The notes: generated by a model from the letters alone, not told the origin. A stretch of 64,000 nucleotides of DNA from Longimicrobiales bacterium (GCA_965198065.1 CBDAON010000004.1:672001-736000); one strand, 5' to 3'; positions 1 through 64,000 are shown, counted from the first letter of the stretch. Numbers and translations are program-made.

Positions 1-1
1 G

Positions 2-190
2 GCCAGCATTCCAGTCGGCACGGACCCGGATTGGATCACATTCACGCCCGACAATCGCTTCGCTTACGTCGCCAACGCCGTATCCAGGAACGTGACGGCC
101 ATCGACATGCGGACCTACCAGCCGGTCGCGACGATTCCCGTGGGGGAGGGACCGAAGCGGAATGCGGTGATCCGGCTTCCAGCGAGATAG
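2..190 (+). CDS. 3' end of a YVTN/YncE-type beta-propeller repeat protein (partial, runs off window start)
   Basis: Hand translation from nt 2: ASIPVGTDPDWITFTPDNRFAYVANAVSRNVTAIDMRTYQPVATIPVGEGPKRN..*; IPVG..P and AYVAN repeat motifs. Confidence 0.75.
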   Translation, partial: ASIPVGTDPDWITFTPDNRFAYVANAVSRNVTAIDMRTYQPVATIPVGEGPKRNAVIRLPAR

Positions 191-198
191 CTCTCGGG

Positions 199-603
199 AT
201 GATCGGGCGACGCGCGGCGCCCGGCGGGGAAACCGCGACCGGCGAGCGAGCGGGGCCCAGGCGGCTCGTCACTGCTCTCGTTCTTGCGGGCCCCGTCGCC
301 CTGACCGCCTGCGGCGTCGCCCCAGTGACGTCGTCCCGCGGTCCCGCCCCCGGTAGCGCCGCCGCCGACAGCGCCCCTTCGGAGACCGTCGAGGGCGCCG
401 CGATTCTCCAGCGCAGCTGCACGGAGTGTCACGGCCTCGGGGGGCTAACGGCCTATAGCGCGTACTGGGGCGAGCCCGAGTGGCGCTCGATGATCGAGAC
501 CATGGTGGGCTATGGAGCCGTGCTGACCCCGGAGGAGCTGGACGTGCTGGCGCGGTACCTGGGCGTGAACTACGGGACCGCCAGTTCGGAACCGACGCGA
601 TAG
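199..603 (+). CDS. Small c-type cytochrome, probable lipoprotein
   Basis: CxxCH heme motif (CTECH), later Met ligand candidate (MIETM), lipobox-like LTAC after a hydrophobic stretch; start uncertain. Confidence 0.7.
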   Translation: MIGRRAAPGGETATGERAGPRRLVTALVLAGPVALTACGVAPVTSSRGPAPGSAAADSAPSETVEGAAILQRSCTECHGLGGLTAYSAYWGEPEWRSMIETMVGYGAVLTPEELDVLARYLGVNYGTASSEPTR

Positions 604-629
604 GATCCGAGGGGTCGCTCGGGGGAGGA

Positions 630-783
630 CCGCTTCCTCCCATCTCGCCGACGGACGCGCCGCCGGCACCCCTCCCCAGAGCAATTCCTCTTCGAGCAGC
701 TCCCTCAGGTCGATCCCGCCGTGCCGGAGCCGGTCCCCGACTTCGTCTTCCACCGGTCCCTTCCCGACGACTTCGACGCCTGA
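630..783 (+). pseudogene. Degenerate C-terminal tail of an IS91/ISCR-like transposase
   Basis: PPISP.. then (frameshifted) EQFLFEQLPQVDPAVPEPVPDFVFHRSLPDDFDA*, resembling the Pro/acidic tails of IS91-family Y2 transposases; ~260 bp upstream of an oriIS-like end. Confidence 0.45.
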
Positions 784-1040
784 TCACCTCACCCCGAGGT
801 CAGCGACACCCTCGGGCGCGAAGGCGCACTGATTGAGCAGGCGCCGAGATGAGCGGGAATCGCCCAAACCCGGCCGCCGGGGCTCGGGGGTTCACACCCC
901 CCCCACCTATCCCAACATCTCTCCGACCGGTTTCTCCATTTCCCCATCAACCCCGTCCTGCCACAACACCTTCGCGTCTCTCGGCCCGCCCGGGTACCTC
1001 CACCCTCCCTCGTTTGCCCACACGACAGCCCCCGCCGTAG

Positions 1041-1085
1041 CTTCCTTCCCCGCATCGGAGCAGCGTTGGATTTCCTTTCCCTTCC
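1041..1085 (+). repeat. IS91/ISCR oriIS-like end, copy 1
   Basis: CTTCCTTCCCCGCATCGGAGCAGCGTTGGATTTCCTTTCCCTTCC, near-identical to 4994-5039. Confidence 0.55.
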
Positions 1086-1145
1086 GGGTGGCTGCACGTT
1101 CGCGCTTGGCGGTACCGAGTAGTGTAGCCGTTTACCGGAGGTCCT

Positions 1146-2273
1146 TTGACGGGCTGGCCAACGGTCAAGATTCTAACGGTCCTCGGGGCACGCCCACAGT
1201 TCATAAAGGCGGCTTCAGTCACGAGGGTCCTGCGCGCACGCGGCTGGTCGGAGATCATCGTTCACACGGGTCAGCACTACGACGACCGTATGTCAGCCGT
1301 ATTCTTCCGCGAACTGGATCTGCCCGAACCGGACATCAACCTCAAGGTCGGCTCGGGCACGCACGCTTGGCAGACTGCCCAGATGCTGGCTCGGCTCGAG
1401 CCCATCATCGAGTCCGCGTCCCCGGATGTGGTTCTGCTCTACGGCGACACCAATTCGACGCTGGCGGGCGCGCTGGCGGCCTGCAAGCTGGGCGTTCTGG
1501 TGGTCCACATCGAAGCGGGAATGCGGTCGTTCAACCGCAGGCAGCCGGAGGAGCACAATCGGATCGTCACGGATCACCTCTCGGATGTTCTCTTCTGCGC
1601 GACGCAGACGGCTATGAAGAACCTGACCAGGGAGGGTCTGGAGGGTCGAGCGTACCTCGTTGGTGACACGATGCTCGACGCGCTCCTGCACTACATCCCG
1701 ATGGCAGCGTCGCGATCATCGATCCTGGATGAGCTGGGGCTGACGCCGCAACAGTATGTATTCGCTACGGCGCACCGGTCCTACAACGTTGACGATCCAG
1801 ATCAGCTGGCCGCGATTGTTGCCGCGCTGCAGTCCATAGAGGGGGAAGTGATATTCCCGGTGCATCCCAGGACGCGTGCCCGACTCGAGGCCGCCGGCAT
1901 CGTGGTCGATTCACAGGAGAGGGGGCTACGCATAGTCGAGCCGTGTGGCTACCTCGACGCGCTTCAGCTGGAGCGGCATGCGCGAGCCATCGTGACCGAC
2001 TCCGGCGGTGTCCAAAAGGAAGCGTACATGCTTGCCGTGCCGTGCATCGTGATCCGGCCGGAGACGGAGTGGCCCGAGACGCTCAGCGATGTCTGGGGCC
2101 AGCTGGCCGATGTGCGTGACCCCGGGTTCGCGGATCTGATCGCAGCCTGCCAGCCGCTGGTACCGCCTTTGCCGGCGATCTTCGGCGACGGCCAGGCCTC
2201 GGGGCACATCGTGGACCGTCTGGCAGAGGCGATCGCCTCGTCGCGGTCGATTCCACCTCCGAGAGAACCGTAA
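1146..2273 (+). CDS. wecB: UDP-N-acetylglucosamine 2-epimerase (non-hydrolysing)
   Basis: GARPQFIK, HTGQHYD, GDTNST, HIEAGMRS, PEEHNR, TDSGGVQKEA motifs. Confidence 0.93.
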   Translation: MTGWPTVKILTVLGARPQFIKAASVTRVLRARGWSEIIVHTGQHYDDRMSAVFFRELDLPEPDINLKVGSGTHAWQTAQMLARLEPIIESASPDVVLLYGDTNSTLAGALAACKLGVLVVHIEAGMRSFNRRQPEEHNRIVTDHLSDVLFCATQTAMKNLTREGLEGRAYLVGDTMLDALLHYIPMAASRSSILDELGLTPQQYVFATAHRSYNVDDPDQLAAIVAALQSIEGEVIFPVHPRTRARLEAAGIVVDSQERGLRIVEPCGYLDALQLERHARAIVTDSGGVQKEAYMLAVPCIVIRPETEWPETLSDVWGQLADVRDPGFADLIAACQPLVPPLPAIFGDGQASGHIVDRLAEAIASSRSIPPPREP

Positions 2274-2278
2274 CGGGC

Positions 2279-4034
2279 ATGGCGGGGGCCCTGTACCTCG
2301 GCATCAATCTGATGATGGATCCATCGGTCGCGCTGGTGTCGGATGGCGTGGTCCTGGCTTACTCGGAAGAGGAGCGCCACACTCGCATCAAGCACGCGGC
2401 CGGACTGTATCCGCGCCGGGCCTTGAAGTGGTGCCTGAGCCGCGCCGGAGCGACGCTGCAAGACCTGGAAACCGTATCCATTAACTGGGACCTGGAGGCC
2501 TACACCGACGGGCGGATGGCCGCGTTTTACGAGTCGATGCGACGGCGCTACCCGGTGGACGCCGCCACGATCACGTTTCAGCAGCGCAATCTGCGAACGC
2601 GCGAGCTCGGCCAGTATCGCAGGATGCATGAATTTCGAGTGGCGTCGGCTTTTCGCGGAGCCCCGCTTTCCGCGCATATTGGGCTACCCTCACCATTATA
2701 TCCACGCGTTCCACGCGTTCCAGCAATCGCCGTTCGACGAGGCCATCTGCGTCACGGTCGACGGCTCCGGCGATCAGCACTGCACGGTGATCTGGAAGTG
2801 CGGGCACGATGGGATCACTCCGGTGCAAGAGCACGTCATGCCCGACTCTTTGGGCTGGTACTACGCGGCATTCACGGAATACCTCGGTTTCGCGGCCTAT
2901 GACGGTGAATACAAGGTCATGGGGCTCGCGGCCTACGGCGAGTCCGATGCCGCGATCGCGGAGTGCGTCGCGCGAGTGCTGCAGGTGGATGCGGAGAGCG
3001 GTACCTACACGGTCCAGCCCAACTACATTCACTACGGACAGCATTCGTATTCGACACGTCATACCGATGAGCTCGCGGTGGTCATGGGGGCGGAGCCCCG
3101 CCGGCCCGACGAACCCATTACGCATTGGCACGAGAACGTCGCGTTCGCGGTCCAGCGGCGACTGGAGGAGGCCGTTCTCGCCATCCTGATGCCGGTGGTG
3201 CGTAAAACCGGGATTCACAAGGTGTGTCTATCGGGTGGGGTCGCTCTGAATGTGAAGCTGAACAGTCGGATCTTCAGTCACCCCGAGATCGAGGACGTCT
3301 TTGCGCATCCGCTGTGCGCCGACTGCGGAGCGGCGGCCGGCGCCGCGCTGTTCGCGTGCTATCGAGAAACCGGTTCCAAACCGGAACGCCTGCGCTCGCT
3401 GGCCCTCGGGTACGAGGAACCCGAGGACACCATCGAGAGGGTCCTCGAGCAGACGGGAGTGCTCTACGAGCGACCGCCGGACATCTGCGCCGCGGTCGCG
3501 GAGGAGCTTGTTCAGGGTCGGGTTGTCGGCTGGTTCCAGGGACGGATGGAAGCTGGCCCGCGCGCGCTCGGGCAGCGCAGCATCCTGGTCGATCCGAGGC
3601 GGGCCGAGAACCGCGATCGGGTGAACGCAGTCGTGAAGTTCCGAGAATACTGGAGACCTTTCTGCCCGTCCATCAGAACGGAAGCCATGGCGCGATACTT
3701 CGATCGCTACACCGAAGCACCGTTCATGATCATCGCGTTCGATGCGAACGATCGTTTACGTCGTGAGGCTCCCGCGATCGTGCACGTAGATGGTACGTCG
3801 CGTGTACAGGCCGTGCGGGAGGCGGACCATCCACTCTACTACAAGCTGCTGACCGCGTTCGAGGCACGAACGGGCGTACCGGTCGTCTTGAACACGTCAT
3901 TCAACGTCAAAGGCGAGCCGATCGTACGCACGATCACGGATGCGCTAAGAACCTTCTGGTCGACCGGTATCGAGGTCCTGGCAGCTGGTGGTTTCATCGT
4001 GCGTAAGCCTGGTCTCGACAATCGCGGGGGATGA
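2279..4034 (+). pseudogene. Carbamoyltransferase (NodU/CmcH family), split by a +1 frameshift near nt 2633 as sequenced
   Basis: N-part EEERHTRIKH; C-part HHYIHA, VDGSGD, EYKVMGLAAYG, GGVALNVK, GPRALGQRSIL, KFREYWRPF, VHVDGTSRVQ, LNTSFN; GAATTTCGAG has one extra T relative to GAA TTC GAG. Confidence 0.85.
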
Positions 4035-4073
4035 CGCGCTGATCCGTAGGTTTGAGCGTGAGAGGAGACCACG

Positions 4074-4892
4074 TTGTCGCGAGCGTTCGAGTACGATAGC
4101 TACCGGGAGCTCCTGCGGGAGGCTCTGCATCAGGGCAAGCGAGTGGTCGCCTTTCGAGACATGCCGGATTCCGATCCGTTTCTTCTGCTGAGGCACGACA
4201 TCGATTTCTCGATCGAACGCGCCCTCGTCATGGCAAGAATCGAGGAGGCGCTGGGTGTCACCGCAACCTATTTCGTGCTGCTCTCGGCGCCCTACTACAA
4301 CGCGCTGGAGGCTCGCAGCCTGCGAATGCTCCGCGAAATCGTCAGTGCGGGTCACGAGCTTGGACTTCACTACGAGGTGGTGAGTCTCGAGGGGGTCGCC
4401 CGGGATCGCTGGCAGGGCGTGGTCGAGGCGCAATGTGGCGCTCTGAGCGCGGTACTCGAGGTGGAGATCGGCACGGTCGCGCAGCACAAACCGACGCGCG
4501 CGGGGGTGCTCTGGGCACCCCGTGGCTTCCAGGACGCCTACGCGGACGAGTTCGTCGGGCGGATCCCCTACTTGAGCGATAGTCGGATGGTGTTCGACTT
4601 GGAGCAGGCGAGACGGGTGATGAGCTCGAATGCTCGGGTGCAGCTGCTGATTCATCCGATCTGGTGGAGTGAGCGGCCGCGGAATCGGGGCGAGGTGTTC
4701 GGGCAGCTGAGCGACGAGGTCACCGTGCGGCTCGACCGCCAGCTGACCGGCGAGCACGAGGCGATCGAGGCGCGTTTGGACGAAGCCATAGGATCGGGTC
4801 CCCCGCGTGGGAGACCGCCGGTGCCGTACCGAGAAGCCGCGGTTGGCACGTGCCGAAGTGGCTCGGATAAGGCGAGAACCCCCTGGACTTAG
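4074..4892 (+). CDS. Polysaccharide deacetylase-like protein (NodB/GH57-type fold)
   Basis: LLRHDIDF, ATYFV, GHELGLHY, YLSDS, QLLIHPIWW motifs typical of this LPS-cluster family; C-terminal tail may be read-through. Confidence 0.7.
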   Translation: MSRAFEYDSYRELLREALHQGKRVVAFRDMPDSDPFLLLRHDIDFSIERALVMARIEEALGVTATYFVLLSAPYYNALEARSLRMLREIVSAGHELGLHYEVVSLEGVARDRWQGVVEAQCGALSAVLEVEIGTVAQHKPTRAGVLWAPRGFQDAYADEFVGRIPYLSDSRMVFDLEQARRVMSSNARVQLLIHPIWWSERPRNRGEVFGQLSDEVTVRLDRQLTGEHEAIEARLDEAIGSGPPRGRPPVPYREAAVGTCRSGSDKARTPWT

Positions 4893-4993
4893 AAAGACGG
4901 ATGCCAGGAAATGCGGGTCAGCAGACCGATCCCCCCACCGTCAGGTGATCCTCTTCCACCTCGACCTCCCTCACCCGATCGCCCCAGCTCGCA

Positions 4994-5039
4994 CTTCCTT
5001 CCCCCTATCGGAGCAGCATTGGATTTCCTATCCCTTTCC
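4994..5039 (+). repeat. IS91/ISCR oriIS-like end, copy 2
   Basis: CTTCCTTCCCCCTATCGGAGCAGCATTGGATTTCCTATCCCTTTCC; direct repeat of 1041-1085, contains TTCCTAT. Confidence 0.55.
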
Positions 5040-5097
5040 GTCTGGCACCTTCGAGCCGATCCGCCAGATCCTCGCACAGCGCTCGGGAGTTCTGCCG

Positions 5098-5883
5098 CTA
5101 CCCACTCCTATCACCTCGCCGCTCGACTCTTTCGATCATCTCCACATAACCGGCCACGACCCGAGTCTCCCACCCGCCGCCGAGGGCGTCACCGACTCCG
5201 AGCACATCAACGAATAGCGTCTGGAACGCCGCGAGCCTCTCGCGAGGAAGCGACAGCAGCACCTGCTTCTCGAGCCCTTCGATATCCAGCTTCATGACCA
5301 AGTCGCTCGCGTGGAGGTACGCGATGGCCTCGTCCACTATCTCCGCTAATGGCCTGACCCCGACGCGAATCACTTGATCCGACCGCGGGTGTGGCAACAA
5401 TGAGCTGTACTTCCCGTCGGACGAAACGTGGAAGTCCCGCTCCCCGGTCTCACCCACGCCGCAGGCCCCGGCGACGATGGTCGCGCGATCCGCGTACGGC
5501 GCGAGATTCTCTCTCAGGTACGTGAGGTTCGCCGGATCTGGCTCGACGCAGAAGATCCTGTTGCCGCGATGCCGAGACAGGAAGTAGAGCGCACTGATCC
5601 CAACGTTCGAGCCCACATCGAGGACGCCGCACGGCCGTTCCCCCGACAGCGGGTAGTCCTGCCTAACGAAGATCGAAAAGAACGTGCGCGCCGCTTCGTG
5701 GTTGCGCAGATGGACTGAGACCGCGCCGATTGGGGTGCGGGTTCGGAGCGTCGGCGAACCGGATCCCGAGGCGAGGAACCACAGGTACGTGAGCGGATTC
5801 TCGACGACGAGAAACGTCCGCCAGGCCGCCCGACGGCTGTGGGGATTCGCGACAGCACGCAGGAATCGCCTTAGCCTCGACAT
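5098..5883 (-). CDS. FkbM-family methyltransferase
   Basis: VLDVGSNVG, VEPDPAN, MKLDIEGLE motifs. Confidence 0.85.
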   Translation of the reverse strand: MSRLRRFLRAVANPHSRRAAWRTFLVVENPLTYLWFLASGSGSPTLRTRTPIGAVSVHLRNHEAARTFFSIFVRQDYPLSGERPCGVLDVGSNVGISALYFLSRHRGNRIFCVEPDPANLTYLRENLAPYADRATIVAGACGVGETGERDFHVSSDGKYSSLLPHPRSDQVIRVGVRPLAEIVDEAIAYLHASDLVMKLDIEGLEKQVLLSLPRERLAAFQTLFVDVLGVGDALGGGWETRVVAGYVEMIERVERRGDRSG

Positions 5884-6023
5884 GGTTCTACGCCGGCAGG
5901 GCGCGCCTCGGCCCGGGACTACCCGGTACGCAGAATCCGCCTTGCATCCGGTCGGTGCAGCCTTTCCCTACCCCACCGCCCCGTGGCACTTCTTGTACCT
6001 TCCAGGGGTCCTGGCGCGGTGGT

Positions 6024-6134
6024 ATCCAGGGGTACGAAAGGGCGCGGTTAAGCCCTTGTCGGGGTGTCGCGGGAGCTTACGTAGTGACACCCGTACCCCT
6101 GGATGTCAACGGGTTACGGCACAATTACGGCACA
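6024..6134. repeat. 13-bp perfect inverted repeat enclosing two hairpins, plus tandem TTACGGCACA x2
   Basis: ATCCAGGGGTACG (6024-6036) / CGTACCCCTGGAT (6092-6104); TTACGGCACA at 6114-6123 and 6125-6134. Confidence 0.7.
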
Positions 6135-6248
6135 GTGGGGAGACCACACCTCCGCCCGCACCATTCATGAGGCCCTGAAGGGGCAGCATCGCCGCAGTGG
6201 TCGCACGCATGGTCTTGCCTCCCTGTTCAAGGTCGCTAGATGGACATC

Positions 6249-6330
6249 TCACCACGTAATCCCCGGCTCTTCGAGTAACGCCTGGTATCGGGGGTCGTCG
6301 CGGAGGAGGTCCGAGTGGTCCCCTGTTGCG
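6249..6330 (-). pseudogene. C-terminal remnant of a TPR-containing kinase/cyclase-type protein
   Basis: ..DLLRDDPRYQALLEEPGITW*, matching the D.LR.DPRY/F..LL tail of such proteins; no upstream body. Confidence 0.4.
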
Positions 6331-6493
6331 TCGAATAAAGGCCCTGGCCTTGGTTCCATGATGCTCGCCAAGCCACCCGTTAGAAACGTCCAGGTGGGCA
6401 ATGTCGAGCGCGAGCACCTGCCAGGTCCCAGTCCCATGCCGTTCCCAGGGGCTTTCCCACCACCCGACGCGGCGACCGCCGCTTCGAAAGAGT

Positions 6494-7919
6494 CAATCCC
6501 AAAGTTAGTTGAAACTGGAGCGGCCTCCGTCTCAGGCGACAGCATGTGAACGGCTCTCGGGAAGGGTGATCCCGAGGTCCTTCTGGATCGCGGCCCTGAG
6601 GAGCGGGAGGTGTCGGTACCCGAGCAACCTCCGGAGCCGTGACTAGATCTCCAGGAGCGTGGTCGCGAGCCATCGGTGCTTCTGGCTCGAGTTCTTCCAG
6701 TGGTCCACGCGTCCGCACCTCTGCTCGGCCAGGGCGTTCACGGACTCGAGCACGTTGGTGGTCTTGAGCGACTGGCCGACCAGGGGGAAGACTCCCAACC
6801 GGTGGAGGGTGAGGGTCTCCTCGAACCCCTCATCGAGACTGGCCGCCGCGGACTGGTTCACCCCCGCGAGCTCCTGGCGCAGGGCCTTGAGGTCCTTGAC
6901 GGCCTCTTCGTACGTGGGCCGCTGGTAGGCGCGCTGCAGACGCTGGCGCCAGCCCTTCTGCTCCGCTCTCGGCAGATACGAGATCACGTTCTTCCGCTTG
7001 TGCCACTGGCACCGCTGGATGAGCACCTGTCCCTTGAAGACCGCCAGGACGCCGCTCCGGAGACCGCGGGCTCCATCGATCACCACGAGCGCTCCGGCCG
7101 ACAGGTCGAGACCTCGGTCCTTCAGACTCCGAAGGAAGGATCGGATCACCACGGCGTTCTCCGTGTCGGTCTGGACGAACCCGAGGAAGACCTTGTCCCC
7201 CTTGGTCGTCACCCCGAGCGCGACGACCATCTCGTCCTCGGCAAAGCTCTTGCCGTCCAGGACGAGTGCCACCCCACGTCGTAACCCGAGAGGTCCCGCT
7301 CCTGAAACTCCTTCAGCTTCGCGGCCGTGGCCTTCTTGAACTCCCGCGAGACCGTCGACTTCGACAGCCCGATGGCTCCAGGCACCGCCTCGACCGCTGC
7401 CTCGTAGTCCCGGCACGAGATCCCGAGCAGCACCTTCCGAAACAGCCCCTCGTCCATCTCGCCGGGCGAGCCATGCAGCTGCTCATACGCCGCCAGCCTC
7501 GACTCTCCGGCCGGGCCTCGCACCCGCGGTACTCGCACCGGATGCCGCTGGCCGCCCAACCGCACCGACCCTGGGTTATGCCCATGCCGGCAATGTCGAT
7601 CGTCCTCGGTCTTCCTGGCGTGACGTTGCCCCGCCAGTTGCTCCACTTCCTCCTCGAGCATCCGGCCCACCTCCGCCAGTCCCAGCGGAATCAGCTGCCG
7701 GATCAGCTCCACCCGAGGGTCCAGCTCCAGCGCCTCGATCTCCTCCCAACTCACCTCCCTCGGTTCCCCGAGCCGCCGGTCCTTCTTGCCCCCGCTCGAC
7801 GAGCCTTGGCATCCTTCCCATCGGTGGCCTCCTTCCTCTCTTGTGATCCCGTGGTGTGGTCGCACACCCACGTTACCTGAGGTTGGAGGCCGCTTCAATT
7901 TCAACTAAAGATGGGACTC
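6494..7919 (-). mobile_element. IS256-family insertion sequence
   Basis: Imperfect ~40-bp terminal IRs (TCCCAAAGTTAGTTGAAACTGGAGCGGCCTCC vs revcomp TCCCATCTTTAGTTGAAATTGAAGCGGCCTCC); encloses a mutator-type transposase; no target duplication seen. Confidence 0.85.
6643..7820 (-). pseudogene. IS256-family (mutator) transposase, frameshifted near nt 7272
   Basis: GISCRDY, SKSTVSR, LVLDGK, VIDGARGL, QRCQWHK, TTNVLES; G-run GTGGGGTGG has 2 extra bases; start approximate. Confidence 0.85.
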
Positions 7920-7962
7920 ACTCGTCTGAAACGGTGATCACGATGCCGGGTACGCATCGCAC

Positions 7963-8648
7963 GTGACCGACCGTTACGTCACCGCTCGAGAGACGATGGT
8001 TCACGAGCAGGTCGCTGCCCGTGGAATTAACGACCCACGCGTCCTCACCGCCATGCGGGAGGTGCCCAGAGAGCTGTTCCTTCCCGCCGGCCTCGAGACC
8101 GACCCTGCTACTGTGTACCGGGACGCGGCGCAGCCTGTGGGGCGCGGGCAAACCCTGTCACAGCCGTACATGGTGGGGGCGATGAGCGAGGCCCTTCGGC
8201 TCTCGGAGCGGTCCTCGGTACTCGAGGTCGGTACGGGGACGGGGTACCAGACTGCGGTCCTCGCCCGCATCGCCGGCGAGGTCTGGACGGTCGAGCGCGA
8301 CCCGGTCCTTGCACGGGAGGCGAGGGCCCGGCTCAGCGATCTGGGGATCTCGAACCTGCGCTTCCGGATCGGTGACGGAACCCTGGGATGGGACGAGGGA
8401 GCCCCCCCTACGACGCGATCATCGTGACCGCGGGCGCTCCCGACGTGCCCCCGGCCCTCCCGGAGCAGCTCGCCCCGAACGGCCGACTGGTTGTGCCCGT
8501 CGGGCCCCGCTCCTGGCAGCGACTCCTTCGCTTCACGAAGGGGCCGGACGGAGTCATGGGGCTCCCCGAGGCCCTCATGGAGTGCCGCTTCGTTCCTCTC
8601 GTGGGCCGGGCTGGCTGGAAGAGCTGGAAGAAGGGCTGGGTCGTCTAG
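7963..8648 (+). pseudogene. pcm: Protein-L-isoaspartate O-methyltransferase, frameshifted in a C7 run at ~8402-8408
   Basis: VPRELF, GQTLSQPYMV, VLEVGTGTGYQ, GDGTLGW, then PYDAIIVTAG..QL..NGRLVVPVG..CRFVPLVG in the second frame. Confidence 0.88.
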
Positions 8649-8649
8649 G

Positions 8650-9378
8650 CTACTGCACCGCCTGCCGAAGCGCGGCAACCTCGGAAGCGTCGAGCTCCCT
8701 CCACTCGCCGGGCTGGAGGTCCCCGAGTCGGAGCGGTCCGAAAGCGACCCGCCGGAGCCTCCGCACCCGGTGCCCCACGGCCTCGAGGAGCCTGCGAACC
8801 TCGCGCTTCCTGCCCTCCCGGAGGACGAGCGACAGCACGGCCGCATCCGCGCCCGCACGCCGGATCACACGAACGGCCTCGGCCCGGGCGAATCCGTCCT
8901 CGAGCTCGACCCCCGCCTCGAGCGTCCCCAAAGTAGCCGGCTCGGGCACACCACTCACGAGCGCCCGGTACTCCCGGGCCACGCGGGAGGAGGGGTGTGT
9001 CAGCGCGTGGAGGAGGTCGCCCTCGTTCGTGAAGAGGAGGAGGCCTTCGGTGTCTCGATCCAGGCGACCCACGTACCTGAGGGACGCCTCGTCCCGATCC
9101 AGCAGCGAATAGACGGTCGGCCGCCCCTGGGGATCGTCCCGGGTCGTGAGCACCCCCCTTGGCTTGTTCAGGGCAACCCAGCGCAGCGGCTCGAGCCGTA
9201 CCTCCCGCCCATCGAGCTCGACGCGGTCCTGGTCGGGCTCGACCGTAACGCCGAGCGTGCGAACCGTTCGTCCGTTCACCCGGACCCTACCCTGGAGCAG
9301 GAGGTCGTCCGCCTCACGGCGGGACGCGGCCCCGGCCCGCGAGAGAAACTTGTTCAGCCGAATCCCTCGCGCGGTCAT
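8650..9378 (-). CDS. rluB: 23S rRNA pseudouridine synthase (RluB/RsuA family)
   Basis: S4 domain RLNKFLS..SRREAD; LNKPRG; VGRLDRDTEGLLLFTN; EGRKREVRR; scpAB context. Confidence 0.88.
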   Translation of the reverse strand: MTARGIRLNKFLSRAGAASRREADDLLLQGRVRVNGRTVRTLGVTVEPDQDRVELDGREVRLEPLRWVALNKPRGVLTTRDDPQGRPTVYSLLDRDEASLRYVGRLDRDTEGLLLFTNEGDLLHALTHPSSRVAREYRALVSGVPEPATLGTLEAGVELEDGFARAEAVRVIRRAGADAAVLSLVLREGRKREVRRLLEAVGHRVRRLRRVAFGPLRLGDLQPGEWRELDASEVAALRQAVQ

Positions 9379-10061
9379 TCGTTCGGGGCGCCTCCCGGAG
9401 CGGGTGGGGCCTCGGGCCGACCGTTCGGACCCACGGCTTCGGCGGCCGTTCCGGACGCGACCTCGTCTTTGTCCACGTCCCGCGCATCGAACAGAGGGCC
9501 GTAGTCGGCGCGCTCGATCTCGCGCAGCGGTGCGGAGCGATCCCCAAGCACGATGGGGAGGTCCTCCGGGCGGGGCAGGTCCGCGAGCGACGCGAACCCG
9601 AAGTGCTCGAGGAACCGCCTCGTGGTCCCGTAGAGGAGCGGCCGGCCGATCCCCTCCGCCCGACCGACGGTCTCGATCATCCCACGGTCCTGGAGCGTGC
9701 GGATGACTCCGACGGCCCCGACGCCGCGAATGTACTCGATCTCGATCCGGTCGATGGGCTGGCGATAGGCGATGATGGCCAGCGTCTCGAGCGAGGGACC
9801 GGACAGGCGGGACGATCTCGGAACCGTGTCGAACCGCTCCAGGTAGGGTGCGAACTCCGGCCGGGTCAGGATCTGGTATCCATCCGCCACCTCAACGAGG
9901 TCGAACGCGCGCTCCTGTTCCTGATACTGTGACCGGAGGAGGCGCACGGCTTCCTCCACCGCGTCCTCGTCCAGAATCTCGTCCGCACGGGCGATCTCCT
10001 CTGCGCTGAGAGGAGCGTCGCTCGCGAAGAGCACGGCTTCCACGATCTGCTCGGTCCTCAC
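9375..10061 (-). CDS. scpB: SMC-ScpAB complex subunit ScpB
   Basis: VEAVLFAS, LETLAIIAYRQP, IEYIRGV, GRPLLYGTT..FLEHFG. Confidence 0.92.
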   Translation of the reverse strand: MRTEQIVEAVLFASDAPLSAEEIARADEILDEDAVEEAVRLLRSQYQEQERAFDLVEVADGYQILTRPEFAPYLERFDTVPRSSRLSGPSLETLAIIAYRQPIDRIEIEYIRGVGAVGVIRTLQDRGMIETVGRAEGIGRPLLYGTTRRFLEHFGFASLADLPRPEDLPIVLGDRSAPLREIERADYGPLFDARDVDKDEVASGTAAEAVGPNGRPEAPPAPGGAPNE

Positions 10062-10909
10062 CCGGTTTCCCCGCTGGGGCTCGTCGAGTTCGCCGGGTCG
10101 GTCCGGCCGATCCCGGTCGCAGAGCCGTCGGCGATCGGCTCGCCGGACACGGGGGGCCCGGCCGGCTCCCCACCTTCCCCGTCCCGAACGTACATCCACA
10201 GCTCGTGGAACGGCGCCGTCTGTCTGAGCTGCAACTGCCTTCGCCGGGAGAGCTCGAGCCCGGCGAGGAACGTCATCACGCCGTGCATCTTCTCCTCGAA
10301 GCCGACCAGGAGCTTCCGAAACTCGATCCGGGTCACCCGCCGGAGCGTCTCGAGGATCAAGTCTACCTTCTCATCCACCGAGATCGGGCGCGCATGGATC
10401 CCGTGATCCCTAGCCCCAGGATCGGGGTCTCGAACGGCCAGCGCCGCCTCGAGCAACTCGTCCCACGTGGTATCGAGCGGGAGATCGGCCGCGGCGGGCG
10501 CCGGCCGAACCGGGAGGAATCCCTTACCGAACCGGCGGGCCCGCTCGGCCTCGCTCCGTTCCATTCGCTCGGTGATCTCTCGAATCTGCTCGTACTCGAG
10601 GAGACGCCGTACAAGCTCGGCCCTGGGGTCCTCTTCCTCTTCCCCCACGGGCTGGGGAAGGAGCATCTGCGCCTTGATGCGGACGAGCGTGGCGGCCATC
10701 TCCAGGAATTCGCCCGCCGACTCGAGATCCATCTCTCGGATCCCTTCGATCGCCGAGAGGAACTGATGGGTGATCCTCGCGATGGGGATGTCGAAGATGT
10801 CGATGTCCTGCCGGCGAATCAGGTGCAGGAGCAGGTCCATCGGCCCCTGGAACCGATCGATCTCCACCAGCAGAAGATCGCCGCGTTCGAGCGACGCGGC
10901 CGTGCTCAT
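10058..10909 (-). CDS. scpA: Segregation and condensation protein ScpA
   Basis: FQGPMDLLLHLI, DIFDIPIARIT, EFLEMAATLVRIK, DPRAELVRRLLEY, TFLAGLEL. Confidence 0.92.
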   Translation of the reverse strand: MSTAASLERGDLLLVEIDRFQGPMDLLLHLIRRQDIDIFDIPIARITHQFLSAIEGIREMDLESAGEFLEMAATLVRIKAQMLLPQPVGEEEEDPRAELVRRLLEYEQIREITERMERSEAERARRFGKGFLPVRPAPAAADLPLDTTWDELLEAALAVRDPDPGARDHGIHARPISVDEKVDLILETLRRVTRIEFRKLLVGFEEKMHGVMTFLAGLELSRRRQLQLRQTAPFHELWMYVRDGEGGEPAGPPVSGEPIADGSATGIGRTDPANSTSPSGETG

Positions 10910-11562
10910 ACTCTCCCCGTGAGCCCGAAGGAAGAGAAGAGGACCTCGGTCAGGAAGTTCACGGGAACCAGGATCAGGCCGAATCCTCCCGGGGCGAACC
11001 ACATGATCGCGAGCAATATCAGTATCCCGTACTGGCCGATGGCCTGGTACCCGGCCTGGAGCCCTTTGGGCAGCAGGTGGCGAACCACGTGCGAGCCGTC
11101 CAGCGGGGGGATCGGCACGAGATTGAAGATGGCGAGAATGAGATTGATGAACACGCCGAAGAACGAGACCGACATCGCGGTCCTGAGCGCGTCCGAGGCG
11201 TCCACCGGATCCACCAGGTAGGCCATGGGGACGATCATCAGCGTGAAGAAGACCGCCAGGAGCAGGTTCACCACGATGCCGGCCATGGAGACCCGGATGT
11301 CGCCCCAGACCGGGCTCCGGAAGTTCGCCGGATTCACGGGCACGGGCTTGGCCCACCCGAGTATCGCGCCGCTCCCGAAGTACGCGAGTGCCGCCGGAAC
11401 GAGGATCGACCCCACCGGGTCCAGGTGCGGAATGGGGTTCAGCGTGACTCGTCCCAGTCGATCGGCCGTGTCGTCTCCCTCTCTTCGCGCGACCCACGCG
11501 TGCGCGACCTCGTGGAGCACGATCGAGTAGAGGAGCACCGGAATGAGGAGGAGCCATTCCAT
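10906..11562 (-). CDS. Site-2 protease family (M50) membrane metalloprotease
   Basis: HEVAH zinc motif, TLNPIPHLDP, GWAKPVPVNP, FNLVPIPPLDG. Confidence 0.92.
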   Translation of the reverse strand: MEWLLLIPVLLYSIVLHEVAHAWVARREGDDTADRLGRVTLNPIPHLDPVGSILVPAALAYFGSGAILGWAKPVPVNPANFRSPVWGDIRVSMAGIVVNLLLAVFFTLMIVPMAYLVDPVDASDALRTAMSVSFFGVFINLILAIFNLVPIPPLDGSHVVRHLLPKGLQAGYQAIGQYGILILLAIMWFAPGGFGLILVPVNFLTEVLFSSFGLTGRV

Positions 11563-11774
11563 GGGCCCCGAAGCTACCCCAACGCCCCGCCCGATACCAG
11601 GCTGGCCCTAGCGCTCTGCCCGGGATGCCGCCGCTCCGCCCGGGCTCCACCGCCCGGCGCGGGTGTGGCCATGATACGGAGTGTCTGCTGCCCGGCCCCG
11701 CCGTTGATCTCGGTGTCGTGCGCCCTTAGCTTGATGAGCTTTTTCAGCACCCGATTCGGAACGAAAGGCCGGGA

Positions 11775-12032
11775 ATGCCGAACCTGAAGAGTTCGAAGAA
11801 GCGGATGGTCCTGTCGCGAAAGCGAGAGGCCCGGAACCGCGCCGTGCGCTCGCAAATCCGGACGGCCGTGAATAAGGTCCGTCAAGCCGCCGACCCCGGG
11901 GAGGCCCAGGCCCGTCTCGGGGAAGTGATCTCGCTGCTGGATCGTGCGGGGCGCACCCGCCTCCTCCACCCGCGCCGGGTGGCCCGCCTGAAGAGCCAGC
12001 TCCAGCGGAGGGTGAACGCCCTCGAGGTCTGA
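11775..12032 (+). CDS. rpsT: 30S ribosomal protein S20
   Basis: MPNLKSSKKR..RNR..RSQIRT..LDRA....LH...AR.KS; 85 aa, basic. Confidence 0.93.
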   Translation: MPNLKSSKKRMVLSRKREARNRAVRSQIRTAVNKVRQAADPGEAQARLGEVISLLDRAGRTRLLHPRRVARLKSQLQRRVNALEV

Positions 12033-12152
12033 GGCGGCCGCATCGTCCGCGCCCGTGATCTTGCGGTCAAGCCGATCGACACCCCGCCGTCGGCCCTACG
12101 GTCGCGCAAACGAGTTGCTTCGCGCTCCTCGTCGGCCCCCGCTCGAGTCCAG

Positions 12153-13481
12153 CTACTCGTCCGGTCCCAGCAGCTCGTGGACGACCCGGTCGCCCACGAG
12201 CGTCAGCACGGCCCGACCTTTGAGCTTCTCTCCGGTAAACGGGGTGTTCCGGCCCCGGGAGTGGAACGTGGCAGGGTCCACCACCCACTCCCAGCCCGGA
12301 TCGACCACGACCAGGTCGGCGGCGGCTCCCGGCTCCAGGGTTCCTGCCGGAAGCCCGAACGCCCGGGCGGGCTGAGTACTCATGCGCTCGACCAGCGTGA
12401 GTAGGTCGATCTTTTGGGTCTCCACGAGGTGCGTGATCATGAGGCCGAGGGCGGTCTCGAGCCCCACGATTCCGAAGGGAGCGTCGTCGAACGCCTGCTC
12501 TTTCTCGTCGTAGTGGTGCGGCGCATGGTCGGTCGCGAGCGTGTCCAGCGTCCCGTCCAAGAACCCCTGCTCGACGGCCGCCCGGTCTTCCTCGGTCCGG
12601 AGCGGAGGGTTCATCTTCGCGTCGGTCCGGTACCCGTCCACGGCAGAGTCGGTGAGAAGTAGGTGATGGGGGGTCGCCTCGGCGGTCACCCGAACGCCGC
12701 GCCCCTTGGCGCGACGGATGAGGTCCACCCCGAGGCGGGTGGATACGTGCTGGAGATGGATGTGCCCGCCGGTGAGCTCGGCCACTAGGAGGTCCCTGGC
12801 GATGTGCACGTCCTCGGCCGCATTCGGTGCTCCGTGGAGTCCCAGTCGCGCCGAGACGAACCCTTCGTTCATCACGCCGTTCCGGGACAGACCCACGTCC
12901 TCGGGGTGATCCGCTACCGGGATGCCGAACGCCTGGGAGTACGAGAGCGCCATGCGCATGAGCCCCGAGTCCATGACCGGGCTCCCATCGTCGGTGATCG
13001 CGACTGCGCCCGCTTCCACGAGCTCGCCGATCTCGGTGAGCTGCTCCCCTTTTCGTCCGAGCGAGACCGCCCCCACCGGATACACCCGGCTGAAGCCTGC
13101 CTGCTTCCCGGCCGCGGCCACGAAGCCCACCGTCGCGGGGGAGTCGGTCGGCGGATCAGTGTTGGGCATCGCGCAGATAGAGGTGAACCCGCCCGCCGCC
13201 GCGGCTCGCGCCCCCGTGGCGATGGTCTCCTTGTGCTCCGCCCCGGGCTCGCGCAGGTGCACGTGCACGTCCACTAGGCCGGGGAAGACCAGCCGCCCTC
13301 CGCACTCCACGACCTTCGCGGTCTCGGGCGCCTCGAGTCCGTCACCGACCTCGCCCACCACGCCCTTGGCCACGAGCACGTCGAGGATCCGGTCGAGCTT
13401 TTGGGCCGGATCCACGACCCGCCCCCCCCGAAAGAGGATGGGCCGCCCGCTCATCCGGCGCTCCGGCACGTTGGAGCTCAT
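12153..13481 (-). CDS. pyrC: Dihydroorotase
   Basis: [36 protein letters not shown]; follows pyrB. Confidence 0.93.
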
Positions 13482-14452
13482 GCCACTTCTCCGCCCTGCT
13501 TCGCGGCCTCCGCTAGCTCCGGAGCACCGCCGGCCAGGAGATAGAGGACCGCCATCCGGACGGCGACTCCGTTCGTGACCTGCTTCAGGATCACGGAGTG
13601 CGGTCCGTCCGCCACGTCCGAGTCGATCTCGACCCCCCGGTTCATTGGCCCGGGATGGAGGACGAGCAGCTCGCTTGGCGCCCGGTCGAGCCTCTCGGCC
13701 GAGATCCCGTAGAAGCGGTTGTACTCCCGGAGCGACGGTACGAAGCCGCTCTTCATCCTCTCGAGTTGGAGGCGGAGAACGTTCAGCACGTCCGCCCACT
13801 CGATCGCTTCCTCCACGCGGCGAAAGACCCTGACCCCCAGCACCTCGATCCCGGTGGGGAGGAGCGTCATCGGACCGCAAACCCCGACGTCGGCTCCGAG
13901 CTTGAGCAACCCGAAGATGTTCGACCTCGCGACCCTGGAGTGGAGGATGTCTCCGATCACGCAGACCTTCAGGCCCTCGATCCTCCCCTTGTGATCCCGG
14001 ATCGTGAGAAGGTCAAGGAGGGCCTGCGTTGGGTGCTCGTGCGCCCCGTCACCGGCGTTCACCACGTTCGAGGGAATCCGCTCGGCCAGGAAGCGCGCGG
14101 CTCCCGACGAGTGGTGCCGAATCACGACCATGTCGATCCGCATCGCCTCGAGGTTGCGAGCCGTATCGACCAGAGACTCTCCCTTCACGACCGACGACCC
14201 GGAGGCCGCGATGTTCACCGTGTCCGCCGAGAGGCGCTTCTCCGCGAACTCGAACGAGATTCGCGTGCGGGTGGAGGGCTCCAGGAAGAGATTCACGATC
14301 GTCTTCCCGCGTAGGACGGGGACCTTTTTGATCCGCCGCTCGGAGATCTCCTTGAAGGGCTCAGCGGTGCTAAGAATAGTGAGAATCTGCTCGGCGGTGA
14401 GGTGCTCGAGCCCCACCAGGTCTTTCCCGAGGGAAGAGACCGTCGGGTTCAC
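13478..14452 (-). CDS. pyrB: Aspartate carbamoyltransferase catalytic subunit
   Basis: [45 protein letters not shown]. Confidence 0.96.
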
Positions 14453-15009
14453 TTGGCCGCCGGAGTCAGGGGGGAGAGCTCCACGGCCAGGCGGCCGTCC
14501 ACCTCGGGGACGCGCACGTCCACTTTCTGATCAGGAGGGGCGCTCACCCGGCGTCCGACGATGTCGGGCTGGATGGGAAGCTCGCGGCCCCCGCGATCGA
14601 CCAGCACGCAGAAGAGAATCCGGGAGGGACGTCCCCAGTCTATGAGCTCGTTCAGGGCGGCGCGGGCCGTACGGCCAGTGAACAGGACATCGTCTACGAT
14701 TACGACGGTGCGGTCGTCCACGCCCTCCATGGGAAGGCTGGACTCTCCCACCACGGGTCTGGGGCCCACGGCGGCCAGATCGTCACGGTAGAGGGTGATG
14801 TCCAGGGCGCCCGTGGCGATCGGCGTGCCCTCCTCCTTCTCGATCCGGGTACGCAGCCGGTCAGCGAGCTCGACGCCTCGTCTCTGGATCCCCAGGAGGA
14901 CCAGCCCCTTTGCTCCCTCGTTTCGCTCCACGATCTCGCGGGCCATCCGGGCCAAAACGCGCTCGACGGCTTGTTGATCCAGCAGAGTGACCGGTCCGCT
15001 TGTGGTCAT
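14449..15009 (-). CDS. pyrR: Bifunctional pyr operon regulator / uracil phosphoribosyltransferase
   Basis: [36 protein letters not shown]. Confidence 0.94.
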
Positions 15010-15143
15010 CGCCCGGAGAACCTCGGCGCTCGAGGGGCGTTTTCGGAGCCGCGGAAAGCTAGTGGCCACCCCCGGAAGTTTCCAGGCCGAAAGCCCGCTC
15101 GCCGCCTTTACATTCACCACCCCCGGGCACATGATGTCGGCTC

Positions 15144-17078
15144 ATGACGAGACGTTCCCTCCTGCTCCTCGCCGCCTGGCTGGGAGGGACGTCCCTTCCG
15201 GCCCCCCTGGCCGCACAGGCCGTAGAGGACGGACCCCAGGTGTTCGTGGGAGGGGTGCCGTTCTCCCTCACCCTGGTGGGGGTCCCGGGAGCCGAGCTCC
15301 CCTTCCAGATCGAGACCTCGGGGGGCGAGACCCTCGCGGCCGGCGCCCTCGAGCCGGGGGAGACCCGGGTCGTGCCCGACCTCGTCGTCCGGGGCCGCGC
15401 CGATCTTCCCCTGACGGCTCTCCTGGGACCCGATCCGGTGGAGGTGTCGGGCCCCTACGTTCCGGGCTGGTTCTCCCTCCTCCCACCCATCGTCGCGATT
15501 GCCCTCGCCCTGGCACTTGGTGAGGTCATCGTCTCGCTCTTCGCGGGGGTCTGGCTGGGGGCCCTCGCGGTGTCGGGATTCGATCCCCTCCGGGCGATCT
15601 GGCGAGTGGTCGACGAGCTCGCGGTACCCGCTCTGGGAGACACCGGGGGCCAGACCCAGATCGTCGTCTTCTCCCTCCTCCTCGGCGGCATGGTCGGGAT
15701 TGTGTCCCGAAACGCAGGCACGCGGGGAATCGTGAACCTCGTGGTGGGCTGGGCGACCACGAGACGGAGGGGGAAGCTCGGCACATGGGGCGCCGGTCTC
15801 GCGATCTTCTTCGACGATTACGCGAACACGCTCATCGTGGGGAACTCGATGAGGCCGATCACGGATCGCCTGCGGATCTCCAGGGAAAAGCTCGCTTACC
15901 TGGTGGACTCCACGGCTGCATCGGTCGCCGCGATCGTTCCGATCTCCACCTGGGTGGGATACGAGATCTCGCTCATCGCGGATGGGCTACAGATCGCGGC
16001 CGAGCAGGCTCCTACTCCTGAGCTGGCTCAGGCGCTTCTCGACGCGTCCCCGCTCGTGATCTTTCTCCAGACGATCCCCTATCGGTTCTATCCGCTCCTC
16101 GCCCTCTTCCTGGCCTTCCTCACCTCCTGGACGGGTCGTGACTTCGGCCCGATGGCGGACGCGGAGCGTCGGGCCGCGGCCGGACGGGGCCTCGTACGAC
16201 AGGGTGCCTCGCTGGCAGCCGATACCTCGGGCGAGCAGATGTCTCCACCCCAGGGGGCGCCGGAGCGCTGGTGGAACGCAGCGCTTCCGGTCCTCGCGGT
16301 GATGCTGGTCGTCCTCGGGGGCCTTTACACTACGGGGCGCGCTGCTGTGGGGAGCGAGGCGTCCCTCACGGACGTGTTCGGGGCCGCCGACCCTTTCGTG
16401 ACCCTTCTCTGGGGCTCGCTCGCCGGGTGCGTGGTCGCCGCCGTTCTCTCCGTGGGCCAGCGGATCCTCTCGCTCAAGGACACGATCGCGGCTTGGGTGG
16501 CCGGCATGCGGGCGATGGTCTTTCCGCTCGTCATCTTGGTGCTGGCCTGGTCCCTGGCCGCCGTCACGGAGATCCTGGGCACGGCACCCTATCTCGCGCA
16601 GGTGCTGAGCGACCGGGTGCCGCTGGGCCTCCTCCCCGCGCTCGTGTTCGTCACCGCGGCCGGCATCTCGTTCGCGACCGGGACGTCCTGGGGCACGATG
16701 GCGATCCTGCTCCCGCTCGTGGTGCCGCTCACCGTGAACCTGGGGGGTGCGGCCGGGTTCGACGGGAGCGGCGAGTATACGATCCTGCTCGGCACGATCT
16801 CGTCGGTCCTGGCGGGGGCGATCTTCGGCGACCACTGCTCGCCGATCTCCGACACGACCGTTCTGTCCTCCATGGCGAGCGCGTGCGACCACGTGGATCA
16901 CGTGCGCACCCAACTCCCGTACGCGATCGGCATCGCCGCCCTGACGGTCCCCATCGGGGACGTGGGAACGGCCTACGGACTCCCGAGCTGGGTCGCGCTC
17001 CCCGTGATGGCCGCCCTGGCGTGGCTCTTCCTGCGCTGGCGCGGAAGCGTGGCGGACGAAGAAGGCGCCCGGGCCTGA
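15144..17078 (+). CDS. Na+/H+ antiporter NhaC-family membrane protein
   Basis: IFFDDYAN, SREKLAYLVDST, FATGTSWGTM, GDHCSPISDTT..SS..CDH..HV.TQLPYA. Confidence 0.88.
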   Translation: MTRRSLLLLAAWLGGTSLPAPLAAQAVEDGPQVFVGGVPFSLTLVGVPGAELPFQIETSGGETLAAGALEPGETRVVPDLVVRGRADLPLTALLGPDPVEVSGPYVPGWFSLLPPIVAIALALALGEVIVSLFAGVWLGALAVSGFDPLRAIWRVVDELAVPALGDTGGQTQIVVFSLLLGGMVGIVSRNAGTRGIVNLVVGWATTRRRGKLGTWGAGLAIFFDDYANTLIVGNSMRPITDRLRISREKLAYLVDSTAASVAAIVPISTWVGYEISLIADGLQIAAEQAPTPELAQALLDASPLVIFLQTIPYRFYPLLALFLAFLTSWTGRDFGPMADAERRAAAGRGLVRQGASLAADTSGEQMSPPQGAPERWWNAALPVLAVMLVVLGGLYTTGRAAVGSEASLTDVFGAADPFVTLLWGSLAGCVVAAVLSVGQRILSLKDTIAAWVAGMRAMVFPLVILVLAWSLAAVTEILGTAPYLAQVLSDRVPLGLLPALVFVTAAGISFATGTSWGTMAILLPLVVPLTVNLGGAAGFDGSGEYTILLGTISSVLAGAIFGDHCSPISDTTVLSSMASACDHVDHVRTQLPYAIGIAALTVPIGDVGTAYGLPSWVALPVMAALAWLFLRWRGSVADEEGARA

Positions 17079-17222
17079 GGACCCGCGCCCCACCCCCTTC
17101 CCCATTCGACGGCCGCGGAGCGAACCGGCCGATCCCGCGACCGAAGCGTCACCCGCTGCACCGCCAGCTGCCGAGCTCTCCCACGAGCAGGACGTTGGTG
17201 TTCCGGCAGTCGATCGCGTTCG

Positions 17223-18983
17223 TCACTCGCGGATCTTCACAACGGTTGCGGCCAGGACCATGGCCAGCACGGCGAGGGTGATGACTCCCGCGTTCAACCC
17301 CACCCCGTTCACCCAGATGAAGGCCAGCGATCCCGTCAGGAGTAAATAGTACACCATCGGGAAGACCGTCTGCCGGAGCAGGAGTCCCTCCTTCCCCATC
17401 AGCCCCACCGTCGCGGCGGCCGCGACGACGTTGTGCACCGTAATCATGTTCCCCGCTGCGCCACCCACCGCCTGAACCGCCACCACCACCTCCGGAATCG
17501 CGTCGATTCTCTGCGCGGTCGCAAACTGGAAGAGTGAGAACGTCAGATTGCTCACCGTGTTGCTCCCCGCAATGAACGCCCCCAGCGCACCGATCCAGGG
17601 CGCGAACAGCGGCCATGCGTTCCCCGCCAAGGACGCCGCTCCCTCCGCCAGGGTGATCGGCATGCTTGCAAGCCCCGACGCATTGAATCCCTCCCCGGAA
17701 TTGATGAACACCCGCACGAGCGGCAAGGCGAACAGGAGCGCCACTGCCGCCCCCGCGATCTGGCCTCCGGCCACCCGCCACGACTGCTTGATCTCGTCCC
17801 GCTTCATCGCGTGAATGAAGTACGTGGCCCCGATCACCAGGAGGAACATGAACCCCGGAAGGTACACCGGCTGGAGTGCTCCCGTGATCGGAGTCCCGAA
17901 AATGTTCGGCCACTCCCACCTCACACCGGCCAGTCTCGGCTGGAGCCCCAGGCTCGGAATCCGCGTTAGAACCAACACCAGGGCCACCAGCAGGTAGGGA
18001 ACCCACGCCCGAACGATCCCCATCTCCGATTGGCCGTCGTGGGCGGTCTCCTTTTCCGGGTCCACGTTGCCCATCCAGTCCGCGCCCCATGCCGACCGTG
18101 GACCAAAATCCCACGTCTCCTTCGGCATCAGAAACCCCTTCTGCGCTGCGAAGGTCACCACGCCCAGCCCAATCAGTCCCCCCAGGAGCGCCGGAAATTC
18201 GGGCCCCAAAACCAGGGCTACCGCGACGTACGGAATCGTCATCGCAAACGCCGCAAAGAGCGCGAACTTCCACACCTTCAATCCCTCTCCGAAACTCCGC
18301 TTCTCCCCGTAGAACCCCGTCAGCATGCACGCCACGAAGAGCGGTATCAGCGTGCCCGCCGCAGCGTGCATCACCGCGACACGCACGGCGATGTGCGCCA
18401 GGTACTCCTGAAACGTAAACCCCATCGCCGCTACCTGAGACACGACGGCCGGCACACCCGTCAGCCCCCCGGACACGCCCACCAGGATCGGCGTCCCGAC
18501 CGCCCCGAAGCTCACCGGGGTGCTCTGGATCACGAGTCCCACCATCACCGCTGCCATCGCCGGGAACCCCAGCGCCAGCATAAGGGGGGCTGCGACCGCG
18601 GCAGGCGTCCCGAAACCCGAGGCCCCCTCGATGAAGCTCCCGAAGAGCCACCCGATGATGATGGCCTGCACTCTCCGGTCCGGGCTGATCCGCGTAAACG
18701 CCGCGCGGATCGTCCGAATCGCTCCACTAGCGGTCAACGTCGCGAGCAGCAACAAGGCCCCGAAGATGATGTACAAGAGCCCTGTCGCAATGATGAGTCC
18801 CTCCACGCTCGCGGCCGCGATGTTCACCCACTCGATGTTCCACACGAGGACCGCAATCACCACCACGATCACGTATCCCACCGGCATCGCCCATTTCGCC
18901 GGCCACCGGAATCCCACCAACAGCACCCCGACTGCCAGGAGCGGGGCGAGGGCTAGCAAGCTCTGTACGGCTAGATTGTCCAC
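17223..18983 (-). CDS. lctP: L-lactate permease
   Basis: [38 protein letters not shown]. Confidence 0.9.
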
Positions 18984-19263
18984 GTGTCCCTCCTCGTTCG
19001 TCGCGGGGTGGGAACCCGCGACGTGCTTCCCTCGTCTGCACGCGACCGTGGCCGGGAACGGCAGCCCGGATGCTCCAGCGCTCAAACGGCGCCGCTGAAA
19101 CTAAGGGTGACCGGCACAGGACGCACGGTCTACTTCGCAGCGGGGCTCGCCCTCCACTTTCTTGAGTTCCTGCACGGGAACGGGACGCGGCGCGCTGTCG
19201 AAAGCGCCGGGTCGGTCCTGGCCGCGCTGATCGGACTCCGAGGCCCCTGATCGACCTCCTTCC

Positions 19264-19932
19264 CTAATCGACCTTCGTATAGACGACGAAGAACTTGTCG
19301 TCGAAGACGTCGAATTCCCGCGTCCGAACGAATCCTGCGATCGTCATCCACTGGTCCACCTGGTCCGGACCGATCAGCATCTCCGGCTGGTTCGAGTGTG
19401 GAACGCCCTCGACGTTCATGTCGTAGTCCACCACGATGATCCGGCTGCGCGGAGCCATGTAGCCGGCAAGGGTGCGGAGGTATCCCTGCCGGCCTTCGAT
19501 GTGGTGGAGCACGTCGTGGAAGAAGGCCACGTCCACGTCCAGACGAGGGAGCCTCGGGTCCCCGAACTCGCCCACAACGGGCACCACGTTCGACACCCCA
19601 CCCTCGCGGGCCTTCTCCGCGATCATGGGGAGGAAGCCCGCGTCCACTTCCACGGCGAGCACTGTGCCCGCCGGCCCCACGGCGAGGGCCATGGGAACGG
19701 AGAAGACTCCGGTTCCCGCACCGATGTCGGCCACCACGTCGCCGGCCTGGAGCCCCAGGAGGGACACGACCCGCTCGATCTCGAGGCTCTGGAGACGCCG
19801 ACCGCTCTCGAGTGTAACCGCCCATTGGCCGGCCGGCCGACTTCCGAGCTGGGCAGAAGCGCCGTCCGAGGCGCCGAGCAGGGTGAGCATGACGAACGAC
19901 ACGGCGATGTCGGCTCGCGCGAGACCTCGCAT
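19264..19932 (-). CDS. Exported class I SAM-dependent methyltransferase
   Basis: Signal peptide; VVADIGAGTG motif I; VLHH. Confidence 0.8.
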   Translation of the reverse strand: MRGLARADIAVSFVMLTLLGASDGASAQLGSRPAGQWAVTLESGRRLQSLEIERVVSLLGLQAGDVVADIGAGTGVFSVPMALAVGPAGTVLAVEVDAGFLPMIAEKAREGGVSNVVPVVGEFGDPRLPRLDVDVAFFHDVLHHIEGRQGYLRTLAGYMAPRSRIIVVDYDMNVEGVPHSNQPEMLIGPDQVDQWMTIAGFVRTREFDVFDDKFFVVYTKVD

Positions 19933-20184
19933 CGAATGCCTCCTTCCTCACATGGGGGCCGCCAAACGGGAGCTCTTGCCTCACGTCTTCTGCCCGGGCG
20001 ACCCCACCGAACCTGTCGCTTGGCAGCGAAGATTGGCCCCCCGGGCACCTGTGGTCAAATGCGCGAGGCGCTGCGGACGGGCTCCGGACAAGCCCGCACA
20101 TTGCTGGAGAGACGTCCGACGAGACTCGTCGCAAGAGGCGCGGGTTTCCTTGCCGCTCGCCAACGGCCCTCCTACTGTCGGGCG

Positions 20185-21696
20185 ATGACCCTTCCGCTCC
20201 TCCGAAACGCGGAGTCCCGTCCCGAGCGGGTGGCCCTTGTCGCCCCCGAAGGGGTGTTCACCTACGCGGACCTAGTCCAGGCCTCCCACGCCGCCGCGAC
20301 AGCCCTCCTGGACGGCCGGCCCGACCTGGACGGAGCCCGGGTGTGCTTCCTCGTCCCGCCGGGCTGGCACTGGGTGGGCACACAGTGGGGCATCTGGAGG
20401 GCGGGAGGGATCGCCGTCCCGCTCGCCGTGTCGCACCCCACGGCCGAGCTCACCTACGTTCTCCGGGACACGGCCCCCGACGTCGTGGTAGCACACCCGA
20501 GCCTCCTCGAGCGCGCCCGGGCGGCAGCCGACGTAATCGCAGCACCCGTCGTCCGCACGGACGCGCTCCTCGAGGGTCCCCCCGACGGCCCCCTCCCCGA
20601 CCCGGGGCCGGACCGCACCGCGATGATACTCTACACGTCGGGGACGACTGGGCGACCCAAGGGCGTCGTGACCGCGCACGGCACGATCCAGGCCCAGGTG
20701 GAGTCGCTGGTCCAGGCGTGGGGGTGGACGGAGGCCGATCACATCCTCCTCCACCTTCCTCTCCACCACGTTCACGGGATCGTGAACGCGCTCACCTGTG
20801 CGCTCTGGTCGGGCGCGTGTTGTCAGATCCTCGAGCGCTTCGACGCCGAAGCGGTCTGGGAGCGCCTCGCCCGCGGAGACGTGACCCTCTACATGGCGGT
20901 CCCCACCGTGTATGGGCGCCTGATCCAGGCGTGGGGCGCGGCCGACCCGGATCGGAGGACCCGATGGTCTGCGGGAGCGGCGGGTAGTCTCCGCCTCATG
21001 GTGAGCGGATCCGCTGCCCTTCCTCCCTCGACCCTGGCCCGCTGGGAGGAGATCACAGGTCAGCGACTCCTCGAGCGCTACGGGATGACCGAGATCGGGA
21101 TGGCCCTCTCGAACCCACTCCGCGCTGAGCGGCGAGCGAGGTACGTGGGGACTCCTCTCCCCGGTGTCGACGTCCGCCTCGTGGACGACGGCGGACGCGC
21201 GCCCCCAAACGGCCAGCCGGGTGAAATCCAGGTCCGAGGGTCCACCGTCTTCCGCGGCTACTGGCGCCGCCCCCGTGAGACCGCAGAGGCGTTCACGGAG
21301 GACGGGTGGTTTCGAACGGGCGATCAGGCGGTCGTTGAGGAGGGAGCGTGGAGGATCCTGGGCCGAGCGAGCACGGACATCTTGAAGACCGGGGGCGAGA
21401 AGGTCTCGGCCCTGGAGATCGAGGACGTCCTCCGTGAGCGGAGGGATGTCTTGGACTGCGCGGTCGTCGGGGTCCCGGATTCCGACTGGGGCGAGCGTGT
21501 GTGCGCGGCCGTCGTTCCCGACGCGAACGGATCGCCGCCCAGCGTGGACGAGCTCCGGGCGTTCGCGGAAAAACGGCTCGCTCCGTACAAGGTCCCGAGA
21601 TCCCTCCTTCTCGTTGACGAGCTGCCCCGGAATGCCATGGGAAAGGTCACGAAGCCCGAGGTCCGACGACTCTTCGAGACGGAGGAGGCCACATGA
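20185..21696 (+). CDS. Acyl-CoA synthetase, malonyl-CoA synthetase (MatB/ACSF3)-like
   Basis: YTSGTTGRPKG, LPLHHVHG, ERYGMTEIGM, GWFRTGD, PRNAMGKV. Confidence 0.88.
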   Translation: MTLPLLRNAESRPERVALVAPEGVFTYADLVQASHAAATALLDGRPDLDGARVCFLVPPGWHWVGTQWGIWRAGGIAVPLAVSHPTAELTYVLRDTAPDVVVAHPSLLERARAAADVIAAPVVRTDALLEGPPDGPLPDPGPDRTAMILYTSGTTGRPKGVVTAHGTIQAQVESLVQAWGWTEADHILLHLPLHHVHGIVNALTCALWSGACCQILERFDAEAVWERLARGDVTLYMAVPTVYGRLIQAWGAADPDRRTRWSAGAAGSLRLMVSGSAALPPSTLARWEEITGQRLLERYGMTEIGMALSNPLRAERRARYVGTPLPGVDVRLVDDGGRAPPNGQPGEIQVRGSTVFRGYWRRPRETAEAFTEDGWFRTGDQAVVEEGAWRILGRASTDILKTGGEKVSALEIEDVLRERRDVLDCAVVGVPDSDWGERVCAAVVPDANGSPPSVDELRAFAEKRLAPYKVPRSLLLVDELPRNAMGKVTKPEVRRLFETEEAT

Positions 21697-23198
21697 TCGA
21701 CGCGGTCCTCTCGAACCTGGGCGAGTATTGGATGGTGTACTCCCTTCTCGCCCTGTACACCCTGGTGCTCGCCCATCACGCCTGGGTCGGGAACCGAAGC
21801 ACGAAGGGCCTCACGGACTATTACGTGGGTGGGCGGAAGATGGGCGGGTGGCTGATCGGCCTCTCCTTCTTTGCAACGTACGCGAGCACCAACTCGTTCG
21901 TGGGGTTCGCCGGGCAGACGTACGACTGGGGTGTCCCGTGGATGCTGTTCATCCCGACCGCGGTTGCCCTCGCCTTCTTCGCCTGGATCGTGGTGGCGCC
22001 CCGGCTCCGGAGCTTCACAGAGGCGATGGGCGCGCTCACGATCCCCGATTTCATCGGCTTCCGCTTCTCGAGCACACCGGCACGCGTCGCGGCAGCGTTC
22101 GTCGTAATCGCCGGGTCGTTCTTCTACATGACCGCCGTGTTCACCGGAATCGGGCGGCTCCTCGAGGTCTTCCTCGAGATCCCGTACATGCTCTCGATCG
22201 TGATCGTGTTCATCGTCGTCATGCTTTACACGATGATCGGCGGCTTCATTAGCGTCGTACGGACGGATGGCCTCCAGGCCGTGGTGATGATGGTCGCCGC
22301 CGCGGTGCTCTTTACCGGGACGGTGGACGCGGCCGGCGGGCTCGCATCGCTCGGGGAGGTCCGGGCGCAGCCGGACGGCGAGGCCCTTTTCCGCCTGGGG
22401 GGTGGGGTCGCGGTCCCGGTGCTCATCGGGACGATGTTCGCGGGGCTCGTCAAGTTCGCGGTCGAGCCGCGGCAGCTCTCGCGCTTCTACGCGATCGAGG
22501 ACGCACGGGCGATCCGTACGGGGATGTGGGTCTCGTGCATCACGTTCGCCGCGGTGTTCTCAATGCTGATCCCGATCGGCCTGTACGCTCGAAACATCTT
22601 CCCGGGCGGGCTCGAAAACACGGACCTCGTCGTACCGAATCTCCTCTCCCAGGTCTTCGGCCCCGGGACCGCGGCCTTTCTTCTGGTCGCCATGGTCGCC
22701 GCGGCGATGTCCTCGCTCGACTCCGTCCTCCTCGTCCTCGCCTCCACCACCGAGCGGGATCTCGTGAGCCTCGTGCGACCGGGCCGCAGCGAGACCGCCG
22801 AGATGACGTGGACGCGGGGGTGGGTCGCGCTCTTCGCGTTCATCACGATGCTGATCTCCCTCGATCCGCCCGGGGGGATCGTCTCCCTCACGGCGTTCAG
22901 CGGCGCTCTCTACGGAGCGTGCTTCTTCCCGGCGGTGGTGCTCGGCCTCCACTGGAAGCGGGGGAGTGGGACCGCCGTGCTCGGGTCCTTCGCATCGGGA
23001 GTCGCGGTCCTCCTGCTCTGGCGGTTCGTGCCAGGCTCCGAGGTAACCCACGAGGTCTTCCCCGCCCTCGCCCTGTCCACCGCGACGTACGCCGGCCTCG
23101 CGCTCGTAACTGAGGACGGGGCGACCGAGGCCGTGCGTCAGCTCCTAGACGGAACGGCCAAGCCAGAGCCCGAGGCTGCGAGCCCACCGGTGCGGTAA
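21693..23198 (+). CDS. Sodium:solute symporter family protein
   Basis: DYYVGGR, SFVGFAG, TIPDF..RF, GGFISVVRTD, AAAMSSLDS; many TM segments. Confidence 0.88.
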   Translation: MIDAVLSNLGEYWMVYSLLALYTLVLAHHAWVGNRSTKGLTDYYVGGRKMGGWLIGLSFFATYASTNSFVGFAGQTYDWGVPWMLFIPTAVALAFFAWIVVAPRLRSFTEAMGALTIPDFIGFRFSSTPARVAAAFVVIAGSFFYMTAVFTGIGRLLEVFLEIPYMLSIVIVFIVVMLYTMIGGFISVVRTDGLQAVVMMVAAAVLFTGTVDAAGGLASLGEVRAQPDGEALFRLGGGVAVPVLIGTMFAGLVKFAVEPRQLSRFYAIEDARAIRTGMWVSCITFAAVFSMLIPIGLYARNIFPGGLENTDLVVPNLLSQVFGPGTAAFLLVAMVAAAMSSLDSVLLVLASTTERDLVSLVRPGRSETAEMTWTRGWVALFAFITMLISLDPPGGIVSLTAFSGALYGACFFPAVVLGLHWKRGSGTAVLGSFASGVAVLLLWRFVPGSEVTHEVFPALALSTATYAGLALVTEDGATEAVRQLLDGTAKPEPEAASPPVR

Positions 23199-23393
23199 CG
23201 CCCGGGACCGGGCTGGCCGATCCGGGGTCGGAGCTCAGCGGTCGGCGGCCGGGCATGAACCGCCGACACGTCGGGCGCTTCGCCTCCGCCCCTGAGGCCC
23301 CCCCCGGCGGTCCTTGCCGCGGAAAACGGCAGCCCATACGGTTCAGCACCAGCCTTCCCACTCACGCGATCCAGCGGAAAGCGAGTCTGCACC

Positions 23394-24455
23394 ATGTCTA
23401 GGCCACATCGTTTCGTAAAGAGCTTCGCGATTGCCGCAGTGACCGCGGCCATCTGCCTACTCCCCGCCATAGGCGCTCGGGCGCAGTCGGGACCCAGCCC
23501 GTACCGGCTCGTGGACGGGTGGGCCAAGCTCCCCTCCGGACGCGAGATGGGTGCGGTCGGCAAGGTCACGGTCGATCCCGACGGGAGGCACATCTGGGCC
23601 GTGATCCGGTGCGATGCCGGGGGCGATCGGTTCGGAAGCGAGTGCCTCGACTCCGACCTGGACCCGGTGGTGAAGTTCGACCCTGAGGGGAACGCCGTGG
23701 AGAGCTTCGGTAGTGGAATGTTCATCTGGCCGCACGGGATCGACGTGGATGGGGACGGGAACGTCTGGGTGACCGATGCGGTGAGCTCGGGCAACATCCC
23801 CGAGGGCGATCGCCGGGGCCATCAGGTGATCAAGTTCAGCCCCCAGGGTCGGGTGCTCATGACGCTCGGGACGCCGGGCATGGAGGGGAGCGGCCCGAAC
23901 GGGTTTACCTCACCGAGCGACGTGGCCGTGGCGGAGAACGGGGACGTCTTCATCGCGGACGGCCACGGCGGGAACGGGAACAACCGGGTCGTGAAGTTCT
24001 CCCCGACCGGCCAGTTCCTCCTGGCGTGGGGGCGGACGGGCTATGCCCCCGGGGAGTTCCGGACGCTTCACGCCATCGACATCGACGCCCAGGGGCGGGT
24101 CTTCGTCGGGGACCGGAGCAACAACCGGATCCAGATCTTCGATCAGGACGGGAACCACCTGGCGACCTGGACCCAGTTCGGACGCCCGAGCGGAATCGCA
24201 TTCGACGAGAACGGCAGGATCTACGTGGCCGACTCGGAGTCCGACGACGTCCAAAACCCCGGGTGGGAGATGGGGATCCGGATCGGGGATGCCGCGACCG
24301 GGTGGATCACGGAGTTCATCCCGTACCTGTGGGGCGACCCCCGGGAGACGGCCGGGAACGGAGCCGAGTTCGTGGCCGTGGATGGGGCCGGCAACCTCTA
24401 CGGCGGGGAGCCCCGCCCCCGGAAGCTCCAGAAGTACGTGAGGGTGCGCCCGTAG
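23394..24455 (+). CDS. Secreted NHL-repeat beta-propeller (peptidyl-alpha-hydroxyglycine lyase-like)
   Basis: Signal peptide; repeated PHGIDVD/PSDVAV/HAIDID..V.V.DR.NNRIQIFD NHL units. Confidence 0.8.
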   Translation: MSRPHRFVKSFAIAAVTAAICLLPAIGARAQSGPSPYRLVDGWAKLPSGREMGAVGKVTVDPDGRHIWAVIRCDAGGDRFGSECLDSDLDPVVKFDPEGNAVESFGSGMFIWPHGIDVDGDGNVWVTDAVSSGNIPEGDRRGHQVIKFSPQGRVLMTLGTPGMEGSGPNGFTSPSDVAVAENGDVFIADGHGGNGNNRVVKFSPTGQFLLAWGRTGYAPGEFRTLHAIDIDAQGRVFVGDRSNNRIQIFDQDGNHLATWTQFGRPSGIAFDENGRIYVADSESDDVQNPGWEMGIRIGDAATGWITEFIPYLWGDPRETAGNGAEFVAVDGAGNLYGGEPRPRKLQKYVRVRP

Positions 24456-24580
24456 GGGCGCCCGAGGGGAAGCGGGCCGAGTTCCCCCGACTCGTCGCCG
24501 ACCAGAGCGAAGGGCGCGCTCGTGCAGGAGGACTCTTGCAGTGGGACTCGACGAGAAAGAAAGTCCTAGAGGAGGACTCG

Positions 24581-25678
24581 ATGACGACTCGAATCCGTCG
24601 GATGATCGCCCGAGCGATGTTTGCGGGCGCCATTGTGCTGCCGGCGGCCGCTGCCGGGCAAGCCCAGTCGGTCACGGACGGGCGCCAGCCACTGGCCGTC
24701 GCTCGGATCCTCGCCGCCCGGTACCCGGCCGCCTCCTCCATGAGCTACATCCCGGCCGTGGCCTGGAGCGGATCGCTCCGGCTCGCGGCTCTCACCGGTG
24801 AGGCGCGCTGGCTGGAGAAGCCCCGGGAGGACATGGCACCCTTCCTCGCCGGCGAGCAGCCGACGATCACCGAGCCGTACGTGCTCACGAGGCTCGCAGG
24901 CCATCTCGCGTTCTCCGACCTCGCGAGACCGGCGGAAGGACGCGCCGGCGACGAGCGGGCCGGGGGGCTCGCCCGTTCGGCCGCGGATCTCATCCTCCCC
25001 CGCGAGACAGATGAGCTCGTCCGGTTCGGGCGGGGGTGGACCGACGACATGTTCATGGCCACGTCCCTCCTCGCCCGGGAAGCAGCGCGCACGGGGGACG
25101 TCCGGTACGCCGCCGCCGTCGGCCCGCTCCTCACGACGTACGCGGGGCGGCTCCAGCGCCCGGACGGGCTCTTCGTGCACGCCGAGGACGGTCCGTACGC
25201 GTGGGGCCGCGGGAACGGCTTCGCCGCGCTAGGCCTCGTCGAGGCGCTCACCCACCTGCCCGCCTCGTGGAGCGATCGCGAGGAGGTCCTAGAGATCTAT
25301 CGGCGTCAGATGAGCGCCCTGGTCGAGCACCAGAGCGACGACGGCAGCTGGCGTCAGGTCGTGGACGAGCCGACGAGCTCCCGCGAGCTGACCGTGACCG
25401 CCCTAGCGGTGACCGCGATGGCCCGAGGCGTCCGCATGGGCTGGCTGGACGGCACGGCGTTCTTGCCGATCATCGAGCGCGGATGGCAGGCGGTCCTCTC
25501 CCGGGTCGCGGAAGACGGGACACTTCTCGACGTCTGCGCCAGCACCGGCGCGGGGCCCACCCTCGAATACTACCTGGAACGCCCGATCGTGAACGGAGCC
25601 GACGACCGTGGCGGCGCGCTCGTCCTGCTCGCGGCCCTCGAGATGGAGGAGCTCGCTCGCTCCGACTCGGGGATGTAA
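24581..25678 (+). CDS. Secreted glycoside hydrolase, GH88/GH105-like
   Basis: WTDDMFM, WGRGNG, QSDDGSWRQV motifs; signal peptide; GAGGAG RBS. Confidence 0.8.
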   Translation: MTTRIRRMIARAMFAGAIVLPAAAAGQAQSVTDGRQPLAVARILAARYPAASSMSYIPAVAWSGSLRLAALTGEARWLEKPREDMAPFLAGEQPTITEPYVLTRLAGHLAFSDLARPAEGRAGDERAGGLARSAADLILPRETDELVRFGRGWTDDMFMATSLLAREAARTGDVRYAAAVGPLLTTYAGRLQRPDGLFVHAEDGPYAWGRGNGFAALGLVEALTHLPASWSDREEVLEIYRRQMSALVEHQSDDGSWRQVVDEPTSSRELTVTALAVTAMARGVRMGWLDGTAFLPIIERGWQAVLSRVAEDGTLLDVCASTGAGPTLEYYLERPIVNGADDRGGALVLLAALEMEELARSDSGM

Positions 25679-25702
25679 AGCGGCCCCGCGCCGGGCTCAG
25701 TT

Positions 25703-25885
25703 CTACGCCCCGTTCCCCTTGAAGCCGATGAAGAGGCCCAGGGCCAGGAGCGCCAGGTTGCTGGAGGCGCGGGAGAAGCCTTCAGCCGTAATCCCCACTA
25801 AGTCACCTCCCGTTAACGTCACAACCCCAGCCGCGAGGAACGAGACCGCCGCGAGCCCCACGCACGCCTTGGCCACGCCTTCCAT
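25703..25885 (-). CDS. Small two-helix membrane protein
   Basis: MEGVAKACVGLAAVSFLAAGVV..ITAEGFSRASSNLALLALGLFI; AGGAGG RBS. Confidence 0.65.
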   Translation of the reverse strand: MEGVAKACVGLAAVSFLAAGVVTLTGGDLVGITAEGFSRASSNLALLALGLFIGFKGNGA

Positions 25886-25983
25886 CGGTGACCTCCTAGT
25901 CTGAGAATTCGCCTGCGCTTCAGGGAAACAGCCCGCCCGCACGCTGGGCCGGCAGGGGGCGAAGCGCAAGCCCAGCGTCCGCG

Positions 25984-26466
25984 TCAGGGCTCGCGACGCT
26001 CCTCGAAGAAGCCTCGGAGCACGGACGCAGCGGCCTCCTCGAGCACTCCGGCGGTGACCCTGGCCCGGTGATTCAGCCGCGGATCCTGAAGCAGGTTCCC
26101 CAGGCTCCCTGCCATCCCCGCCTTCGGGTCGGGGGTCCCATAGACGACGCGCGGCACGCGCGCCAGCACAATGGCCCCCGCGCACTGGCCGCACGGCTCG
26201 ACCGTCACGTAGAGAGTGGTGTCGAGGAGCCGCCAGTCCCCGAGCTGCCGCGCCCCTTCCCGGAGCGCGACGATCTCCGCGTGCGCCGTGGGATCAGTCC
26301 GCTCCCGGGTCTGGTTCCTTCCCTCCGCGAGGATCCGTCCCCCCCGAACGAGAACCGCCCCGACGGGCACCTCGCCCCGGACCCGAGCTTCGCGCGCCCG
26401 CTCGAGGGCCCTGGCCATCCAGCAGACATCCCCGGGCTCGAGTGGATCGAACGATCCGTGGGGCAC
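25984..26466 (-). CDS. tadA: tRNA adenosine(34) deaminase
   Basis: GEVPVGAV, DPTAHAE, LYVTVEPC..CAGA, DPKAG, RLNHR. Confidence 0.92.
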   Translation of the reverse strand: MPHGSFDPLEPGDVCWMARALERAREARVRGEVPVGAVLVRGGRILAEGRNQTRERTDPTAHAEIVALREGARQLGDWRLLDTTLYVTVEPCGQCAGAIVLARVPRVVYGTPDPKAGMAGSLGNLLQDPRLNHRARVTAGVLEEAAASVLRGFFEERREP

Positions 26467-26552
26467 GCTCGGTCAGGCGGTCCCGCGCCAGGCGCACACG
26501 CCGGATCCGGTATGAGGAGGAAGAGTCGTCGAGCGACCCGCGCCAACGCCCC

Positions 26553-27209
26553 TCAGTGGGCCGTTGCGCTGACGGGAACGGGAAGCTCCTCGAACCGACG
26601 ATAGAGGCCCGCCACCCGACCCGAGATCTGGAGCTCGTCGAAGCCGTTCACGGACACCGGGCTCAACTCCAGGCGCCCCGGCTGGAGGAAGTGGTGTTGC
26701 CCGTTCCGGCTGTAGCGGAAGAGCTCAGGGCCGCCCCCCTCCCTGAGAATCACCACCAGGTCGCCCTCGCGGATCGCCGCCGGTGACGTCGGCTCGACGA
26801 GCAGGAAGTCACCCCTGTCCACCCCGACTCCGCGGAACTCATCCCCGCGGGCGCGGACGAAGTAACATCCCTTCGCCCCCGCCAGCCGGCGGTCCACCGC
26901 GTAGTACGCCTCGATTCCATCGGAGCCGAAACCGACACGCGGATCCGGGAGCGACGCGAAGCAGGGTACAGATACCGTCTGGGGGCTCAGGTCCACCCCG
27001 AGGATCCGCACCCCTCGGGACCGGGATGGATCCCGCTCAAGATAGCCCTTCTCCGCGAGAGCTCCCAGGTGCTCGGAGACCGTCTTCGTGCTCTTGATGT
27101 CGAACTGCTCACCGATCTCGCGGATGGAAGGCTGGTAGGTGTTCGCACGGAGATAGTGGACCATGAAGTCCAAAATCCTCCGCTCCAGATCGGTGAGAAC
27201 AGCCGGCAT
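26553..27209 (-). CDS. LexA-like repressor with a catalytically degenerate S24 domain
   Basis: LexA wHTH (PSIREI..F.IKS..TV..HL..L..KGYL.R....SR); C-domain lacks the Ala-Gly site and catalytic Ser/Lys. Confidence 0.8.
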   Translation of the reverse strand: MPAVLTDLERRILDFMVHYLRANTYQPSIREIGEQFDIKSTKTVSEHLGALAEKGYLERDPSRSRGVRILGVDLSPQTVSVPCFASLPDPRVGFGSDGIEAYYAVDRRLAGAKGCYFVRARGDEFRGVGVDRGDFLLVEPTSPAAIREGDLVVILREGGGPELFRYSRNGQHHFLQPGRLELSPVSVNGFDELQISGRVAGLYRRFEELPVPVSATAH

Positions 27210-27276
27210 TCCGGTTCTCCTGAGGGGCGCCGGCGGCGCCGAGAGGCTCCAGCTTAACTAGCCCTTCGAAAGGGTG

Positions 27277-28743
27277 TCAAGAACGCCCTTCATCATGGGT
27301 CAGGGGCGAGTCGTCCAACCTGTGGAGCGAGGCCTCGATCCTGGAGAGGGCGCGCTCCCTTCCCAGCACCGTTAGGACCTCGAAGATCCCCGGGCTCACG
27401 GCCTGGCCGGTCACCGCCACACGGAGCGGGTGGATGATGGCCCCGGCCCCCACCTCGCGCTCCTTCGCGAGGCCCCGGAGGGCCTCCTCGATCGACCCCA
27501 CCTCCCACGTCGGCAGGGCCGACAGCGCGCTCCCCGCCTCCCGAACGTAGCGCGCCGCAAGCTTCGGGTCCTTCCCCCAGTGCTTCTTCACGGCCTCCGG
27601 GTCGTACTTCAGATCGTTCGCGAGGTACATGGAGAGCTGGCCGGCGAGCTCGCTGACGGTGCCGGCCCGCGATCTCTGGAGCTCGATGGCGGCGTGCAGC
27701 CGTTCCGGGTCGTCGGCCCGCCACGCCTCGCCCACGGAGCGAAGGTTCCCCAGATCCTCGAGGACGAGGTCGGCCAGCGCCTCGACCGAAAGCCGCGAGA
27801 GGTGCTGCCGGTTCAGCCACTCGAGCTTGGTGGTGTCGAAGATCGAGCCCTTCTTCAACACCCTGTCCAGCGAGAACCGCGCCACCAGCTCGTCACGGGT
27901 GAGGATCTCCTCGTCCGTTCCCGGAGACCAGCCGAGCAAGGCGAGGAAGTTGACCATCGCATCCGGAAGGGTCCCCCGAGACCTGTACTCCGATACCGCG
28001 GTCGCCCCGTGGCGCTTCGAGAGCCGCTTTCCGTCCGGCCCCAGGATCATCGGCACATGCGCGAACGCCGGGAGGGGCCGACCGAGGGCGCGGTGCACGA
28101 GGATCTGCTTGGGCGTGTTCGAGAGGTGGTCGTCCCCCCGGATGACATGCGTGATCTCCATGTGCGCGTCGTCCGAGGCGACCGCCAGGTTGTACGTGGG
28201 CGTCCCGTCGGATCGGAGGAGGACGAGGTCCTCGATGTCCTCGTTCCGGAAGCGGGTCTTGCCGTGCACCCGGTCCTCCCACGAGGTCTCCCCCGCGGGA
28301 ACGCGGAACCTCACGGCGTGGGGCTCCCCCGCCCGCGCCCGGGACTCGGCCTCCCCGCCAGGGAGCGCGTCCGCCTCCCGGCGGGGATATCGGAGCGTGG
28401 CGGCCGGGTCCATCTGCCGGAGCCGCCTGAGCTCCTCGGGGTCCGTGAAGTCCCGGTACGCGAACCCCAGATCGAGCAAGCGCTCCGCGTCGGCCCGATG
28501 ACGGTCGATCCCCGCGCTCTGGAAGACCGGCTCCTCGTCCCACTCGAGCCCGAGCCAGCCGAGCCCGCCCAGGATCGCCTGCACGCTCTCCGGGGACGAG
28601 CGCTCCCTGTCGGTGTCCTCGATACGGAGCAGAAACCGGCCCCCCTCGTGGCGAGCGATAAGCCAGTTGTAGAGCGCGGTGCGAGCGCCACCCACGTGCA
28701 GGTATCCCGTGGGAGACGGCGCGAATCGAACGCGGACGGACAC
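27277..28743 (-). CDS. gltX: Glutamate--tRNA ligase
   Basis: RFAPSPTGYLHVGG, LRIEDTD, HVIRGDDH, RLSKRHG. Confidence 0.96.
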   Translation of the reverse strand: MSVRVRFAPSPTGYLHVGGARTALYNWLIARHEGGRFLLRIEDTDRERSSPESVQAILGGLGWLGLEWDEEPVFQSAGIDRHRADAERLLDLGFAYRDFTDPEELRRLRQMDPAATLRYPRREADALPGGEAESRARAGEPHAVRFRVPAGETSWEDRVHGKTRFRNEDIEDLVLLRSDGTPTYNLAVASDDAHMEITHVIRGDDHLSNTPKQILVHRALGRPLPAFAHVPMILGPDGKRLSKRHGATAVSEYRSRGTLPDAMVNFLALLGWSPGTDEEILTRDELVARFSLDRVLKKGSIFDTTKLEWLNRQHLSRLSVEALADLVLEDLGNLRSVGEAWRADDPERLHAAIELQRSRAGTVSELAGQLSMYLANDLKYDPEAVKKHWGKDPKLAARYVREAGSALSALPTWEVGSIEEALRGLAKEREVGAGAIIHPLRVAVTGQAVSPGIFEVLTVLGRERALSRIEASLHRLDDSPLTHDEGRS

Positions 28744-28779
28744 GGATGGGAGGCGACCCGCAGCGCGGAGGCCCGAGCC

Positions 28780-30078
28780 TCAGACGCGCGCTTCGCTCGG
28801 CGAGGTCCGGAAGGCCCTATCTTCCCGCCCGTACCGTGTTAGGACGTAGCCCAAGAGGATCTCCTCGAACTCCTCCACCAAGCGGTCGCCCTTCAGGGTC
28901 GTGAAGTGCTCGCCGTCCACGTACACGGGGGCCTTCGGCTCCTCGAACGTGCCCGGGAGCGAGATCCCGATATTCGCGTGCTTGGACTCCCCGGGTCCGT
29001 TCACTACGCATCCCATGACCGCCACCTGGAGATCTTCCACCCCGGGGAACGTCTCGCGCCACCCCGGCATCTCCCGGCGGATGTACGCCTGGATGCTCTC
29101 GGCCATCTCCTGGAAATAGCTGGACGTCGTGCGCCCGCACCCGGGGCAGGCCGTCACCTGCGGCTCGAAGCTGCGGATGCGCAGCGACTGGAGGATCTGC
29201 TGCGCGATCCGCACCTCCTCGGTGCGATCGCCGCCCGGCCTCGGGGTGAGGGAGACGCGGATCGTGTCGCCGATCCCCTCGATCAGGAGCGCGGAAACGG
29301 CCGCCGCGGTCGCCACGATCCCCTTCGCCCCCATGCCGGCCTCGGTGAGCCCCAGGTGGAGCGGGTACTCGGTCAGCGGCGCAAGCTCACGGTACACGGC
29401 GATGAGCTCCGGAACCTCGGAAACCTTCGCCGACAGGACGATCCGATCCTCCCCGAGGCCCGTCGCCTCGGCGAGCTCGGCCGAGCGCACCGCGCTCTGG
29501 ACGATGGCGTCCCTGAGCACGGCGTTCGCGTCCTTCGGCTCGGGAAGGGCCGCGTTTAGATCCATGAGCTCGGTGAGGAGCGCCTGGTCCAGCGACCCCC
29601 AGTTTACCCCGATTCGGATCGGCTTCCCGTTATCGATCGCGATGCGCACGATCTGCTGGAAGTTCTCGTCCCTCCGCTTGGCGCCGACGTTTCCGGGATT
29701 GATCCGGTACTTGGAGAGGGCGCGGGCGCACTCGGGGTGCCCACGCAGGAGAAGGTGCCCGTTGTAGTGGAAGTCCCCGATGATCGGCACGTCCACGCCG
29801 CGGTCCCGGAGTCGGTCGACGATCTCGGGGACGGCGGCGGCCGCCGGCTCGTGGTTCACGGTCACGCGCACGAGCTCGCTCCCCGCCCGGGCCAGCTCCG
29901 CCACCTGGGCCACCGTGGCCGGCACGTCCGCCGTGTCGGTGTTGGTCATGGACTGGACCACCACCGGCGCTCCGCCACCCACGCACACGCCGCCTATGTC
30001 CACGGCGTGGGTCTTCCGGCGGGTCCAGGGACTCAAGCGTCGCTCCCGCAAGGGGATGGGTTGATCGGCGCGGGTCAC
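28780..30078 (-). CDS. ispG: 4-hydroxy-3-methylbut-2-en-1-yl diphosphate synthase
   Basis: [54 protein letters not shown]; start uncertain. Confidence 0.95.
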
Positions 30079-30180
30079 GCCCGCGGTCTCAAATGTACTC
30101 GGCCGCCCGGGGCGGACAAAGTCGGGGCGCTCGGGCGGAGCCTGGTTCACGCCCCGACGCTCCCTCATCTTGGATGGGTG

Positions 30181-30717
30181 ATGTCCACCCGAGCTCTCGA
30201 TCGCGCCGTCTGGTCGGTCCTGCTCCTCGCTCTGACCGCTACAGGGTGCGGGGGCGACGTACCGGAGCCGGACCTATCCGCGGACTCCTCGCCAACCCCG
30301 AGTGTGGGCCAGCTCAGCGGTGCGTCGGCCCTGGAGGCGGAGGACCGGACCGTCCGGCTCACCGCCCTGAGCGGCACCGGCGTGGGAGGCGAGGTGGCGG
30401 CCATGCACACCGAGGATGCGATCGTCCTAGTCATAGAGGCGACCGGCCTTCCGGGGCCGCGGGAATACGGTGTCTACCTCCACCGGGAGCGCTGTCGGGA
30501 TGAGGGGATCCTGGCCATGCCCCTTAACCCGATCGTGGGGCTTCCCGATTCGACCGGGACGAGCACGACCGTGCTCGAGCCCTCGGACGTGGCCGGTGCA
30601 GGCCCCCTCTCCGTCCGGCTCGTCGGCGTGGGAGACGCGCCCCTGGCGTGCGGCGAGCTCTCGTCCGGACCAGGGGGGACCGATTCGCCTAGAAGCGCTG
30701 TCCCAGACGCACCGTGA
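30181..30717 (+). CDS. Hypothetical lipoprotein, possibly SOD-Cu-like fold
   Basis: Lipobox ATGC; GL.....YGVYLH...C and ..LACG pattern, but most metal-ligand His residues absent. Confidence 0.55.
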
Positions 30718-32398
30718 CCTTGCTACCGTCGGCATCGTCCCCGAACGGCCTGGCCCAGTAGATGCCGAGCCCTCCCAACCGGATCCCCACACCGGCATCG
30801 TAGAGGGTCGGCGAGTCTGTCCTGCCGAGCCCCACCCAGTCCCCTTCCGCCCAGGCCCGGCCCCAGTCGAAGAAGACCACCCACCAGGATCCGCGGTCGG
30901 TCGCACGCCTGCCAGGGCCCCCACGGCCGAAGAAGTGACCGAGGCTCCCCCTGTACTCCGCCTGGAGGAGGGCGAACCGGTCACAGCCGTAGAAGGGGTA
31001 CATCGCCCGCTCGAGGTCGTCGCGGGAGAGGGTCACGAGCCCGCTCCGGGCACCGCAGTCCGCCGCGAAGGCCGAGTACCCGGGAAGCGTTCCCGGGCCG
31101 CCCAGCGTGTGCTGGAACTGGGGGGGCAGAACCTCCGCCCGGGGAGATCCGCCGAGGACGCCACGAAGGGCGAGCGTGGCACCCGATCCGATCGAGTTGT
31201 AGCGCCGGAGATCCAGGAACGCGGTTGAGAAATCGGCGTCCAGCTCCGGCCCGACCGGCGCGTCGGGATCGTCCGGACCCGGGACGGGCAGGACTCCGGA
31301 GGGGAGGGCGAGCGTCCCGCCGAGCCCCTCCCGCCACACGCCGCGGATCAGCCAACCGGTCCGGGGCTCCCGTCGATCGTCCCTGGTGTCGATCTCCAGC
31401 TCGGTGACCACCGAGCGGAGCGAGCCTTCGGCCACGAGCGGCTGCTCCCGCCAGGGGCGTCCACTGCTGAAGACGCTCCACGGGTCACTCGGAGCAACCA
31501 CTCCAGAACGCTCGTCGCGGTACTCGACGGTCAGGTCGATCGGAAGCCGCAGAGGCGTCGCACGCACGAATGCGCGGGTCCCGCGCGTCTCCACGTAGTC
31601 CCGATGGTCGCTCGTGAAGAGAAACGTGCTCCAGTCGTTCTCGGAGTTCGAGAGGCCCCAGGACTCGATCGGGGCGATGAACGAGAACACGCCGCCGCCG
31701 AAGCTAACCTCGCGGCGCCCGCCCAGGAACTGCTCGGCGTTCACCCGATATCCGTAGCGGTCGGTCTGGAACGGAGCGCGCCCTTCGGTGCGGAGGATCG
31801 CGACCGCGTCAGTCCGGAACGGATTCCGGCCTCCCGTGGAGAACGCCGGGCCCACCTCGACGGAGAGCCCCTCCAGGCGGTTGAAGCCCAGGGGGTCCAC
31901 CGTGAATCGAGAGGAGCCAACCCGTCCGAAGTCTCCATGGATCCCGTTCGGGAGGCCCCGCTCGCCAGTCGAGACCCGTTCACTCAAGGCCTCGGGGAGC
32001 ATGCGAAGGGTCGGACCAAACGCCATGAGGGTCCCTCCGACGATCGCGAGCTCGTCCCCCGTGACCTCTCCGCTCACGACGGTGAGGTCGCCCGTCACCT
32101 CCGCGCTCTCGGCCAACTCTGCGTTCCCCTCCACAACGATCACTTCACCGTCGATTCGCCCAGCCAGGTGAAGCGAGCCCATCACGACGACGTCGGCCCG
32201 AATTACGCTGTCTGCCGGGATAGCGACCTCCCCCGAGAGCCTCACGGTCATGGGATCGTTGGCGATGCCGATCAGCCGGTCGGCCAGGTCGCGCGGAACC
32301 GACGACATCTCGATCTGGCGCTCCTGAGCGAGGAGCTCATCCGCCGCCGGCACCACCAAGAGCAGAGAGATCAGGGCCAGGAAGAGGGGCCTCATCAT
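30689..32398 (-). CDS. Outer-membrane Omp85/BamA-like beta-barrel with an N-terminal beta-helix (bactofilin-like) region
   Basis: Signal peptide; repeated GEV/GDL.VV.G units; LGG..TLPGY loop, AEYR, FFDWGRAW, DAGVG, C-terminal RF. Confidence 0.65.
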   Translation of the reverse strand: MMRPLFLALISLLLVVPAADELLAQERQIEMSSVPRDLADRLIGIANDPMTVRLSGEVAIPADSVIRADVVVMGSLHLAGRIDGEVIVVEGNAELAESAEVTGDLTVVSGEVTGDELAIVGGTLMAFGPTLRMLPEALSERVSTGERGLPNGIHGDFGRVGSSRFTVDPLGFNRLEGLSVEVGPAFSTGGRNPFRTDAVAILRTEGRAPFQTDRYGYRVNAEQFLGGRREVSFGGGVFSFIAPIESWGLSNSENDWSTFLFTSDHRDYVETRGTRAFVRATPLRLPIDLTVEYRDERSGVVAPSDPWSVFSSGRPWREQPLVAEGSLRSVVTELEIDTRDDRREPRTGWLIRGVWREGLGGTLALPSGVLPVPGPDDPDAPVGPELDADFSTAFLDLRRYNSIGSGATLALRGVLGGSPRAEVLPPQFQHTLGGPGTLPGYSAFAADCGARSGLVTLSRDDLERAMYPFYGCDRFALLQAEYRGSLGHFFGRGGPGRRATDRGSWWVVFFDWGRAWAEGDWVGLGRTDSPTLYDAGVGIRLGGLGIYWARPFGDDADGSKVTVRLGQRF

Positions 32399-32652
32399 GG
32401 GTCCTCCGGTAGCGGGCGCGGGAACGCCCTTCCCCCTCGAAGGGAGGTAGGGTTCGGGTTCACAAAGGTAGAGTACGGGAGCCGCCAGCGGCGGGTTTCA
32501 GGGGGCCCGATGGCGCCGACCCGCTCCTATTCGTCCCTCGATGCGTCGCCCGATCCCGGGGTCGGCTCCACGCGAGCGAGGTAGTCCTCCAGAGCGGCCA
32601 GCCAGAGCTCCGCCTCGGCCGGGGGTCGGTCGGATGGGAGCCCCCCCTGTGG

Positions 32653-33909
32653 TCACTTCCGAGGCCGCTCGGCGTCGTTCCCTCGAAGCCGCTCGGCGTC
32701 GGCGACCCGGTCCAGGCCGATCATGTACGCCGCCGTCCGCCACGGCACCTTCCGCGCTTCGACCAGCTCGCGCACCGCCCGGTACGCCCGGAGCATCCGC
32801 CCGTGCAACTCGCGATTCACCTGATCGAGCGACCAGGGGTGTTGCTGGAGGTTCTGGACCCACTCGAAATAGCTCACCACGACGCCGCCCGCGTTCGCCA
32901 GGAAGTCCGGCAGGACCGGAATGCCCCGCTCCCCGAGGATGAGGTCGCCGATGGGGGTGACGGGAGCGTTTGCGGCCTCCACGACGACCTTGCACTCGAC
33001 GGTCGAGGCCACCGTCTCTTTGGCGATCACCCCGCCCAGCGCCGCGGGAACGAGCCAGTCGCACGGGATCGTCCAGAGCTCTTGGTTCGTGATGGGGTCG
33101 CCGCCGGGGAAGGTGCTGACCGGCTTGTGTTCCACGCAGCCGTGCTGGAACAGGGCCGGGACATCGAGGCCCTTCGGGTTGTGGAGCCCCCCGTCCCGGT
33201 CGCTCACCGCCACCACCTTGGCCCCGACCTCGTGGAGTAGTCGCGCGAGGTTGGCACCCACGTTCCCGAACCCCTGGATCACGATCGTCCCCCCCTCGAG
33301 GGGGAGCTTCACGTCCATCGCGTACTCCTGCATCACGTACATCACCCCCCGGGCGGTCGCCTCCTCGCGCCCGAGCGAGCCCCCGAACGCAACGGGCTTC
33401 CCGGTCACGGCCGCCGGCGTGTACCCAACCTTCTTGGAGTACTCGTCCACCATCCAGGCCATGACCTGGGCGTCCGTCCCCATATCGGGCGCGGGAATGT
33501 CGCGGTAGGGTCCCAGCACGATCGCAATCCGGCTGGTGAAGCTCCGCGTGAGCGCCTGCAGCTCGCGCTTCGACAGCTGGCGCGGGCCCACCTGCACGCC
33601 GCCCTTCGCGCCGCCGTACGGGATGTCTAGGAGCGCGGTCTTCCACGTCATCGTGGTGGCGAGCCCGACGACCTCCTCCTCGTCCGCCCCCGGATGGTAG
33701 CGAACGCCCCCTTTGCAGGGGCCGCGAGCCCCCGAGTGCTGCACCCGGTAGCCGCGGAAGCACTCGATACGCCCGTCGTCCATGCGGACGGGCACCTCGA
33801 CGGAGACCTTGCGGAAGGGCGACAAGATGAGCCGCCGCATGTATTCGGGAAGGCCGACGAGGTCGGCCGCCCCGTCGAACTGGTTCTGGATGATGGCTCC
33901 GGTCTTCAT
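32653..33909 (-). CDS. gdhA: Glu/Leu/Phe/Val dehydrogenase (glutamate dehydrogenase-like)
   Basis: GPCKGGVRYH, GGAKGG, DIPAPDMGT, VTGKP, QGFGNVG, PDFLANAGGV.VSYFEW. Confidence 0.88.
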   Translation of the reverse strand: MKTGAIIQNQFDGAADLVGLPEYMRRLILSPFRKVSVEVPVRMDDGRIECFRGYRVQHSGARGPCKGGVRYHPGADEEEVVGLATTMTWKTALLDIPYGGAKGGVQVGPRQLSKRELQALTRSFTSRIAIVLGPYRDIPAPDMGTDAQVMAWMVDEYSKKVGYTPAAVTGKPVAFGGSLGREEATARGVMYVMQEYAMDVKLPLEGGTIVIQGFGNVGANLARLLHEVGAKVVAVSDRDGGLHNPKGLDVPALFQHGCVEHKPVSTFPGGDPITNQELWTIPCDWLVPAALGGVIAKETVASTVECKVVVEAANAPVTPIGDLILGERGIPVLPDFLANAGGVVVSYFEWVQNLQQHPWSLDQVNRELHGRMLRAYRAVRELVEARKVPWRTAAYMIGLDRVADAERLRGNDAERPRK

Positions 33910-34070
33910 GGAGCCGCGTTCGGCGGGTTCGCTCCATCGAAGCTCCCGGCGGTGGGACCGGCAGCCGAAATGTGAGCGGCCGCTGACGACCGAGCAAGAA
34001 ACAGGACGGCCTCATCCCCTTTGATCGACGACCTTCCGGGTCGCCGTTCCCCTCCGATCAGCGACCCGCT

Positions 34071-34127
34071 AGGGGGCAGGACTCGAACCTGCGCGGGAAT
34101 TGCCCCGACCTCGGCTTTCAAGGCCGA
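34071..34127 (-). repeat. tRNA-Ser 3'-half fragment (distal att site of island 2)
   Basis: Minus strand TCGGC-CTTGAAA-GCCGA-GGTCGGGGCAATTCCCGC-GCAGG-TTCGAGT-CCTGC-CCCCT: anticodon loop, variable arm and T arm retained. Confidence 0.8.
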
Positions 34128-34285
34128 ACAGGGCTTTCCGGCTAGATCCGTCTGGGTCTGAAGAGCCCTGTCCTGTCTTGGTCTTCCTGGATCACCTGTC
34201 CCGCAGAGTTCGCCTGAATCCCTCGGAGTTCACATGCGTGGGTAGCAAAATGGGTAACACACTCCGACCCATCAAAAGTCCTACC

Positions 34286-34706
34286 TCACTCCGAATCCAA
34301 CCCTTGGCGCATCGAGAGGAGGAAGGGCTCTCCAGCTCCCAGCCTGGCTTGGGCATCGGCGATCGTCCTCGCCGCAGGCAGATCGAGCGCTGCCTGGCCA
34401 GAGGCGCAGGTTACCGTGATGTGCATGGGCGTGTAGATGCCGCTTGTGATGAGAGCGGCCACCCCGTTCACGAACGAGTGCTCAGTCACCACCTGCGCCA
34501 CTCCCGAGGGGCATCGCGCCGCCGCCTCCACGACGTTCGGAGAAACGAGTCCACCGAGGAAGCTGTGAGCCCAAGGAATGTCGATCGTCTGAGCACTCGG
34601 GGTCCTCCCGGTTTCGATCACCGTTCGATAGCAGCCCGCCGTCACGGAGAGCAGGAGGATGCTCATGGAGAGAACTATTCATGAATGCAAACGATGAGCG
34701 TCTCAT
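34286..34706 (-). CDS. Bor/Iss-family lipoprotein, copy 1 (+1 insertion in the signal peptide as sequenced; in-frame ATG at 34666)
   Basis: Lipobox TAGC; ..C..G..V.TEHSFVNG....IT.GIYTP....V.C resembles lambda Bor (FVNG....IT.GIYTP....V.C); GGAGG before the ATG at 34706. Confidence 0.8.
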
Positions 34707-34929
34707 GGTGGTCCCTCCGCGGGCAACAGGTAGGCTTTTCAGAAACCCCCGAACCTGAGCGTCACGATGCTCTCCCACCCATAACGTAGAGCGTCCGGTC
34801 CGCGTCACATTTGGGAGGCCGTGAAGACGGAGCGCGCCGCGTGGCCCGGCAAGAACCGGCAGCACTCGGCGGAGCCGGCCCGGCGATGGTCGCGCGCTCC
34901 GAGGTCGTCTCCACTACCAGGACGTGAGC

Positions 34930-35636
34930 ATGAGGGGATTCGCAGCGGTTTCGTGGGCCTCGGCCGTTACGGTCTGGGCCTCGACAGCCCTCGGACAGCA
35001 GCCTCCCCGGGGTCCAGGGAACCCACCGCCACCCCCATCCGCCAGGCAGCTACAGGACGAGCGTGGAGTCGACGTCTCCGTCTTCGGTCTCCTCTATACC
35101 GGCTTCGGCCGGGTCACCGACGGAGCGTCGCAGTCGAATTGGCTTCTCGCGGACGCCGCGTTCGGCGGCGGTCTGGGAGCGTCGCTCAATGCGTGGGACA
35201 ATTCAGGGTGGGCGTGGAGCTGTCCGTCGCCCGAACGCCCTACGAGCGTCGCGCCCGGGCGGGCAACGCGATCTCGGGTGCGGGAGATGCCACCGTCGGC
35301 ACGGTGCTCTTCACGGCTCGCCTGTCCCAGAGCGGCTTTCGGATCCCGGGGATCCCAGGCATCGGGGGCGTCGGATTCGGGAGCATTCCGGGGTTTGCCA
35401 CCTACCTTTCGGGAGGCCTCGGCGCGGTCTCGTACTGGCTGGAGGACCTCGATGGTGGCAACGCGGATTTCGCGTTCGCGGTCGGAGGCGGCCTCGAGTA
35501 CACCTGGTCGGGCGGAACCGTGGGCTTCCTGGAGGTGAGGCAACTCTGGGCCCTCCACGAGCGCGAGGGCGTGGAGACCTCGATGGCACGCCACTCGCGG
35601 ATCGAGCTGGGCTTGCGGCGTCCCGTGCGGAGGTGA
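34930..35636 (+). pseudogene. Outer-membrane beta-barrel (OmpA/OmpW-like) protein, frameshifted near 35190
   Basis: Signal peptide; YLSGGLG, FAFAVGGGLEY, GFLEVR, ELGLR alternating strands split over two frames. Confidence 0.55.
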
Positions 35637-35715
35637 GGGGGGCGGCGCTCCGCCGGAGGTGACGGGGTCGCCCGGCTACCCGGCGGAACGACGGGGTCGG
35701 GAGCGCGAGTGGCTC

Positions 35716-36758
35716 CTACCAGTCCTCCAAAGCGGGTTCGTCCGGGTCCGAGGAGAGGAACCGGATCAGCTCTGCGTTCACGATCTCGGGCACCTCTTCG
35801 TGCGGGTTGTGACCCACGTTCGGGATGAGCACGAGCTCGGCGTTCGGGAGCGACTCAGCCGCCCTCCGGGCATTCTCCGGGAAGTTCGGCCCATCTTCCG
35901 CCCCACCGAGCACCATGGCCTTCGTCTGGATGTGGGGGCCAGTCGTTCACCACGCTGTCGATCGAGCGGAGGTTGCCTCCCAGAGAGCGAACGTACCGGA
36001 GCCGTGGCCACTCGCCACTCAAGGCCTGTCCATAGCGAATGCGGAGGTGTTCCATGAACTGCGGTCTCCAATTCACATAGCGGTTCAGATCGGTTCGCAC
36101 GCCTGATTCGTAGACCTCCTGAGGATCCGCATCCACCTCGATCTCCCCGCTCATCGGGCGGAAGCCACGGCCCGCTCGGTTGTCGGTGAGACCGACGGCA
36201 TTGACCAGGACGAGGTGCGTCGTCATCTCCGGGTAGAGAAAGGCGAAACGGGTGGCCATCTGCCCCCCGATCGAATGACCCACGACCGCCGCCTTCGGAG
36301 ATCCTCAGGTGCTCGAGGACCCGTGCCGTGTTCGAGGCGTGCAGGCTGATGCTGTAGGGAAGGATTGGCTTGGAGGACTTGCCCCACCCGAGCCGATCCT
36401 TCACGACGACACGGAAGCCCTCGTTACGGAGGGCCTCGATCTGTTCTTTCCAATACCAGCCGTAGTAGCTCCCACCGTGAAGGAACACCACGGTCCGGCC
36501 GTTGGGCGGCCCGACCGGCGGCACATCCATATACGCGATCCGGACGTCCTGCCCATACAGATTGAGGTTCAGGAGGTGCACGGGATGGGGATACTCGATC
36601 TCCTCCATGTTGATGGAGATCGGCCCCCAGTCGGCCGGCGGTTCGGCCGGTGGTTGATCCCCCTGCGCCCGCAGCTCGACGCTTGCGAAGCAAAGCACGA
36701 GCAAGCAGATCGGCGGGACGGCAAAGAAGTCGCGAAATGACGTGCGTGGAAGCGTCAT
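35716..36758 (-). pseudogene. Secreted alpha/beta hydrolase, two +1 frameshifts (~36292, ~35936)
   Basis: VFLHG, D..GWGKSSKP, GHSIGG nucleophile elbow, GAED acid, GHNPH histidine. Confidence 0.82.
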
Positions 36759-37088
36759 CGGTTTCCCCTGGCGTGAATTCGAACTCGGAGTGTGAACGGC
36801 CGCCACCACGGCCATCAGAACCCATTCCTACGGATGATACCGGAGGACCGACGACCCATGCAACCGAGTGAGGGCGGCCGGGTCGCGGCCGGAAGAGCGA
36901 ATGTTTGCCGCTGCCTTCGGGCAGCCCGATTCGGCGATAGTCGTTGTGGGAGAACGGAGGGGGCAGGTACGTGCCGTTACGAAGACGAATCACGGAACTG
37001 CGCCCAACTGAGAAGACACGGGAAAAGAATGCTGGGCGTTCCGGGGGGCAGCCGTAGGGAGGATTCGCTACCCTACGGGACCGCGCGG

Positions 37089-38414
37089 TCACAGCGTAAG
37101 CTGGAAATCCTCCACAAGTAGGCCGGGCAACGCCATCACTCGAGTTGAGCGCTCCCGATAGGTACGCGGGTCGACGAGGAGCTCCGGCTTCGTGGTCAGT
37201 CCGAGCAATCCCTCGCCCAGCATCCGGTACAGGCTGTCGTCAAAGCGCATCACGTTTAACGGGGCTTTGATCTTCCCTTCCTCGACCCAGAAGGAGGCGA
37301 AGCGGGTCATGCCGGTCATGCGGCAGTCATTGCGGTCCGAGTAGTTGCAGTACCAGGCGTCGCTGATGTAGACCCCGGTGCCCAAACGCTCGAGTACCTC
37401 GCTCTCGGGTAGATGGCCGGGCGCCATGAACAGGGACGTGGGGAGCTCGGAGTCGGCGTTGACGGGCTCCCCGAACTCCTTCGCCGAGCGCGACCCAGCC
37501 AGAGCGCCTCGGCAAGCCCCCTCCTCGATGAGCACTACCTTCTCGGGTTTGATGAACCCCTCCATTGTAAAGGGTGGGGCCATCCCGCCCCCGTGGTTCT
37601 CAGTGATGGTAATGGAGGGGTCGAAGCGTTCGTCACCCTTCACCATCTTCACCAGGGACGTATTCCCGGTTCGGTGGCCCTTGAGACCGAAGCCCTCCCA
37701 GCCCAACACCTGCATGAGCTCGGCCCCTGCCCGGGGGGCCAGGTAGGCTCGGTAGGCGCCGCGAGGCACCGTGCGCGGCGGGCGGGTCATCATCTCCAAC
37801 TCCTCCCGCGCTCGGTCCAGGCGGTCCCCCAGAGCGTCCTCATCCCAATTGAACCCGGCGTACCCGCCCTTCACGGCCTTGTCGCCGAGGTGGTGGCAGC
37901 TGAAGTCGAAGTTGAACGTGCTTGTCTCGAACCAGTTGCGTTGTCCAAAAGCGTTGGCGAAGCCTCGATCCAGCGTCCCGCTCGCCCAGATGCCGACCAT
38001 GTCCAGGTCATCAGCGGTGCGAGTGATGATGTCGATTGCCTCTCGGGGGTCCGATAGCGCCGATGGACGCACGTCCTCCGTATCCTGAACCGTTTCCGCG
38101 TAATGCAGATGCGGGTCCTCCCCGAGGTGCGCACGCTGGGAGCGCAGCTCCTCCAGCAAGCGCTCCACACCGATTCGGTCCCGCGTCAGGTCGCCGCTCA
38201 GGGGAACGGTGCCCACCGCGTGGCGGGCGCCCTCGATCAGGTCGATGGACACGAACCTCTGCGTCACATGGCCCGCCTGACGCACCCGGTTGTGGTTGAA
38301 CCGGGCGAAGTCCGAATCCTCACCCGCGTAGTAGGAGGTGAAGAGTTCCCCCGGCCGCAGCGCTGACGCGACGATGCCGGCCACCTCGAAAAAGAGCGTT
38401 CGTGGCTCCATCAC
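37089..38414 (-). CDS. tldE: TldE/PmbA-family non-catalytic peptidase subunit
   Basis: RFNHNRVRQ, G.YRAYLAP, TGMTRFA.FWVE.G, VMRFDDS; coupled to tldD. Confidence 0.8.
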   Translation of the reverse strand: MMEPRTLFFEVAGIVASALRPGELFTSYYAGEDSDFARFNHNRVRQAGHVTQRFVSIDLIEGARHAVGTVPLSGDLTRDRIGVERLLEELRSQRAHLGEDPHLHYAETVQDTEDVRPSALSDPREAIDIITRTADDLDMVGIWASGTLDRGFANAFGQRNWFETSTFNFDFSCHHLGDKAVKGGYAGFNWDEDALGDRLDRAREELEMMTRPPRTVPRGAYRAYLAPRAGAELMQVLGWEGFGLKGHRTGNTSLVKMVKGDERFDPSITITENHGGGMAPPFTMEGFIKPEKVVLIEEGACRGALAGSRSAKEFGEPVNADSELPTSLFMAPGHLPESEVLERLGTGVYISDAWYCNYSDRNDCRMTGMTRFASFWVEEGKIKAPLNVMRFDDSLYRMLGEGLLGLTTKPELLVDPRTYRERSTRVMALPGLLVEDFQLTL

Positions 38415-39841
38415 TCCTCCCCGAACACCTCGACGTCCCGAAATCGGCAGGTTGGCGCGGCATGACCGGCGGAGATCCCCTGGTTGGGCTCGCCCTTGCC
38501 GCAGCTCGGCGTCCCCATCACCTCGAAGGTATCCCGATTCCCAACGCCATCGAGGCTCCGCCAGAAGACTGCCGAGACGCCCCGATATCGCGGGTCCCGC
38601 ACCATGCCCTTCACCTCCCCGTCCTCAATCAGCCATCCTACCTCGCAGCCGAACTGGAACTTGTTGCGGGAGTCGTCGATGGACCACGAGCGGTTGGTAT
38701 CCATCAGGACGCCACGTTCCACCCCACCGACGAGGTCCGCCATGCTATCGGTTCCCGGCTCCAGGTTCACGTTCGACATCCTGTCGATGGGAGGACGATT
38801 CCAGCTCGTGGCGCGGGAGTTCGCGACACCGGGCAGCCCGGATCGGGCCTGGGAGATGGCGCCCCCGAGGGGGCGTTCGAGAATACCCCTACGGATCAGG
38901 TAGGCCCGCTCGGCTGGGGTGCCATCATCGTCGAACGCGTAGCTGGCCGCTTCCCCCGGGATGTCCGGCGCAAAGGTCACGTTGAGGAGGGACGAGCCGT
39001 ACCGGTAGCGGCCGAACATGTCCAGCGTAACGAAGCTGGTGCCCGCGTAATTCCGCTCGTCGCCCAGGATTCGATCGAGCTCCAGCGGGTGACCGATGCT
39101 CTCGTGAACCTGCAACACCATCTGGCTCGGCATCAGCACCAGGCTGGTGGTCCCGCTGGGGCAGGTCGGGGCATCCAGTAGCTGGAGCGCTTCGGCGGCG
39201 ACACGGGCACTCTGAGACACGTAGCCGATCCGCTCCAGCTCCTCCAGGCCGCCTTGACGGTAGGAGGAGTGACCCAGCGTACGAGACTGAGAGCGTTCCC
39301 CTCGGTTGGCCACTGCTCCGAGCACCGGGTGGAGGGTCGCCGTGGACTGCTCCATCCAAGCCCCGTCGCCGGAGACCAAGAGAGATTCCCGGCTCGTATG
39401 AGCGATTTGAGCGTACCAATCGACGATGGCGTCCCCGGCCTTGAGCCCCCTCGAAGCCATCCGGAGCAGGTCGAGCTTCTCGCTGAGGCTCCACCGGTCC
39501 CATGGGATCCTACCGGGACGGTGGTCGTTTCCCTGCCCGGTCAGGCGCGGATAGTCCTTCGGCGCAATGAGCGCGTACGCGCCGGCGGCCCGAGCCCAGC
39601 TACGCGCCACCTCGAAGGCTCGCGTGAGCCCCCGGGGGGTCAGGTCGCAGGTGGCCCCGTAGCCGATGCCCCCACCGTCCAGCACGGTGACCATGGCGCC
39701 CGCATCGTGGTACGTGTAGGGGGGCTCCACGACACCCCGGCGCACCGTCAGCACGTGGGCGCTGTCCTCCACGAGACGCAGGGTCCAGTAGTCCGCACTC
39801 GGAGCGGAATGCGCAAACTCGCGCGCGATCTGGTCTAGCAC
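38411..39841 (-). CDS. tldD: TldD-family metalloprotease
   Basis: HESIGHPLELDR (HExxxH), FDDDG, PIDRMSN, NRSWSIDD, CGKGEPNQ. Confidence 0.9.
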   Translation of the reverse strand: MLDQIAREFAHSAPSADYWTLRLVEDSAHVLTVRRGVVEPPYTYHDAGAMVTVLDGGGIGYGATCDLTPRGLTRAFEVARSWARAAGAYALIAPKDYPRLTGQGNDHRPGRIPWDRWSLSEKLDLLRMASRGLKAGDAIVDWYAQIAHTSRESLLVSGDGAWMEQSTATLHPVLGAVANRGERSQSRTLGHSSYRQGGLEELERIGYVSQSARVAAEALQLLDAPTCPSGTTSLVLMPSQMVLQVHESIGHPLELDRILGDERNYAGTSFVTLDMFGRYRYGSSLLNVTFAPDIPGEAASYAFDDDGTPAERAYLIRRGILERPLGGAISQARSGLPGVANSRATSWNRPPIDRMSNVNLEPGTDSMADLVGGVERGVLMDTNRSWSIDDSRNKFQFGCEVGWLIEDGEVKGMVRDPRYRGVSAVFWRSLDGVGNRDTFEVMGTPSCGKGEPNQGISAGHAAPTCRFRDVEVFGEE

Positions 39842-40153
39842 GGGGATGCGTCGGCCCTCGCTGCGTCGTCTTTCGGGGCGATGTCCGCGCGGACTCCTGC
39901 GGGGGCAGGGAGGAGGATCGGGAAGGTGTGGTGGACGAGCAACATGTGAGGCCGGTCTCGCGTTGGCAAATCCGGACTCTCATCCTGCGGTAAACTGAAA
40001 GTCCTCTGTCCCCGGTTCGAGCCGAGCGGGCGACTAACTCCCCCCTCTTTCAGCACGTTCCCAGCAGGAGGGCCCGGACACACACCAGAGCCCGATCTGC
40101 GGAGAGGGGGGCTTAGATCGTGACCGGCCGATTCTGTAAGTCGTTGTGCCGCA

Positions 40154-40210
40154 CGGAGGGGGTGGGACTCGAACCCACGTGGGGAGTTACCCCCAACCTC
40201 GGTTTTCAAG
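40154..40210 (-). repeat. tRNA-Ser 3'-half fragment (junction between islands 1 and 2)
   Basis: Minus strand CTTGAAAACCGAGGTTGGGGGTAACTCCCCACGTGGGTTCGAGTCCCACCCCCTCCG; identical to the tRNA 3' half except in the variable arm. Confidence 0.9.
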
Positions 40211-40375
40211 GCGGGATAGGGCTTTCCGGCTAGATCCGTCTCGGTCCGAAAGGCTCTGTCCCGTCTGGATTCTTTGGAATCTGCTTTCCGGCGGAGTCCG
40301 TCGTGATCCCTCCAAAGTCGGATGCCCGGGTAACAAACCGGGTAACACTCCCTCAACCGGGCTGACGGCTTTTCG

Positions 40376-40780
40376 TCACTCCGAATTCGGCCCCCGTCCC
40401 ATTGGGAGAAGAAAGTCCTCCCCGGCGTCCACCCTGGCTCTCGCTTCCGCCAGGCTCCGCACTGTCGGCACATCGAGCGCCGCCGTGCCTGCAGCGCACG
40501 TGACGGTGATGTGCATGGGAGTGTAAATCCCTCCAGTAATGAACGCGGCCACGCCGTTCACAAACGAGTGCTCGGTAACGACGCGTGCCACTCCCGACGG
40601 ACACCGAGCTGCCGATTCTACTAGGTTCGGGGGAACGAGACCCCCGAGGAAGCTGTGCGCCCACGGGATGTCGATAGTTTGCGTGCCCACGGGCGTCGCG
40701 GTTTCGATGACAGCTCGGTAGCAGCCCGAGGAGACCGAGAGCAGCAGAATGGTCGTGGTAAGAATGAGGGGTCTGATCAC
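40376..40780 (-). CDS. Bor/Iss-family lipoprotein, copy 2
   Basis: Lipobox SSGC; TEHSFVNGVAAFITGGIYTPMHITVTC; close paralogue of 34286-34706. Confidence 0.82.
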   Translation of the reverse strand: MIRPLILTTTILLLSVSSGCYRAVIETATPVGTQTIDIPWAHSFLGGLVPPNLVESAARCPSGVARVVTEHSFVNGVAAFITGGIYTPMHITVTCAAGTAALDVPTVRSLAEARARVDAGEDFLLPMGRGPNSE

Positions 40781-40887
40781 GGCACAACTCCTGACAATAG
40801 GGTGAACCGCAACTCGTGACTACAGGCGAAGATGCGGGCGTGAAGAACCACTTGCAAGAGAAGCGGCCCGAGTCCCCTACCCCACCG

Positions 40888-41178
40888 CTAGTCTTCTCCC
40901 CGCAAAGAGGCCCACCCTGCATCGGTTCTCATAACCGACATGAGCGTCTGTAGGACAACAGTTCCCGGGAGGGTGTTACCCGAATTGTACCTTTGCCCCC
41001 CCCTCTCTACGGTGGTGTGAAGAGCGGGAATCAGCTCACCGACACCCCCCAGGGAGCCCCTGTCTGGGTCCCATCCTGGAGACTCCTTCACCTGTAGCTC
41101 CGCAAGATTCAGAAACCGTTCGTGCCCCTCGATGCCGTTCGACGCCTTCACGAACCTGTATAGGTACTTGGTGTTCAT
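40888..41178 (-). CDS. Hypothetical protein
   Basis: 96-aa ORF with AAGGA RBS just downstream of the SPFH gene; no motif recognised. Confidence 0.45.
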   Translation of the reverse strand: MNTKYLYRFVKASNGIEGHERFLNLAELQVKESPGWDPDRGSLGGVGELIPALHTTVERGGQRYNSGNTLPGTVVLQTLMSVMRTDAGWASLRGED

Positions 41179-41209
41179 CGAGGGGTCCTTTCGTACATGA
41201 GGAGTGCCA

Positions 41210-42004
41210 TCACGGAGCGACGTTCACCAGCGCACCCTGCGGAACGAATACGCAGCGGCTAGTTTCGCTCGCGCAGACCTCGCGCTGCATCTCGATCTCC
41301 TGGAGCGCCACAAATTGCGCCGGGCTCAGACCGAGCGAGTTCCGGTAGGCGTTGTCCGCCAAGGCGCGGGACTGTTCCGCCGCTAGGCGTGCGTCCTCGG
41401 CTAGCCTACGCTCGTTCTCGGTGAGCTGTCGTTGCTGCTGGGTTGCAGTTTCGACGCGCTGACTCTCAACGGCGTCCGGTGGATTCGCCCGACCCACGGT
41501 AACCTGTATGAGCCGAAGCGGTAGCTCCGCATCCAGGAGGTAGATCTCCATCTCTGCCGTGACTTCGGCGTCGATATCGTCGATTGCCTCCGTGGAGATC
41601 GCCGTCTCATTCATTCCGTGTTGCCGGACTGCCTGTCTCACTCGATTTTGGAACTCGATGGCTACGTTCTGATCGAACCATTGTACTCCGAACCCCTCGA
41701 TCAGCCGTACGCTGTTCGTGACCTGTAGGCGAATCACGGCGTTGAAGTCGAGCGGAACACCATCCGACGACATGATGTCCTCGAACGCCATTGAGAACTG
41801 CTGGGGCCGGATGTCCACGTAGGTCGGTGTGGTCGTGATCCACACCCAATTACGTCCGGTTGGCGTCGCGGAGTCTACGACCCCGCCACTCCCGAAGACG
41901 ATCGGGTATCGAGTCAGGACCGCTTCCTCGCCGGGGCCAGGAGTCACAGCTCGACAGCTTGCCAGAGACCCTGCCGCTAGAAGCAGAAGGACCGAACGTC
42001 TCAT
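41210..42004 (-). CDS. SPFH/band-7 (prohibitin-like) lipoprotein
   Basis: AAGGAGG RBS; lipobox LASC; V.PG.EAV, SSDGVPLDF, NRVRQAV, coiled-coil tail. Confidence 0.8.
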   Translation of the reverse strand: MRRSVLLLLAAGSLASCRAVTPGPGEEAVLTRYPIVFGSGGVVDSATPTGRNWVWITTTPTYVDIRPQQFSMAFEDIMSSDGVPLDFNAVIRLQVTNSVRLIEGFGVQWFDQNVAIEFQNRVRQAVRQHGMNETAISTEAIDDIDAEVTAEMEIYLLDAELPLRLIQVTVGRANPPDAVESQRVETATQQQRQLTENERRLAEDARLAAEQSRALADNAYRNSLGLSPAQFVALQEIEMQREVCASETSRCVFVPQGALVNVAP

Positions 42005-42449
42005 TTGATGTACCTCCTTGGTGTTCACGTGCTCCTCATCCTCCATCAGAAGACCGCCTAGTCAGGAGGGCACACTAATGGCCCTCTTTCCGTCGTGGTC
42101 GGCGGCTAATTCACGAAGGGCACTCCCACGAGGATACCCCCGCTTATTATGCCCTCTGACTGACTAGGCCACAAAGCGAGCTAGGGAATCGAACGCTAGA
42201 GGACGCCTGTCTCGCCGCTCATCGTTCTTCCTTCCTCGCCGCAGCGGTCCGGCTCGACCAGTACCCGGAGGTCGTCGCCGCCTTCCTCCTCACTGGCGGT
42301 CGGCGCAGTCTTCGGGCTTCCCCTTTCGGCGCTCCATGTAGGGCCCGAGGATTGACCTGCCCCCAAAAGCGGTACCACCTAGAGTGTTAGTCCAAGCACC
42401 TCCTTTTGGCTGGGGGGTGGTCCAAGAAGCAGAGGTAGGTTGAGCAGCT

Positions 42450-43235
42450 TTGGGTCTGGCCGGATCGCTTCGGGGGCCGGGGGTCGATAACCCAGAGAGC
42501 TGTGCGGTCGATGCGTGTTGTATTCGCGCCGCCACTGCTCGATCAGCACCTTCGCCTTTCGCGCTTCAGCAGCTCGTTTCGGAGCGTGCCGTTAAAGCTC
42601 TCATTGTAGCCGTTCTCCCACGGGCTGCCCGGCTCGATGAACAGCGTCTTCACGCCTAGCTCACCGAGCCACTGCCGAACCACTCGGGCCGTGAACTCCG
42701 GACCGTTGTCGGAGCGAAGATTCGCCGGTGGACCGTGCTCGGCAAACAGCTCGCTCAGCGTCTGCAGAACATCGTCCGCCTGAAGCCTGCGAGTCACCAC
42801 GATCGCCAGGCACTCCCGGCTGTACTCATCCAGCACCGTCAGCATCTTGAGCGGCCGTCCATCATGCGTCCGGTCCGCCACGAAGTCATACGCCCATACA
42901 TGGTGTCGGTACAGGGGCCGCAGTCGGATACAAGAACCGTCGGTCAGCCACAGCCTTCCTCGTTTCGGCTGCTTACTTGGCACCTTGAGCCCCTCCTGTC
43001 TCCAGATCCGCTCCACCCGCTTGTGGTTCACGGCCCAGCCCTCCGTCCTCAGCATCCCCGTCACCATCCGGTACCCGTAGCGTCCAAACCGTCGGGCCAC
43101 CTTCACCACGTCCTCTCTCAGCGCCTCCTCATCTTCGCTTCGCTTCGGTATCCGACGCTGCGTCGAGCGTGCCTGGCCCAACACCCGGCACGCCTTCCTT
43201 TCGCTCACCCCAAGCCGCTGCCGCACGTGCACCAC
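42450..43235 (-). pseudogene. IS3 OrfB DDE transposase with a deletion/frameshift near the C-terminus
   Basis: YGYR, WAYDFV.D, DEYSRECL, RSDNGPEF, PGSPWENGYNESFN; YN..RPHSSLGY continues out of frame. Confidence 0.88.
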
Positions 43236-43258
43236 GCACCGCCTGCGCCACTCGGGGC

Positions 43259-43540
43259 TCAGTAGTTTCCCTTGGAGGCTTCCTTCAAAATCAGGTTGTC
43301 GACCGTCAGATCCGCCACCGCCTGCTTCAGGCGTTGGTTTTGCTTCTCGAGCTCCTTCAGACGCTTCGCCTGGCCCACCTTCATTCCCCCGTACTCCTTA
43401 CGCCACCGGTAGTATGTCTGCTCGCTCACCCCCAGCTCACGGCACACTTGCTTGACCCTCTTCCCGTTCGCCAGGGCCACCTCCGCCTTGCGTAGCTGGT
43501 TGATGATCTGTGCCGGACTCAGCCTCTTTGGTGCGGCCAT
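43259..43540 (-). CDS. IS3 OrfA transposase (HTH)
   Basis: QII..LR.AE, CRELGVSEQTYYRWRKEYGG, RLKELEKQNQRLK. Confidence 0.9.
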   Translation of the reverse strand: MAAPKRLSPAQIINQLRKAEVALANGKRVKQVCRELGVSEQTYYRWRKEYGGMKVGQAKRLKELEKQNQRLKQAVADLTVDNLILKEASKGNY

Positions 43541-43760
43541 TGTGCCCTCCCCTTTCGTGTCTTGACCCCGTCCAGATTCTAAAACTGGACTCGGTCTCGT
43601 TTTAGGGGGTCAGATCAACCGGGCTAGGAAGGGTCGGACGCCTAGACGGCTAGTGAAACAAGCTTCTCCGGGAGGCAAGCGTCGCCCTTGCGGTTTAGAG
43701 CTTCCACCCGAATGATTCGGTCGGGCTCTATCCCGAGGTCCTTCCCATCTGGAGGTCTCC

Positions 43761-44991
43761 ATGGACCGCACACGCGCTGGGCGCTTTGCCCCTCTGTCTT
43801 TGATCGTATTCGTCGTTACCGCGTGGTTTGCGGTGCCATCCGGCGCGACGGCGCAGCAAGATGATCGCCTCGCCGAGCCCTTCTACGGGATCACTACGGA
43901 TGGCGATCTGGTCGCTGACCTCTTCCCGATACGTGCGACGGGGGTCTCGACCGCCCCGATCGTGGAGGCAGCCAGGCACTACTTAAGCACATTGTCGCCC
44001 GGGCAGATCGCACGAACGAGCTTCGATCTGGATGACAGTGAGTGGCGACACTGGAGTAATGTCCCCGTTGGCAACACTCCTCGGGCCGGCCTGTCCTTCA
44101 GAGATATGAACGACGCTCAAATGGAGGCGGCGTTCGCGATGGTGCGTGCGGGGATGAGCGCTCGCGGATTCAACCTGGCGCGGAATATCATGCGCATCGA
44201 CGGCTACCTGGCCGACGTTCTCGACAACCTAGAGGGATAACGGAGAGTTCCTCTATTTCATCGACATCTTCGGGGAGCCGCATGAAACCGAGCCTTGGGG
44301 ATGGCAACTCGATGGGCATCACCTGGTCGTCAACTTCTTCATCATGGGAGATCAGGTCGTGATGTCGCCCAACTTCTGGGGATCCGAGCCAACCCGGATC
44401 GAGACGGGCAGGTTCGCGGGAGTGGAAGCCCTGCAGGAGGAGCAGGATGTCGGCTTAGCCTTCATGGAGTCCCTGCGGCCCGATCAGGTTCGGACAGCAA
44501 CCGTCGAGACGGACAAGACCTCCAACAACCAGTTGGCCGCCGCCTTCAGAGATAATGTGATCATTGAGGAAGCCGGCATCCGGGGAGACCAACTGGACGC
44601 GGCGCAGCGCGAGCTCCTCATGGACGTCGTCGGCATCTGGGTCGGCCACATTCGGGAAGAGCACGCCGGCATCAAAATGGCCGAGGTTCGGGCCCATCTG
44701 GACGAAACCCGGTTTGCCTGGGTCGGCGACGTGGGTGACGATGCCCTGTACTACTACCGGGTCCACAGCCCCGTCATGATCATTGAGTTCGATCACTCGA
44801 TCCCGGTCAGCTTCCCCGTAGAGCCTCGGATGCCTTCGCGAACCCACATTCACGCGGGCGTTCGGACTCCGAACGGAAATGACTACGGAAAGGATCTGCT
44901 CCGGCAGCACTACGAGCAGCACGCCAACGACCCGAACCACGTGCACGATCATCCGTACCCAGCGGGGTCGGCGACAGCCGGCGGTCCATGA
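43761..44991 (+). pseudogene. Secreted DUF3500-type protein, +1 frameshift at ~44239
   Basis: Signal peptide; W..WSN.P, WGWQLDGHHL..N, YYRVHSP...IEFD, HIH...RTPNGNDYG; GGATAACGGA has one extra A relative to GGA TAC GGA. Confidence 0.75.
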
Positions 44992-45273
44992 TCTCCTGCG
45001 GTCCGGTCATCCGGTGGCCTGAGCGTCGGGTATCGGGTCGGTCCATCAGGTAGCGAACGCGGCGGGCGTCGGTGAACGGCGCCCGCCGCGAGCGTTCTGT
45101 AACCCCGGGGCTACCCTAGCCTACGGCACGCCGACTCCCCTTCCTGGAGAGTCGTCTTGGTATCCGCACCGCTGAAGGGACGTACGACCCTCCGAATGGC
45201 ACTCTTGAGGTGAGCGCCCACGTAAGCTCGACATCGGCCGAAAGTGCAGTCAAAGGCGACACTTACAGTGCGC

Positions 45274-45318
45274 CCCATCTAGAGCAGAATGTGACTCGCC
45301 GAAGCCCCCCAGGGAGGG
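45274..45318 (+). repeat. Imperfect ~45-bp direct repeat, copy A
   Basis: CCCATCTAGAGCAG..TGACT..CCGA..CCCCCCAGGGAGGG. Confidence 0.65.
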
Positions 45319-45381
45319 GGTGTAAATGGGTCCCCATAGAGAGGTACGATCTACGAGTGCGCCTTCTTGACTCGGGCCTTC

Positions 45382-45522
45382 TTAATGGTGTTGGGCGGCG
45401 GTGTAGACGAGGAAGCTCACGACACCGAGGAAGCTCACGATACCTACGTAGGCCGCGATCACGCCGACCCACTGGAACGTCCACCATCCCCGCTCGATCA
45501 GATTCGCCTGGTGCGCGTTCAT
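45382..45522 (-). CDS. 46-aa single-pass membrane peptide (not in the ORF track)
   Basis: GGAGG RBS then MNAHQANLIERGWWTFQWVGVIAAYVGIVSFLGVVSFLVYTAAQHH*. Confidence 0.6.
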   Translation of the reverse strand: MNAHQANLIERGWWTFQWVGVIAAYVGIVSFLGVVSFLVYTAAQHH

Positions 45523-45668
45523 GATGCCCTCCCGTGTTCATCGGACGAAGCCGAGGATTTCGCGGCCCGGAGCTCGTCCCCGGGTCTGCCCGCCGACTTA
45601 GACGTACCTACGCGAAATAGGGGTTGGGGGATTCAGGGCACCATCAGCCTGACCCTCGGTCAGTTGGT

Positions 45669-45712
45669 CCCATCTAGAGCAGGACTTGACTTACCGACAC
45701 CCCCCAGGAGGG
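45669..45712 (+). repeat. Imperfect ~45-bp direct repeat, copy B
   Basis: CCCATCTAGAGCAG..TGACT..CCGA..CCCCCCAGGAGGG; abuts the truncation point of the integrase. Confidence 0.65.
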
Positions 45713-45713
45713 T

Positions 45714-45997
45714 TACACGCTCCACGACCATCGCCACACGGCCGCGCCGTCCACCTCGCGCGGGCCGGCATGCCCCTGAACCTGCTCCAGGGCCAGCTCG
45801 GGCATACAACGATCTCAATGACAATGCGCTACGCCCGGCTCCACCCGGACTACTCGGACGTCCGCGAATACTTCGACCGTGTGGGTGAGCGGTTCGGGCT
45901 GGCCGCTCCGGAAAAGGTTTCCGCTTCTCCGGGTAACAAAACGGGTAACACTCCCTCCGAAGAGCCCCTCGAAGCGGCTCCGCGCGAGCACGTCTGA
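45714..45997 (+). pseudogene. Tyrosine recombinase/integrase, C-terminal fragment
   Basis: YTLHDHRHTA (HxxR), then after a frameshift AVHLARAG..L..LQ.QLGH....MTMRYA (GH and catalytic Tyr); N-terminal part missing. Confidence 0.85.
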
Positions 45998-46022
45998 TGC
46001 GGCGTAAGTTGTTGCGGGAGAA

Positions 46023-46110
46023 CGGAGGGGGTGGGACTCGAACCCACGTGGGCTGTTAGGCCCAACCTCGGTTTTCAAGACCGGTACCTTAGCCGCTCGG
46101 TCACCCCTCC
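46023..46110 (-). tRNA. tRNA-Ser (anticodon TGA)
   Basis: GGAGGGG/CCCCTCC acceptor stem, G discriminator, CT-TGA-AA loop, long variable arm GGGC-CTAACA-GCCC, GTGGG-TTCGAGT-CCCAC; 88 nt, no encoded CCA. Confidence 0.95.
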
Positions 46111-46198
46111 TGGATGGAAGATACCACGGTGGGAACGGCACGGAGAGTCGCCCACGGGACCGGGATCGGCTGCCGTCCCGTCCCGTTCATCGTCCCCC

Positions 46199-47887
46199 TC
46201 AATGACGGAACAGCCTTCGCCCCGTGAACACCATGGCGATCCCGAGGTCGTCCGCCGCGGCGATGACCTCTTCGTCCCGCACCGACCCCCCGGGCTGAAC
46301 GATAGCCCCGACTCCCGCGGACAAGGCTTCATCCACCGCGTCCCGGAAGGGGAAGAACGCGTCCGAGGCGAGCACGGAGCCCTGGAGATCGAGGTCCTGG
46401 TCCCGTGCCTTCTGAACGGCGAGCCGGGATGAATCGACCCGGGACATCTGACCCGCACCGATCCCGAGGGTCACCCCACCTCGCGCGAGGACGATGGCGT
46501 TCGACTTCACACCATAGACGGCCGCCCAGGCGAACCGCAGATCTTCCAGCTCCTCCGGGGTCGGCTCCCGCTTCGTCACTGTCTTCCAGCCTGGATCGGG
46601 CCCGCCGAGCAGGGGCGGAACGGGCGGCGACTGCGCGAGGAACCCGCCGTAGATCCCCCGCACCGCCACCGGCGCGGGGTCCCGCCCGTGCGCGGCGAGG
46701 AAGCGGGCGGCCCTCCGGGCGTCCTCCTCCGTCCGCTCCCGCCCCTCGAAACTCGCGAGCGCAGCGGCCACTGCGGCAGGGAGGGCGGCCGCCCCTTCGG
46801 GCTCGGGAAGGGTCAAGATCCTCACGTTCTTCTTTCGCGTGAGCACCTCCATTGCATCCGGGGACACGGCCGGCGCCACCAGACACTCCGTGAAGAGCTC
46901 CCTGATCGCTTCCGCAGCCGGGCGGTCGATCGTGCGGTTCACCGCGATCACCGATCCGAACGCGCTCACGGGATCGGTCGCGAGCGCGCGCTCGAAGGCC
47001 TCCGCGACGGTGTCCCCGACCGCGATCCCGCACGGGGTCGTGTGCTTCACGATCACAACCGCCGGACGGGGTGAGACGGCGAACGGAGAGAGGCAGAGGA
47101 GCGCGCCATCCAGGTCCAGCAGGTTGTTGTAGGAGAGTTCCTTTCCGTGGTGCTGCTCTAGCGAGGCGATCCCCCGTCGGCCCGCCCCGTCCGGCGCGTA
47201 CAGGGCCGCCGTCTGGTCGGGGTTCTCCCCATACCGGAGGTCGGACACCTTCCGGTGCCGGAGGGTCAGCTCCCCGGGAAGCTCCGTCTCTCCCTCTCCG
47301 GCCGTCGCTCCCAGGAACGCGGACACGGCAGCGTCGTAAGTCGAGACGTGGCGGAAGACCTTCGCCGCGAGCTCCCGCCTGATCGCTCCGCCGTCCTCGG
47401 CTGCCCCGAGCGCGGAGAGCACACGCGCGTAGTCCGCCGGATCCACGACAACCCATACGTGCGCGTGGTTCTTCGCCGCGGCCCGGATCATCGCGGGCCC
47501 GCCGATGTCCACCTTCTCCATCCCGGCCTCCACGGGGACCCCCCCGGCCGCCACGGTCTCGCGGAACGGATAGAGGTTCACAGCGACCACGTCGATCGGC
47601 CGATACCCCTGGGTCTCCAGGGCCTCCATGTCGCCCACGACGTCCCGGCGCGCGAGGATCGGTCCGTGCACGGCCGGGTGGAGCGTCTTCACCCGCCCGT
47701 CCATCATCTCGGGGAACTGCGTGACGGAGGCCACGTCCGTAACGGGAGCGCCGGCGGAACGGAGCGCACGAGCGGTTCCGCCCGTCGAGAGGATCTCGAA
47801 GCCGAGGCCGGCGAGGCCCCGCGCGAAGTCCTCGATCCCGGTCTTGTCCGAAACGGAGAGTAGCGCGCGTCTGGCCGGAGAAGTCAT
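46199..47887 (-). CDS. purH: Bifunctional AICAR transformylase / IMP cyclohydrolase
   Basis: ALLSVSDK, GRVKTLHP, DIGGPAMIRAAAKN, LRYGENP, VKSNAI, GAGQMSRVD, ASDAFFPF, RLFRH. Confidence 0.96.
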   Translation of the reverse strand: MTSPARRALLSVSDKTGIEDFARGLAGLGFEILSTGGTARALRSAGAPVTDVASVTQFPEMMDGRVKTLHPAVHGPILARRDVVGDMEALETQGYRPIDVVAVNLYPFRETVAAGGVPVEAGMEKVDIGGPAMIRAAAKNHAHVWVVVDPADYARVLSALGAAEDGGAIRRELAAKVFRHVSTYDAAVSAFLGATAGEGETELPGELTLRHRKVSDLRYGENPDQTAALYAPDGAGRRGIASLEQHHGKELSYNNLLDLDGALLCLSPFAVSPRPAVVIVKHTTPCGIAVGDTVAEAFERALATDPVSAFGSVIAVNRTIDRPAAEAIRELFTECLVAPAVSPDAMEVLTRKKNVRILTLPEPEGAAALPAAVAAALASFEGRERTEEDARRAARFLAAHGRDPAPVAVRGIYGGFLAQSPPVPPLLGGPDPGWKTVTKREPTPEELEDLRFAWAAVYGVKSNAIVLARGGVTLGIGAGQMSRVDSSRLAVQKARDQDLDLQGSVLASDAFFPFRDAVDEALSAGVGAIVQPGGSVRDEEVIAAADDLGIAMVFTGRRLFRH

Positions 47888-48540
47888 GGGAACCGTGGAA
47901 GCTCGGAGGAGAGGACGAAGTGGCGGCCCCTGCCAGGGATCGAATCGGCCGAACTGCCCTCTTCGAGGGCGCGCACGAGCACGTCCACGGCCGCTGGATA
48001 GAGCAGGTGCTCCACCTCCTGAACCCGACTGGCCAGCGTCTCGGGCGTGTCGTCCGGGAGCACGGGAACCGGCCACTGAGCCAGGATGGCTCCGCGATCG
48101 TATTCCTCGTCCGCGAAGTGGACCGTAGCGCCGGAAATGCGCGTCCCGGACTCGAGCACCGCCTCGTGGACGCGAGCCCCGTACATGCCTCTCCCCCCAA
48201 AGCCGGGAAGGAGCGCCGGATGGATGTTCAGGATCCGGTTCCGAAAAGCCTTCACCACCTCGACCGGAACCAGCCGGAGATACCCCGCGAGGAGGATGAA
48301 GTCCACGGACTCGTCGGTGAGGCGGGCGAGGAGCCGGCTCGCGAACGTGCCCGGGTCGTCGTCCGGAGGGATGACGGCGGACGGGATTCCCCTCGCCTTC
48401 GCGCGCTCCACCGCTCTGGCCTGCGCCCGGTCCGTGACGAGAAGCACGACCTCCCACGAGTGCGACCCGGCTCCGCCATCGGCGAGCACCTCGAAGTTTG
48501 TCCCTCGCCCTGACGCGAACACCGCGGCCCGAAGGCTCAC
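47884..48540 (-). CDS. purN: Phosphoribosylglycinamide formyltransferase
   Basis: ASGRGTN, LAGYL, NIHPALLP.FGG.GMYG..VH, SGATVH, YDRG.I. Confidence 0.95.
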   Translation of the reverse strand: MSLRAAVFASGRGTNFEVLADGGAGSHSWEVVLLVTDRAQARAVERAKARGIPSAVIPPDDDPGTFASRLLARLTDESVDFILLAGYLRLVPVEVVKAFRNRILNIHPALLPGFGGRGMYGARVHEAVLESGTRISGATVHFADEEYDRGAILAQWPVPVLPDDTPETLASRVQEVEHLLYPAAVDVLVRALEEGSSADSIPGRGRHFVLSSELPRFP

Positions 48541-49223
48541 GCGAACCCTCCCCCCATCTGGGGGATGAGGAACGGGTTTCCCCTCCGCTCGTTGGCCACG
48601 CTCGTCTCCGGGCCGTGGCCCGAGAGGAGGCGGGTCGCATCGGGGAGGGAGAGGATCTCCCCTCGGATCGAATCGATGAGCTGGCGAAAGTCCCCGCCCG
48701 GAAGGTCGGTGCGGCCAATCGAGGCCTGGAAGATCACGTCCCCGACGAGCGCGAATCCACCCTCGGCCGAGTACAGGATCACGTGCCCCGGGGCGTGTCC
48801 CGGCGCGAAGCGCACCTCGAGCGAGAGGCCGCCCACCGGAACCGATTGTCCCGGAACGAGCTCCCCGTCCGGAACGGGGAGCGGGCGGGGGAGCCGGACC
48901 CCGACGGCGGTCCCCTGGGCACTCGCCAGGTCGTACAGGGGTCGATCAGCGGGGTGGAGGAACACGGGCACCTCGGCGTACTCCCTGACGACCGGGATCC
49001 CCTCCACGTGATCGAAGTGGGCATGCGTGAGATAGATGGCCTCGAGCGTTCCCCCGCCCTGCCCGAGCGCTCGAACCATTTCCGGGGCGGCCGCGCCCGG
49101 ATCTACGGCGACCAGCCGATTGGTGGCCGGATGGCGAACGAGGTAGCCGTTCTCAGCGAACGCGCCGCCGGAAAAGCAGGTGGCCTCGAGGGTGTCTGGA
49201 GAGGAGGTGGTTCGGGGTGGCAT
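48537..49223 (-). CDS. Metallo-beta-lactamase fold hydrolase (glyoxalase II-like)
   Basis: THAHFDH, PGHAPG, GDVIF..SIGRTDLPGG, GHGP.T...ER..NPF. Confidence 0.9.
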   Translation of the reverse strand: MPPRTTSSPDTLEATCFSGGAFAENGYLVRHPATNRLVAVDPGAAAPEMVRALGQGGGTLEAIYLTHAHFDHVEGIPVVREYAEVPVFLHPADRPLYDLASAQGTAVGVRLPRPLPVPDGELVPGQSVPVGGLSLEVRFAPGHAPGHVILYSAEGGFALVGDVIFQASIGRTDLPGGDFRQLIDSIRGEILSLPDATRLLSGHGPETSVANERRGNPFLIPQMGGGFA

Positions 49224-49274
49224 CGGCGGGTCAGAGATCGGCCGCCACGACGACCTGGCCCCGGTGGGCCCAAC

Positions 49275-49604
49275 TCAGACCGTGAACGAGCTTCCGCACC
49301 CGCAGCCGCCGGTGGCGACCGGATTGTTGAACGCGAAGCCCGATCCCATCATGGACGAGACGTAGTCGATCTGCACCCCCTCCAGGTACTGGGCGCTGAA
49401 CGGATCCACGAACACCCGGATCCCGGACAGATCCAGGATCTCGTCGTCCTCTTCTGGGGAATCCTCGATGTTGAGGCCGTACTGGAAGCCGGAGCAGCCG
49501 CCCGGAAGGACGGCGACCCGGAGCCCAGCGCCCTCCGCCGCACCATGATCCTGAATTAAGGACTGCACCTTGGAGACCGCGGTCTCCGACAAGACGATGG
49601 TCAT
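49275..49604 (-). CDS. Iron-sulfur cluster assembly accessory protein (HesB/IscA/ErpA)
   Basis: GGCSGFQY, FNNP...GCGCGSSF. Confidence 0.92.
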   Translation of the reverse strand: MTIVLSETAVSKVQSLIQDHGAAEGAGLRVAVLPGGCSGFQYGLNIEDSPEEDDEILDLSGIRVFVDPFSAQYLEGVQIDYVSSMMGSGFAFNNPVATGGCGCGSSFTV

Positions 49605-49688
49605 GCCTTCCCTACCCCCCGAACCGCGGGGTGTTCGAGCCGGCGGCCCCCCGCCCGGCATGGGCCGAAGGGCCTCGGGGCCTGGAAG

Positions 49689-50828
49689 TTATTCCGGCGG
49701 CAGGACCGGGGTCAACCCGCCCTCCGGGCCCTCGAACTCCGCCTGCCCCCCCCCACCCGGGACGTCGTTCAGGTTGATCACCCCTTCGATCTCGACCCGG
49801 TACTGAGCCCCCGCGATGAGAGGCCGCGAGAGCTCGAGGACGAGATCCCGCGTGGGAAGGACGGGGGCGGCGGGTGTGGCCTGGGCGCCGGGTGCCGCCG
49901 CTGCCTGCCGTTCGTCCCACTCCCAGCGGAAGAGGATGCTTACGACCTCCGGCGCGGCCGCCCCTTCCCGAATGAGGCGGGCCACTACGGTGCCGAGGTC
50001 CCCCTCGGCATCGAGGTAATCGTCGAAGGTGATCCCGAGCGTGAGCGAGTCGAGGACCGACGCTCGCTCGAGCTCCGCGGCAATCGTGTCGGGGAGGAGG
50101 AGCGGGAGATCCGTCACGACGATCGTGTCCCCGACGTTCACCCCGACGTCCACGGACGCCTGGCGCTCGGCGAAGTCGGCCTCTCCACTCCGGTTCCGGT
50201 CCTCGTACGCGACCAGCGCGTACCGACCCGACGGCATGTAGGGAAAGGTGAAGACGCCCGTCTCGTCGGAGACCGTGGACCGGCGGCTCCCTCCGTCCAG
50301 CGGTACGGCGTCGACCCGTGCCCCCCCGAGAGCGCGAAGGGTGAGGCGGTCCTGGGTCATTCCGGCGAGAAGCGTGGGCTCGAGCTCCGGGCCAGTCGAG
50401 AACACCACGTCGAGCGGGCCGGCCATCCCGTTCTGGTAGCGGTCCCGGAACCGGGGCAGGAGCGTCACCCGGTACACGGTCGCGTCCCGAAAGCCCCCCT
50501 CCATCGAAATCTCGATCCGATCTCCGCTCACACGCACCGTCAGGAGCCCGGTCTGGGGAGAGACGATCACCGCGTCGGAGAGCGATCCCTCGGTGGGGCG
50601 TTCGCTCAGGGTTCGCTCGAATCGGAGCTCGACGGGCCCCGCGAAGGGATCGATCCGTCCCAGGTGCGGCGGCGTCGTCTCAAGCACGCGAAGCGGGGTC
50701 TCGGGCACGGGGCCCCCCACCGGGGCCCCGGGGCGAGCGCACGCGGAAAGGGCGAGCGCGGCGAACGCGAGGAAGGCCGTCGTGAGGCGTCGACTCGCGG
50801 CCGCCCCGGTCACGGCCACTCCAGTCAC
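49689..50828 (-). CDS. Ig-like (Big_5) domain lipoprotein
   Basis: Lipobox LSAC, P.GGP, FSTG, carboxypeptidase-regulatory-like segment (G.F.F....G.Y...A..D.N). Confidence 0.7.
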   Translation of the reverse strand: MTGVAVTGAAASRRLTTAFLAFAALALSACARPGAPVGGPVPETPLRVLETTPPHLGRIDPFAGPVELRFERTLSERPTEGSLSDAVIVSPQTGLLTVRVSGDRIEISMEGGFRDATVYRVTLLPRFRDRYQNGMAGPLDVVFSTGPELEPTLLAGMTQDRLTLRALGGARVDAVPLDGGSRRSTVSDETGVFTFPYMPSGRYALVAYEDRNRSGEADFAERQASVDVGVNVGDTIVVTDLPLLLPDTIAAELERASVLDSLTLGITFDDYLDAEGDLGTVVARLIREGAAAPEVVSILFRWEWDERQAAAAPGAQATPAAPVLPTRDLVLELSRPLIAGAQYRVEIEGVINLNDVPGGGGQAEFEGPEGGLTPVLPPE

Positions 50829-53590
50829 GCCCGCTCCAGCGTGCCGAGCTTCTCCACCAGCTTGTCCCGCTGATCCCGGAACGACGACGCCTTCCCCCGC
50901 TCTTTCGCCACTACCTCGTCGGGAGCCTTGGACACGAAGGCCTCGTTCTGCAGCTTCCGCACTGTGCCCTGGAGCTGGTGCTCGAGCTTCTCGATCTTCC
51001 CCCGCAGACGGGCCCGCTCCCGCTCCAGGTCGACGAGTCCCTCGAGCGGCAGGAAGAGCTCGGTGCCGTCCTGGAGCACGGCCGTCGCGCCCACGCCGTG
51101 CTCGGAGGGGTCGCCGTACACGACCTCGGTGACCTTCGCGAGCTGCTCGAGGCTCCTCTGCTGCCCTTCCACCGCCTGCCTCCGGGCAGGCGGGATCCCG
51201 CTCAACACCACGGTCACGGCGGCCCCCTCGCCCACCCCGTACTCCTTTCGGAGCCGTCGGACGGCTGTCACGATTTCCTGGAAGCCGACCAAGGTGGCCT
51301 CGGCCTCGCCGTCCTCCCACTCGGAGCGAGGCTCGGGCCAGGGGGCCACGAGCAGGCTCTCCGGACGCGTCTGCCCCTCCGGCCAGGGAATGCGATCCCA
51401 GAGGTGTTCGGTGACGAATGGGATCACGGGGTGGAGGAGGCGGAGCACCCCGTCGAAGACGTGAACGAGGACGGAGCGCGCCGCCTGGCGACTCGCTTCG
51501 CCCTCCTCGCCCCGGAGACGACCCTTCACGAACTCCAGATACCAGTCCGCAAGGTCGCCCCAGAAGAAGTGGTGACTCCGCTCGATGGCCTCGTGCAAGC
51601 GGAAGCGCTCGAGGCCGGCCGTCACCGCGCGGGTCGTGTGGGACAGGCGGGAGAGCATCCAGCGGTCCGTGACCTCGAGGTCCCCCCAAGCCTGGTCCAG
51701 GGCGAGGACCGGGCCGTCGCCGACCGACATCAGCGTGAAGCGGCCCGCGTTCCACAGCTTGTTCGAGAAGTTCCGCCCGGGGGCAAACGTCGTCTCCAGG
51801 TCCTCGTGATCGAGGTGGATGTCCGTCCCCACTCCGCACATGGCCAGCACCGTGTAACGGAGGGCGTCGGCCCCGAAGCGGTCCACGACGTCGAGCGGAT
51901 CAATCCCGTTCCCGAGCGACTTGGACATCTTGCGTCCCCTGACATCGCGCACCGTGCCGTGGAGGAAGACGTCCCGGAACGGCGCTTCCCCCAGGAAGTG
52001 GTAGCCGGCCATGATCATCCGTGCCACCCAGAAGAAGAGGATCTCCGGCGCCGTCACCATCGCGTGTCCGGGATAGAACGCTCGGAGGTCGTCCGTCTCC
52101 TCCGGCCACCCGAGTGTCGAGAACGGCCAGAGCCACGAGCTGAACCAGGTATCGAGCACGTCCGGGTCCTGCTCGATCTCCTTCGATCCGCAGGCGGTGC
52201 ACTCCGTCGGATCCTCCCGGAGCGCCATCACCCCGCCGCATCCCTCCGCACGGCAGTACCACACAGGGATCCGGTGGCCCCACCAGAGCTGTCTGGATAT
52301 ACACCAGTCCCGGATATTCTCTAGCCAGTCCTCGTACACCTTCGTCCTGTGCGCCGGATAGAACGTGATCGTCCCGTCCCTCGACGCCTGGAGGGCCGGC
52401 TCCGCGAGCGGCTTCATCCTCACGAACCACTGCATGGAGAGGCGCGGCTCCACGACGGTCCCACACCGGTAGCACTCGGGAATCGAGTGCCGGTGAGGCT
52501 CGCCGTCACCGTAGAGCCCAGCGTCGTCGAGCGCGCGCACGACCGCCTTCCTGGCCTCGAAGCGGTCCAGCCCCCGGAAAGCCTCGGGAACCGCTTCGTT
52601 CATGTGCGCGTCCGGAGTCATCACGTCGAGGGGCTCGAGCCCGGTGCGTCGGGCCACCTCGAAGTCGTTCGGGTCGTGGGCCGGGGTGACCTTCACGATC
52701 CCGGTCCCGAACTCGGGGTCCACCCACTCGTCCGCCACCACAGGGATCTCCCGCCCCGTGAGGGGGAGCACGACGCGCCCGCCGATCAGAGCGGCATAGC
52801 GCGTGTCCTTCGGATGCACGGCCACCCCCGTGTCCCCAAGCATCGTCTCGGGTCGGGTCGTGGAAACCGTGAGGTACCAGCTCCCGTCGTCGCGGCGGCC
52901 GAACGCCTTCGCGCCCGCGGCGCTCGCGGTCCGGGCCGCGTCTGAGAGCTCGGCGGAAAGCGGGTAACGGAGGTGGTGGAGCGTCCCCTCCGACTCCGTT
53001 CCCTCCGCCTCCTCGTTCGAGAGGGCGGTCAGGCACCGTGGACACCAGTTGATGATGTATTCACCCCGGTAGATCAGCCCCTCGTCGTACAGGCTCACGA
53101 AGACCTCGCGCACCGCTCGCGAGAGCCCTTCGTCCAGCGTGAAGCGGGTCCGATCCCAGTCGCAGCTCGCCCCGATTGCTCCCAGCTGCTCAAGGATCCT
53201 TCCCCCGGTCTCGTTTACGAACGCCCACACCCGCTCCACGAACGCCTTCCGGCCCAGGTCGAAGCGGGTCTTCCCCTCCTCGGCCAGCATGCGCTCGACG
53301 ACGTTCTGCGTGGCGATCCCGGCGTGGTCGGTGCCCGGCACCCACAGGGCACCCCTGCCCTGCATCCGCCGCCACCGGATGAGGACGTCCTGCACCGCGT
53401 TGTTAAGCCCGTGCCCCATGTGGAGCACCGCGGTCACGTTCGGGGGAGGAATGACGATGACATAGGGATCGAGCCCGTCCTCGAGCACGGCGGAGGCGGG
53501 AAGGTGAAACGTCCCGCGCTCCCGGGCTCGACGATACAACGACGCCTCGATCGCGCGTGGGTCGAGGCGGGTCGGAAGGGCTTCAGACAC
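50825..53590 (-). CDS. valS: Valine--tRNA ligase
   Basis: PPPNVT..LHMGH, GTDHAGIATQ, TTRPET, DWCISRQLWWGH, DVLDTWFSS, KMSKS, C-terminal coiled coil. Confidence 0.97.
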   Translation of the reverse strand: MSEALPTRLDPRAIEASLYRRARERGTFHLPASAVLEDGLDPYVIVIPPPNVTAVLHMGHGLNNAVQDVLIRWRRMQGRGALWVPGTDHAGIATQNVVERMLAEEGKTRFDLGRKAFVERVWAFVNETGGRILEQLGAIGASCDWDRTRFTLDEGLSRAVREVFVSLYDEGLIYRGEYIINWCPRCLTALSNEEAEGTESEGTLHHLRYPLSAELSDAARTASAAGAKAFGRRDDGSWYLTVSTTRPETMLGDTGVAVHPKDTRYAALIGGRVVLPLTGREIPVVADEWVDPEFGTGIVKVTPAHDPNDFEVARRTGLEPLDVMTPDAHMNEAVPEAFRGLDRFEARKAVVRALDDAGLYGDGEPHRHSIPECYRCGTVVEPRLSMQWFVRMKPLAEPALQASRDGTITFYPAHRTKVYEDWLENIRDWCISRQLWWGHRIPVWYCRAEGCGGVMALREDPTECTACGSKEIEQDPDVLDTWFSSWLWPFSTLGWPEETDDLRAFYPGHAMVTAPEILFFWVARMIMAGYHFLGEAPFRDVFLHGTVRDVRGRKMSKSLGNGIDPLDVVDRFGADALRYTVLAMCGVGTDIHLDHEDLETTFAPGRNFSNKLWNAGRFTLMSVGDGPVLALDQAWGDLEVTDRWMLSRLSHTTRAVTAGLERFRLHEAIERSHHFFWGDLADWYLEFVKGRLRGEEGEASRQAARSVLVHVFDGVLRLLHPVIPFVTEHLWDRIPWPEGQTRPESLLVAPWPEPRSEWEDGEAEATLVGFQEIVTAVRRLRKEYGVGEGAAVTVVLSGIPPARRQAVEGQQRSLEQLAKVTEVVYGDPSEHGVGATAVLQDGTELFLPLEGLVDLERERARLRGKIEKLEHQLQGTVRKLQNEAFVSKAPDEVVAKERGKASSFRDQRDKLVEKLGTLERA

Positions 53591-53647
53591 GACGCAAACG
53601 GAACCGGGGTCGCCGGGGAGGGCGCGGCGCACGGGAGGGACCTCGCC

Positions 53648-54982
53648 TCAGGCTCTAGGAGATCGGGACTGGCCCACCACGGATCGTCGAACGCCCTTGG
53701 GGGCCGGAGTCAGGGGGGATGTGACGGCTCCCGCGCGTGGCCACAGGGCGTTGAAGACCTCCACGGGGAGCGACAGGAAGACCTCCGCTTCCCGGGGAGA
53801 GAACTGAGTGCCGGTGCCGTCCCGGAGCTCCGCAAGCGCCTGCGGCCGGGCGAGCGCCGGGCGGTAGGCGCGGGCCGACGTCATGGCGTCGAATGCGTCG
53901 CACACGCCCAGCACCCGGGCCACGAACGGGATCCTCTCCCCGGAGAGCTCTTCCGGGTATCCGCTTCCGTCCCAGCGCTCGTGGTGATGGCGGCAGCCGG
54001 GAGCGAGTCCGCGCAGGGCCGGGATCTCCTCGAGCAGGAGCGCGCCGTACCTCGCGTGCTGCCGCACCTGCTCGCGCTCCTCCAGGGCAAGCCCACCCGG
54101 CTTACGGAGGATCCTGGACGGGACCGACAGCTTCCCCAAATCGTGCAGGTACCCGGCGGCCTGGATGTGCACCTCCATCTCCGGACCAAAGCCCAGCTCG
54201 CGAGTCACCGACGCCGCCAGATGCGCGACCCGCCGTGAATGGCCTCCCGTGTACGGGTCCTTCGCATCGATCAGACCGGAGAACAGCTCGAGCAGGATCC
54301 CCGCCGAGGGCGACGGCACCTGCTGGGGCACAACCGTGTCGATAGCCTGGGAGCGGAAGTCCCGGTAGAGGCCGCTCTGGAACTTGGGAATCCCTCCCAG
54401 TCGCTCGATGTCCAGCCACAACTCGGCGACGGCCGGATCGAACTCGGCGCCCGCCCCCCGGGCGACGATCTCGCGGATCTCGTCCGGCGTCCTCCCACCG
54501 CGGTGGGGTCGGCTCTCGCCCAGCGCCGTGACCGTGTCCGCCAACCGGAGGATGCGGGCTCCCAGGGGGATAGCGTCACCGGACAGGTGGTCCGGGTAGC
54601 CGCCCCCGTCCCACCACTCATGGTGATGCCGGATAAGGGCTTCCGATCGATCCAGGAACGGGATCGTCCGCACCCAGGCGGCGCTTCGAAGCGGGTGGGA
54701 CTCCACCTCGGCACGGGCGAGGGCCGGGAGCACCGGGACCGGGTCTTCCCACGCCTCCTCCACGAGGCCGATCATCCCCAGGTCCGCCAGGACCGCGGCA
54801 AAGAAGAGGTCCGCGAGGTCTTCTTCCGTGAGACCGAAGCGTTTCCCGAGCGAGATGGTGAGGACTGCGGTGCGCGGACCGTGCTCGAAGAGGTATCCCT
54901 TCGCCGTGCCCATGCCCTGGGCCAGCGCCTCGAGCAGGCCCTTGTAGAAGGCCCCTCCTTCCATGGAGCCGGAAGAATCCAC
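53648..54982 (-). CDS. Tandem HD-GYP domain phosphodiesterase
   Basis: Two HHE.WDG.GYP motifs; first domain has AD instead of HD, second has intact HDLGK. Confidence 0.88.
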   Translation of the reverse strand: MDSSGSMEGGAFYKGLLEALAQGMGTAKGYLFEHGPRTAVLTISLGKRFGLTEEDLADLFFAAVLADLGMIGLVEEAWEDPVPVLPALARAEVESHPLRSAAWVRTIPFLDRSEALIRHHHEWWDGGGYPDHLSGDAIPLGARILRLADTVTALGESRPHRGGRTPDEIREIVARGAGAEFDPAVAELWLDIERLGGIPKFQSGLYRDFRSQAIDTVVPQQVPSPSAGILLELFSGLIDAKDPYTGGHSRRVAHLAASVTRELGFGPEMEVHIQAAGYLHDLGKLSVPSRILRKPGGLALEEREQVRQHARYGALLLEEIPALRGLAPGCRHHHERWDGSGYPEELSGERIPFVARVLGVCDAFDAMTSARAYRPALARPQALAELRDGTGTQFSPREAEVFLSLPVEVFNALWPRAGAVTSPLTPAPKGVRRSVVGQSRSPRA

Positions 54983-55158
54983 GCTCCCCCCAAGAGTCCG
55001 AGGCCCGAGGGCAAAAAAATGCCCGCTACTGACCGGGAACGGAGGAAACATCTGAGGGCCAGAAGAAAAGCGCAAGCGGATGAGAGGACGCGATCGGGGG
55101 CCGCGACAGGGCGTGACCGGGCACGACGACAGGGCACTACAGGACGCTGACGAGCGGC

Positions 55159-56016
55159 CTATCGCCCGTTTCCCCGGTCGCTCGTAACGTCACGGGCCGC
55201 GGCGCGATCCGCCTCCAGGCGCTCGCGGATCGCACGAGCACGATCGGCCCACGTCTCCCGGATCTGGGCCACGACGGCACCCTGCGCGAGGTCCTGCGCG
55301 AGCCACTGCCGCCCCGCCCACTCCCGGCGCTGATCGGGTGGGACCTCGAACGAGAAGGGCAGCGGGATCGAGAAGTCACCGAGGTAGAGCCGCCCGGAGG
55401 CGAGCCCCCAGCGCCGCCCGTCCGAGTCCGTGTACGTCCAGTCTCGAGCTCGATTCGCGAGCGCCTCGGCCACAGCTACCGAATCGTTCCACGTGCGAAT
55501 CATCCCCCGCAGAAGAAGGTCGGCCCGCTCGAAGTCCGTGAGCTCCGAGAAGTGCCGATCCACCCCCGCCCAGAGGCGAGGGTCCCCCATTCGGGGCTGG
55601 AGGCGCTCCGCCACGGTGAGGTCTCGCACGACCACGACCCGTTCCTCCTCCTCCTCGGTCTCCTGCGTGGCGTCCACGACAACGGAGGCGGGAGTCAGAG
55701 GCGGCTCGTCGGGTGCCGGCTCGGGCGGCTCCTGCGGCGCGGGGGGGGGAGGCTCCGCCGCCTGGGGCTCCTCGATCACCGGAGGATCCGGCAGGGTCAC
55801 GAGCTCGACCCCGAGCGGCTGTCGCCTGGGGGGAGTCGGCTCCCGCGGCGTGTCGGGAAGAGGGAGCGTGCCCACGGCGGACGCGTAGAGCCCGATTGCG
55901 AGCACGTGCAAGGCTAGCGAGATGGTGAAGCCGACACCCAGCGCGCGCCGCTCTTCGACCCGTCGAGGAGCACCTTCCGAGGGTGAGGAAGGCTGTCTCT
56001 TGCCAGAAGGGCTCAT
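55159..56016 (-). CDS. Hypothetical membrane-anchored proline-rich protein (TonB-like N-terminus)
   Basis: SLALH TM anchor, Pro-rich linker, tail DWT.TD..GRRWG. Confidence 0.6.
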   Translation of the reverse strand: MSPSGKRQPSSPSEGAPRRVEERRALGVGFTISLALHVLAIGLYASAVGTLPLPDTPREPTPPRRQPLGVELVTLPDPPVIEEPQAAEPPPPAPQEPPEPAPDEPPLTPASVVVDATQETEEEEERVVVVRDLTVAERLQPRMGDPRLWAGVDRHFSELTDFERADLLLRGMIRTWNDSVAVAEALANRARDWTYTDSDGRRWGLASGRLYLGDFSIPLPFSFEVPPDQRREWAGRQWLAQDLAQGAVVAQIRETWADRARAIRERLEADRAAARDVTSDRGNGR

Positions 56017-56062
56017 GGCCCTTGGTAACCCCTGTGGGAGGGGCAGTTCCTGCGGAGCGCGC

Positions 56063-56737
56063 TCACCCGCCCGACGGGCCGACCGCGTACGACCAGGGCT
56101 CGCCCGAGCCGGACCGAACGGGATTCTTCACATCTCCGACGCCCGGAATGCTCACCTCGACCTCGTCCCACGGAACGATGGGACCGATTCCGGATGGCGT
56201 GCCTGTGGCAATGAGGTCCCCCGGCTCGAGCGTCATGACGCGGGAGATGAACGAGAGGAGGGCGGGGATCTGGAAGACGGCGTCGGCGAACGCTCCATCC
56301 TGCTTCAGCTCCCCGTTCACCCACGTCTGAACCCGGAGCGTGGAGAGGTCTACTCCCTCCAGCGGGACCGGTTGGCCCACGGGGCAGAACGTGTCGAATC
56401 CCTTGGCCCGGGTCCACTGTCCGTCCACTCGCTGGAGGTCACGCGCAGTCACGTCGTTCAGCGCTAGAATCGCGGACACGTGCTCCAGCGCGTCCTTCTC
56501 GCGGACCCTGCGCGCCTGCTTCCCGACCTGGAAGGCAATCTCGCCCTCGAAATCGATGCGTCCCGCGCCGGGGGGGACCAAGATCTCCTCGCCCGACTCG
56601 ATCAGGCTCGAGAGCGGCTTCAGAAAGATGAGCGGCTCCGCGGGAACGTCTCCGCCGAGCTCCCTCACGTGGTCCCGGTAGTTCTTTCCGACGCAGACGA
56701 TCTTCGTCGGATACGGATCCAGGCCGGGAGCCAACAC
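56063..56737 (-). CDS. Fumarylacetoacetate hydrolase family protein
   Basis: KIVCVGKNY..H, P.IFLKP, DFEGE, NDVTARDLQ, AKGFDTF, GDLIATGTPSG. Confidence 0.92.
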   Translation of the reverse strand: MLAPGLDPYPTKIVCVGKNYRDHVRELGGDVPAEPLIFLKPLSSLIESGEEILVPPGAGRIDFEGEIAFQVGKQARRVREKDALEHVSAILALNDVTARDLQRVDGQWTRAKGFDTFCPVGQPVPLEGVDLSTLRVQTWVNGELKQDGAFADAVFQIPALLSFISRVMTLEPGDLIATGTPSGIGPIVPWDEVEVSIPGVGDVKNPVRSGSGEPWSYAVGPSGG

Positions 56738-56742
56738 CCCCC

Positions 56743-56946
56743 TTACTTCGCCGGCCCCTGGCGCCGATGGCGCGCCGTACCCACGAAGGCCACGGCCGAA
56801 GCAATCGCGAGCAACGCGGCGATGACGGCCCACCAGAACCCGAGGTCCGAATACCCAGCCGACCATCCCGCGGCCGAGTTCCGGAAGGCAAGGAGGGTGA
56901 AGAGGAGCCAGATCGCTCCCACGGCAAAACCGAAGATCCTGGACAT
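56743..56946 (-). CDS. Small two-helix membrane protein
   Basis: MSRIFGFAVGAIWLLFTLLAF..GW..G..DLGFWWAVIAALLAIA; within the operon. Confidence 0.65.
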   Translation of the reverse strand: MSRIFGFAVGAIWLLFTLLAFRNSAAGWSAGYSDLGFWWAVIAALLAIASAVAFVGTARHRRQGPAK

Positions 56947-57031
56947 AGGCTGGTTCGTGCCTGGGGGTTGGACGGTCGGCACCCCGGAAGACGAGGTAAT
57001 CTACCGCGGGCAACCCTCGGGGCAACTGCGG

Positions 57032-59671
57032 TTATCCCCCCCGGCGCTCGTAGAACTCCTCGAGGCGGGCCCTGACCTCTCCCCACGGGCCTTTCACGAG
57101 GGGAGCATCGGGAAGTGCGGCTCGAAGTGCGTGGCCATACGTCCGGGTTAGGATCCGGGAGTCGAGGAGGACGATGCCCCCCCGATCGTCCCGCGAGCGA
57201 ATGAGCCGGCCGAACCCCTGTTTCAGGCGAAGCGCGGCGAGGGGGACCAGGTAGGTGTGGAACGCGCTCCGCCCCTTCGCCTCGATCGCCTCCATCCGCG
57301 CCTGGGTTACCGGCTCCGTGGGCACCCGGAAGGGGAGCTTCTGGAGCACGAGTCCGCGGAGCGGACGCCCGGGAACGTCCACGCCCTCCCAAAAGGACGC
57401 TGTGCCGAGAAGGACTCCGTCGCCGGAACGCCTGAAGTCCTCGATGAGCTTGGTGCGGGGTCGCTCGCCGTGCACCAGGAGCGGCCATCGCCGATCCACG
57501 GCGGCGGCGCGGAGTAGCGCGGCGACCGAGCGGAGCGCGCCGTGGGAGGTGAAGAGCGCGAAGATCCCGCCCCCGGTGATCTCGGCGAGGTCACGGACGA
57601 CCCGAGCTGTAGCCTCCTGGAAGGGCCCGCCCGCACCTGGGCCGGGCTGGTCGGTGGGGACGCAGAACAGGGTCTGGGTCCGATACTCGAACGAGGAGGT
57701 GAGGAGGGTCTCGGTCACGGGAACGACCCCCGCCGCCTCACCCTCAGGATCGGCCACGTCCACGTCGGTGAGCACCGAGACCCGACCATCGCCGGGCCAC
57801 CCGCCGACGTCGTTACCCTCGCCGCCGGGCTCGCCCCTTCGTTCCTTCCCCCCGGGGCCCCCGAGCCCGAGCCGCTCCCTCATGAAGCGGAAGCCGCCCT
57901 CCGCGGTGGCGAGCGTGGCCGACGTGATCACGGCGGACTCGACCCGCTCGAAGAGCCCGCTCCGGAGAACGCTCCCCGGCTCGATCGGCGCGGCCGCCAG
58001 GACGACGTCTCCGAGCACACCCCCCGGCCGCCACCGCCCCTCGATCCACCGAACGAACGCCCCCGCCGCGCCCTCCGGACCGAGCACGATAGAGAGGCCC
58101 TGGCGCGCCTCGGCGAGCCGGCGTTCGACCGCGCGCAGATCGAGGCGGCGGCCGGCCATGCGGTCCGAGAGGGCTGGGTTCTCCTCGAGCGCCACCCGGA
58201 GCTTCTCGAGCTCGGAGACGAGGCGGCCGAGCTCGGCGGTCACCCGGTCGAGCAGCTCGGCCACGCCCACATCGGCCGAAGGGTCTCGAGGGTCGCCGCG
58301 GCCCAGCCGGAGCGGCTCCTCCGTCCCCGAGGGAACGGACGGATCGATAGCATCGAACAGGGCGCCGAGGGCCTCCCGGGCCGCGAGCACTGCGGGGCGA
58401 ATCGTGCGGCTCAGACCGTCCCGGAGCGAGGCCGCCCCCCAGTCGGCGGCCGCTCCGGCGAGCACCGCCTCGACGGCGTTCAGGAGCCCCTTCCCGTTGC
58501 GGTCCAGGCGGTCGAGCGATCGGTAGAGCCCGGTGCGCGTGATCTCTACACCTAGGTGCCGGGTGGCCGCATCCTCCGCGTTGTGCGCCTCGTCCAGGAC
58601 CACGTGCCGGTAGGGCGGGAGCACGGCGGCCTCGGTCCAGTTCTCGGTGGCCATCCGGACGGAGAGGTCCACGAAGAGGAGCGCATGGTTCGTGACGAGG
58701 AGCCCGGCCGCGGCCACCTCCCTTCGGGCCTTCTGGTAGTAGCACGCCTGAAAGTGCGGGCAGCGGGCTCCCATGCAGATGTCGCCGTCCGAGCGCACCT
58801 CCTCCCAGACCTCGTCCGAGGGGGCGCTCGCGAGATCCGAGAGCGAGCCGTCCTCGGTGGTCTGGATCCATTCGACCAGCGCCGAGAGCTCCGAGCCCCG
58901 ATCGTCCTCGAAGAGCGCCGGGGCGGTCTCGGCCGCCAGCAGGAGCCGCCGGATCGAGACGTAGTTCCCCCGACCCTTGGCGAGCGCCCACCGGAGGTCC
59001 TCTCCGGCGAGTTCCCGCACAATGGGGAGGTCCTTCCGCACGAGCTGCTCCTGGAGGTTGATCGTGTTCGTGGAGATCACGGTGCGCCCGCCGCCAGCGA
59101 GCGCCCATCGCGCGGCCGGGACCAGGTACGCGAGCGACTTGCCCGTTCCCGTCCCCGCCTCGACCATCGCGACGCCTCCGTCGTTGTAGCGGGCGACGAC
59201 CTCGCGAAGCATCGCGCGCTGCGACGGCCGGTCTTCGAAGCCGGCATGAATGCGGGCGAGAGCCCCACCGGGAGCGAGGAGCGTCTCCTCCTCGTCCGGA
59301 TCGAGCCGTGGTCGAGCCCTCGGCGCGGGAGGCTCCACGACCACGTAAAGCGAGCGCGCCTCGCTGTCTACGATTCCGGTGCCGAGCCCCTCCTCGTAGA
59401 CGCGGGCGGCGAGCGCCAGATCGGCATCGGAGGGCTCGAGACGTCCGGACGGGTGGTTGTGGAGGAGGATCTCACCGGGCGCGGCGTCCCGCGCAGCGGC
59501 GAGGACGGCCTCGCGGTTTCCCCGAGCGACGGCGCGGGGCTCCACGATGCGGCAGTCGGCCACGACGCGCGCCAAAAAGCAGACCTCTCGTCCCCCGGCA
59601 CGTTCGATCTCCCGGCGGATTACCTCGGCCGCGGCGGCGTCCAGCGTGAGCGGAAGAGGAGCGTCCGTCAG
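57032..59671 (-). CDS. DinG/YoaA-family helicase with an N-terminal JAB/MPN domain
   Basis: E..HNHPSG...PS.AD JAB motif; EAGTGTGKS, DEAH, TSATL, LFTS, FWEGVDVPG, KLPF, QGFGRLIR; start uncertain (CTG overlapping the upstream stop). Confidence 0.9.
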   Translation of the reverse strand: MTDAPLPLTLDAAAAEVIRREIERAGGREVCFLARVVADCRIVEPRAVARGNREAVLAAARDAAPGEILLHNHPSGRLEPSDADLALAARVYEEGLGTGIVDSEARSLYVVVEPPAPRARPRLDPDEEETLLAPGGALARIHAGFEDRPSQRAMLREVVARYNDGGVAMVEAGTGTGKSLAYLVPAARWALAGGGRTVISTNTINLQEQLVRKDLPIVRELAGEDLRWALAKGRGNYVSIRRLLLAAETAPALFEDDRGSELSALVEWIQTTEDGSLSDLASAPSDEVWEEVRSDGDICMGARCPHFQACYYQKARREVAAAGLLVTNHALLFVDLSVRMATENWTEAAVLPPYRHVVLDEAHNAEDAATRHLGVEITRTGLYRSLDRLDRNGKGLLNAVEAVLAGAAADWGAASLRDGLSRTIRPAVLAAREALGALFDAIDPSVPSGTEEPLRLGRGDPRDPSADVGVAELLDRVTAELGRLVSELEKLRVALEENPALSDRMAGRRLDLRAVERRLAEARQGLSIVLGPEGAAGAFVRWIEGRWRPGGVLGDVVLAAAPIEPGSVLRSGLFERVESAVITSATLATAEGGFRFMRERLGLGGPGGKERRGEPGGEGNDVGGWPGDGRVSVLTDVDVADPEGEAAGVVPVTETLLTSSFEYRTQTLFCVPTDQPGPGAGGPFQEATARVVRDLAEITGGGIFALFTSHGALRSVAALLRAAAVDRRWPLLVHGERPRTKLIEDFRRSGDGVLLGTASFWEGVDVPGRPLRGLVLQKLPFRVPTEPVTQARMEAIEAKGRSAFHTYLVPLAALRLKQGFGRLIRSRDDRGGIVLLDSRILTRTYGHALRAALPDAPLVKGPWGEVRARLEEFYERRGG

Positions 59672-60933
59672 GTCTCGAGGGGCCTGGGCTTGGCGGCTGG
59701 GAAGAGGACGTTGTTCAGGATCAGGCGGTACCCCGGAGACCCCGTGTGGAGGTCCAGGTTGGTGGGGGGATCTCCGATCTGGTGCTCGGCGTCCTCCGGG
59801 TCGTGCCCCCCGTAAAACGTCCACGTTCCCTCCCCGAGGGCCCCGTGGATGTACTTGGCGAAGTCTCCGCCGCTTCCGAGCACCGTCACGCCCGAGCGCA
59901 TGCGCTGGCTCCGGAACGAGGTCGTCAGGCCGTAGAAGTCGGGGATCACGGCCTCATGGTTCTGGACCAACATGGAGGGCACGGGGTCGATCTTCGCGGC
60001 GAACTCGAAGAGCGTGAAGTACCCCAGCGGCTGTCGCCCGTTCGTGTTCACCTGGTGAAAGTCGATGTCCGAGAACGCGTTCACGGTCGGGGACAGCTCG
60101 ACCCTGGCATCCGAGAACGCGAAGGCCCGCGTCCAGTCCATGAGCTCGTTCGCGTTCTCCTCAGGGGGGCGTCCGTTCGCGTAGGTCGCGCTGATGTCCG
60201 TGCTCCAGCTGGCGAGCGCGAGGTCGAGCGTCTCCGTGGCCGAGCACATGGCGAACAGGAATCCGCCCTCCTCCACGTAGGCTCGGATCTCCTCCGCGAC
60301 GGCTCGCTTCAGCGTCGGAACGTCTGCGACGCTGAACCGGTCCGCCAACTCCTGGTTACGGGTCACCTCTTCCTGGAGCCAATCTGTCCCGGTGTACGTG
60401 AGGTAGAACTTCGAGTACTGCCCCGTGAAGTCCTCGTGGTGCAGGTGCAGCCAGTCAAAGTCAGCGAGCTGTCCCTGGAGCACCTCCGCATCCCAGAGCA
60501 TCTCGTACGGGATCTCGGCGTAACTGAGCGCGAGGGTCACCGCGTCGTCCCACGGCTGCGCCGTGGGAGGCGTGTAGATGGCGATTCTCGGCGCCGTCTC
60601 CAGCGGAATGATCTCCATGTTTTCCCGCTGGATTACTGCCCGGATGTCCGCCTCGGCTCCACCGTCCAGAGCCTGGACCAGCACGCCACGGAGCGCCGCC
60701 TCACGGCGCACGTCCTCCAAGTCCGGAATGAGAAAGGAGCCGCCCCGATAGTTCAGGAGCCACTCCGCGGCCTCTCCCCGTTCGAGGAGCCAGTACGTAA
60801 GCCCGTAAGCCCGTAAGTGGTTGGTCTGCTCGAGGTCCATGGGGACCAGGAGGCGCTGGGCCGACACCCCCCCAGCCTGCCCGATTCCCGCGGCCAGGAT
60901 TGCGGCGACGAAGAGCGCGCGGCGGTCTATCAC
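59668..60933 (-). CDS. Conserved exported protein (family often labelled 'asparagine synthetase B'; GATase-like fold)
   Basis: LLVPMD..Q.NHL.AYG, WLLNYRGGSF, QPWDDAV, DWLHLHHEDFTGQ, FAMCSAT, GGHDPED, PGYRLILNNVLFP. Confidence 0.75.
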   Translation of the reverse strand: MIDRRALFVAAILAAGIGQAGGVSAQRLLVPMDLEQTNHLRAYGLTYWLLERGEAAEWLLNYRGGSFLIPDLEDVRREAALRGVLVQALDGGAEADIRAVIQRENMEIIPLETAPRIAIYTPPTAQPWDDAVTLALSYAEIPYEMLWDAEVLQGQLADFDWLHLHHEDFTGQYSKFYLTYTGTDWLQEEVTRNQELADRFSVADVPTLKRAVAEEIRAYVEEGGFLFAMCSATETLDLALASWSTDISATYANGRPPEENANELMDWTRAFAFSDARVELSPTVNAFSDIDFHQVNTNGRQPLGYFTLFEFAAKIDPVPSMLVQNHEAVIPDFYGLTTSFRSQRMRSGVTVLGSGGDFAKYIHGALGEGTWTFYGGHDPEDAEHQIGDPPTNLDLHTGSPGYRLILNNVLFPAAKPRPLET

Positions 60934-60946
60934 GATACCCCCGAGT

Positions 60947-61588
60947 TCAGTCCAGGCCCGCTCGGTACATCTGATACACCCGGCGAGCCTCCGGAGCGAG
61001 TGGATGGTTCGGGACCTCGACGATCAGGTCCTCTAGTAGCCGGACTCCCTCGGCCCTCCGGGCATCGATGCTCACGAGCCAGCGCGCGTGGCGGAGCGCG
61101 ATCTCGGGCCTCTGAGGCGCGTCCGGATGCTCCTGCAGGAAGCGCTCCCGAAGCTCGGCCGCCCGGAGAGGCTCCTCCGCCTCCGCCAGAACGGCCGCAA
61201 ACGCGAGGAACACCGGCCAGTCCTCGGCGGAGAGCTCCGGAAGCGCCTGGACGATCATCTCCGCGCCGGCGGAGCCACTGCCCACCGCGGCGAGCGCCGC
61301 AGCGCGGACCGCGAGCGCCCCGGCGTCGCGCTCCACCCGCTCCATGATCACGAGGACCTGGACCCAGAGCGTGGCCTCGTCCGCTTCCGCCGCCTCGGCG
61401 AGCGACAGGATCCCCTGGGTGGCAGCCGCGGGATCCCCACCCGGACCCAGCGCCTGGGCGATCTGCTCGGGCGAGAGCGCCGGCGTGTCCCCGCCCGACT
61501 GGGCCGAGGCGACGGCCGGCGAGGTGGTCGCGACCACGGCCGCTGCGAACACAGCGGCGGCGGCCCGGAGCGCGCTCGATGAGCTCAC
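60947..61588 (-). CDS. Exported helical (TPR-like) protein
   Basis: Signal peptide; L..HP.A...PE and LE.LI...P..PLAP.AR TPR-like tail. Confidence 0.6.
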   Translation of the reverse strand: MSSSSALRAAAAVFAAAVVATTSPAVASAQSGGDTPALSPEQIAQALGPGGDPAAATQGILSLAEAAEADEATLWVQVLVIMERVERDAGALAVRAAALAAVGSGSAGAEMIVQALPELSAEDWPVFLAFAAVLAEAEEPLRAAELRERFLQEHPDAPQRPEIALRHARWLVSIDARRAEGVRLLEDLIVEVPNHPLAPEARRVYQMYRAGLD

Positions 61589-64000
61589 GGCCGTCCGTCC
61601 CCCCGTGCCCTGCGGCTGTTCACGCGCTCGAAATATTCGAGCACCAGGCGCCGCTGCGCCGGGGTCAGGGCCTCGAGCTCCTGGGCGGTGGGCAGCTGGA
61701 TCGCGCGTGCCTCGAGCAGGTACTCGGGAATCGGAGATACGAGCTGTCGTTCGAACACGCCCAAGCCGCGGGCCTCACGCTCCTCGGTGGGCTCGTCCCG
61801 CTCGAGGGTCCGGCCCGCGGAGAGCAGGAGCTCCAGGAATCGTCCCTGCCGCTCGAACGTCGTCCCGTCCAGCCTCTGGTTCCTGAGCTCTTCGGCGATC
61901 TGACGCGCCTCCTCGGAGAGGGCCTCGAAGTTCCCGGGAGCCCGCCCGGCCCCAGGCCGCCGTGCGAGCTCGCCCAGCCGACCTGCGATGATCTCCTGCG
62001 CATTCGCGAGCTGCTCCATCCGGGCCGTAGCACCGTCCTGCCCGGGATCCTGGCCGAGGGAGCTGGACCCACGGTTCACCGACTCCTGCGCGGCCGCGAG
62101 GTTCTCGAGCTCAGATCGGATCTGGTTCTCGGTGGCACCGGCCTGCCCCGCTTGGGCGCTCTGGGAGAGAGCCGCCAGCGCGCGGAGCGCGATCTCGTTC
62201 ATGGCGCGCTCGGCGCTCGCCACGGCTTGCTCGGACTGGGCAACCGCCGCGCGGCCGCTCCCGCGGAGCGTCTCGAGGGCCTGTTCCGTCTCCGCGATCG
62301 CCCGCCCGACGGCGTCCGAGAGGTCCCGACCGATGTCGGGCGCCTGGACGGTCGCCTGGGCGAGCTGGTTCGCGAGGTTCCGGAGCCCGTCCCGGAGCGC
62401 GGTCTCCTCTCCCTGGAACTCCGCCCTTCGGGCGGGCCCAGCGCTCGGAAGCTCGTTACCGAGATCCTCCTGCCTGCGCGCGAGGGTGAGTGCGTCCTGG
62501 GCGCCCCGACGGAGGCCCTCCTGGAGCTCTAGGTTCCACTCCTCCGTCATCCCGGTGCGCGCCTCCTCCATCATGTCGAGCGCGCCCGCCAACGCCTCGG
62601 CGGCTTCGGCCGCCCGGTCGCCCGCGGCCTGGGTGTCGCCCTGTGCAGTCTCCTCGATCCCCTGCTGCATCGCGTCCCGCGCCTGGCCGATGTCCTGACT
62701 GGCCTGGTCGGTCTGCTCGGCCACCTCGGGCTCCGCCTGGTCGCGGAGATCGTCTGCAATCTGGTCCAACTGCTGCTCCAACTCCTCCGCGCGACGGGCC
62801 AAATCCTGCTGCTGCTCGATTCCCTGCCCCATGCTCAGGCTGTCCACGAGCGCATCCTGCGTGTCCGAGAGGGTTCGGAGCTCCTCCTCGGCTCCCCGCA
62901 TTGCCTCCTCGAGGACGCTCCGTCGGAGACGATCGACCATCTGCTCGAGCCTCGACCGCATCTCCTGCTGACGCGCGCTCAGGTCTCCCGCCGCTTGGGC
63001 AAGCTCATCGGAGAGCTCCTCGCTCTGGAGCGCGTCGAGGAGCTCCTCGAGCTGCTCCACCGCTCCCGCACCGAGCACCTCCTCGAGCATCCTCGCCAGC
63101 TCCTCGATCCGTTCGGCGAGCTCGAGGTCGGTCTCGTCCTGGTCCCCAAGGCTTCGGACGGCCTCCGTGAGCTGCCCCTGGAGGGCCTGGATGTCGCGGG
63201 CGACCTCGACCTGCCGCTCGACCGCCTGTTGTACATCCTGCACCTCCTCGACCGGGGCGCCGGCCACGTCGGCCCCGCCCGGCTGGTCCTGGCCCAGGCG
63301 GGTCCTCCGCTCAAGGTCGCGGAGCTCCTGCTCCTCTTGCCGGGTCCGGTCGAGGAGCTCCTGCGCTCGGGCCGCGACCTCCTCCAGGCGGCCCCTGGCG
63401 ATGTCCCGGAGCTCGGACTCCTGTGGCATGCGGAGAACGTACGTCGCGCTCTCCGCCATATGAGGGCTCGGAGCGTTGTCCGCGACGCGCGCGCGCACGA
63501 CCACCTGCTCGCCCGGACGGATGGCCCACTGGGTGAAGTCGAGGGTGGGGTGGAGGATCACGCTCTGACGATCGGCCGTGGGAATGCGGTCCACGCTCCC
63601 CCCTTCGACCTCCACCCCCTCCACGTCCCGGAGCCGGGTCTCGATCTCGATCCACGAGACCCCGTAGTCGTCCACCGCCTCGAACTCGAGCGGGAGCCGG
63701 AGCGAGAGCGGGAGCTCTCCCCCCGTGCCGGGCTCGGGGAACGTGAGCGTGGGCGCCTCGTCCGGGATCACCTCCAGGTCGAGAGGCGGCGGGAGGAGGC
63801 CTCCCTCGACACCGCCTTCGACTACCCACTCCAGGAGCGCGGATCGACTGGCCGTAAGGTCACCCGCAAAGCGCCCGTCCTCGATGGGGAGGAGCACAGT
63901 CACGTCGGCTTGCTCATCCCGGAGAGACACGGTGACCGCGGCCCCACCCTGCATACCGCCCGTGAAGCGAAGGATCGTCCCCTCCGGGACGGCCAGGGCC
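61585..64000 (-). CDS. DUF4175-type large coiled-coil protein (partial, runs off window end)
   Basis: D..P, A.DDYG, A.DN motifs, long Q/E/A coiled coil, tail V.EYF. Confidence 0.7.
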   Translation of the reverse strand, partial: ALAVPEGTILRFTGGMQGGAAVTVSLRDEQADVTVLLPIEDGRFAGDLTASRSALLEWVVEGGVEGGLLPPPLDLEVIPDEAPTLTFPEPGTGGELPLSLRLPLEFEAVDDYGVSWIEIETRLRDVEGVEVEGGSVDRIPTADRQSVILHPTLDFTQWAIRPGEQVVVRARVADNAPSPHMAESATYVLRMPQESELRDIARGRLEEVAARAQELLDRTRQEEQELRDLERRTRLGQDQPGGADVAGAPVEEVQDVQQAVERQVEVARDIQALQGQLTEAVRSLGDQDETDLELAERIEELARMLEEVLGAGAVEQLEELLDALQSEELSDELAQAAGDLSARQQEMRSRLEQMVDRLRRSVLEEAMRGAEEELRTLSDTQDALVDSLSMGQGIEQQQDLARRAEELEQQLDQIADDLRDQAEPEVAEQTDQASQDIGQARDAMQQGIEETAQGDTQAAGDRAAEAAEALAGALDMMEEARTGMTEEWNLELQEGLRRGAQDALTLARRQEDLGNELPSAGPARRAEFQGEETALRDGLRNLANQLAQATVQAPDIGRDLSDAVGRAIAETEQALETLRGSGRAAVAQSEQAVASAERAMNEIALRALAALSQSAQAGQAGATENQIRSELENLAAAQESVNRGSSSLGQDPGQDGATARMEQLANAQEIIAGRLGELARRPGAGRAPGNFEALSEEARQIAEELRNQRLDGTTFERQGRFLELLLSAGRTLERDEPTEEREARGLGVFERQLVSPIPEYLLEARAIQLPTAQELEALTPAQRRLVLEYFERVNSRRARGDGRP

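Follow-up and report, generated by a model that had tools for sequence, protein, structure and literature searches.

How did a single tRNA gene come to be followed by several unequal versions of its own 3' half? The question arises in a 64,000-nucleotide stretch of a Longimicrobiales genome (here called the window, meaning the whole stretch that was analyzed). ARAGORN found one intact tRNA in the window, a tRNA-Ser(TGA) at 46023 to 46110 on the minus strand, and Rfam scored it at 54 bits. Both agree with the original prediction, which placed an intact tRNA-Ser at this position. It also placed 3' halves at 40154 to 40210 and at 34071 to 34127. The first stands as described, while the tRNA part of the second ends at 34122. 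When the three segments were checked as had been proposed, ARAGORN and Rfam returned one intact gene. We found the following features, listed from the gene toward the distal end.

46023 to 46110, minus strand: intact tRNA-Ser(TGA), probable attL of the newest unit, A
45929 to 46022, minus strand: unit A head, a short post-tRNA motif and an arm-type direct repeat, TGTTACCC-N4-TGTTACCC, at +129 from the loop
45711 to 45997, plus strand: tyrosine integrase remnant, C-terminal part only (PF00589, 30.4 bits; phrog_1)
40765 to 45710, unstranded: unit A cargo and debris, with an SPFH/Band-7 gene (41210-42046), an IS3-type element (about 42342-43628), a split DUF3500 gene (43761-44991), and repeated element ends (41018, 45266, and 45657)
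40211 to 40780, minus strand: unit A tail, a Bor-family lipoprotein gene (40376-40780) and the distal arm, arm repeat at -137 from the loop
40154 to 40210, minus strand: copy 2, a complete tRNA-Ser 3' half from the anticodon loop with a different variable arm, followed by the unit B head motif
36968 to 40153, minus strand: unit B body, head motif and tldD plus pmbA (37089-39841)
36939 to 36967, minus strand: copy 4, the last 13 bases of tRNA-Ser and the unit C head motif, missed by the original prediction
34675 to 36938, unstranded: unit C cargo, an open reading frame (ORF; 34924-35538) and an alpha/beta-hydrolase segment
34123 to 34674, minus strand: unit C tail, a second Bor-family gene (34286-34666) and the distal arm, arm repeat at -137
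34071 to 34122, minus strand: copy 3, a terminal displaced 3' half whose variable arm and T stem differ from those of the gene and which no head motif follows

The displaced 3' halves of tRNA-Ser(TGA)

Copies 2 and 3 are co-oriented with the gene. The original prediction had them starting at or near the anticodon loop, and we found that identity starts precisely with the first base of CTTGAAA, the loop. It had also named a better fit to another tRNA locus as evidence against it. We found that the displaced halves match tRNA-Ser(TGA) across the entire half and that other serine tRNAs match copy 2 at the T arm only, over 31 to 32 bases. The halves thus fit the tRNA-Ser(TGA) locus best. ARAGORN called the host 5' half joined to each long half a tRNA-Ser, which is a weak test.

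As predicted, the halves are not identical, and their stem changes are paired. The three variable arms read GGGC-CTAACA-GCCC, GGGG-GTAACT-CCCC, and GGGG-CAAT-TCCC, and the T stem of copy 3 is GCAGG/CCTGC versus GTGGG/CCCAC in the gene, with pairing maintained. Copy 2 differs from the gene in the variable arm only, by one pair (C-G to G-C) plus loop changes. Copy 3 has 6 changes in 18 stem bases, all within three double-compensatory pairs; a compensatory pair at the variable-arm base, T-A to C-G, adds to those named in the original prediction. In a transition-biased simulation of the copy 3 stem changes, the chance of keeping all nine pairs was 0.00055 with Watson-Crick pairs only and 0.0099 with G-U pairs allowed. 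Because stem covariation exceeds chance, the differences in copies 2 and 3 must date from a time when the halves had to fold.

Copy 3 has two further peculiarities. It carries G at position 39, and its match to the gene ends after T70 (CCCCT and then AG), so its acceptor strand is incomplete. Positions 34123 to 34127 are island arm and not tRNA, yet they close a perfect hairpin. We rejected copy 3 as a tRNA-Sec (Rfam, 31.9 bits, below the cutoff of 47; acceptor and D arm absent) and as a whole tRNA with the island arm as its 5' half, since the arm is unable to pair with the acceptor strand. The lack of a head motif behind copy 3 marks it as the terminal fragment of the array.

The tRNA part of copy 4 (36955-36967) is also co-oriented and has the CCTGC T-stem strand of copy 3 joined to an intact acceptor end. 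It was matched at an E value of 0.005, and a separate comparison with the tRNA end of G001, the sole congener, gave 19/19 identical bases. Its head motif is the short motif also found behind the intact gene and copy 2. The acceptor end plus the head motif has only two matches genome-wide, copy 2 and copy 4. On its 5' side, copy 4 is cut by a segment that is repeated four times elsewhere in the genome. The intact serine acceptor end and the head motif suggest that copy 4 was once the working end, and this remnant means that there were probably three insertions, not two.

We found that the 5' half of the working tRNA is the same as that of G001 and of five genomes of genus g43 and that the 3' halves differ. 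In the G001 tRNA-Ser, both the variable arm and the T stem are different. We infer that the working tRNA is a host 5' half joined to an element-supplied 3' half, which would begin at 46079.

Units, integrase remnant, and arm repeats

Three unit heads are present in the array (at the tRNA for A, at copy 2 for B, and at copy 4 for C), and two tails survive. The original prediction described two integrations of one small element family. The single family holds, but the number does not, since with three heads the interval from 40153 to 34123 is not a single element. The units, measured from coordinates, are about 5.8, 3.2, and 2.8 kb long, within the 2 to 200 kb of the Islander definition. The tails of units A and C are 73% identical across 610 bp, Bor gene included; the original prediction had put this homology at about 200 bp inside the distal ends, which was too short. 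The two Bor-family genes (PF06291, phrog_260) score 65.1 and 62.3 bits against a Pfam cutoff of 25. The unit B tail has been lost, and a repeated upstream-of-gene segment lies in its place (36968-37052). In unit C, the ORF at 34924 to 35538 has no Pfam match, and the 1.3-kb alpha/beta-hydrolase segment is duplicated elsewhere in the genome at 98.5% identity.

GC content is mostly 0.60 to 0.67 within the array versus 0.67 to 0.71 outside. We found no virion or conjugation genes among the 20 ORF proteins scanned against Pfam, 18 of which lie within the array. By the gene content of these ORFs, the array is neither a prophage nor an ICE. IS copies and rearranged repeats abound in the genome.

The original prediction invoked tyrosine integrases and nonidentical halves that keep their pairing. 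The stem covariation bears out the halves, but no intact integrase is present, only a dead remnant. The score of this remnant is above the Pfam cutoff, and its ORF is truncated and frameshifted, the 5' part having been cut off by a repeated mobile-element end. Neither unit B nor unit C has an integrase. The remnant is 62 to 66% identical to full-length relatives of 390 to 400 amino acids, and two such relatives (390 and 400 amino acids) belong to phrog_1. Within the genome, which is 88% complete, we found no full-length integrase of this clade, only two short remnants. With its only integrase truncated and frameshifted, the array is likely dead.

Relatives of the remnant occur in 15 of 260 family genomes, nearly all beside tRNA-Ser(TGA), tRNA-Ser(CGA), or tRNA-Gln(TTG). 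Thirteen of the 16 other loci that match the remnant have a tRNA-Ser (TGA or CGA, assigned by ARAGORN or by position) adjacent or within the 3-kb locus, or else a loop-start half; two are at tRNA-Gln.

In lambda-type systems, the integrase binds arm-type repeats. The TGTTACCC-N4-TGTTACCC repeat follows the loop of the working tRNA at a distance of 129 bases and precedes that of each long copy by 137 bases. It therefore flanks the reconstructed unit A attP core (+129 and -137) and lies at -137 in the unit C tail; units B and C have no head-side arm repeat. The same repeat lies at +116 to +118 behind tRNA-Ser in genomes G214, G372, and G422 and at -138 in G253. In G214, we found a complete 4.6-kb element consisting of the tRNA, an arm repeat at +117, the integrase, an arm repeat at -137, and a loop-start half. 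The same spacing together with a loop-start half ties this integrase clade to crossover in the anticodon loop, and the arm repeats are predicted integrase-binding sites. The loop-start halves and the integrase relatives at tRNA-Ser with matching arm repeats support the anticodon-loop integration and tandem stacking that were originally proposed.

The site in relatives and the history of the array

The original prediction would fail if the whole 12 kb were fixed backbone in relatives, and it is not. In five loci, the conserved frame is purH, tRNA-Ser, a variable region, and ispG. Four loci with the same tRNA type have a near-empty site, with about 60 to 120 bp from the tRNA to the next gene. 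Other sites are differently filled, and the 56 tRNA-Ser loci compared, which are partly redundant, gave no match to any cargo protein tested. The tail (arm plus Bor gene) is absent as a unit from 40 relatives, five of which have short partial matches. Sporadic presence with a near-empty site is thus seen in relatives at the family level; the congener G001 breaks at the tRNA repeat, so a same-genus empty site was not seen, nor was one seen within the species. The original prediction had looked for the empty site between gdh and purH. The near-empty site was found, but gdh did not hold as a flank: in relatives, the tRNA is followed by a convergent gdh that shares just 35 to 38% identity with that of the window, which makes the window's gdh unsafe as a backbone marker.

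Contigs from four other studies fall on the stretch. Those of three studies span copy 2 and those of two span copy 3, with few differences, so the array is no assembly artifact and is shared by other strains. In three of four runs, contigs at the working tRNA have a variable arm two bases shorter, which may belong to a strain, a co-occurring relative, or a displaced half. Among the 15 listed of 77 joints, all from contigs, none was an excision, circle, or empty-site joint, and the joined attP circles predicted earlier were thus not seen there. The distal junction had no loci in viral contigs and none in metagenome contigs, a wider junction pattern had four metagenome loci, and further viral-contig scans for the junction gave none and one unrelated tRNA. 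Titled records with the same tRNA type were from Gemmatimonadota, some from Longimicrobiales.

We consider it likely that the array records a series of three anticodon-site integrations, with C first, B second, and A last. Each would have remade the tRNA with the half that it carried, and the units would later have decayed. The loop-start halves, covarying stems, homologous tails, shared head motif, fixed arm-repeat distances, and broken integrase all point to this stack. Tyrosine-integrase islands would recombine at the anticodon loop and rebuild the gene with their own 3' half. Unit C, the oldest, would have displaced copy 3 and left the end that is now copy 4. Unit B would then have displaced that end and supplied copy 2, and unit A would have displaced copy 2 and supplied the working half. 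The halves would differ because each element brought in the variant of a related host, all within one clade-specific tRNA type. Later deletions and insertions would have removed the integrases, leaving an array that is probably fixed. We infer the order of the units, the origin of the donors, and the chimerism of the working gene. All of the halves are of the host clade's own tRNA type, which suggests that the donors were close relatives. Seryl-tRNA synthetase recognizes the long variable arm chiefly through its shape, and 3'-half swaps would be tolerated for this reason.

The same mechanism could have operated elsewhere, with the stack partly or wholly assembled in other hosts and arriving as one composite island. 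In that case, the former half of the lineage would be copy 3 alone, with donors recorded in copies 2 and 4. The tails of units A and C belong to a single family, so one integrase might excise everything from the tRNA to copy 3, and near-identical tandem half pairs occur in G341 and G392, which are assigned to different genera; transfer or misbinning may account for these pairs. We regard a composite arrival as unlikely, since the unusual CCTGC strand is joined to the serine acceptor end in both copy 3 and copy 4, the pattern that would result had unit C been native to the host it entered, and since every half is of the host clade's type.

A second alternative is that gene conversion or a T-loop-targeting element copied the T stem of copies 3 and 4 from the T arm of another tRNA. 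Over all 19 bases, the T arm of copy 3 has the same sequence as the arms of tRNA-Arg(CCT) and one tRNA-Asn(GTT) of the genome, and G001 has a tRNA-Arg with this arm about 850 bp away from one of its displaced serine halves. However, the GCAGG/CCTGC stem is common among tRNAs, and such a match is expected. Copy 4 has this T stem together with an intact serine acceptor end and the head motif, the intact tRNA-Ser of G001 carries yet another compensated T stem, and the variable arms would be left unexplained. This copying is very improbable.

Plain segmental duplication of the tRNA end with neutral decay and no site-specific integration, which a genome full of IS copies and rearranged repeats might invite, has almost no probability and is already contradicted by the stem covariation, which neutral decay would not preserve, and by the arm-repeat spacing, as duplication gives no reason for loop starts or for a repeat at -137 as in the intact element of another genus.

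Swapped halves in the family and in known systems

The stack of successive integrations resembles islands already described. Islander (Hudson, Lau, and Williams; PMC4383910) defines the signature as a restored tRNA, a co-oriented displaced 3' fragment, and an integrase beside the tRNA, and of its 3,919 islands, 2,083 are A-site; 125 tandems are reported. The window likewise has a restored tRNA and co-oriented fragments, with an integrase remnant adjoining the tRNA and probable crossover at the loop, and in its long copies the identity block begins at the 7-base loop, as in A-site islands. In contrast, its units are decayed with no intact integrase, units B and C have none at all, and its displaced halves differ by whole compensated stems. 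A strict Islander tandem has one integrase per member; here the fragments are present and the integrases are not, so Islander would not resolve units B and C as a tandem. The array is a relic of an A-site tandem.

Host/element chimeric tRNAs have also been described. The passages of PMC10865867 on mycobacteriophage Boilgate place its attP and attB-4 at tRNA-Lys(TTT), where the phage 3' half differs from the host at five bases yet rebuilds a foldable tRNA at attL, with integration confirmed by PCR. Boilgate, as presented there, is one phage with scattered single-base differences, whereas in the window the successive halves lie next to one another and differ in the variable arm and T stem. The portions of PMC9897764, PMC9580842, and PMC11476347 that deal with such sites treat fragments and sequential integrations as routine, and the last, in its account of hot-spot att sites, reports no substitutions there. 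The array is an ordinary decayed island stack, probably made by a known process and belonging with tandem tyrosine-integrase islands at an anticodon site.

We found that 227 of 301 family genomes match the loop-to-acceptor pattern and that 27, the window's genome included, have at least two matches. Of the other 26, eight have whole-gene copies only, G047 was left out, and 17 were compared. In these 17, which have a whole gene plus a half, nine have halves identical to the resident and eight have at least one differing half. The variable arm is replaced in six of these eight (G268, G341, G392, G432, G104, and G253). G341 and G392 have near-identical contigs, and the half is on a separate contig in G104 and G432, so misbinning is possible in these four; the clean same-contig cases of swapped halves are G268 and G341 contig C168. 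Swapped halves are common in the family, and the window is not unique.

The copy 3 end is rarer. Across 400 other genomes of the phylum, no intact tRNA-Ser(TGA) carries G39, and the GCAGG T stem is absent among the 150 listed of 265 family rows, leaving copy 3 with no known living counterpart in these sets, a point against the reading of three integrations. The acceptor ending CCCCCTAG occurs in 2 of 301 genomes, the window's included, and G39 with a truncated acceptor occurs in two dead halves, copy 3 and one in G392. The combination may be an integrase-made scar, although two cases are too few to fix the mechanism. "Damaged" tDNA fragments are tied to a P4-type integrase at tmRNA. In copy 3, by contrast, the damage is in an anticodon-site half and is accompanied by G39, with one other case found. 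The Islander filter text notes that "damaged" fragments may stop 3 bases before the discriminator (PMC4383910), and the copy 3 match likewise ends at T70, 3 bases before the discriminator.

The tail genes also have a familiar counterpart. Like the lambda Bor/Iss lipoprotein, both pass the PF06291 cutoff; unlike lambda Bor, they are cargo of small decayed islands in an environmental lineage.

The differing halves raise a broader reading, which we advance tentatively and rate at a little under an even chance. Anticodon-loop integrases may shuttle tRNA-Ser(TGA) 3' halves between hosts, making the tRNA a mosaic of a vertical 5' half and lateral 3' halves. The variable arm and T stem would then travel as a block, and the window would preserve successive alleles of a single-copy essential tRNA. 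Genera g15, g75, and g53 each contain the same two 3'-half types, distinguished by eight linked bases, on 5' halves that do not vary within a genus; the types were compared by eye, without a tree, among the 150 listed of 175 rows. The literature searched, a partial sample with few subscription papers, held no family-wide study of island-driven tRNA chimerism. If shuttling is true, inheritance of tRNA genes at integration hot spots is piecemeal, and covariation of the variable arm and T stem would partly reflect block exchange, not repeated compensatory mutation. This would bear on tRNA-based phylogeny and on island callers that need near-identical repeats. The locus itself is a clear example of such a stack, one in which successive versions of half of an essential gene are kept. 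In g53, two of the genes sit behind integrases in reverse orientation, which complicates that case.

Intact and displaced tRNA-Ser halves

The working tRNA-Ser(TGA) gene of the window (46023-46110, minus strand) has a C27-A43 mismatch and 3 additional bases ahead of the variable arm. We found the tRNA type with both features also in genera g1, g24, g43, g50, and g71 and in one g54 genome.

Both G39 and the acceptor ending CCCCCTAG are common to the displaced 3' half at 34071-34122 and to one in a relative (L157:4595-4650, genome G392); these are dead halves of differing tRNA types. A third displaced half with G39 lies at locus L156. We found no G39 in the intact tRNA-Ser(TGA) genes of 400 other genomes of the phylum.

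In relatives, a small structured insert interrupts some displaced halves within the T loop (loci L102, L103, and L156). At the head of unit B, the inferred decayed island directly behind the half at 40154-40210, 20 bases (40014-40033) match the start of this insert.

Repeated element end and frame breaks

The integrase truncation in the window is bounded by a repeated element end, which has copies at several other genome sites and the following copies in the window:

41018-41083, repeated element end
45266-45346, repeated element end
45657-45712, repeated element end

Contigs of two runs skipped 40610-41055, and the skip ends within one of the copies. The repeated element end may be eroding the window islands.

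In the alpha/beta-hydrolase gene carried by unit C, the frame break at 35934 was missing from the contigs of all four runs and that at 36292 from those of three of the four. These breaks are possibly assembly errors or private mutations.

The window's own genome (3 Mb) holds IS3-type copies by the dozen, 34 PF00589 matches, and a single cluster of about 20 tRNAs (C4:1710874-1713237).

Other arrangements in relatives

In four relatives (L098, L099, L100, and L101 in G241, G208, G385, and G262, respectively), integrases of the clade of the window remnant are directed into the 5' end of tRNA-Ser(TGA). At these loci, the arm repeats are placed upstream of the tRNA. These integrases form a reverse-orientation subgroup, for which the tRNA 5' half would be element-supplied.

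At L002:11241-12169 in the congener G001, tRNA-Arg(TCT) and a displaced tRNA-Ser half are separated by about 850 bp, which hold another integrase-like remnant. This arrangement suggests that islands of two tRNA sites were joined. Between purH and ispG in G019 (L012), the tRNA-Ser(TGA) is inverted relative to its orientation in other family members.
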